This document shows, piece by piece, positions 1 through 35,815 of a stretch of 35,815 nucleotides of DNA. Positions within the stretch are counted from its first letter, which is position 1. Each line of letters opens with the position of its first letter. The DNA is from a virus. A program made the translations under genes and the position numbers. Location: positions 72,850 through 108,664 of IMG/VR virus record IMGVR_UViG_3300019487_000023; one strand, written 5' to 3'. The notes under the pieces were generated by a model. The model did not search any database. It was not told where the DNA came from and saw only the letters and a list, made by a program, of their open reading frames with translations.

Positions 1-34
1 CCGTGTTTCTGATTAAATAGACGCCAGTTTTCAT
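1..34 (-). CDS. GIY-YIG homing endonuclease, 5' end only (runs off window start)
   Basis: Not in ORF track. Reverse strand from ATG at 34 reads MKTGVYLIRNT, matching the I-TevI-like N-terminal G(I/V)YxIxN motif. Preceded by TGATACAAT-N6-ATG. Confidence 0.65.
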   Translation of the reverse strand, partial: MKTGVYLIRNT

Positions 35-40
35 TTTTTG

Positions 41-49
41 ATTGTATCA
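41..49 (-). promoter_or_regulatory. Extended -10 promoter (TGaTACAAT), predicted leaderless transcript
   Basis: Last T of the hexamer is 7 nt before the A of ATG at 34 on the minus strand. Confidence 0.65.
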
Positions 50-86
50 CGCGTCTGACGCTAAGGAGAAATAATCTTAATTAGCA

Positions 87-95
87 TGATAATAT
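87..95 (+). promoter_or_regulatory. Extended -10 promoter (TGaTAATAT), predicted leaderless; divergent from the 41-49 promoter
   Basis: TG-n-TAnnnT followed by 6 nt, then ATG at 102. Confidence 0.5.
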
Positions 96-101
96 TGAGT
101 T

Positions 102-638
102 ATGGATAAGTTGGTCAAGGCACTCGCCGAAATGAAAGAAATTCTAGAGAAAGGACTTGCTCCAGCTACCCCAAGCAAGATCCCAGCTCTACCATCTATC
201 CAAACGCCTCCCGTCCCTTCAATGAAGGCTAAAGTCCCTAAGAAGATGCCTGGTATCAAGCCAGCTTCCACTAAGGACCCTAAGAAGGTTGCTCAGCAGA
301 TCAAAGAAGGCAATCCACAGCAAGCTAAAGTTCCAATGTTGAAATATGATATAATAAAAGACATGGATGAATTTTTGAAGTTTGATAAAAACGGTCAATG
401 GAGCTTAGAAAAGAGTGTTTTTAATGCCGGAACTCACCCACCTAAAGGTTATGTTCCTGGACAAAAGAAACTTAAAGATACTCATGCAGAGTATGATCCA
501 AAGTATTCTTTTAAAGATAATAGAGAACTAGTGAGAATGCATCATCAGGATCATAAAATACCTGTTAGAGATGAAGCTCATTTAGATTCACTTACAAGAG
601 CTGCCGCAAAACGTGGCGGACATACTATAAAAGAATAG
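102..638 (+). CDS. Hypothetical Pro/Lys-rich protein, probable head/internal virion protein; apparently chimeric
   Basis: 178 aa ORF with hydrophobic-x-K-[SAG] motifs (LVKA, LEKG, LEKS). Shifts to AT-rich codons at about 340, where an internal promoter and in-frame ATG occur. Confidence 0.65.
   Translation: MDKLVKALAEMKEILEKGLAPATPSKIPALPSIQTPPVPSMKAKVPKKMPGIKPASTKDPKKVAQQIKEGNPQQAKVPMLKYDIIKDMDEFLKFDKNGQWSLEKSVFNAGTHPPKGYVPGQKKLKDTHAEYDPKYSFKDNRELVRMHHQDHKIPVRDEAHLDSLTRAAAKRGGHTIKE
347..355 (+). promoter_or_regulatory. Internal extended -10 promoter (TGaTATAAT) before in-frame ATG at 363
   Basis: Perfect TGnTATAAT, 7 nt spacer, ATG in frame with ORF 102..638. Confidence 0.55.
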
Positions 639-665
639 TTCCGTGTCCATTAAAGGATACTTCAC

Positions 666-674
666 TGATACAAT
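666..674 (+). promoter_or_regulatory. Extended -10 promoter (TGaTACAAT), predicted leaderless
   Basis: 6 nt spacer, then ATG at 681; no Shine-Dalgarno between them. Confidence 0.65.
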
Positions 675-680
675 GTCTTT

Positions 681-1166
681 ATGAAGACATGTAGTCAATG
701 CTCTGAAGAGCAACAATTAGATCAATTCTATAAAGATAAAAAATCAGCCGATGGATTGCGCGCAAGTTGCAAAACTTGTGTTGCAGCACAGAAGCGTATT
801 TATTTTGAAAAACATAGAACTCGAGAACTTAATAAGTTAAAAAAGTGGAAACAACAGAACCCACAAAAAGTTAAAGAAGGTAATCTTCGTAATTTATATG
901 GGATTACAGCAGAACAATATTCTGAAATGTTGTTAGCACAAAATAATTGTTGTGCCATTTGTAAGTGCCATAAATCTAAAAACGTTACAGATAAACGTAA
1001 TGATAAAGTTAGAAATTTAGCGGTCGACCATGACCATAAATCTAAAAAGATTCGTGGCTTGTTGTGTTATCGTTGCAATATTGCAGTTGGAATGTTGGTT
1101 GATAGCGCCGAACGGGCTTCTAATTTAGTAGAATACCTTAAATTGCATGAAAAAGAAAACTTATAA
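681..1166 (+). CDS. Endonuclease VII-family (His-Me) homing-type endonuclease
   Basis: N-terminal CxxC..CxxC, then QNNCCAIC and LAVDHDH..IRGLLCYRCNIAVG, typical of the EndoVII domain. AT-rich. Confidence 0.88.
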   Translation: MKTCSQCSEEQQLDQFYKDKKSADGLRASCKTCVAAQKRIYFEKHRTRELNKLKKWKQQNPQKVKEGNLRNLYGITAEQYSEMLLAQNNCCAICKCHKSKNVTDKRNDKVRNLAVDHDHKSKKIRGLLCYRCNIAVGMLVDSAERASNLVEYLKLHEKENL

Positions 1167-1674
1167 TCAAAATGTTGTTATTAGAGGTGCTTTAAGACGA
1201 GCATTTGCCCGTAGTCCTGTGGTTCAAGAAGCTATGCAGGCAAGTCGTAAAGAAGAACCTCGCTATAACAAGGATGGGTCTCGTCATAAACGAAATTGGG
1301 TTAAACGTCAATGTCAAGTATGTGATCAATGGGTTCCAACGTCTAAAATTGCAGTCGACCATATTGATCCTGTTGTTTCGGTTGATGAAGGTTTCCAGGA
1401 TTGGAATATCTTTGTAGATCGTCTCTGGTGTGCCAAAGACAACTTACAACGTATTTGCGATGACTGTCATCAGAAGAAAACTAACGCAGAGCGATTTGCT
1501 AGATCGTATAAACAAGAACTAGAACACCTCGCAATCTATGAAGTCTCTAAAGATGAAGAGGCAAAGAAGTTCGTCAAGAAATTCGTCAAGAAGCGCATAC
1601 AGAAATACCCCTATCCTCAAGAGTTTGTGGATCGCATCGTCACTCTCAGACGCCATTTCAAGATGAAGGTATAA
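1147..1674 (+). CDS. HNH endonuclease
   Basis: CQVC..AVDHIDPVV..NLQRICDDCHQKKT zinc-binding HNH signature. Confidence 0.85.
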   Translation: MKKKTYNQNVVIRGALRRAFARSPVVQEAMQASRKEEPRYNKDGSRHKRNWVKRQCQVCDQWVPTSKIAVDHIDPVVSVDEGFQDWNIFVDRLWCAKDNLQRICDDCHQKKTNAERFARSYKQELEHLAIYEVSKDEEAKKFVKKFVKKRIQKYPYPQEFVDRIVTLRRHFKMKV

Positions 1675-1704
1675 ATAACGGCAAACGCCCTTTAAGGATA
1701 AATT

Positions 1705-2001
1705 ATGGCAAAGAATGATACTGTTCGTAAGGTTTTGAGTAAGTCTTTCGTGGACAATCACGAGAATGTTAACCAGGATGTGGCTGCAGACCTTATCGTT
1801 AAGGCTGAGCAAAAGATCCTAGCGATCAAGGAAGAGCGTGCCGCTGACGACAAGTTGGCTGCTGCTAAGCAGATTGTTAAGGACCTAAATGCTGCCTATA
1901 CCAGCACTATTAAGTACGAAGAGGCCAAGATTCAGTTCTTGCTTGAGAAGATCGCTGAGATCGAAAGCGGAGCAGTGAATCCAGGCTCAGGCGCTCATTA
2001 A
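1705..2001 (+). CDS. Hypothetical coiled-coil protein
   Basis: 98 aa ORF, AAGGA RBS, genome-typical codon usage. Confidence 0.75.
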   Translation: MAKNDTVRKVLSKSFVDNHENVNQDVAADLIVKAEQKILAIKEERAADDKLAAAKQIVKDLNAAYTSTIKYEEAKIQFLLEKIAEIESGAVNPGSGAH

Positions 2002-2010
2002 TGGTAAGAT
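2002..2010 (+). promoter_or_regulatory. Extended -10 promoter (TGgTAAGAT)
   Basis: Intergenic, upstream of the GGAGG RBS of ORF 2027. Confidence 0.45.
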
Positions 2011-2026
2011 TTAGGCTGGAGGTTTT

Positions 2027-2389
2027 ATGAGCTTAAAAACAGATTATTTTGATGGTGCAACAGGCCTTCAGGCTAAGTTAAACGATGCCTTTGATGAAGG
2101 CGCTACCTATGTTACTACGAACCTAACAGCCCTACAGTCTGCTCTATTGAGTGCAGCTGCTCAGGGAAGTACAAAGTTCACTGTAACGATTACCGGCACT
2201 GGTGCTTTGAACGCTGGATACCTAAGGGCCAACAACGGAGACAATCTTCTCCTTAAGGCTTTCTTTGCTGGTATCCAAGACGGGCTGGCTGCAGAAGAAA
2301 TTTACAACTACGAATGCTCTTTGAAACTTAATGTCTCTGACACAATCAACACAAACGTAGATTTCTTGTTCAACTTCCAAACCTCCTAA
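2027..2389 (+). CDS. Hypothetical protein
   Basis: 120 aa ORF with GGAGG RBS, followed by a terminator. Confidence 0.8.
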   Translation: MSLKTDYFDGATGLQAKLNDAFDEGATYVTTNLTALQSALLSAAAQGSTKFTVTITGTGALNAGYLRANNGDNLLLKAFFAGIQDGLAAEEIYNYECSLKLNVSDTINTNVDFLFNFQTS

Positions 2390-2412
2390 TTTGATGCGTT
2401 GTTATCTTTGAT

Positions 2413-2444
2413 AGGGCGCTGTAGCTTCGGTTACAGCGCCTTTT
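2413..2444 (+). terminator. Rho-independent terminator
   Basis: GGCGCTGTAGC-TTCG-GTTACAGCGCC stem with UUCG loop, followed by TTTT. Confidence 0.88.
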
Positions 2445-2449
2445 CATTT

Positions 2450-2456
2450 GTATAAT
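2450..2456 (+). promoter_or_regulatory. -10 promoter (gTATAAT) for polymerase, predicted leaderless
   Basis: TATAAT at 2451-2456, 6 nt, ATG at 2463; lies directly after the terminator. Confidence 0.65.
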
Positions 2457-2462
2457 ATCCGC

Positions 2463-4718
2463 ATGAATCGTTTTAAAGAACCAGCGCAACTTCATAATCA
2501 CTCTAAATATTCACTGTTAGATGCTGTTCCATCACCAGAAGAATGGGTTGGATGGTGTTTAGAGAACAATACACCAGCGCTAGCAGTCACTGACCATGGT
2601 ACCGCCATCTCAATGTTTGATGCGTTGCGTGCTAAAGAGTTTATCAAAGAATACAATAAAGAACATAAGACTAATCATCCGTTGGATGCTGTAACCCTTA
2701 TCCCTGCCGTAGAGCTCTACGTCAAGATGAATGCAGAGGACAAGAGTCATCACCACATTACAGCTTGGGCTGCAAGCAAAGAGGGGTATTTCAATTTAAT
2801 GAAGTTGGCCTCAGTTGCGTACAACGATACAGTTTCGTACTTCGGTTCCGTTAAGGCTCGTGTTACGTTCGAAGACATTAAACAGTACAAGAAGGGCATT
2901 AAGTTCGGTACCGGCTGCATTGCAGGACCAATTGGTCATGCCTTCTGGCATGGAGATCTTAAGCTTGCAGAAGAGCGCTTTGTCATGTATAAGGAACTCT
3001 TCGGTGACGATCTCTATGTTGAATTTCACTGCGGTGACGTCACCCATAACTTCAATAAGAAAACCGGCAGCTTCGATCCTATCGAACCAGATGAATGCTC
3101 TTGCGATGGTAACAAGCAAAAGGGCTACAACATCTTCTTGTCTAAGATGGTTGATAAGTATGGTGGCAAATGCGTTCCAGTAACAGATGCCCATTTTATC
3201 AATCCTGAGGACAAGATCGTCCAGGATTGTTTGCTCAAGAACGGTAATAGCAACGGCTGGTACTTTCATGAGTCGTACCATCAGATGCGATCTGAAGAGA
3301 TGTTTACGAAGCTTAAGAGGCACCTTGGGAATTGGCTCACTGAAGATATGTTCATTCAGTGGGTCGAAAACACTTTTGAGGTGATGAATGCGGCTAAAGG
3401 CATCGAAGTTAAGTTCGACTATCATCTACCGTTGATCGATATTCCACAGGACATTAAAGACTTGCATCTAGAGGACTATAACCAGCAGACGCTTCAGTAT
3501 ATGATGCGCCTCATTAAGGATCATGGTCGTTGGAATGACTCGCCAGAGTATGTAGCGCGATTCAAGCAAGAGCTTGATGTCATCATGGATAATGAGAAGC
3601 TAAACTTCATCCCGTACTTCCTAGTATATGAGGATATCGGTAGGTTTGCGCGTTCACAGGGCGTTCTTCAGGGCGTTGCTCGTGGATCTGCGGGCGGATC
3701 TCTCATCTCCTACTATCTAAAAATCATTCATGTTGATCCCATTGCTGCTCACCTTCCATTTGAGAGATTCTTGTCTCATGCACGTATTAGAGCGGGTTCT
3801 TTCCCTGATATCGATGCCGATATCGGTGATAAGGCGCGTTCTCTTATCATGGATTATCTAAAGAAGAAGTATGGTTTGGGCTTTGCACAGATTGCCACCT
3901 TCAATAAGATGAAGACTAAGAATGCCATTAAGGATGCGATGTTTGCGCTATATGGGCGCAATCGCAACGATCAAGAAGTGATGGCAGTATGTAAAGACAT
4001 CGAAGATAGCCCTCAAGGCGTTGACGAACATGACTTTTTGTATGGATACACAGACCAAGAAGGTAACTATAACGCCGGTCAGATTGAGATTAATAAGCAA
4101 TTAGCCAATTTTTTCCAAACGTATCCAGATGTGGAAGCAATGGTTAAAAAGCTTATTGGTACGATCCGTGGTCTATCTAGACATGCGTCTGCATTCGTTA
4201 TTTCAACCATGGATCTATCTGCATCTCGTGTTCCAACCATGATGATGACTGATGCTGATCTTGGTGAAATTCAAGTCACTCAGTACGATGCAAAGATGGT
4301 TGAAAAATGTGGTCTAGTTAAGGCTGATATCTTATGTATTAAAACCCTAACAGCTGTATCAGAGTGTATCGATTTGGTGAAGAGAAATGCCAACATTAAC
4401 TACTTGATTGAGCAAGAAGGTTTGTCTCTCATATACCGTCTTCCGGAGGACAAGGATGTATATGCGGACTTCTATAACAAGCAGACCGATTCGTCATTCC
4501 AGTTTAATACTGAATTGATTAAGGGATACATTCAAGAATTCTGCCCTCTACAGAGAGCCGATCTATCTGCCATGACAGCCTTGTGTCGACCTGGTGCATT
4601 AGACGCACCCTTAGGTTTTAATGCAGTGGTTGTAGTAGAATATGAAGATGGAACCTCAATTGAAGTTCCAAAAGAGGAGTATTCTATATGGGTCGAAAAG
4701 TGGAAAAAACAACAATAG
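2463..4718 (+). CDS. dnaE: DNA polymerase III alpha (family C), N-terminal part: PHP and palm/catalytic domains
   Basis: LHNHSKYSLLDA, TDHG, TDAH, ARGSAGGSL, FERFL, PDIDAD, SRHASA, GLVKADIL and LCRPG motifs. Start placed at ATG 2463 rather than TTG 2448. Confidence 0.93.
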   Translation: MNRFKEPAQLHNHSKYSLLDAVPSPEEWVGWCLENNTPALAVTDHGTAISMFDALRAKEFIKEYNKEHKTNHPLDAVTLIPAVELYVKMNAEDKSHHHITAWAASKEGYFNLMKLASVAYNDTVSYFGSVKARVTFEDIKQYKKGIKFGTGCIAGPIGHAFWHGDLKLAEERFVMYKELFGDDLYVEFHCGDVTHNFNKKTGSFDPIEPDECSCDGNKQKGYNIFLSKMVDKYGGKCVPVTDAHFINPEDKIVQDCLLKNGNSNGWYFHESYHQMRSEEMFTKLKRHLGNWLTEDMFIQWVENTFEVMNAAKGIEVKFDYHLPLIDIPQDIKDLHLEDYNQQTLQYMMRLIKDHGRWNDSPEYVARFKQELDVIMDNEKLNFIPYFLVYEDIGRFARSQGVLQGVARGSAGGSLISYYLKIIHVDPIAAHLPFERFLSHARIRAGSFPDIDADIGDKARSLIMDYLKKKYGLGFAQIATFNKMKTKNAIKDAMFALYGRNRNDQEVMAVCKDIEDSPQGVDEHDFLYGYTDQEGNYNAGQIEINKQLANFFQTYPDVEAMVKKLIGTIRGLSRHASAFVISTMDLSASRVPTMMMTDADLGEIQVTQYDAKMVEKCGLVKADILCIKTLTAVSECIDLVKRNANINYLIEQEGLSLIYRLPEDKDVYADFYNKQTDSSFQFNTELIKGYIQEFCPLQRADLSAMTALCRPGALDAPLGFNAVVVVEYEDGTSIEVPKEEYSIWVEKWKKQQ

Positions 4719-5286
4719 ATGCAGCTATTGATTATTTTGTAAAAAACAACGTGCGTTTTATTGATATATCAGAGAAATTTAAAATCAGTACCAGTACTAT
4801 TTCTCAACATTTAAAAAAAAGAGGCATTAAGGTTGATTCTCAAAGAACAAGGAGAGGTAGGTCTTCTTGGAATTCTGGGAAAAATAAGTATAGCGATACG
4901 CGAGTTGCAAAAAATGCGAAGTCTTTATCTGATGCAAAAACAAAAACAGGACTTCGTTCGGGTTATCAGACAATATATGTCGATGAGTTAAAAAAGCGAA
5001 TTAGATTACATGAGTATGTTTGGTTTAAAAATACCGGAGTATGGCCAGATGGTAAAAATAGAGAACAAGTTCATCATATAGACGGAGATAAACTTAACAA
5101 CGATTTTGATAATCTCTTGTTGGTAAAGACAGATGAGCACTCTAAAATCCACAAAGAGTACGAGATAGTGTTTTTGAAGTTATTAAAGCTAGGTTTGATT
5201 AAATTTGATAAAATTGCAAGAGGTGTAGATTGGCGGAGCTTCGAAGAGTTGATAAAAAAATTAAAAGTGTAACTATTAGACCTTTG
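4614..5286 (+). mobile_element. AT-rich HNH cassette inserted in dnaE
   Basis: Composition shift. Bounded by Pro-Leu codons on both sides (4608-4613 CCCTTA; 5281-5286 CCTTTG). Removing it restores a contiguous RPGALDAPL-YDTTAAQYY..GVFVYQEEVM sequence. Confidence 0.65.
4688..5272 (+). CDS. HNH homing endonuclease (N-terminal HTH, HNH_3-like core)
   Basis: LHEYVW..QVHHIDGDKLNNDFDNL..EHSKIH; GAGGAG RBS. Overlaps both dnaE halves. Confidence 0.9.
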   Translation: MGRKVEKTTIDAAIDYFVKNNVRFIDISEKFKISTSTISQHLKKRGIKVDSQRTRRGRSSWNSGKNKYSDTRVAKNAKSLSDAKTKTGLRSGYQTIYVDELKKRIRLHEYVWFKNTGVWPDGKNREQVHHIDGDKLNNDFDNLLLVKTDEHSKIHKEYEIVFLKLLKLGLIKFDKIARGVDWRSFEELIKKLKV

Positions 5287-6594
5287 TATGACACAACAGC
5301 TGCCCAGTATTACATGGATGTTCGAAATGCAAAGCGCTCTGTAGAGTATTTACACGATGATTTGGCGCTTATCCTGAAGGACAGCAATGGAGTTTTTGTC
5401 TATCAAGAGGAAGTAATGAAGTTCCTCGTGGATATTGTTGGATACACATGGGAGGAGTCTGATCGTATTCGTGATGCTATCGCTAAGAAGAAACACGAAG
5501 TCATTATGGCTACGTTCGATAAGATCAGGGTGTCTTGTGCTGCCCGAGGATGGGACCATGGCGCTATTGAGACCGTGTGTCAGCAGATTCAAGCATTCTC
5601 ACGTTACTCCTTTAACAAGAGTCACTCCCATGCCTATGGTGAACTAGGATACATCACGATGTATTTGAAACATCATCATAAGCTAGAGTGGTGGTGCAGT
5701 ATTTTGAACCTAAGTTTGGATGACTCAGAAGAGAAGACACGTAAGTATATTGCGCTTCTTGGAGATTTGGTTAAACCACCTTCGTTGAAGCACCCAACTT
5801 CTAAGTTCGAAATTCGTGAAGTTGATGGCGAAAGAGTCATCATTACACCAATCTCTGCTATTAAGGGATGTGGTCCTGCGGTTGTTAATGAACTCTGCAC
5901 AAAGGGTCCATTTGCTTCTATCGAAGATCTCATTGAGCGTATCGATCATCGTAAGGTCAATACTGGCTGCATCTCGTCCTTGATTAAGGGTAGAGCAGCA
6001 GATGACATGATGGATGCTGATGTGCCTGTCTATAGCGATAGGAGACTTAAGTTCATTGAGGACTTTAAGCGTATCAGAGCAAAAGAAGTTAAGTTGCAAC
6101 CAGATGTGTTTAACGTAGATCCTCTCTCTATCTTTATGCAAGAGAAGGAATACAACACGGCGTTCAACAAAGCACTTCTCTCATCTCTTGAGATTGTGGA
6201 TGTATTAAAATCAAAGTGGCCAGCGCTTTCAACAACGGGTCGCGCAGGTGCGCCTCTCTTGATGAAGGTTGATGGCAAGCAGATTCCAGTGCTTGCAAAT
6301 TTAAAGGTTGCTGAAGGCTTTTTGAAGAAAGGCTATAGTAGCGAGATTGGACTCATCTTGCTGTATGAAGAGTCTACTGCTAAGAAGGGTATCTCTAAGA
6401 GAAGCGGCAAACAGTGGTCTAACTTGACAGTCCACCTATCTGATGGCTTCCATCAAATTGAGTGTGTAGACTGGAAGAAGAGCGTCGCACTAAAGTGGCC
6501 AAAGAATACCATCGTTTACGTAAGAGGTATATTGGAAGAGGGTTGGAAAACACCAGTCTCTTTGAATATCAAGGAAATCGAAAGGATTGAATAA
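5230..6594 (+). CDS. dnaE: DNA polymerase III alpha, C-terminal part (fingers, HhH, OB-like)
   Basis: GVFVYQEEVM, IRDAIAKKK, FSRYSFNKSHSHAY and AIKGCG motifs. TTG start preceded by AAGAGGTG. Confidence 0.9.
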   Translation: MAELRRVDKKIKSVTIRPLYDTTAAQYYMDVRNAKRSVEYLHDDLALILKDSNGVFVYQEEVMKFLVDIVGYTWEESDRIRDAIAKKKHEVIMATFDKIRVSCAARGWDHGAIETVCQQIQAFSRYSFNKSHSHAYGELGYITMYLKHHHKLEWWCSILNLSLDDSEEKTRKYIALLGDLVKPPSLKHPTSKFEIREVDGERVIITPISAIKGCGPAVVNELCTKGPFASIEDLIERIDHRKVNTGCISSLIKGRAADDMMDADVPVYSDRRLKFIEDFKRIRAKEVKLQPDVFNVDPLSIFMQEKEYNTAFNKALLSSLEIVDVLKSKWPALSTTGRAGAPLLMKVDGKQIPVLANLKVAEGFLKKGYSSEIGLILLYEESTAKKGISKRSGKQWSNLTVHLSDGFHQIECVDWKKSVALKWPKNTIVYVRGILEEGWKTPVSLNIKEIERIE

Positions 6595-7112
6595 TGGCTA
6601 AATTTGTAGTCGTTGACGAAGCACCAGAGAAACTAGAGTCTGGTGAAGTAATTATTAATACTCCAGACTTTGTAGAGCAGATTCGCGAAAACGCAGCAAA
6701 AGCACCTCGCGGTGGCCTCACTGCCGTGAATCACCTGCGCTATATCGTTGGCTCTATCGGTCAGAAATATGATCCAGAGGGAACCAACGCGTGGAGCGTA
6801 CGTCCGACATTGTTTGAAGGTCGCGCTTATGCTAATGAAGCAGAACTAAGTGCAATCGTGGTTGAGATGCTTAAATCTCAACACCCAAAGATCTTCGACA
6901 AGTATCTTGACCACAAGATTAAGAATCGCCCACAAGGCACAAAGCTCATCTACTTTGTCGGTCCTCTATCTCAAACAACTGCATTCTTTCAACATGGCGT
7001 CGATATGCTTGATGCAAAGGATGTAGATGTTTACATGGGACGCAAACAGAAGAGAGTGGTTGGAAAACCAGCAGTTACAAAAGAAGAAGCAAACGAACTA
7101 AATAATGAATGA
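6594..7112 (+). CDS. Hypothetical protein
   Basis: 172 aa ORF, TAATG coupling to dnaE-C. Confidence 0.8.
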   Translation: MAKFVVVDEAPEKLESGEVIINTPDFVEQIRENAAKAPRGGLTAVNHLRYIVGSIGQKYDPEGTNAWSVRPTLFEGRAYANEAELSAIVVEMLKSQHPKIFDKYLDHKIKNRPQGTKLIYFVGPLSQTTAFFQHGVDMLDAKDVDVYMGRKQKRVVGKPAVTKEEANELNNE

Positions 7113-7115
7113 TCG

Positions 7116-7124
7116 TGGTATAAT
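7116..7124 (+). promoter_or_regulatory. Extended -10 promoter (TGgTATAAT) for SSB/recombination genes
   Basis: Perfect TGnTATAAT in an intergenic gap. Confidence 0.7.
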
Positions 7125-7174
7125 ATATTCAATGCCAACTGTGGCATTTAAACATAACCTATGAAGGAAATTCT

Positions 7175-8176
7175 ATGACCCCTACGAACTCTAAGATCAA
7201 GATCAATCTCGATTCTCTCAAATCCCGCCGTGAATGGAAGCGACACAAGGTAAAAGATGGACACAACATCTTTCGCATCCTACCTCCTTTCGGAGATGCT
7301 TCTAACGGATACCCATACAGAAAGTGGCAGATCATCTGGGGCCTTGTCGATCCCGACAGCGGCCGCGCGCGTCCTTTCGCCTCGTCTATGACGAGCGAGA
7401 AGCGTTGTCCTGTTACTGAGTATGTGGCTAAGCTCAAGAAGAAGGCCGATACTCTTAAGGCGCAACTCCAGGCTTCTGGAACCGCTGAAGAAGATATTCG
7501 TGACCAGCTCAAGGGCTTAAATGATCTCATCAGTAACCTTTCTCCAAAAACTGTTTATCTCTACAATGCTGCTGACAAAGCAGGTGAAGTCGGTATTCTT
7601 GAACTCAAGTCTACTGCTCACAAGGCAATGAAAACCGAGATGAACCAGTATGTTCAAGATTACAACCAAGATCCTACTTCTCTAACAAGCGCCGACGACG
7701 ACTCGGGTGTGTGGTTTGATATCACCCGTCAAGGTCTCGGTCGCGATACTGAGTATGACGTTAAGAAGTGCCAGATCAAGGTGAAGAAGGCAGGCGGAGG
7801 CATGGTCTTCGAAGATGACCGCTCTCCTCTTCCTGAAGCTGTCGTGGAAAATTACGATAGCTTGGCGTATGATTTGACTGCTGTTTATCAAGTCAAGACG
7901 TTCGATGAACTCCAAGAAATCTTGGATTTCAATCTCGCAGCTATCACTGATGCTGTACCAGAAGCCGCTCTCGACGGTTCTGCTCCAGCTCTCGTGAAAA
8001 CTGTTTCAAAGCCAGCTGTTTCCGCAGCTAAGGCTGGCAGCAAGCCAGTAACCACGAAATTCTCTGATTCGGATGACGAAGAAGGTGCTCCAGTTGCTAA
8101 TAAGTCTGCAGCAGCGGCTTCTACATCGATGGATGATGATTTCATGGCAGAAGCGGACGCAATTCTTAACGGCTAA
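7175..8176 (+). CDS. Single-stranded DNA-binding protein, T4 gp32-like
   Basis: NIFRILPP motif, CP motif, G.G.DTEY.V motif, acidic C-terminal tail (DDDFMAEADAILNG). Lies next to UvsY-like and RecA genes. Confidence 0.75.
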   Translation: MTPTNSKIKINLDSLKSRREWKRHKVKDGHNIFRILPPFGDASNGYPYRKWQIIWGLVDPDSGRARPFASSMTSEKRCPVTEYVAKLKKKADTLKAQLQASGTAEEDIRDQLKGLNDLISNLSPKTVYLYNAADKAGEVGILELKSTAHKAMKTEMNQYVQDYNQDPTSLTSADDDSGVWFDITRQGLGRDTEYDVKKCQIKVKKAGGGMVFEDDRSPLPEAVVENYDSLAYDLTAVYQVKTFDELQEILDFNLAAITDAVPEAALDGSAPALVKTVSKPAVSAAKAGSKPVTTKFSDSDDEEGAPVANKSAAAASTSMDDDFMAEADAILNG

Positions 8177-8186
8177 GGTGTAATCA

Positions 8187-8648
8187 ATGGAAACTACTGC
8201 TCTCGAGCAGCGTTTACAGGCCATTGATGTTACTAAGCTAGTCGAATATACGAAAAAACTCAGGGAAATTGGGAGCTTCAATAAAATGATGACTCCCACC
8301 TACCTGAGGGATTTCATCGTAGCTTATGACATCACTAATACCATGTATGCGTCTGCTGTAAGGTGTGATATTGAAGCCCAAACTGCTTTGGATCGCGCTC
8401 GTTCTATCGCTTATCTTGATAGAGCTGGTGACTATCTGAAGGAGAAGGGTATTAAGGAATCGTCTGAGGCAAGAAAGCAGTATGTAGAAATTGATGAGCA
8501 AGTCATTTCTGCCGCTGATTTCAAAGCTAAAACAACCGCCCTATGTGCTTTCCTGAAGAATAAGATGCAGGAATTCCGTATGGCTCATGATGACGTTAAA
8601 AAGATGGCCTATGGTGAAAATTACCTAAGCCCAGAAGAAGGATATTAA
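8187..8648 (+). CDS. UvsY-like recombination mediator (putative)
   Basis: About 150 aa, helical, ARKQYVEIDEQV segment; lies between SSB and RecA. Confidence 0.5.
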   Translation: METTALEQRLQAIDVTKLVEYTKKLREIGSFNKMMTPTYLRDFIVAYDITNTMYASAVRCDIEAQTALDRARSIAYLDRAGDYLKEKGIKESSEARKQYVEIDEQVISAADFKAKTTALCAFLKNKMQEFRMAHDDVKKMAYGENYLSPEEGY

Positions 8649-8649
8649 T

Positions 8650-8916
8650 ATGAAGACTAAATTTACTAAAGCAAGCAAAAGAGACAATTTCTTGGTTACC
8701 GTATCATTGTCAGTACTGGACCTTGGAGGTCTTGTTATTAAGGATATCAATGGTCGAGGCGGTAGCGTTCTAGACCTCTCCAATGGAGACCGTTTTATTC
8801 TCGAAGTAGACGGCATTCCTACTGTATTCACCGTGAACCGTGAAGGTAAGACTGCTCGCACACTCTCTTCCTCGTCATTTGAGGCTTCCAACATTGAAGC
8901 GCCCTACTTACGGTGA
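8650..8916 (+). CDS. Hypothetical protein
   Basis: 88 aa ORF that fills the gap in the operon. Confidence 0.65.
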   Translation: MKTKFTKASKRDNFLVTVSLSVLDLGGLVIKDINGRGGSVLDLSNGDRFILEVDGIPTVFTVNREGKTARTLSSSSFEASNIEAPYLR

Positions 8917-8953
8917 AGTGAGCAAATTCGGTATCATGTTCTAAGGAGAAATT

Positions 8954-10060
8954 ATGGCTACAAATAAATGGATGTCCCGACTTACGTCGGACTTCGGCAA
9001 GATTGCCGCTGACATTCCAAAACCGACTGATTCGGTTATTCCACTGTCTTCGCCATCCCTTAATTGGGCTATTGGTAATGGTGGATTGGTTGTCGGCAAG
9101 GCTCTCTGCTACTTTGGTCCTGAATCTGGTGGTAAATCGTTGCTAATGCAGCTATCGCTTATTCAGATCCAGAAGCAAGATAAGGATGCAATCTGCGTTC
9201 TGTTCGATGCAGAGTATGCATTTAACCCTGAGTGGTTCAAAAAGCTTGGTGGAGACCTTAATAGGTTATATGTCCGCCAAACTAATGATCCTCTCAAGAT
9301 CTTTGACTATATCTCTGGTGAGATGCTAGAGTTGATTCAAGACGGTTGTCCTATTAAAGCAATCGCTATCGACTCTGTTAAGAGTATCAAGTATCCTAAG
9401 GATATGAAGAAGCAATCCACTGACCAGACAATGGGTGGCGGTGGTGCTTCGTATCTCGGGTCTGCTCTTAAGCATGTCACTCCAGTGATCCGCGAGAACA
9501 ACATCACTTGTATCCTTGTTCAGCAAGTTTATGAGGAGATGGACCAATATAAGAAGATGCGCAATCCATACATCGTTCCAGATGGACGCGCATTGAAGCA
9601 CTTCTGCGACTACATGGCCCAAGTGGATAAGCTAGAAACCAAGGAGTTCATCCTTGAAGCTGGTGAGAACATCCACGGTGGAGCAGCTCAGATTGGTCAC
9701 AAGGTTCGTGTTAAGTTCAAGAAGAACCGCGTTGGAGCTCCTTATCGCACTGCACAGTTCACTCTTGATTATGAACATGGCATCGTAGATACTGGTAATG
9801 AAGTGTTTGATCTCGCTAAGAGTCTAAACATCATCTACCATCCAATCAACCCAGATACTGGTAAAGAAAATAACCAGATGTGGAAATTTGGAAATTACGA
9901 CCCAATCCGTGGTGAAGCGAACATGAGGACGTTTGTCTTGTCGTCGAAGCAAGTTCAAGACGAAATCATGGATGCTTGCAACGGAGCTTCTGAAGATCAA
10001 ATCAAACTTCGTAATGCAGAAGTCGGTGAAGTGACCGACGATATTACGGTCGAAGTATGA
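8954..10060 (+). CDS. recA: RecA/UvsX-like recombinase
   Basis: Walker A GPESGGKS, DAEYA, Walker B AIDSV, GRALKH, KKNRVGAPY. AAGGAG RBS with ggTATCAT -10 at 8932-8937. Confidence 0.92.
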   Translation: MATNKWMSRLTSDFGKIAADIPKPTDSVIPLSSPSLNWAIGNGGLVVGKALCYFGPESGGKSLLMQLSLIQIQKQDKDAICVLFDAEYAFNPEWFKKLGGDLNRLYVRQTNDPLKIFDYISGEMLELIQDGCPIKAIAIDSVKSIKYPKDMKKQSTDQTMGGGGASYLGSALKHVTPVIRENNITCILVQQVYEEMDQYKKMRNPYIVPDGRALKHFCDYMAQVDKLETKEFILEAGENIHGGAAQIGHKVRVKFKKNRVGAPYRTAQFTLDYEHGIVDTGNEVFDLAKSLNIIYHPINPDTGKENNQMWKFGNYDPIRGEANMRTFVLSSKQVQDEIMDACNGASEDQIKLRNAEVGEVTDDITVEV

Positions 10061-10314
10061 GCGATCTCTGCGCTTGCGGTAAAGAAAGCGAATTCGGTTG
10101 TCACGGGATAACTCAAGGAGAGATCTACGATGAGTACTACTGCGAAGCTTGCTATAACATCAAGAAGCGCGGCGGTACAACGACAGTAGAAGAAAAGGAA
10201 GAACAAATTGAAACTTCTACTGATAGGCGATCCTCACCTCAAGATAACCAGATTCGACTCAGCCAAACAATTTCTGGAATGGCTGAACAAAACTATTCAG
10301 GAGCGCAAGCCTGA
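10057..10314 (+). CDS. Small Cys-rich (zinc-finger-like) hypothetical protein
   Basis: ATGA overlap with recA; CACG..C..YCEACY. The 3' 107 nt overlap the next gene. Confidence 0.5.
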   Translation: MSDLCACGKESEFGCHGITQGEIYDEYYCEACYNIKKRGGTTTVEEKEEQIETSTDRRSSPQDNQIRLSQTISGMAEQNYSGAQA

Positions 10315-11224
10315 TCTAGTCGTCAATCTAGGTGATACGTTCGATACCCATGCCGTTCTAAGGTCAGAGATTATGGCAGAGCTTATGGCTCACGTAAATC
10401 TGGTACTCGGCATGGGTATCCCTTATGTATATGTTTTGGGCAACCACGACATGTACAAGCCAAACGATGCTAAGTATCACGCCCTCTCTGCCTTAAAGGG
10501 CACAATCAAAAACTTTCATGTTGTTGATGAGGTTACTAACCTATTCGACATCACGTTTGTTCCTTATATTCATAAGGCCGCTAATTTCCCAACCAACACA
10601 TTAGATTTATGTATCGCTCATCAGACCTTTAAGGGCGCTGATTTTGGCGATATCACCACTAAAGATGGCGTAGATGCAGATCTAATCTCTGCCTCTTTCA
10701 TCATCTCTGGACACATCCATAAGCGTCAGAGATTCTTATCTGTCGGTGGCAAAACTATTCTTTATCCTGGAACGCCATTCTCTCAGAATGCCTCAGACAT
10801 TAATCAGGTTAAAGGAGTCTCTATGTTTGATACAGAGACTTATAGAGATGAACTAATTGAATGTCCGCTCCCTGCATGGAGGGGCATCAGGTTCGAACTA
10901 TCTCCTTCCCTAACAGTCCAGGACATGCACGAGCAACTTATCTCCACTATCAATAAGCAGGATCACTGGGTTGTAGAGATGAAAGGTAGAAGAGCAGAGA
11001 TCACAGGATACCTGTCATCTAAGGAATATAAGAAGGCAATAGCAGGAATTGATGTAAAGGTGAAAACCGATTACACAGACAATGAGAAGCGTAGCGTTAG
11101 GATTAACGCTATGTCGATGGACCAGATTGTATCAGAATACATTGTTAAAATTTACTCAGGTTCCTTGGATAAGGAAGAATTAAAGCGAGCCTCGCTTGAA
11201 GTTCTTGAGGCTGCTCAACAGTAA
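10208..11224 (+). CDS. Metallophosphoesterase, SbcD/Mre11/T4 gp47-like nuclease
   Basis: GDPH, NLGDTFD, LGNHD, AHQ, SGHIH and YPGTP motifs; TTG start. Confidence 0.88.
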   Translation: MKLLLIGDPHLKITRFDSAKQFLEWLNKTIQERKPDLVVNLGDTFDTHAVLRSEIMAELMAHVNLVLGMGIPYVYVLGNHDMYKPNDAKYHALSALKGTIKNFHVVDEVTNLFDITFVPYIHKAANFPTNTLDLCIAHQTFKGADFGDITTKDGVDADLISASFIISGHIHKRQRFLSVGGKTILYPGTPFSQNASDINQVKGVSMFDTETYRDELIECPLPAWRGIRFELSPSLTVQDMHEQLISTINKQDHWVVEMKGRRAEITGYLSSKEYKKAIAGIDVKVKTDYTDNEKRSVRINAMSMDQIVSEYIVKIYSGSLDKEELKRASLEVLEAAQQ

Positions 11225-11231
11225 CATAGCC

Positions 11232-11240
11232 TGGTATAAT
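11232..11240 (+). promoter_or_regulatory. Extended -10 promoter (TGgTATAAT) upstream of the terminase operon
   Basis: Perfect TGnTATAAT in an intergenic gap, followed by GGAG RBS. Confidence 0.7.
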
Positions 11241-11262
11241 TGGACTAAGTGGAGAACTTGTA

Positions 11263-11715
11263 ATGGAACCAAAAGAAATTGTTGAATATATGGATCAACA
11301 GAGATGGCTCTTGAACAACGGACTAATATCCGATGGTATCAAGAATCAACTTTTCTTTTGCGGTTCTATAGTTCACAAAGAAGTCCAAGCAGTGGAATTA
11401 GGTATTGAAGCAGAGAAAAAGCTGGTTCAGTATCGCATTTACGTTGATAAAGACCTTCTAAAGAAAATTGAACTTTATAATAAACTCTCCACGTCGACTT
11501 CCTTGTTTGGAATGTGGCGCTTTAAGCGTTTGCTTAAGAAAGAGGGTGCTCTAGATTTCAGGCAGATCCTAAATAAGTTTGTTAGGGACTTCTGCGGACC
11601 GAGTTGGTCTGCTGAGGTTGAGGTAGTCGACTTTGCTCAATATGTAGATAGCATCGGAGATGACTACAATGACCCAAGAGAAGGTCAGCACCCTAATCAA
11701 CTGTCTGACAAATAA
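11263..11715 (+). CDS. Hypothetical protein
   Basis: 150 aa ORF with GGAG RBS. Confidence 0.75.
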   Translation: MEPKEIVEYMDQQRWLLNNGLISDGIKNQLFFCGSIVHKEVQAVELGIEAEKKLVQYRIYVDKDLLKKIELYNKLSTSTSLFGMWRFKRLLKKEGALDFRQILNKFVRDFCGPSWSAEVEVVDFAQYVDSIGDDYNDPREGQHPNQLSDK

Positions 11716-12064
11716 TGAGGATCTCCGCCAGGAACTTTGGGTACATTACTTAAGTGGAAACTCAGTAGACACTTTTGCGGATCACTTACATCGGCTCTCC
11801 TTAGAACATTCTATTGACGAAAAGCTGCGCAATGCAGTTATAGACGCCATTCACAATCCCCCTTCTGAACAACTTAAGTCCGTTCTAGAGCGATTCTCGG
11901 AGTTCGAGCAGTCGATTATGTGCCTTCTTGCGTTGGGCCTAAACTCTACCGAGGTTTCCGGGTATAAAAAGATATCGGATGTTAGGATACGTCAGACTAT
12001 AGACTCGATCGCTAGTAGCCCTTGTTGGAAAGATATTTATGGCATTGAAGAAAAAACTGACTGA
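11669..12064 (+). CDS. Small sigma70/ECF-like protein with region-4-type HTH
   Basis: EDLRQELWVHYL resembles the start of ECF region 2. FSEFEQSIMCLLALGLNSTEVSGYKKISDVRIRQ resembles region 4. GGAGA RBS favours ATG 11669. Confidence 0.55.
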   Translation: MTQEKVSTLINCLTNNEDLRQELWVHYLSGNSVDTFADHLHRLSLEHSIDEKLRNAVIDAIHNPPSEQLKSVLERFSEFEQSIMCLLALGLNSTEVSGYKKISDVRIRQTIDSIASSPCWKDIYGIEEKTD

Positions 12065-12677
12065 AGAAGAAAGATACGGACTCACAGAAGACGAAGCTAA
12101 ACTCGCAGAGAAGTACCTTCGTAAGCACAAGACAGCTGGCGCTTTAAAGGATCTAGAAGCAGCGAAGTTATTTGAGTTATATCTTCTTGGTGATTCTATT
12201 GGTAAGATTGCTCAACAGTTCCCTCAGTATGAGGTAGGACAGATTTGTCTTACAGCTGCACTACGTGGCTGGGGAAGAGACCGCGACAAGATGATGCATA
12301 CCCTTCAGGACAGGGTTCGTGCTAAGGTTGTTAAGTCAGTACTTGAGCAAGTGGATTTCCTTACCACCATGCTTTCGGTCTCTAATGCAGAGCATTTGGA
12401 AGCTATGATGAAGTATATTCAAGATCCAGTTAATAACCCAAAACCGCAGATGCGAATTGGCAACATTAAGGAATACAAAGATGTAGCAGAAACTCTCTAT
12501 AAGATTGTTGCTGGCGCTACACCTAGTGGGGAAGGCGACAAGAAGAAGTCTCCGATGTTTTCGGCGCTAACTCCTACTCAGCCTCGTATTGCTGCAGTGG
12601 AAACACCACAGGAAGAAAAGGAACTATCTATCGCTGATGTGGTAGATATTACGCCAATAAACAATGGCCAAAGCTAA
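12039..12677 (+). CDS. Putative terminase small subunit
   Basis: HTH-like FELYLLGDSIGKIAQQFP; overlaps the start of the large terminase gene. Mostly a positional inference. Confidence 0.5.
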   Translation: MALKKKLTEEERYGLTEDEAKLAEKYLRKHKTAGALKDLEAAKLFELYLLGDSIGKIAQQFPQYEVGQICLTAALRGWGRDRDKMMHTLQDRVRAKVVKSVLEQVDFLTTMLSVSNAEHLEAMMKYIQDPVNNPKPQMRIGNIKEYKDVAETLYKIVAGATPSGEGDKKKSPMFSALTPTQPRIAAVETPQEEKELSIADVVDITPINNGQS

Positions 12678-14601
12678 ATCACAATTCACATTTGATCAGC
12701 GCAAGAAGCTGCTCTTGACTCCTTGTAAGACAAGAGATGAGTTGAAGGCATGGATTAAGTTTCACCTCAATCTCGAGCTACCTGACGTTACTGTTTCTCG
12801 TTACTCCGACACTAATCCGTTGGATGTTATCTGGGAAGTGTATCGTATTTGTGTGCTGAGACATAATCCCGACAATATTCAGGAATTGCTATTCGTTGCT
12901 GGTCGAGGTTCGGGAAAGACTCTCGGCATGGCTATTGCCGAACTAATGATCCTTCTTCATGATTCTCGCGATGTAGTGCATGTCGGCGCGATCCAGAATC
13001 AAGCTGAGCGCTGTTACGCATACCAGAAGAACTTCCTATATAATCGCCAACTGAAGCCAATCGTGATGCCCTCTGACATCCCAGAGGATCAACGTATTCT
13101 TGAGAAGGCCAACATGTCGAAGTCTATCTTCAATATTGGCCATGAAAAAGTTACTCTAGAAGTTCTTCCATGTACTCTTAAAGCATGTAATGGCCCTCAC
13201 GTTCCTCTAGTTGTCGTTGATGAGATCGACACGGTTTCCGGTGAAGGCTTAAAGGCCTTTAAAGAAATCTCAGGCATGCTTGACTCGAAGGCTGGCAAGA
13301 AGGCTCTTCGCGTTGGTATTTCTACTCGTAAGTCTCGCTATGGCCTGATGAATCAAAAGATTGAAGAGATGGAAGCATCCACAGACAAGACTCGCGCTGT
13401 TCGTCGTTGGACTGCATTTGAGTTTACTGAGCGTTGCCCTGATACTCGTTCTGGCACTAAGCAGATTGACCTATTTGTAAACCAGGACAAGATGGAAGTC
13501 TTGAATACCGAAGAGTTTTCAAAGAAGGATAGAAACAAGCAGAAGGAGTTCGTGCACCATAAAGGTTTCGAAGGATGCCATAAGTGTCCTCTATTCTCTG
13601 TATGCCTAACGGATGCTAAGAAGCAGACGTCTGCTTCTCCAATGCTTAAGACTCTAGATGAAATGGTTCAAAAGGTTCGTTCTGAGGGCGCAGACTGGAC
13701 TCTAGCTCAGTTGATGAACCTAAAACCATCCGTTGAAGGCATTATCTTCCGTGAGTTTGAAGAGAAGATTCATGTCAAGACTTGGAACCAAATGTGGCTC
13801 ATTCTCACCGGTAAGGAATTCCCTGGTGAGTGTACTCATGACTTGTTTGTTAAGAAGTGCCATGAGATGCAACTACCATGTTATGGTGGCATCGACTGGG
13901 GTTTCTCAGCTCCAAACACTGTGGTTTACTTCTTTATGGATAAGCGCGATAACGTCTTCGTTGTTCGCTGCGACGGTATGACTTTTATCAGTCAACCTAC
14001 TTGGATCCATCATTTGAAGACAAAATACAACAACATGTATCGTTGCCAACTCTATGTTCCTGATGCCGCTGACCAAGGCGCTGTCCAAGAAATGAAGAAG
14101 GCAGGTCTTCCTGTAGCCAATCAACCTGACAAAGGCCAGATTAATACTGGTATTCAGGTCATTAAGAAGCTTCTTAAGGTCCCTGGAACTTCTGATTCAA
14201 AGATCTTCTTTGCTAAGGAAACCACCCAAGCCATCGTTAATGAGATGGGCCTTTATCACTATAAGACTGATGCTGCAGGCCTCATCACCGATGATCCTGA
14301 CACAGAGCATGACCATTGGATTGACGCCCTAAGGTATCCGCTCACCCTATTGTTAGGAAAAGCTAACATTATTCTAGGTGGCGGACTTGAGTTGGATACA
14401 AGCTACGGTCTACAAGACAAGCAAGGCAACTTCAATCGTGTTCCTACGGCTCAGGAGTTCGCTGCGGCTAAGGGGCTCCAGCTCAATGTTAATGAGCCTG
14501 ATGTTTCCAAACTTGGTAAGATAGGTAAAGCATCTGAACTTGAAGGTAATGACCCCGATGATGATTCAGGTAGCTCCGGCGGGTTCTTGTGGTCATTCTA
14601 A
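12664..14601 (+). CDS. terL: Terminase large subunit
   Basis: Walker A AGRGSGKT, Walker B VVVDEID, nuclease motifs GGIDWGFSAP and DHWIDALRY; directly upstream of the portal gene. Confidence 0.93.
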   Translation: MAKAKSQFTFDQRKKLLLTPCKTRDELKAWIKFHLNLELPDVTVSRYSDTNPLDVIWEVYRICVLRHNPDNIQELLFVAGRGSGKTLGMAIAELMILLHDSRDVVHVGAIQNQAERCYAYQKNFLYNRQLKPIVMPSDIPEDQRILEKANMSKSIFNIGHEKVTLEVLPCTLKACNGPHVPLVVVDEIDTVSGEGLKAFKEISGMLDSKAGKKALRVGISTRKSRYGLMNQKIEEMEASTDKTRAVRRWTAFEFTERCPDTRSGTKQIDLFVNQDKMEVLNTEEFSKKDRNKQKEFVHHKGFEGCHKCPLFSVCLTDAKKQTSASPMLKTLDEMVQKVRSEGADWTLAQLMNLKPSVEGIIFREFEEKIHVKTWNQMWLILTGKEFPGECTHDLFVKKCHEMQLPCYGGIDWGFSAPNTVVYFFMDKRDNVFVVRCDGMTFISQPTWIHHLKTKYNNMYRCQLYVPDAADQGAVQEMKKAGLPVANQPDKGQINTGIQVIKKLLKVPGTSDSKIFFAKETTQAIVNEMGLYHYKTDAAGLITDDPDTEHDHWIDALRYPLTLLLGKANIILGGGLELDTSYGLQDKQGNFNRVPTAQEFAAAKGLQLNVNEPDVSKLGKIGKASELEGNDPDDDSGSSGGFLWSF

Positions 14602-14611
14602 GTTACAGTAA

Positions 14612-14619
14612 GGTATAAT
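14612..14619 (+). promoter_or_regulatory. -10 promoter (ggTATAAT) for portal, predicted leaderless
   Basis: TATAAT at 14614-14619, 6 nt, ATG at 14626. Confidence 0.65.
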
Positions 14620-14625
14620 CAAACC

Positions 14626-16593
14626 ATGGCGTGGTACGACGATTGGCTAAAAAGTAGAATTAAGGGCGAAATCCAAGATCTTTTAAAGACCGATGGAGTC
14701 GACTCTTCTCCTGACCCTCAAACCCAGGCTTCAGGGGACTCCCTACCTATTAAGCCCGAAGAGCACGATGCTTCTAAGCAAGTAGGTCGCAAAGCTATTG
14801 TCGATGACCCATATTTTGACAATACCAGCCAGCAATACAACTATAAGTACAAGCTTTCCCGCATCTCTAACAAGACCCTCAAGGACGTCTCTGTCCGTGA
14901 CTGGCTTGTCTCTGCTATTATTCAGTGCCGTGTAGATACACTGCTTCGCTTCTCTCGCCCAGAACATCGTCGCTTTGAGATGGGTTTCCGTATCGTTAAG
15001 CGCGTTGAGACTGATCACTATAGCGATGACGAACGTAATGAGATTGCAGCATTAGAGGACTTCGTTTACAACTGCGGTCGTAAAGAAGGAACCCCAGCCG
15101 ATGACAGGATGTTATTTGGTGAGTTCTTGAAACTTGTCTCTCGCGATGCCCTTACATTTGGTAACGTGGCGATTGAAAAGGTTAAGACCCGTGGCGGTGG
15201 GTTGCACAGGTTCCGTCCTCTACCTGCGGAATCCGTATATTTGATCAACAAATCTGTGTCTAAGAAGCAGATTGAAGAGACGCAAGAATCTACTGATCAG
15301 ATGTACCGTAAGCCTAAGAGCGACAACGATCCTAAGGCCGATCAACAAGTTAATGAAGTACCTATCGACTACTACAAGTATGTCCAGGTCTCTTATGATA
15401 ATCGTCCGCTGAATAACTTCGGTGACGAAGACCTCATCTTTAAGCTTTTTAATCCACAAAACTTTGTGGACCTAAACGGATACTGCTATTCTCCTCTTGA
15501 ACTAGCAATCATCAATATTACTAATCACATGAATGTAGAGAATTACAATGCTAACTTCTTTACTCATGGATATGCAGCTCGCGGCATCCTTCACTTGAAG
15601 GGCACTGTTACACAAGCTCAGTTGATGAACTTCCGTCGTCAGTTCTATAACACCATCTCTGGAACGCAGAATGCATGGAGAACCCCTATCGTCTCTGGTT
15701 TGGACGAAGTTGAGTGGGTGCCAATGTCTGCCTCCGCTAAGGAGATGGAATACATCAACTTCAACAACCACTTGATGCGTATCCTTTGCGCTCAGTTCCA
15801 AATTGACCCAGTTGAACTTGGTCTCGATTATCTTGTTTCTGCAAATGGTCGTGCACCAACCCAACAGGCAAATAACGAATATAAGATTGTCTACTCTCGT
15901 GAACGTGGTCTAGTACCTATTCTCATGTTCATTGAGGATTTGGTGAATGGTGACATTCTTCCAGCAGTGAGCCCAGAACTTGCTAACAAGTATAAGTTCG
16001 TGTTCACTGGATATACAGACGAAACCCCTCAGACCGAAATTGCTCAGATGCAGGCAGAAATGACTGTATGGAAGAGCATGAACGATCTTCTAGCACAGGC
16101 TCAAAAGGACAAGCTATCCGTCCCAGGATCTGATCTTCCAATGAACCAGGCATTCTGGGCACTCATCGAGAAGAACTACACACGCGGTGAAATTCGTGAG
16201 AAATTCTTTGGAGACAAAGATGCCTCAAAGCGCCGCGAGCTTCAATACATTCCTGGAGACCCAAGCTTCATGGCGTGGCAGCAAACTTTGCTAGCTATCG
16301 ATAATGCCGAGAAGCAAGAAGAACAGATGGCTGCTCAGGCTCAGGCTCAACAGCAAGAAGCCCAAATGAAGCAGGCAGAATCTGAAACCAAGAACCGCCA
16401 CGCAGAAGCTAAGCATGGTAGGGAACAAGAGAAGCACGAGATGGAGATGGAGCAAATGAAAGCTCAAGCTGCCATGAACGCTGTAAAGCACGGATCTTTT
16501 AAGGATTCGGCTAAGCAGTTTGGTGCAACCAAAGCAGAACACATCGGCGGTAAGACTCTTGCAAACCCAATCAATGCGATGGATGACAAATAA
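14626..16593 (+). CDS. Portal protein
   Basis: DALTFGN, GYCYSPLE, NFFTHGYAARGIL, MEYINF..ILCAQFQIDPVELG, GLVPIL, typical of HK97/Twort-like portals. Gln-rich coiled-coil tail. Confidence 0.9.
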   Translation: MAWYDDWLKSRIKGEIQDLLKTDGVDSSPDPQTQASGDSLPIKPEEHDASKQVGRKAIVDDPYFDNTSQQYNYKYKLSRISNKTLKDVSVRDWLVSAIIQCRVDTLLRFSRPEHRRFEMGFRIVKRVETDHYSDDERNEIAALEDFVYNCGRKEGTPADDRMLFGEFLKLVSRDALTFGNVAIEKVKTRGGGLHRFRPLPAESVYLINKSVSKKQIEETQESTDQMYRKPKSDNDPKADQQVNEVPIDYYKYVQVSYDNRPLNNFGDEDLIFKLFNPQNFVDLNGYCYSPLELAIINITNHMNVENYNANFFTHGYAARGILHLKGTVTQAQLMNFRRQFYNTISGTQNAWRTPIVSGLDEVEWVPMSASAKEMEYINFNNHLMRILCAQFQIDPVELGLDYLVSANGRAPTQQANNEYKIVYSRERGLVPILMFIEDLVNGDILPAVSPELANKYKFVFTGYTDETPQTEIAQMQAEMTVWKSMNDLLAQAQKDKLSVPGSDLPMNQAFWALIEKNYTRGEIREKFFGDKDASKRRELQYIPGDPSFMAWQQTLLAIDNAEKQEEQMAAQAQAQQQEAQMKQAESETKNRHAEAKHGREQEKHEMEMEQMKAQAAMNAVKHGSFKDSAKQFGATKAEHIGGKTLANPINAMDDK

Positions 16594-16746
16594 GCTATAC
16601 ATGAATCGTAGGAACGGCGTCATAATCAACTATGATGCCTACCTATCGCTAATGTATCTTCTTAAGGTTCTTCTCCGCCTAAAAGTAATCAAAACAAAAC
16701 ACGTATTAGACGTGGTAATGGAGTACCAGCCTATAGATTTTGATTA

Positions 16747-16773
16747 GTATAATCCCCCTGAAGGTATCAGGAG
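16747..16773 (+). promoter_or_regulatory. -10 promoter (gTATAAT) with RBS-overlapping hairpin
   Basis: TATAAT at 16748-16753; CCTGA-aggta-TCAGG stem covers the AGGAG RBS. Confidence 0.55.
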
Positions 16774-16776
16774 ATT

Positions 16777-17601
16777 ATGGCGCTCATTATTCTAGAAGGT
16801 TTAGACCGAACCGGCAAAAGTTCAGTTGCCCAAGATTTCCAAGCGAAGGGCTATGAACTTATTCACATGTCGGCACCTAGTAAAGAACTATCTCAACCTG
16901 GTTACACAGGCCCTTCCTACTTAGATCAAATTATTGAACTTGTGGCTAGTGCAGCTCACAAGGATATTGTTTTGGACCGTTCTCATTACGGAGAATTAGT
17001 TTGGCCACAGATTTATGGTCGCGATCCAATGCTCACTGACGATGACATTGAGATTATTCGCGAGATTGAAGAATCTGTTGGCACCACTCGTATCCTCATG
17101 CATGATACTGATTCAGAGTCTCATTGGGCGCGCTGCGTTGCAAATAAGGAACCTCTCACAAAGGCTCAGTTTCTTCGTGCTCGTAACCTATTTGATCGCA
17201 TGGCAAATAAATATAAGTTTGAAAAGAAAACCCTCCCAGAGGTTTCTGCCAACTTCCTTCAAACAGATCCACCACCAAATATCGATATGAGCAAAGTGGT
17301 TACGGTCACTAATACAGATAACAGCACAACCATCATTTCGTATCCTCAGCCTCAACCTAAGAAACAAACAGAGATGGAGAAGCTTGAAAAGGCTAATGCC
17401 ATTAACGATGTTCTTTCTAAGCGCATCATTAAGTCAAAAGGTGGAATTTACGACGAGTTAGAGACTGACGTTAGGAATTACCTCACCAAACGTCTTGGAG
17501 AAATTTTTGGACAATCGAGTGACGATGCATTGTCGCCAGATGAGGTACAACTACTCAAATTAGTTTGCAAGAGAATGAAAGACAAGGAGAGCAAGCAATG
17601 A
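16777..17601 (+). CDS. Thymidylate-kinase-like P-loop nucleotide kinase with C-terminal extension
   Basis: IILEGLDRTGKSS P-loop and LDRSHYGE motif. Confidence 0.8.
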   Translation: MALIILEGLDRTGKSSVAQDFQAKGYELIHMSAPSKELSQPGYTGPSYLDQIIELVASAAHKDIVLDRSHYGELVWPQIYGRDPMLTDDDIEIIREIEESVGTTRILMHDTDSESHWARCVANKEPLTKAQFLRARNLFDRMANKYKFEKKTLPEVSANFLQTDPPPNIDMSKVVTVTNTDNSTTIISYPQPQPKKQTEMEKLEKANAINDVLSKRIIKSKGGIYDELETDVRNYLTKRLGEIFGQSSDDALSPDEVQLLKLVCKRMKDKESKQ

Positions 17602-18176
17602 ACGGTTTCAGACAACAGCCTCAGGGTTCTAAGAAAGAAAAACTTCGTGCCTTAGAGACTGAGCTACAGAACGCTACTATGGCTAATCGCATCAGCCAGC
17701 TAATGATTAAGCAGATGTTGCAGAATAGTCAGGCAATGCAGGAAGACCTCAGCAAGGCGCTGAACCTCATCACTGATTTGCAATATCGTACGTTGGCCCT
17801 TCAAAAGGTCACTAATGTGGATATGACGCAGCTTGCTAGCGTTGCTGATGAGCTCCGTCTAAAGGATTTCAATGAAGCGTCTGCTAAGGAAAATGCAGAG
17901 AAGAATTACGCTGTCGGCACTACTGTAAACGATGAAAGTGTGGTCGTGATCACCTCTACTACTGACGTGGCAGATCAAGGCATATTCCGCTCTAAGTTAA
18001 AACTAGCCGATTGCGGAGTTCCTGATCTCATCAAGGCCTTCAACGGTCGTGAAGTCGGTGCTAAGGCTGTCGTTAAGCTCAACGGTATTGATCATACAGT
18101 TGAACTTCTTGAAGTGCTTCAGCCACCTGCAGTCGCAGAGACTGCTCCTGCGGCTGAAACCGCTGCTCAGGCCTAA
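17598..18176 (+). CDS. Hypothetical protein: N-terminal coiled coil plus GreA-C/FKBP-like C-terminal domain
   Basis: AAGGAG RBS and ATGA overlap. PDLIKAFNGREVGAKAVVKLNG..VELLEV resembles the 'ALLGKKVGD.V.V..EILEI' pattern. Confidence 0.55.
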   Translation: MNGFRQQPQGSKKEKLRALETELQNATMANRISQLMIKQMLQNSQAMQEDLSKALNLITDLQYRTLALQKVTNVDMTQLASVADELRLKDFNEASAKENAEKNYAVGTTVNDESVVVITSTTDVADQGIFRSKLKLADCGVPDLIKAFNGREVGAKAVVKLNGIDHTVELLEVLQPPAVAETAPAAETAAQA

Positions 18177-18177
18177 T

Positions 18178-18591
18178 ATGTCTAAAAAGGACTGCGAGAT
18201 GGATTCTAGGTGCCCTCGTGCACTCGAGTCGACCCCCGACAAGTGGTGTCCTCTCGCAGTCCTCCGTCTTAAAGCTATAAGGAACGCTGGTAGGGAACTT
18301 ACCGAAGAGGAAGAAGCCCTACTTCCAGGTTGTCCTTGGGCTATCAACCATCAGCTAGCCAACTATTGCTTCTTTAAGTACATGGCTGACTATACTGGTG
18401 ATAAGCCACCCTCTGACGTTGAGATGGCTTCATTGAACTCTCTTTCAGTTGAGACCGTAAAGAAGACTGAAAAGAACGCTCTAGCTAAAATCAGAGAAAC
18501 TGAGCAATTTAAGTCCATTAAAGAGTCTCATGGCGACAGTGCCATCATCTCTGACTCTCCCTCCGACGACGACTATAAGATCTATCGTTAA
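18178..18591 (+). CDS. Cys-rich protein with sigma70 region-4-like HTH
   Basis: SDVEMASLNSLSVETVKKTEKNALAKIR matches the region 4.2 pattern (EIA..LG.SRE.V.Q.E..AL.KLR). Confidence 0.62.
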   Translation: MSKKDCEMDSRCPRALESTPDKWCPLAVLRLKAIRNAGRELTEEEEALLPGCPWAINHQLANYCFFKYMADYTGDKPPSDVEMASLNSLSVETVKKTEKNALAKIRETEQFKSIKESHGDSAIISDSPSDDDYKIYR

Positions 18592-18625
18592 GCAATAAAA
18601 ACTTACTTTTACTCTAGTTAATTTG

Positions 18626-18634
18626 TGATATAAT
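18626..18634 (+). promoter_or_regulatory. Extended -10 promoter (TGaTATAAT), near-leaderless
   Basis: 7 nt spacer, then ATG at 18642. Confidence 0.65.
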
Positions 18635-18641
18635 GTTATTT

Positions 18642-19268
18642 ATGTCACAAATAGGCATTTATTGCATTAAAAACATAGAAAATAATAAGCGATATATAGG
18701 TTCGTCAAGAAACATTCCTGGCCGTTGGCGCGTTCACAAAAGTCGCCTAAAGCTAGGTAAGCATCACTCTTCTCACCTCCAAAAGTCCTACCTTCAAAAC
18801 CCTAATAAATTCGTTTACGAAATTCTAGAGTCTGTGGATGATATTTCTATGTTAGAAATTCGTGAGCAGTACTGGGTCGACTATTTTCAATCACATAAAA
18901 GTGAATATGGTTATAATGCTGTTCGTACCGTATCAACAATCGGTTCTCATAGAATGAAAGAACGTTGGGCAAAGCCAGGTGCCAAAGAAGCTCAATCTGT
19001 TCGTATGAGAAATATATGTTCTAGCACAGAACATAGACAAAAATTATCTATTGGGCATATTGAATATTTTAAGAACACTGAGAATAAGTTCAAAAAGTCT
19101 TTAGAGTCACCCCACCGCAAACCTGTAAAATGCGTTCAAACTAATCAAGTATTTGTCTCTATTAATCAAGCATCTAAAAACTTAGGTGTCTCTATTGTTA
19201 AAATAAGAGATAGTGCTAATGGCAAAAGAAAGTCAAATGGCGGAATTTCTTTTGAGTGGGCCAAATAA
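18642..19268 (+). CDS. GIY-YIG homing endonuclease (I-TevI-like, C-terminal NUMOD1-like HTH)
   Basis: GIYCIKNIENNKRYIGSS, RW..H, REQYW, GYN; C-terminal F.SINQASK.LGVS. AT-rich. Confidence 0.92.
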   Translation: MSQIGIYCIKNIENNKRYIGSSRNIPGRWRVHKSRLKLGKHHSSHLQKSYLQNPNKFVYEILESVDDISMLEIREQYWVDYFQSHKSEYGYNAVRTVSTIGSHRMKERWAKPGAKEAQSVRMRNICSSTEHRQKLSIGHIEYFKNTENKFKKSLESPHRKPVKCVQTNQVFVSINQASKNLGVSIVKIRDSANGKRKSNGGISFEWAK

Positions 19269-20929
19269 TGAAAAAAAGAGCTTTAGAGATTGATGGTATT
19301 TTAGGCAGTCAGTTGCGCGACACCCAAGGCGAAACGCTTTCTGTTGAGGGCGCAGACATATCTGATTTGGAGGCCGGTAGAGGCCGTTGGAACGATAATC
19401 ACGGAAAAGGCTTCTTTAATTCCTTAGGTTGTATTACTACTGCAAAAAAAATCTTTAAGGTAGAAGATTGCACTGATCCACGCCACAAATATTACTGGGA
19501 CATGATTAAAACCCCGTTCATATATGGACGTGGGTATTTGTTCGACGACGAAGAGCATCCTAATGCTAAAGCTGCAGCCGCTATTTTAAGAAACATTCAC
19601 AAATCAGATTCACCGCTCAAACTGAAATTAAGCGTAGAAGGTGGAGTAATTTCAAGAGGAATAGCAGATAAATCTTTACTGGCAAGAACTAAAATTCATT
19701 CTTGCGCAATTACATTTACTCCAGCGAATAATGCTACTCTGGTTGAGCCACTTAATTTAGATAAGTCTTCATATGATGAAGCTGCAGACATGGAACTCAT
19801 CAAGAGCGTGCTGCACCTTGCAGAAACTAACATCCCATCATTTCGTCATATTGCTCGTGATGCCTCTGCTAGTAAGGTTGAAAAGAACTTACAGCGCATT
19901 GCAGAATTGATGAAGGGCGATGCAGACGTTAGTTTGCCTACTAAACAAGAAATTCTAGATGCATCATTAGAGTCTAAGATTAAATCTAACGTTGCTCGCA
20001 TTCATGAACTTGTTGCTGAACTGCGTGAAGAAGAGATGGAAAAAGGCTGGAAAGACGCTGCCGCTGGAGCTGCCATGATGGGCGCAGCAGCCGCTGGATT
20101 AGGTGCTAAACCAGCTAATCCTCCTGTGCCACAAGTAAAGGCTCCTGTTGCTGCAGCAACACCAGCACCTGACCTATCTAATATGGGTCCAGAGCATCAA
20201 AAAGCTTATCAAGAGATCGCGAAGAAAAACCCTCTCCTAGGCGCAATCGGCATGATTGAATCTAGCGGCGGAAAGAACTACAAGCATTCAATGATTAATG
20301 ACCCTGACTCCATGCATCACCAACATGTAGCTGGCGGTATGTTCGGCATGATGCCAAACTCTGCGTCATTTATCCTTGCTCGTGATCCTGAGCTTGCCAA
20401 GAAGTATCCTGACCTCGTAGAGGCTGCCAAGGACATGAAGACAAATCATGGCAAGTTTACAGAGAGATTCAATGGCGATCCAAAAGCTGCTATTGAGTTT
20501 GCAGAAGCGTTTTTCAACAGAAACAAGAAGAAGACAAAGAATCGTGATATGTTGGTTCACTCGTGGAATCACGGTCTAAAGGGTACATGGGAACGTTATA
20601 AGAAGGATGGTATGGATGCCATCACTTCAGCTCCTTATGTTCAAAACGTCCTTAAGACATTTAACAAAATGAACAAAAAGCCGCAAAAAGAAGCAGTTAA
20701 GAAGGCACTTACCGCAGGGTATGGTGGGGCAGGTAGTCCAACCTCACTTGGTGGCGGAGGGGTATTTCAAGCAGAGATGGTTGAACAAGGTCGTCCAAAG
20801 TTGAAATACGTTAATTGTGAAAATTGTGGAAAAGAACAAGTATATGGCAAGCACCAAGTCAAATGTAGACAGTGCGGCCATAATTGGAGTCTCGAAAAGC
20901 TCTTCAGGGTAATGAAGGGAATCGAGTAA
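19268..20929 (+). CDS. Prohead protease fused to lytic-transglycosylase-like domain and C-terminal zinc ribbon
   Basis: RDTQGE, NDNH, LSVEG and AITFTPAN protease motifs. IESSGG, GMFGMMP and SWNHG SLT-like motifs. CENC..CRQC at the end. Lies upstream of scaffold and capsid genes. Confidence 0.8.
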   Translation: MKKRALEIDGILGSQLRDTQGETLSVEGADISDLEAGRGRWNDNHGKGFFNSLGCITTAKKIFKVEDCTDPRHKYYWDMIKTPFIYGRGYLFDDEEHPNAKAAAAILRNIHKSDSPLKLKLSVEGGVISRGIADKSLLARTKIHSCAITFTPANNATLVEPLNLDKSSYDEAADMELIKSVLHLAETNIPSFRHIARDASASKVEKNLQRIAELMKGDADVSLPTKQEILDASLESKIKSNVARIHELVAELREEEMEKGWKDAAAGAAMMGAAAAGLGAKPANPPVPQVKAPVAAATPAPDLSNMGPEHQKAYQEIAKKNPLLGAIGMIESSGGKNYKHSMINDPDSMHHQHVAGGMFGMMPNSASFILARDPELAKKYPDLVEAAKDMKTNHGKFTERFNGDPKAAIEFAEAFFNRNKKKTKNRDMLVHSWNHGLKGTWERYKKDGMDAITSAPYVQNVLKTFNKMNKKPQKEAVKKALTAGYGGAGSPTSLGGGGVFQAEMVEQGRPKLKYVNCENCGKEQVYGKHQVKCRQCGHNWSLEKLFRVMKGIE

Positions 20930-20967
20930 AGGTACAGGTGGGCCCATGGTGTTTAACTCTGGGGCCA

Positions 20968-20976
20968 TGGTATAGT
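20968..20976 (+). promoter_or_regulatory. Extended -10 promoter (TGgTATAGT) for the capsid operon
   Basis: Intergenic, upstream of a strong AGGAGAGG RBS. Confidence 0.55.
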
Positions 20977-21016
20977 TAATCATAATTGAGTTTTACTCAT
21001 CTATAGGAGAGGAAAA

Positions 21017-21418
21017 ATGGCACAATCTAAAGCAATTCTATTCAAGCTTGCCCGTAACGCGCAGGTGCTCGGCATGACTGTGGTTTCACAGTCGGAGACC
21101 GCTGTCGTTATTGACAACGGCTCGAACGATCTCACAATCAGCTATGTTGACGCAGTATTCACCCCATCTGTCATGGGCGGCGTGGATCCTCAGACTTCCC
21201 CATTCTTGGGCATTGGCGTTGGTAATCCAGGCCAAGTGAAGATTAAGTCTGCTATCAATACTGGCGGCACTGCTGCTGACGTTCTTGATTCGCTAACTGC
21301 TGCTAAGGTTCTAGCTATGTGCGCTGCACTTGCAAACGACCTTATCATCGAAAATTCTGACGCTTCTTTCAGCGGTCAAATTCGCGGACACAGTGATCGT
21401 ATCGGCCTCGGTCAGTAA
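21017..21418 (+). CDS. Hypothetical protein, probable virion/head protein
   Basis: 133 aa, strong RBS, first gene of the scaffold-capsid operon. Confidence 0.75.
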   Translation: MAQSKAILFKLARNAQVLGMTVVSQSETAVVIDNGSNDLTISYVDAVFTPSVMGGVDPQTSPFLGIGVGNPGQVKIKSAINTGGTAADVLDSLTAAKVLAMCAALANDLIIENSDASFSGQIRGHSDRIGLGQ

Positions 21419-21446
21419 TCACTTTTAACGAAGGAGAAATCTGACT

Positions 21447-22226
21447 ATGGACGCAGAAATCAAAAAGAGTCTTACAGACCTGATTGATGAAACTTTGATG
21501 GAGCTCGAAGAGCTTAAGAAGTCAAAGTTCTCTGCTGCTGAGATCAAGATCGAAGGTCCTGGCGACAGCCACTTAGCTGGCAAGCCTGTGAACGGCGATC
21601 TTCATGCGAAGGCAGAAGACAAGAAGGACGAAGACGAAGAAGATAAAGACGATGACAAGGATATGGATAAGGGCGAGAACGAAAAAGCCGATCCAAATGC
21701 AGGTCATCACCAGCCAGTAGCTAAAGGCGAAAATGAGAAGGCAGACCCAAACGGTGGCCATCATCAGCCAGTAGCGAAAGCTGAGGACAAGAAGAAAGAC
21801 GACGACAAAGACGACGAGAAGAAGGATAAGGATGCCAAGGGCGGAGAACGCCATGAAGCCGAAGAGAAAAAGGCTATTGGTAAACTTGCTGACCTCGCCG
21901 GAATGAAGAAGTCCGAAGAAGAAATGCAAAGCTTGATGAAGAGCTATTTTGACGAGCGCGTAAAGCCTCTTGAAGATTCTCTCGCAAGCATTATGGATCT
22001 TGTCAAGAAAATTGCTGATCAGCCAGTGGCTCCTAAGGGTGCTACGGTTCGTACGGTTCCGTTGTTAAAGTCTACGGAAGAAGTTGAGACCCTTTCTAAG
22101 GCACAAGTTGCTACCAAGCTATTTGACCTTAAGAAGAGCGGATCTGCAGTTGATTCCTTGGATGTGACCAAGGCTGAAATGGGCCAAGATCTAGACACTA
22201 TTATCAGGAAGTACAAACTTTCGTAA
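21447..22226 (+). CDS. Putative capsid scaffolding protein
   Basis: Highly charged (D/E/K), directly upstream of MCP, more than 10 x-x-K-[SAG] motifs. Confidence 0.7.
   Translation: MDAEIKKSLTDLIDETLMELEELKKSKFSAAEIKIEGPGDSHLAGKPVNGDLHAKAEDKKDEDEEDKDDDKDMDKGENEKADPNAGHHQPVAKGENEKADPNGGHHQPVAKAEDKKKDDDKDDEKKDKDAKGGERHEAEEKKAIGKLADLAGMKKSEEEMQSLMKSYFDERVKPLEDSLASIMDLVKKIADQPVAPKGATVRTVPLLKSTEEVETLSKAQVATKLFDLKKSGSAVDSLDVTKAEMGQDLDTIIRKYKLS
21669..21776 (+). repeat. 2 x 54 nt coding tandem repeat (KGENEKADPN[AG]GHHQPVA)
   Basis: Near-identical peptide with divergent synonymous codons. Confidence 0.9.
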
Positions 22227-22244
22227 TCAAAGGAGAGAACGAAA

Positions 22245-23693
22245 ATGAACGACGCACTTAACCAAGTATTGCAAGGCCTAGATCAGGGTCTCGTGTCGGG
22301 CGACGACATCGAGAAACTGAATAAGGCTATCACCGCCGGTTACGGTGGTGCAGGCAAGCCTACTGACCTCGTCTATGGCGGAGTCCTTCAGGCTGAATCT
22401 CTCGAAGCTACGCTCAAGAGCGTTACCTTCGACATGAAGAACCTCAAGCTATGGCCAGCCATTTCGGTTGACAAAGCTTACAACCTATTCGAACAGTACA
22501 ATCGTTTGATCTCGTACGGTTCTGATAGCGCGCCATATATCGGCGAAGGTGGAGCTCCTCAAGAGGAAGATTCGACCTACGTACGTGATGGTCAGAAGAT
22601 CGTGTTCTTCGGTACTCGCCGTAGGGTCTCTCACCAGATGACCTTGGTTCGTACCACTGTGGGCGACATTGTTGCTCAACAGGCAAAAGAAGGCACGATG
22701 CATCTTCTCAAGAACATCGAGCGTGAAATGTATTGGGGTCATGCCCACTTCATGAATCAGCAAACCGGAGCTATGAACGGCTCTCCTGCTGACCTTCCAA
22801 CTAATTCGATCGCTATGAGCGGCGTGCTTCAGCAGCTTCTCTTCGGCGACACCGACGTTCTACAACGTTCTGGTGACTTCGAAGGATACGGCGACGCCCG
22901 TTCCATCGCTCAGGACCTAGCCGGTAACGTGCTAGCCCAGGACGATATCGAACAGCTTGCTGTTATCGCCCTTGAGAACTTCGGTTCTCCATCGGAACTT
23001 CATATCGAACCAGCCGCTCTTTCGGCTTTCGTTAAGCAGTTCTATCCTCAGTTCCGTTCTGCCCCAGGCTTGAGCGGTCAGACTGTTGGCTACGACGTTG
23101 CAAAGGTGACCACCACCGCTGGTAACGTTGACTTGAAGCCAAACTTGTTCCTACGCCCACGTGCAGGCGCTCGCGCTCTTGCCGTGAATGCTCAGGCCCC
23201 AGCTGCATCCTTCACCGTAACTGGTGCAGGCGCTGGTACTGGTTCTCCTTTGGCCGCTGGTGCTTACCAGGTTAAGGTCACTGCTGTGAACGATGCGGGC
23301 GAAGGCGCTCCTGTCCAGGAAGCTGGCGGCGTGACCATCTCTGCTAACCAGAACATTGACCTCACCATCGGCTCTATCCCTGCCGGCGTTAAGTACTTCA
23401 AAGTGTACATGAGCGCTGTCGGCGGTGCAGTTGGTACCGAAAAGTTCGTCGGTAACATTGCAAACCGTGGTGCTGGCGTCTACCGTGTAAACGGTTCGAA
23501 GATGCCAGGTCTTGGTGAAGCATTCTTGCTCGATCTTGGTGCCGAGTGCATGAAGTTCAAGCAACTTGCTCCTCTAAGCAAGATCAACTTCGCTATTGTT
23601 ACGACCGCACTTGAGTTCGCGATCGTGTTGTACGGAGCTCTCTTCGTCTACACGCCACGTTACAACTGCGTGTTCAAGAACATGGGCAAGTAA
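22245..23693 (+). CDS. Major capsid protein precursor (SPO1/Twort-like, with Ig/FN3-like insertion)
   Basis: KAITAGYG..GGVLQAESLE N-arm resembles KSFTTGYG of Twort-like MCPs. GEGG.P motif, YQVKVTAVNDAGEG insertion, strong codon bias, downstream terminator. Confidence 0.92.
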   Translation: MNDALNQVLQGLDQGLVSGDDIEKLNKAITAGYGGAGKPTDLVYGGVLQAESLEATLKSVTFDMKNLKLWPAISVDKAYNLFEQYNRLISYGSDSAPYIGEGGAPQEEDSTYVRDGQKIVFFGTRRRVSHQMTLVRTTVGDIVAQQAKEGTMHLLKNIEREMYWGHAHFMNQQTGAMNGSPADLPTNSIAMSGVLQQLLFGDTDVLQRSGDFEGYGDARSIAQDLAGNVLAQDDIEQLAVIALENFGSPSELHIEPAALSAFVKQFYPQFRSAPGLSGQTVGYDVAKVTTTAGNVDLKPNLFLRPRAGARALAVNAQAPAASFTVTGAGAGTGSPLAAGAYQVKVTAVNDAGEGAPVQEAGGVTISANQNIDLTIGSIPAGVKYFKVYMSAVGGAVGTEKFVGNIANRGAGVYRVNGSKMPGLGEAFLLDLGAECMKFKQLAPLSKINFAIVTTALEFAIVLYGALFVYTPRYNCVFKNMGK

Positions 23694-23725
23694 TCCCTCC
23701 CAATAACACAATAAAAGTGTAGTAT

Positions 23726-23756
23726 AAGGCTCTGGTGGAAACACCAGGGCCTTTTT
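23726..23756 (+). terminator. Rho-independent terminator after MCP
   Basis: AAGGCTCTGGTG-GAAA-CACCAGGGCCTT stem followed by a T run. Confidence 0.9.
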
Positions 23757-23774
23757 ACTTTGTAGTGTTTCTTC

Positions 23775-23781
23775 GTATAAT
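23775..23781 (+). promoter_or_regulatory. -10 promoter (gTATAAT), predicted leaderless
   Basis: TATAAT at 23776-23781, 6 nt, ATG at 23788. Confidence 0.65.
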
Positions 23782-23787
23782 CCCTCT

Positions 23788-24447
23788 ATGAAAATGGCAC
23801 GTTATATCTGTCTCGAAGGCACTGAAGGCGTAGGTAAAACCACTCAAACCCAAAAGTTGGTTGATTTCTTACGAAGCAAAGGATATAGCGTTCTTCAAAC
23901 GAAAGAACCTGGGACACCTCTATCTCCCCTAACGATGCAACTCAGGGCCATCATGCTTGACAAACAGTACGATGCAGAGCTCACTGCTCCTGCTCGTGAA
24001 TTAGTGAGTCAAGCGATTCGTTCAATCCATCTTGAAAAAGTAGTGCAACCTGCCTTGTCGAAGTACGACTTCATCGTACAAGATAGAGGCATCTTGTCTG
24101 GTTTCTCTTATGGAACAGCCTGTGGGAATGACCCAGATTGGCTCCAGGAGCTCACTGCGAAGATCGTCCCTGCAGACATGTATATGAACAACGGGAAGCT
24201 CCTGTATGACGATGTTATCGTTTTAACAGGTAATATATCTAAAGGGCTTGAACGTGCGCTCTCTTCTAAACAGGAGTTTGCTGCAGGGGATGCCATGGAA
24301 GCACGCGGCACGTCATTTTTGAACTCGGCGTCCGTTAACATGATTAACATGTCAAAAGATTTTAATGCGAATGTAATTTCGGTTGATGGTAAGAACATTG
24401 ACCAAGTATTCGCAGACATTTCGGCAGCTCTTCATATCGAGGAATAA
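23788..24447 (+). CDS. tmk: Thymidylate kinase
   Basis: ICLEGTEGVGKTTQ, TKEPG, VQDR..S..YG canonical dTMP kinase motifs. Confidence 0.9.
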   Translation: MKMARYICLEGTEGVGKTTQTQKLVDFLRSKGYSVLQTKEPGTPLSPLTMQLRAIMLDKQYDAELTAPARELVSQAIRSIHLEKVVQPALSKYDFIVQDRGILSGFSYGTACGNDPDWLQELTAKIVPADMYMNNGKLLYDDVIVLTGNISKGLERALSSKQEFAAGDAMEARGTSFLNSASVNMINMSKDFNANVISVDGKNIDQVFADISAALHIEE

Positions 24448-24450
24448 GCA

Positions 24451-25305
24451 GTGGCAAAAACTAAAAAGTCGCCAAAGTTCAAACGTTATGCTGCCCCAGC
24501 CAATCAACCAAAAATTCTAGTATTCGACATTGAAACTGCTCCTATTATCGCCCATGTGTGGGGATTGTGGGAGAACAATGTTGGATTGAATCAAGTCGAG
24601 TGCGATTGGCATGTCTTGAGTTGGAGTGCGAAGTGGAAAGGCGCTCCAGAGAATGAAGTTATGTACATGGATCAACGCCATGCGAAGCGCGTTGATGATG
24701 ACACAGAGATCCTTACAGCGATCTGGGAACTGTTAGATGAAGCAGATGTTGTCATTACACAGAACGGTAAGAAGTTCGACCAGAAAAAGTTGAACGCTCG
24801 TTTTGTTATCAAGAAGATCAAAGACCGCCATCCTCCTAGCAGCTTTAAGCATGAGGACACGAGGCAGATTGCGTCTAGGCATTTTGCATTTACGAGCAAC
24901 AAGCTTGAATATATGACCGACAAGCTATGCACTAAATACAAGAAGCAGAAGCACAAGAAGTTCCCTGGTCATGAAATGTGGACAGAATGCTTGAAGGGTA
25001 ATCTTGAAGCGTGGAATGAGATGGAAGAATATAACAAGTATGACGTTCTAGCTCTAGAAGAGCTATATAACATATTGGCACCGTGGAGTGGAAACACGGG
25101 AGTGAATTTCAACCTTTACAGCGACGACCTCACCAATGTGTGTAAATGCGGTAGCAGCTCCATTATCAAGAATGGCTTCTATCATACGACTGTTGGTAGA
25201 TACCAACGATACAAGTGCAAGGACTGCGGCGCTGAATCCCGCGATAGGAGCAATCTCCTTCCTAAGGACAAGCGAGAGGCATTGCAGACAAGCACCGTGA
25301 GGTAA
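24451..25305 (+). CDS. DEDD/RNase H-like 3'-5' exonuclease with C-terminal zinc ribbon
   Basis: VFDIET, QNGKKFD, YNKYDV; CKCG..CKDCG. Confidence 0.85.
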   Translation: MAKTKKSPKFKRYAAPANQPKILVFDIETAPIIAHVWGLWENNVGLNQVECDWHVLSWSAKWKGAPENEVMYMDQRHAKRVDDDTEILTAIWELLDEADVVITQNGKKFDQKKLNARFVIKKIKDRHPPSSFKHEDTRQIASRHFAFTSNKLEYMTDKLCTKYKKQKHKKFPGHEMWTECLKGNLEAWNEMEEYNKYDVLALEELYNILAPWSGNTGVNFNLYSDDLTNVCKCGSSSIIKNGFYHTTVGRYQRYKCKDCGAESRDRSNLLPKDKREALQTSTVR

Positions 25306-25308
25306 TGT

Positions 25309-25863
25309 ATGCATTTTAAAGAAATCGAGACCAAGTACTACGCAAAGGATATTGACATCAATAAGTTCGTAGATTTGGTAGAACCACTCAATCCTGAGTG
25401 GATTATGGTAAGTAGCTATGATGACTATTTTACTAATGCTGACGGTGAGTTCATTCGTTATCGCTATACGGATAATCACGGCGAGCTTACTATTAAGAGA
25501 AAAACGTCGGAACTGAATAATAACAATCGCATTGAGGTTAACCTTAAGACCTCAGGGAAGTCCTTTAAGGATGTCTCGGCTTTCGTAGATCTGTTGGGCT
25601 ATAAACTCAACTTTAGCATCTATAAGACATGCAAGATTGCATTCCTGGAGAAAATCGTCCTTGTGTACTATGTTGTTTACGATAGCAAGCTTAATGAGCT
25701 TCAACGCTTTGTCGAGATCGAAGCTAAAGAACAGTATCCTTGGTCTTCTGAAGAAGAGGCTTGGCAGGAAGTAACTAAGTACGAGAAGCTTCTTGAGCCC
25801 CTGGGTATCACGCCTAAGCATCGACTTAAAAAGAGCCTATTCGAGATATTCCGAAAGTCCTGA
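25309..25863 (+). CDS. CYTH (triphosphate tunnel) domain protein
   Basis: N-terminal EIETKY, IRYR, LTIK, RIEV and VEIE motifs. Confidence 0.82.
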   Translation: MHFKEIETKYYAKDIDINKFVDLVEPLNPEWIMVSSYDDYFTNADGEFIRYRYTDNHGELTIKRKTSELNNNNRIEVNLKTSGKSFKDVSAFVDLLGYKLNFSIYKTCKIAFLEKIVLVYYVVYDSKLNELQRFVEIEAKEQYPWSSEEEAWQEVTKYEKLLEPLGITPKHRLKKSLFEIFRKS

Positions 25864-25887
25864 CTTTCGAAGTTTCGGCAAACTAAG

Positions 25888-25933
25888 CCTCTCTTAAGGT
25901 ATAATCTAAGTAAGATTTCCACCTTAGGAGAGG
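25888..25933 (+). promoter_or_regulatory. -10 promoter (ggTATAAT 25898-25905) nested in a 13 bp inverted repeat that pairs with the RBS
   Basis: CCTCTCTTAAGGT (25888-25900) pairs with ACCTTAGGAGAGG (25921-25933), with one G-U pair. Confidence 0.75.
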
Positions 25934-25936
25934 TAC

Positions 25937-26248
25937 ATGAGAACATCAAATTTAGCTAACCAGGCTCTACGCCATGCCGAAACTGGCCAGGTCTGGGAAG
26001 AAAAACTAACAAATGCAATGGGAACGGTCCAGATGGCCAGATACACGACCTATAGGGTTCGTGCTACTGGTGCCACTGTCGTTACCGTAGACGGCACTCT
26101 CGCCATGACGATGTCAACCGGCGAAGTAGCTATCTTCAACGCTGGCGGCGGCGATAACACTGATACTAAGCAATTGGTTGACGTGGTAATCACTGGCGCA
26201 GCATGCTTTCTTCAAGTCGCACGCGACAAAGATAGACCAGCATCCTAA
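25937..26248 (+). CDS. Hypothetical protein, probable virion protein
   Basis: 103 aa, beta-rich, strong RBS. Confidence 0.75.
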   Translation: MRTSNLANQALRHAETGQVWEEKLTNAMGTVQMARYTTYRVRATGATVVTVDGTLAMTMSTGEVAIFNAGGGDNTDTKQLVDVVITGAACFLQVARDKDRPAS

Positions 26249-26257
26249 GGAGTGACC

Positions 26258-27343
26258 ATGGAACTGAAGAGTTTCAAGGAACTCCTTCTTAAGAAGGTTT
26301 CCGGAAATCCATATTTAGAAACGCTCATCAAGGTCGCAAAAGATGAGCTTATTGCGGACGAAGTCATCGAGTCTCTCCTTAAGATGGCCGAGCCATCCGC
26401 CGCGATGGGTCGCGGAGCGAATTCTGCTATCACTGCATATGCAGGCCAAATGGACAATTCGGACATTGAGCAGCTCCGCGACGCCCTCGCACACCATATC
26501 TCCCACTACAAGAGCGCATTGAAGCACGGTCATCGTGACGTTGCTGATAAGCATCTCGAGAAGATCATCCCAATGATGCATCTTGCAGGCAGAGCTGCAC
26601 GTCACACTGGCGGTAAGCTTGCTCTAGATTACGTATCAACTACCCCTTGGGAGTCTAACTACACCACCACAGCTCGTCACCCAGATACTGGAAAATTGAT
26701 CGAGGGAACAAAAGACCTTGGTCGTAGACCTCGTAAGAGTCGTTACGGTGACATTGAGTCTCATCAACGTACAGAAGAACATCGCGGTGTTCCTGACTAT
26801 CGTTACCTTGAGATGGCACCACATGCTGGACACGGTGAAACAGATAGAATGCCTCACAAAGGTGGATATCCTTTTGAAGAAGTTCAATTGGGATCTCCAA
26901 GCAAGAAGGACGCTGGACAAGCTTACCTTCCTATTGAGGATATTGCAGAAACCAAAGAGTTCACCCCTCACCCTTTTGACATGCACCCTATTCATGCGGT
27001 TGCAGACAATCCAGAACATAAGATGTCTCCGCAAGAGAAAGAATCTTTCATTAATGCTTTGGCAGGATGGAAGAGCGGAGAACATCATAAAAACTGGCTT
27101 GCTTCTCAGAAGCAAAAGTTTCAGGCAAACCCTGATGCATATAAGACCCGTGGTCATGTAAAGCCTGGTCATCACTTCGAAGGGCTAAAGCTCCTTGATC
27201 AACCTGGACACGCTCGTGGAAAACAAAGCGAAGCGGTGTCAGGAAGTGCACCAGCTGCTCCAGCACAACCTGCGGCAACGCCAGCCATTAATACCTCAGT
27301 CCTTCCAGCATCGCTGAAGGCTAAGTATGGGATTAAGGATTAA
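26258..27343 (+). CDS. Hypothetical His-rich protein, possible internal head protein
   Basis: AAGGAG RBS before ATG 26258; Pro/Ala tail; lies in the head cluster. Confidence 0.7.
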   Translation: MELKSFKELLLKKVSGNPYLETLIKVAKDELIADEVIESLLKMAEPSAAMGRGANSAITAYAGQMDNSDIEQLRDALAHHISHYKSALKHGHRDVADKHLEKIIPMMHLAGRAARHTGGKLALDYVSTTPWESNYTTTARHPDTGKLIEGTKDLGRRPRKSRYGDIESHQRTEEHRGVPDYRYLEMAPHAGHGETDRMPHKGGYPFEEVQLGSPSKKDAGQAYLPIEDIAETKEFTPHPFDMHPIHAVADNPEHKMSPQEKESFINALAGWKSGEHHKNWLASQKQKFQANPDAYKTRGHVKPGHHFEGLKLLDQPGHARGKQSEAVSGSAPAAPAQPAATPAINTSVLPASLKAKYGIKD

Positions 27344-27345
27344 TC

Positions 27346-29157
27346 ATGCCAGCATTCATTCGCAATAAGTCAGATGAAGCTAGATGGAGCAAAGCAAAGG
27401 CTGCTGCTTCTAAATCTAAGAAGAAAGAGGAATCTTCGTTCACGGACCAAGATTGGGCTCTTACCAACCATATTTATCATCAGATGACTAAGAATGAAGA
27501 GTTTGAGAAGAAGTTACAAGAAGTAGTGGAGTTTTCGAAGTCCACAAAAGATGAAGCAATCTTATCTGAGGTCATCGCCTTGCTTGAAAAAGCACGTCGT
27601 CGCGCTTCAGATGAAATGCCCGATGAGGACGAGGATCCGCAGGATTTCTCTGAAGATCAGGGTTTTAGAGAATTTGATCCCGACGCTGAAGAGTCTGAGG
27701 GAGACAAATGGTTAAATGAAAACGATCCAGAGAGGAATCAAGATGACGATGAAGAAACTGAAGAAGAAGATCCATACTATGATGAGTATGGTCCAGAAGA
27801 TGATGAAGAAGCTCATCAAGAAGATCCAGAAGTGGACGAAGAAGAGCAACCTGTCGAGTCAGATGAAGAATCTGATGAGCCTGAAGCTGAGGCTGAACTG
27901 CCTGTGTCCGGCGCTGAAGAAGTGCGACCAGAAGTGTCCGTGCCCAGTGTGTCATCTGAAGAAGAGCCACAAGAAGAAGTAAGTTCTAAGGGCGGTCGCT
28001 TCCCACAACCTTCAAAAGAAGATATCATCGGTATGCGCGAGTACACGCGTCCATGGGAACGTCGTGCTCGCGATACTCAACGTCTTCAAGCTGAAGCTCA
28101 TAAGAATCCAGTTCTTCACCATGAAGGACAGATTGTTGAAGCTCACAACGCTTCCCACAAGGATCGTCAAGCTGCGTATGACAAGATGACCGCATCTCCT
28201 GAGTATCAAAATGCTGACCCAATCACTCAAATGGAAATGGACTCTAAGTTCCATACCGATTGGCACGCCCAGAATCCAGAGTACCTATCTAATGCCGTAA
28301 GTTCACACAGTGAAGCGCATCAGAGAGGAAGAAAGGCTAAAGATGTTCATGCTGCTGCGAAGGATGAGCAAATTCGCCATATTCTTTCTGGAGGAGCTCA
28401 GCCTGAGACTGGTATGTCAGCTGAGGAAGCTCTACAGCACATTGGCGGCGCTAAAGGTGAAGAAGGTACTGAAGGAAGTATCGGACAAGATAGAGCTGCT
28501 AGTTTTGCTGCTGGTAATAAGGATTTTATTGACCAGTATGCGAAGAACTATGCGCAAAAACAAAAGAAACCCGTTTCTCTAGAAGAGATGGAAAACTACG
28601 ACGAAGGTAGCCAAAAGGACATTGGTCGTATCCTAGGCGAGCATCCTAATCTTAAGGATCCTGCCAAGAAAGCTAAAGTTGATCAGTTCTTTAAGCAATA
28701 CCATCCATTGATTAGCATGAGTGCGTCTCGCGTCATGAATAAGCTAGGTCTTGATCCTCGCAAGGGCGACATTGACCTTGGTATGTTACATGAAGCCGGT
28801 ATGCATGGTTTGTTCCAAGCTATCAACGATTATGAGCACGAAAACCCTTCAAAGGCTAGCTTTGCTACTCATGCAGGCAATAAGATTCGTGGCTTGATGC
28901 AAACTGCATTGAGAAACCACGATCAAATTCCTGCTGAGATTCGTCAGGCTGCAAAGAAGTTCCATCAGGGTAAAGCTGCTCCAGCAACTCCAGTTGCGGC
29001 GCCCGCACAGCCTGAAGCACCAAAACCAAAGGTTGATTTGCACCAGATGTGGTCATCTCATCCAAAGGGCGCTGACATGTCTGACCGCTTGAAGCGCATT
29101 GAGACTGGTCGTGCCACACAAGCAATTAAGAAGCCACCTACGGGAGGTCAACAGTAA
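27346..29157 (+). CDS. Large acidic protein with C-terminal sigma70 region 2 (FliA/SigD-like), no region 4
   Basis: QYHPLI..A..DLGMLHEAGMHGLFQAINDYE..ASFATHAGNKIRGLMQTALRNHDQIP..IR at 28681-28962. Long D/E tract near the N-terminus. Confidence 0.75.
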   Translation: MPAFIRNKSDEARWSKAKAAASKSKKKEESSFTDQDWALTNHIYHQMTKNEEFEKKLQEVVEFSKSTKDEAILSEVIALLEKARRRASDEMPDEDEDPQDFSEDQGFREFDPDAEESEGDKWLNENDPERNQDDDEETEEEDPYYDEYGPEDDEEAHQEDPEVDEEEQPVESDEESDEPEAEAELPVSGAEEVRPEVSVPSVSSEEEPQEEVSSKGGRFPQPSKEDIIGMREYTRPWERRARDTQRLQAEAHKNPVLHHEGQIVEAHNASHKDRQAAYDKMTASPEYQNADPITQMEMDSKFHTDWHAQNPEYLSNAVSSHSEAHQRGRKAKDVHAAAKDEQIRHILSGGAQPETGMSAEEALQHIGGAKGEEGTEGSIGQDRAASFAAGNKDFIDQYAKNYAQKQKKPVSLEEMENYDEGSQKDIGRILGEHPNLKDPAKKAKVDQFFKQYHPLISMSASRVMNKLGLDPRKGDIDLGMLHEAGMHGLFQAINDYEHENPSKASFATHAGNKIRGLMQTALRNHDQIPAEIRQAAKKFHQGKAAPATPVAAPAQPEAPKPKVDLHQMWSSHPKGADMSDRLKRIETGRATQAIKKPPTGGQQ

Positions 29158-29987
29158 TGCCTATTAGCAAGACGCCTACAAAGGCAGTATTTCCAGAGCA
29201 GAACGTAGTTCAGGATCCTTCAGCAAGAAGGTACGCTCCTCTTCCTACTCCTGCGTCGTTGCGCGCTAACCAACTATTTGGTATTCCTTTGAAGTCTTTC
29301 CTCACTGGCGATACTGTCACTGACGAGACACTTCAGAGCTATATTGATGCAGCTATCTCTGAAATTGAACATGTTCTTGACTTATATATCACTCCAGTAA
29401 CCTTTGAAGAACGTCATGATTACAATCGCGAACTTCAGTTCTGGAGCTTTGGTTACCTAAAGGTCGACCATGGCCCTATCATCAATGTTGAGAAGTTTCA
29501 ACTAACGTTCAACAACGGGAACCCTCAGGTTCCACCCCTTGTTGATATCCCCCTGGAATTCATTCATACCCAACCTCAGGAACAAACAGTTCAATTGGTT
29601 CCAACTATGGGCATGACGATTGCGGGATTGATCGTGAGCATTTACTCTGGTCTTGGGTTCCACGCATTTAACTCTCAAGTTATTTCGACATGGCCAGGAT
29701 GCGTCATTATTCGTTACACAGCTGGTTTTGAGAAGGATAAGGTTCCTGCACTTATCACTGACTTGATTGCTAACATGGCAGCATTTAAGTTCTTGTCGTC
29801 ACTCGGTCCTATCTTGTTCCCACATAACTCTGTAAGCATCGGTATCGATGGTACAAGTCAATCTGTGGGCACACTTGGACCTGCATACCTGCAGCAACGC
29901 CTTGGCGAACTGTCTGGCATGATTGACAAGCAGATGGATGCCGCTAAAGGCTACTATCAGAAGAGATTCTTGGTGGACTTTATTTAA
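29157..29987 (+). CDS. Putative head-tail adaptor / neck protein
   Basis: YIDAAISEIEHVLD, IRYTAGF..VPA, SVSIGIDGTSQS motifs seen in Twort-like head completion proteins. Confidence 0.65.
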   Translation: MPISKTPTKAVFPEQNVVQDPSARRYAPLPTPASLRANQLFGIPLKSFLTGDTVTDETLQSYIDAAISEIEHVLDLYITPVTFEERHDYNRELQFWSFGYLKVDHGPIINVEKFQLTFNNGNPQVPPLVDIPLEFIHTQPQEQTVQLVPTMGMTIAGLIVSIYSGLGFHAFNSQVISTWPGCVIIRYTAGFEKDKVPALITDLIANMAAFKFLSSLGPILFPHNSVSIGIDGTSQSVGTLGPAYLQQRLGELSGMIDKQMDAAKGYYQKRFLVDFI

Positions 29988-29996
29988 GAGGTTTAT

Positions 29997-31091
29997 ATGG
30001 ACAAAAGTGACATGATTGAGGTCACGCCTGATGGCAAGCAAGAGCTTGTAGAAGGCAAAGAACCTCTAAAGAAAGATCCGGACGTGAAGAAGAAGTGGAA
30101 GAAGCTCAAGAAGGGCTTGAACCACCTTGAATCTATCATGGACCTTAAGGAAGAGGGACAACCCGATGAAGAAGAAGCCCCAGAAGCTACTGAGGAAAAT
30201 CAGGAACAGGCGCAAGAGGAACCAGTCATCCCGCAGATTCCAGAAGAACAAGGTGACGATGACTCTGGAGATACACAACAGGTATCAGCTGGAGAAGGCG
30301 GAAGTGGACATGGAGACCCTGAGCAAATTCCTGAGGGCGAGAATGTCGCTTCGGAAGATGAAATCATTGCCGCGCTTAAAGAGCAGGGCTACAGTGATCC
30401 AGAGATTGCTTACATAATTCACAACCAGCATTCTCCTGAGATCGATGAGACCAAGGAAGCTAAAGCTGACGCTACTCGCGCAATGACCGACGTTGATGTC
30501 GACAATGCTAAGCAAATGGGAAGTCACGAACTTGAGCACAAGAAGCGCATGAGCGATCTTGAGTATGAACAGGCTCGTGCACAAGCCCCAGATCCTGAAA
30601 CCGAGAAGCAGCACGCTAAGCGTATGGCTGATCTTGAGTTTGAAAATGCTAAGAATGCTTCGCCAGATCACAACAAGGAGAAGGAGCACCGTCACAGGAT
30701 GCTTGACCTTGAATATGAGAATGCCAAGGCTCAGTCCCCTGACATGACAGAGGATAAAGAAGCTAATAAGGCTATTAAGCAACTTGAAGTTGAAGCCAAG
30801 AAGATCGAACTTGAAGCTAAGAAGAAGCAAGTTGAACTTGAGCTTGAATTCAAGCAAAAGGAACATGAGCTAAAGCTTAAAGCTATGGAAGCTCAGATTA
30901 AGCAGCAAGCAAAGCAAAAAGATGAGCTTGCACGAGAGAAACATAAGCATAAGCTTGCAGATGCTAAGAAGCCACCTGCGAAGAAACCTTTAAAGAAGTC
31001 TGACGATGAATTCGGAGAAGAGTATGGACAAGACGAAGAGAATGGAAGAGCTGGAGAAGAAGCTGAAGGAACTGAAGGAACAGCTGAATAA
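29997..31091 (+). CDS. Hypothetical acidic/coiled-coil repeat protein
   Basis: 364 aa, GAGG RBS, internal 25 aa repeats. Confidence 0.75.
   Translation: MDKSDMIEVTPDGKQELVEGKEPLKKDPDVKKKWKKLKKGLNHLESIMDLKEEGQPDEEEAPEATEENQEQAQEEPVIPQIPEEQGDDDSGDTQQVSAGEGGSGHGDPEQIPEGENVASEDEIIAALKEQGYSDPEIAYIIHNQHSPEIDETKEAKADATRAMTDVDVDNAKQMGSHELEHKKRMSDLEYEQARAQAPDPETEKQHAKRMADLEFENAKNASPDHNKEKEHRHRMLDLEYENAKAQSPDMTEDKEANKAIKQLEVEAKKIELEAKKKQVELELEFKQKEHELKLKAMEAQIKQQAKQKDELAREKHKHKLADAKKPPAKKPLKKSDDEFGEEYGQDEENGRAGEEAEGTEGTAE
30534..30758 (+). repeat. 3 x 75 nt coding repeat (H..RM.DLE[YF]E.A...[AS]PD)
   Basis: Units start at 30534, 30609 and 30684. Confidence 0.85.
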
Positions 31092-31947
31092 GGCTGATCC
31101 TATCACCGCTCCTAGTCCTAGGAAGCCTGTTAACGCTCTAGGCGTTGGTTGGTCGCAAGATCCAGGCACTGGTGCATTTCATCACTCTACGCACGGCATC
31201 ATTAGCACATCCAAGCACCCTGATGGGTATTTTGCTATCACCCATGGTGGCAGACCTGTTGGCCGCACAAACACTATCGAGGAAGCTGGCGCTAAGATCA
31301 AGAATTATGTCAACTCTCTTCAGCCTCTAGATACTGGTTCTCATGCTGGTGATCCTATGGCTATGAAGTCTGAAGACGATCTTGAGAAGTCAGGATATGG
31401 TCCTAAGGGGAGCAAGCTATACAACCCCGCTGATAATGCTAAACGCAAGGCTAATAACGTAGGAGATCGCGTTGAGGGGATCGGCCAGAACGCTAACGTT
31501 AAGGCTTATAGCTCTAAACCGGGTCAACTAAGTGCAAAGGCCCAAGCCACCGTAGAGGCAGCTCGTGCCAAGAAGTTGAGTGGCCCAGTGAAGCAGTTCA
31601 CTCCTGAAGAGATCGAAGAATATAAGAAAAAGAAGGCTCTTGAGAAGGCGCAACCTGAGTGGTCTGAAGATGAGCTTGCAAGACGCCTATCTAGCATTAT
31701 TCCTTTTGGTCAAAAGTATCAGCCTCAACCTACCGATGAGCAAATGTTTGGTCACCTAGTAATTACTCCTGAGCAACAGAAGGCCGCAGAAGCTCAGTAC
31801 CAAGGTAAGTTTGGTAACTTCTTCTCTGAGGTTCAAAAGCCTCTCTCTGAGTTGAAGAAGTTCGCTACTGAAGAAGAAGAGATCGCCTACTGGCGTAAGC
31901 TTGGAACTTCCGGCAGTGGCGGCGGAGATAATGAAGGCGGCTACTAA
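31024..31947 (+). CDS. Hypothetical protein, probable processed head protein
   Basis: GGAG RBS before ATG 31024; LNKA, AMKS, LEKS, LEKA motifs. Confidence 0.7.
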   Translation: MDKTKRMEELEKKLKELKEQLNKADPITAPSPRKPVNALGVGWSQDPGTGAFHHSTHGIISTSKHPDGYFAITHGGRPVGRTNTIEEAGAKIKNYVNSLQPLDTGSHAGDPMAMKSEDDLEKSGYGPKGSKLYNPADNAKRKANNVGDRVEGIGQNANVKAYSSKPGQLSAKAQATVEAARAKKLSGPVKQFTPEEIEEYKKKKALEKAQPEWSEDELARRLSSIIPFGQKYQPQPTDEQMFGHLVITPEQQKAAEAQYQGKFGNFFSEVQKPLSELKKFATEEEEIAYWRKLGTSGSGGGDNEGGY

Positions 31948-31959
31948 GTTCATTTTGGT

Positions 31960-31966
31960 GTATAAT
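31960..31966 (+). promoter_or_regulatory. -10 promoter (gTATAAT) followed by leader hairpin
   Basis: TATAAT at 31961-31966; CCTATGA-aggg-TCATAGG stem at 31978-31995. Confidence 0.6.
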
Positions 31967-32018
31967 CTAACCATAAGCCTATGAAGGGTCATAGGTGTTT
32001 GGATTAGGTTAGGACAAA

Positions 32019-32567
32019 ATGGCTTTCGAGAAGAAGATGGCAGAGGTGCCACCTCAACCGCTATTGCAAGATGGCGCTGTTGATGGTGTCGTCAAGGTGC
32101 CAGATACCGCATTTTTTAAAGTGAAACAAGAGGTAACAATCTCGGGTTCCACTATTCCTAAACTAAACCTAGAAGTGAAACGCGTGCTTGACGAGCACAC
32201 CATGATCCTTGGTCCTCGTCGTACATCAATCACTGATTATACAAATCTCACCCTATACACCACCGATAACGGCAGCGTCATCTTCGCCCCAGAGCAGAAG
32301 CGCAACCTAATTCCTGAGCAGGAAGTTCCAGTAGTAACCTACGAAGAAGAACCCACTGTTGCTCAGCGTGTTATTCAGGTTGACAAATATGGCCGCCGCT
32401 ACGATAAGGAAAATCGCATACCGGTTGACCCAGATGGTGCGCAAACAAGAATTACTAACAACCTATTGGCGATGCAAATCGCCGGCATCGATCCAACCAT
32501 TTATTTGGTTAATAACGATGGCTTCTTTATTTTCAACAATGAAGGCGACTTCATAAAGGCAGAGTAA
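32019..32567 (+). CDS. Hypothetical protein, probable virion protein
   Basis: 182 aa ORF directly upstream of the fibre gene. Confidence 0.7.
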   Translation: MAFEKKMAEVPPQPLLQDGAVDGVVKVPDTAFFKVKQEVTISGSTIPKLNLEVKRVLDEHTMILGPRRTSITDYTNLTLYTTDNGSVIFAPEQKRNLIPEQEVPVVTYEEEPTVAQRVIQVDKYGRRYDKENRIPVDPDGAQTRITNNLLAMQIAGIDPTIYLVNNDGFFIFNNEGDFIKAE

Positions 32568-32568
32568 C

Positions 32569-35500
32569 ATGGCTGGAAACAATATCCACTCACAGATAAT
32601 CGACTCAGCAGAGATTCACGTACCTAAAGGGTTTACGGAAGCTGACAACTATACGGGTCCTATTAAGAACTCAGTGGGCCAGCTTGAATGGCGCGATCTT
32701 GATCAACTAGGGAAGCAAAATAACTTCACAGCAACTGTTGATCCTACATCTATTGATGATGCTGCTCATGGATATAGTGTTGGTTCTCGTTGGGTGAATA
32801 TCACTCAAAGGAATGCCTTTACATGTGTAGATGCCACCACTAACGCTGCCGTTTGGCGCGTAACGATCCGCAATAACCCTAACGCGATCATTGATCCTAC
32901 GGTTAACGATGATGCCTCTAAGGGTTATGTTCCTGGATCTGTTTGGATTAACGTTGCAGATGGACGCGAAACATGGATGTGTACCGATAACCTAATCGGC
33001 TATGCTGAGTGGAAGTCCTTAACAACTCCAGATATTGTTGGTCTTGACCATCGTACACTTTCGCATCTTGAATCCGATGACCACCTTCAGTACCTAAATC
33101 GAAGCGGTGTCAGACCTATGACTGGCGATCTAGACATGGATGGCCACTCTATCTCTAATGCTGTTCAATACAACGGCGTTAAGCTTCCAGAAGCTAATAT
33201 CGCTCGCGTTCGCAAGGATCCAGGCGATAATGAGTATGGCTCTATTGCTGACGCTCTTGCTGACATCACTACTGCAAGTATCAGCAATCCATGGGTTGTT
33301 GACGTTGGTGCTGGTGTGTTCTCTGAACCTCAACTAGTGATGAAGCCTTTCGTTTCTATTCTTGGACGTGGATATGAAGCCACCGTCATCCAAGCTCTTG
33401 ATCCTTCTGACCACTTAATCGTTGGCGCTGGAATGGCTGCCGTCAGAGGAGTTACAGTTAGTGGTGTAAGCGATACTGGAAAAGCGGGTATCTACTACAA
33501 TGGCAGCATTGTGTTTGAAGTTGACAACGTCATCTCCACCAACAACGCTATCGGTATCTTGTTTGAAGGTGCTGCAACAGGAACTCCAGTTATCGTTCGT
33601 AATACGATTGTTACAGGAGTTTTCCAGGTCGGTATTCGTACTGCGTCTACTGGCGGAAACTCAATCTCTGCTTTGATTGATGGTTGCTCTGTCGAAGGTC
33701 CACTAGCAGATCCTTCAGCACTTAGCATCGATATTTCTGGCTCTAACAACATCACTCTATTAAGAGATCTAGTAATCTCTGGTAACGGCACATCGTCGGG
33801 TGTTTCGTTTAGTAATGGTGCTGCTCTAAAAATCTCAAGCGCAAATATGAGGAACTTGGGTATTGGCGTTTCTAACCCAAGCACTGGTGCTGCTCCATCT
33901 ATTGATGCCTCTGCAATCAATTTTTCAAACTGTGCTCAAGAAATTGATTTACAGAATGTCGGTACTACTGGCGCACTTGTTTTCTTTGGTGACCAAAGCA
34001 AATACTATTCAGCCTCTAACATGCTGGCATTACAGTTGCTTGACAAGGTAACCTCTGACCTAATCTTTAGCGGCAAGCTAAGAGTTCTTCAGAGTGATCA
34101 AACTATCGAAGATCTAAGCACACTTATTGTTGAGACTGCAACAATGGGTATTGAAGAAGGCGGAGACCTCTCTGTCAATACAGGTTTGACGATTAACCTC
34201 ACTGCTGGCTTTGGTTATATCGAAATTGAACCTGAATTAATTCGTCGCTTTGACTGGCCAGATCAAATCGTGGCATTCCCACCTAACGCTGTTAGATACT
34301 TGTACTTTGATCCAAGCGGAACGCTAACACAAAATGCAACGTCTCCAGACACAGCTTACAACATTTTGTTGGGCAGAGTTGTTACCGGCGCATCTTCCAT
34401 CATTCTCATCGATGACATTGCGATGATTGCCGAGCACACCTCTAATCGCTATGACAGGATGTTTAGAGAAGCTTTTGGACCTATCTACAAGAGTGGCTCT
34501 AGCGTTACTGAAAATGGTACTCGTCAGCTAGATGTTACTGCAGGACAATATTTCGTATCATCTTGTGAATATACGCCGGTTGGTGGTACTGCATTAAGCT
34601 GGACTTCTGTAAGAGGTAACGGCAGCGGTGGGTTTATCTTGGGTTCTCAGAACACGGTAGATAATGCCACATATGATGACGGCTCAGGTTCACTGGCTCC
34701 TCTAACTGCAGGATACTGGGCAAAGCACTCCTTCTACACGATTGGCGAATCTACCAACGAGAAGTACTTCTTGGTGTATTCACAGGCTGAGTATTCAGCT
34801 CTAACACTTGCTCAACAGGCGTCAATTCCAACTCCTCCTTCTTACTTCACTGAAGGCGTGACGCTAATTGCTTCGATCATTGTTCAGCAAGGAGCTACAA
34901 ACATTGTTGAGATTCGTGACGAACGTCCACGCATCGGCTTTACAGCCTCTGGTGTTTCGGCTACGACCTTCCATAGCAATCTACTTGGTCTAACTGTTGG
35001 AGACGACCATCCTCAGTACTGGAGAAACGATGGTACCCATGTTGCCTCTGGTAACTGGAACATGGGTGGAAACAGCATCTCGAACATTGGAACGCTAAAT
35101 AGCGTGACGATTGAAAACCATAAGGCGCGCCATCAACCTGGTGGAGCAGATGCAATTCCTACGGCTGCTGCAATCACTCAGAATCCAGATCAAGCTAACG
35201 CTGAAGGTTCTTCAACGAGTTTGTCAAGAGCGGATCATACCCACCAAATCCCTACTGCTACCGCAGTAACTTTGAGTGGTGATACTACTAACACTCAGGG
35301 AAACTCTACTAGTTTCTCAAGAGCCAACCATACCCATGCAATCACCACTGGTATTGTGTCTACACAGACTCCAGATCAGTCGAATGCTGAAGGAACTGCT
35401 GCGGCTCTAAGTCGTATTGATCATGCACACAATATCCCTACTGCTACCGCTGTAGGTATGAATGCCAATAGTACCAATCAACAGGGCGTTGCGGCCACGT

Positions 35501-35815
35501 TCTCTAGGTCAGATCACGTTCACTTCATCTTGAGCGGAACACCATCCACTCAGAATCCTGACCAGACAAACACAACTGGTACTGCGACTGGCTTTGCTCG
35601 CGCTGACCATATTCACCAAATCCCTACTGCTACCGCTGTAGGTATGAACGCGAATACGGCTAATGCTCAAGGTGTGTCAACCTCTTTCTCAAGAGCCGAC
35701 CATGCCCACGCAATTGCCTCTGGCGCAGCTGCTGCGCAAGCTCCAGATCAAGCTAATGCGGCTGGAACATCTACGAACTTTGCTAGAGCCGACCACGTTC
35801 ACAACATTCCTACGG
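32569..35815 (+). CDS. Long fibre/spike-like protein (partial, >1080 aa, runs off window end)
   Basis: Not in ORF track because it has no stop. Frame opens at ATG 32569 (MAGNNIHSQ) and is still open at the window end. Contains two DPT..DD...GY..GS.W.N repeats, DDH.QY motifs, a beta-helix-like middle and HxH repeats. Confidence 0.85.
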   Translation, partial: MAGNNIHSQIIDSAEIHVPKGFTEADNYTGPIKNSVGQLEWRDLDQLGKQNNFTATVDPTSIDDAAHGYSVGSRWVNITQRNAFTCVDATTNAAVWRVTIRNNPNAIIDPTVNDDASKGYVPGSVWINVADGRETWMCTDNLIGYAEWKSLTTPDIVGLDHRTLSHLESDDHLQYLNRSGVRPMTGDLDMDGHSISNAVQYNGVKLPEANIARVRKDPGDNEYGSIADALADITTASISNPWVVDVGAGVFSEPQLVMKPFVSILGRGYEATVIQALDPSDHLIVGAGMAAVRGVTVSGVSDTGKAGIYYNGSIVFEVDNVISTNNAIGILFEGAATGTPVIVRNTIVTGVFQVGIRTASTGGNSISALIDGCSVEGPLADPSALSIDISGSNNITLLRDLVISGNGTSSGVSFSNGAALKISSANMRNLGIGVSNPSTGAAPSIDASAINFSNCAQEIDLQNVGTTGALVFFGDQSKYYSASNMLALQLLDKVTSDLIFSGKLRVLQSDQTIEDLSTLIVETATMGIEEGGDLSVNTGLTINLTAGFGYIEIEPELIRRFDWPDQIVAFPPNAVRYLYFDPSGTLTQNATSPDTAYNILLGRVVTGASSIILIDDIAMIAEHTSNRYDRMFREAFGPIYKSGSSVTENGTRQLDVTAGQYFVSSCEYTPVGGTALSWTSVRGNGSGGFILGSQNTVDNATYDDGSGSLAPLTAGYWAKHSFYTIGESTNEKYFLVYSQAEYSALTLAQQASIPTPPSYFTEGVTLIASIIVQQGATNIVEIRDERPRIGFTASGVSATTFHSNLLGLTVGDDHPQYWRNDGTHVASGNWNMGGNSISNIGTLNSVTIENHKARHQPGGADAIPTAAAITQNPDQANAEGSSTSLSRADHTHQIPTATAVTLSGDTTNTQGNSTSFSRANHTHAITTGIVSTQTPDQSNAEGTAAALSRIDHAHNIPTATAVGMNANSTNQQGVAATFSRSDHVHFILSGTPSTQNPDQTNTTGTATGFARADHIHQIPTATAVGMNANTANAQGVSTSFSRADHAHAIASGAAAAQAPDQANAAGTSTNFARADHVHNIPT
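35155..35815 (+). repeat. Seven 31 aa (93 nt) [SA]R.[DN]HxH repeats alternating A/B (186 nt super-period)
   Basis: HxH codons at 35236, 35329, 35422, 35515, 35608, 35701 and 35794. ATCCCTACTGCTACCGC recurs every 186 nt. Confidence 0.9.

Follow-up and report, generated by a model that had tools for sequence, protein, structure and literature searches.

An HNH endonuclease cassette that splits a viral dnaE gene and tags both halves

Anatomy of an interrupted dnaE gene

The window analysed here is a stretch of 35,815 nucleotides forming part of a 108.7-kb virus record (IMG/VR IMGVR_UViG_3300019487_000023), and it carries a dnaE gene that is interrupted within its finger domain by a fully coding HNH cassette; all features described below lie on the + strand. 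The N-terminal half of the gene (N-half; positions 2463–4718) encodes the PHP domain, the catalytic palm and the first half of the finger, and ends in an acidic tag of 34 amino acids (N-tag; 4614–4715) that is not found in uninterrupted, or empty, alleles. The cassette encodes an HNH_3 endonuclease of 194 amino acids with an N-terminal HTH (4688–5272), the ATG of which overlaps the codon of an invariant Trp in the N-tag. Upstream of this start, and still within the N-tag, are an RBS-like GAGGAG for the HNH gene (4674–4679), which also encodes E-E of the tag, and a −10-like hexamer, TAGAAT (4636–4641), in the V-E-Y codons, a candidate promoter element for the HNH gene or the C-terminal half. 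The C-terminal half (C-half; 5230–6594), comprising the remaining finger, HhH and OB fold, begins at a TTG at 5230 and opens with a basic tag of 17 amino acids with the core KKIKSVT (C-tag; 5230–5280), bringing the total for the two tags to 51 amino acids. Its RBS-like motif, GAGGTG (5220–5225), lies within the HNH gene, and the 3′ end of that gene overlaps the start of the C-half by 43 bp (5230–5272).

The two halves are contiguous on family models. On the Pfam finger model the N-half covers positions 1–80 and the C-half 82–161, and on TIGR00594 the corresponding ranges are 3–641 and 643–926, with nothing lost between them. As PL is present only once in empty alleles, the insert can be sized at 673 bp (4614–5286 or 4608–5280); this is no multiple of 3, contains no non-coding base, and has a GC fraction of 0.33 compared with 0.41 and 0.43 in its flanks. 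Structure prediction for the N-tag returned a β-hairpin followed by a helix with a pLDDT of 89. These results bear out much of an earlier sequence-only reading, which held that dnaE is broken by an AT-rich and almost entirely coding insert of about 670 nt that adds an acidic hairpin-helix tag to the N-half, encodes an HNH nuclease with its own RBS, and supplies the C-half with an RBS, a TTG start and a basic tag. A dnaE gene of this kind is readily taken for broken during annotation. The insertion site is spanned by two contigs from DNA runs without a joint, and both may stem from the source sample of this DNA.

The DnaE of the window lacks the N-terminal exonuclease domain PF00929, which is fused to the protein in many relatives (the N-halves of L016, L021 and L036, and P0050–P0058). 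The window also holds further free-standing nucleases (681–1166, 1147–1674 and 18633–19268), comprising an EndoVII-type gene, an HNH gene and an ORF that by eye looks like GIY-YIG.

A family of cassettes at one dnaE site

We examined 37 related viral loci, 35 of which span both sides of the insertion site. The gene is uninterrupted in 31 of these 35, with 13 reading DAPLYDTT without a break, and the cassette is present in four rows (three distinct). Alignment to the uninterrupted relatives showed the tags to be absent from all 31 empty alleles, in keeping with the earlier view of them as foreign to DnaE. The insertion site is a loop of variable length in the empty alleles; three of them (L006, L015 and L024) carry as many as about 19 additional amino acids there, which might be scars of lost cassettes.

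Searches with the HNH and tag sequences placed all 17 close HNH rows with genomic context at the same dnaE site, each with both tags. These rows represent 10 distinct cassettes besides that of the window, for a total of 11, and the tag pair is kept in every one. Protein searches recovered further tagged halves as well as 48 HNH relatives listed without genomic context. The HNH motif is conserved among the cassette nucleases, and both dnaE halves are full-length and open in the window and in those cassettes with listed ORFs. One nuclease (L021:3234–3974) has a duplicated N-terminal HTH region in a cassette about 150 bp longer. More distant HNH relatives (L051, L052, L056, L057, L079 and others) often lie directly upstream of a gene that by eye looks like ThyX, and overlap its start. 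The sequence-only reading had also suggested looking for the tag pair around HNH genes in other host genes, and here it found no echo: tag and HNH searches, including those of representative proteins, returned no such case. Searches of viral loci and representative proteins likewise yielded no fused allele of the window type.

Because the 10 other distinct cassettes share both the site and the two tags and are dispersed over the DnaE tree, we consider the cassettes to be a mobile family. In a tree of DnaE C-halves (32 rows, 9 of them split, with L041, L100, duplicates and short rows left out), the split state requires 7 changes, of which at least 6 are forced, and 127 of 500 shuffles were equally low. 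This scattered pattern could also arise by repeated loss. We nevertheless prefer homing, because the C-half of the window is closer to empty alleles (69% identity) than to three split ones from the same search (47–52%). On these comparisons homing would be the likelier reading.

Tag conservation and resemblance to split inteins

Several features of the tags point to selection on the encoded peptides. Across the 15 codons of the N-tag hairpin in 11 cassettes, the tag frame contains no stops, compared with 17 and 18 in the other two frames; conservation peaks at codon position 2 (0.86, with 0.64 at the third position), and the Gly of the hairpin turn is invariant across synonymous codons. The uncorrected pN/pS of the hairpin is 0.61, compared with 0.30 in flanking dnaE. 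Charge is negative in 14 of 16 N-tags and positive in 15 of 16 C-tags, the exception being the acidic C-tag of cassette L102. The C-tag core is kept although the overlapping C-terminus of the HNH protein varies, and in some cassettes this core lies partly or wholly beyond the HNH stop, yet is still retained. Across 10 loci the tags followed neither the HNH gene nor dnaE clearly more closely than the other (ρ = 0.38, P = 0.016 with HNH; 0.38, P = 0.05 with DnaE-N; 0.25, P = 0.13 with DnaE-C). Charge covariation between the tags was not significant (N position 9 with C column 15, r = −0.83; permutation P = 0.34 over 66 pairs), and Pfam and PHROGs searches with the tags gave weak, unrelated matches only.

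The same codons coincide with signals at the DNA and RNA levels, a point that the sequence-only reading overlooked. The invariant Trp of the N-tag falls on the HNH start codon and its E-E on the HNH RBS, while V-[EK]-Y encodes TAGAAT, TAAAAT or TAAAGT (TAnnnT) in 11 of 11 cassettes, hexamers that resemble the phage's own TGGTATAAT motif. The C-half start overlaps a Trp codon of the HNH gene in the cassettes inspected, and an RBS-like motif with an NTG start precedes the C-half in 9 of the 10 cassettes printed. Since N-tag codons double as −10-like hexamer, RBS and start codon, the conservation of the tags is partly confounded, and much of it need not be at the protein level. The tag DNA thus has a double duty, with protein-level selection that is genuine, if moderate. 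There was no −35 match for the TAGAAT hexamer at 4636–4641, and a two-hexamer promoter scan found 2 candidates against 3.0 expected, none at the N-tag. A TG-n-TATAAT motif upstream of genes (window positions 7116, 11232 and 18626) is probably the extended −10 promoter of the phage. We also considered and rejected an RBS-sequestering hairpin, as folding exceeded that of shuffles in just 2 of 5 N-junctions (z about −2.4 and −2.5).

A distant HNH relative in locus L064 (3066–3970) interrupts dnaE at a second site. Searching with the N-tag of this locus brought up cultured SSU5-like phage-plasmids, where both tags are joined within a single reading frame. The second-site insert matches 927 plasmid records, of which 6 weak matches were sampled along with viral loci; the site is empty in 20 of 21 rows. 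It is split with an HNH gene in L064 and L260, with NUMOD4-HNH in L259 and L261, and with the nuclease absent in three loci (L257, L258 and L263), and it is re-fused in all 57 of L200–L256 as well as in L262. When a profile of 11 second-site tags was compared with the PDB, the top seven matches were DnaE inteins (best E 3.9e-6), at about residues 60–100. For the fused form, structure prediction gave a single domain (pLDDT 84). Its top eight Foldseek matches were inteins, none of which reached E 0.001, and in a wide structural search inteins scored Z 4.2–5.4 among dominant helix-pair matches, above which they did not rise. Residues 22–74 of the model align to an intein with an rmsd of 2.7 (Z 4.2), and the C-strand lies within the aligned part. 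We conclude that the second-site tag pair is an intein relic. Like the window cassette, the second-site cassettes split the dnaE finger with an HNH-type gene, have a hairpin N-tag and a C-tag of the K-I-x-S-V type, and lack catalytic intein residues; unlike it, they occupy another site, bear a longer N-tag, which contains a second hairpin and is clearly homologous to inteins, and include nuclease-lost and re-fused alleles, of which none was found at the site of the window.

The resemblance to split inteins is strong at the second site and moderate for the window tags. A position-specific scoring matrix (PSSM) of the N-tag hairpin was run on 9 real inteins, and in 6 its top score fell on the hairpin that precedes TxxH, in 4 of these with a segment P of 0.0003; these four scores were equalled by 1 of 86,105 background windows, which is probably the tag of this DNA itself, included in the background. 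The C-tag matrix, of 9 columns, had its top position at the first strand in 3 of the 4 IntC (P 0.001, 0.09 and 0.16). These matrix results should be interpreted cautiously, given that columns were picked after the resemblance had been seen, the inteins were collected with one query, and such hairpins are common. Profile comparison aligned the window N-tag through its hairpin only, both to the second-site tag (P 0.0017, probability 15%) and to a real IntN (P 0.0007, probability 27%). The window-type tag profile matched no intein in the PDB at E ≤ 10, and 42 matches among 1.8 billion proteins were mostly repeat-protein hairpins and included no intein; the short IntN of an atypical split intein ranked fourth for the tag model at a non-significant E of 1.6. 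An equivalence of the N-tag with intein block A was rejected, since this was never the top matrix position in the 9 inteins. The two elements matched by the window tags are the same two as at the second dnaE site. In the Hint fold, the hairpin before block B and the first IntC strand pair with each other, which is consistent with the structural alignment of the second-site model to an intein.

From these sequence comparisons we give even odds to the window tags being relics of the association interface of a split intein, namely the hairpin before block B and the first IntC strand. A broader scenario, which we hold more tentatively and at somewhat less than even odds, is that split inteins decay to non-splicing clasps that retain the fragment-capture strands and that homing nucleases take such clasps along as an antidote to their own insertion, which would let them invade genes of replicative polymerases; two dnaE sites would document this, with the pair of 34 and 17 amino acids as the most reduced and with the promoter, RBS and start of the nuclease written into it. 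If true, this would provide a stage that has been missing from accounts of how inteins evolve. The earlier statement that no intein is present accordingly stands in its catalytic sense, every catalytic motif being missing, and possibly fails as a statement about ancestry, given the resemblance of the tags to split-intein pairing elements.

Proposed mechanism, alternatives and known systems

Our best explanation, to which we assign a probability of roughly 0.64, is that a mobile HNH cassette splits dnaE, that translation likely yields each half on its own, and that the tags likely pair as a clasp so that the polymerase is rebuilt without splicing. The HNH protein would cut empty dnaE alleles, into which the cassette would then be copied. 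The promoter, RBS and start of the HNH gene would be carried inside the N-tag, and the RBS and start of the C-half inside the HNH gene, and the dnaE halves would likely be produced as two separate proteins. The acidic hairpin-helix may then capture the basic strand to give a small clasp through which the finger domain would be rebuilt non-covalently. This capture is modelled on split inteins, in which an anionic region of IntN and a cationic one of IntC are described as mediating association (PMC11766414), and by that analogy docking of the two tags is likely.

It is unlikely, though worth serious consideration, that the tags are instead read-through by-products of expression signals, tolerated as tails while native finger contacts assemble the halves. 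The coincidence of invariant residues with the ATG, RBS and −10-like hexamer, the variable-length loop at the insertion site and the modest hairpin pN/pS are all compatible with this. A promoter, however, needs no open frame, and yet the tag frame is free of stops; the turn Gly is invariant through synonymous codons, and the C-tag core is kept even where it extends past the HNH stop. The tags might also matter without binding each other, for example by capping surfaces, helping folding or aiding higher-order assembly. We regard this as improbable. In its favour, the N-tag alone yields a confident model, and the Aeh1 tails discussed below are described as dispensable for heterodimer formation (PMC3045599); against it, the second-site pair exists in fused form with its C-strand inside the intein-aligned part, an analogy from another site.

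Restoration of a full-length DnaE by removing or skipping the insert, through an unrecognised intron or a bypass at the ribosome, has a very low probability in our estimate. PL stands at both ends of the insert, so precise removal would restore the empty-allele sequence; the two copies, however, differ in their codons, and most other cassettes show no such repeat. Rfam returned five sub-threshold matches, none to an intron family, and together with the lack of non-coding bases this agrees with the sequence-only reading, which saw no obvious space for a group I intron core. The paucity of N-junctions more stable than shuffles and the C-half's own RBS-like motif and NTG start also argue against removal. 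T4 gene 60 has a 50-nt ribosomal bypass, whereas no comparable conserved structure was seen in the window cassettes. There is scarcely any likelihood that the tags act as a minimal, active split intein and ligate the halves. They do resemble intein elements, and in 5 of 11 loci the conserved Asp is followed by S or C, but the window carries Ala there, the pair totals 51 amino acids, and the tags lack TxxH, block F, an N-terminal nucleophile and a terminal Asn followed by C, S or T. PF14890 had no match in the genome, and NCBIfam intein models did not match the tags, while the IntN of L113, used as a control, matched TIGR01445. The window cassette is, by these tests, neither an active split intein nor an intron. 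Just as remote is a dead polymerase, with the phage depending on the host enzyme; nothing speaks directly in its favour, and each half is open and of full length, the two being contiguous on the family models, as they also are in the cassettes with listed ORFs.

Non-covalent reassembly of a split polymerase has its nearest counterpart in the nrdA-a/mobE/nrdA-b arrangement of phage Aeh1, as the sequence-only reading had proposed, and the evidence supports a window system that works like it. In both, an essential enzyme is split by an HNH gene without splicing, and AT-rich foreign tails of opposite charge are added, one to each half (PMC3045599). The Aeh1 tails are described as essential for activity, which falls about 2000-fold on their deletion (PMC3045599). 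The charge polarity is reversed relative to the window, and the Aeh1 tails are given there as lacking database matches, whereas the window tags are a conserved family of at least 11 cassettes moving among phages. The host gene also differs, being the replicative DnaE, and here sequence evidence bears on intein ancestry. That such tails derive from an element is already in print for Aeh1, and an origin from a degenerate intein is an alternative raised by its authors (Crona et al., PMC3045599). The dnaE cassette extends this single case to a mobile family within a replicative polymerase and makes the suggestion that the tails are decayed split inteins testable. If so, selfish elements in essential genes would have a fourth exit besides RNA splicing, protein splicing and bypass, and each tag pair would represent a natural heterodimerisation module of very small size. 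A literature search covering titles and the openings of abstracts, with few subscription journals, returned no description of the cassette or of an intein relic serving as a clasp.

Two further systems share parts of this organisation. T4 gene 39/mobA/gene 60 is likewise an HNH-split enzyme with tail-like extensions (PMC3045599). Fractured genes, as described by Dassa et al. (PMC2677866), combine a split intein with a free-standing endonuclease, dnaE loci included; complete split inteins around a nuclease also occur in terminase and UvsW genes among our loci (L113:170–1930, L322 and L323), which served as controls. The order of N-half, endonuclease and C-half is the same in fractured genes as in the window, and there too the 3′ end of the endonuclease overlaps and creates the downstream start (PMC2677866). 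Their IntN of 88–105 and IntC of 33–54 amino acids are reported with all catalytic residues (PMC2677866), whereas the window tags measure 34 and 17 amino acids, carry no catalytic residues and flank a nuclease of the HNH type.
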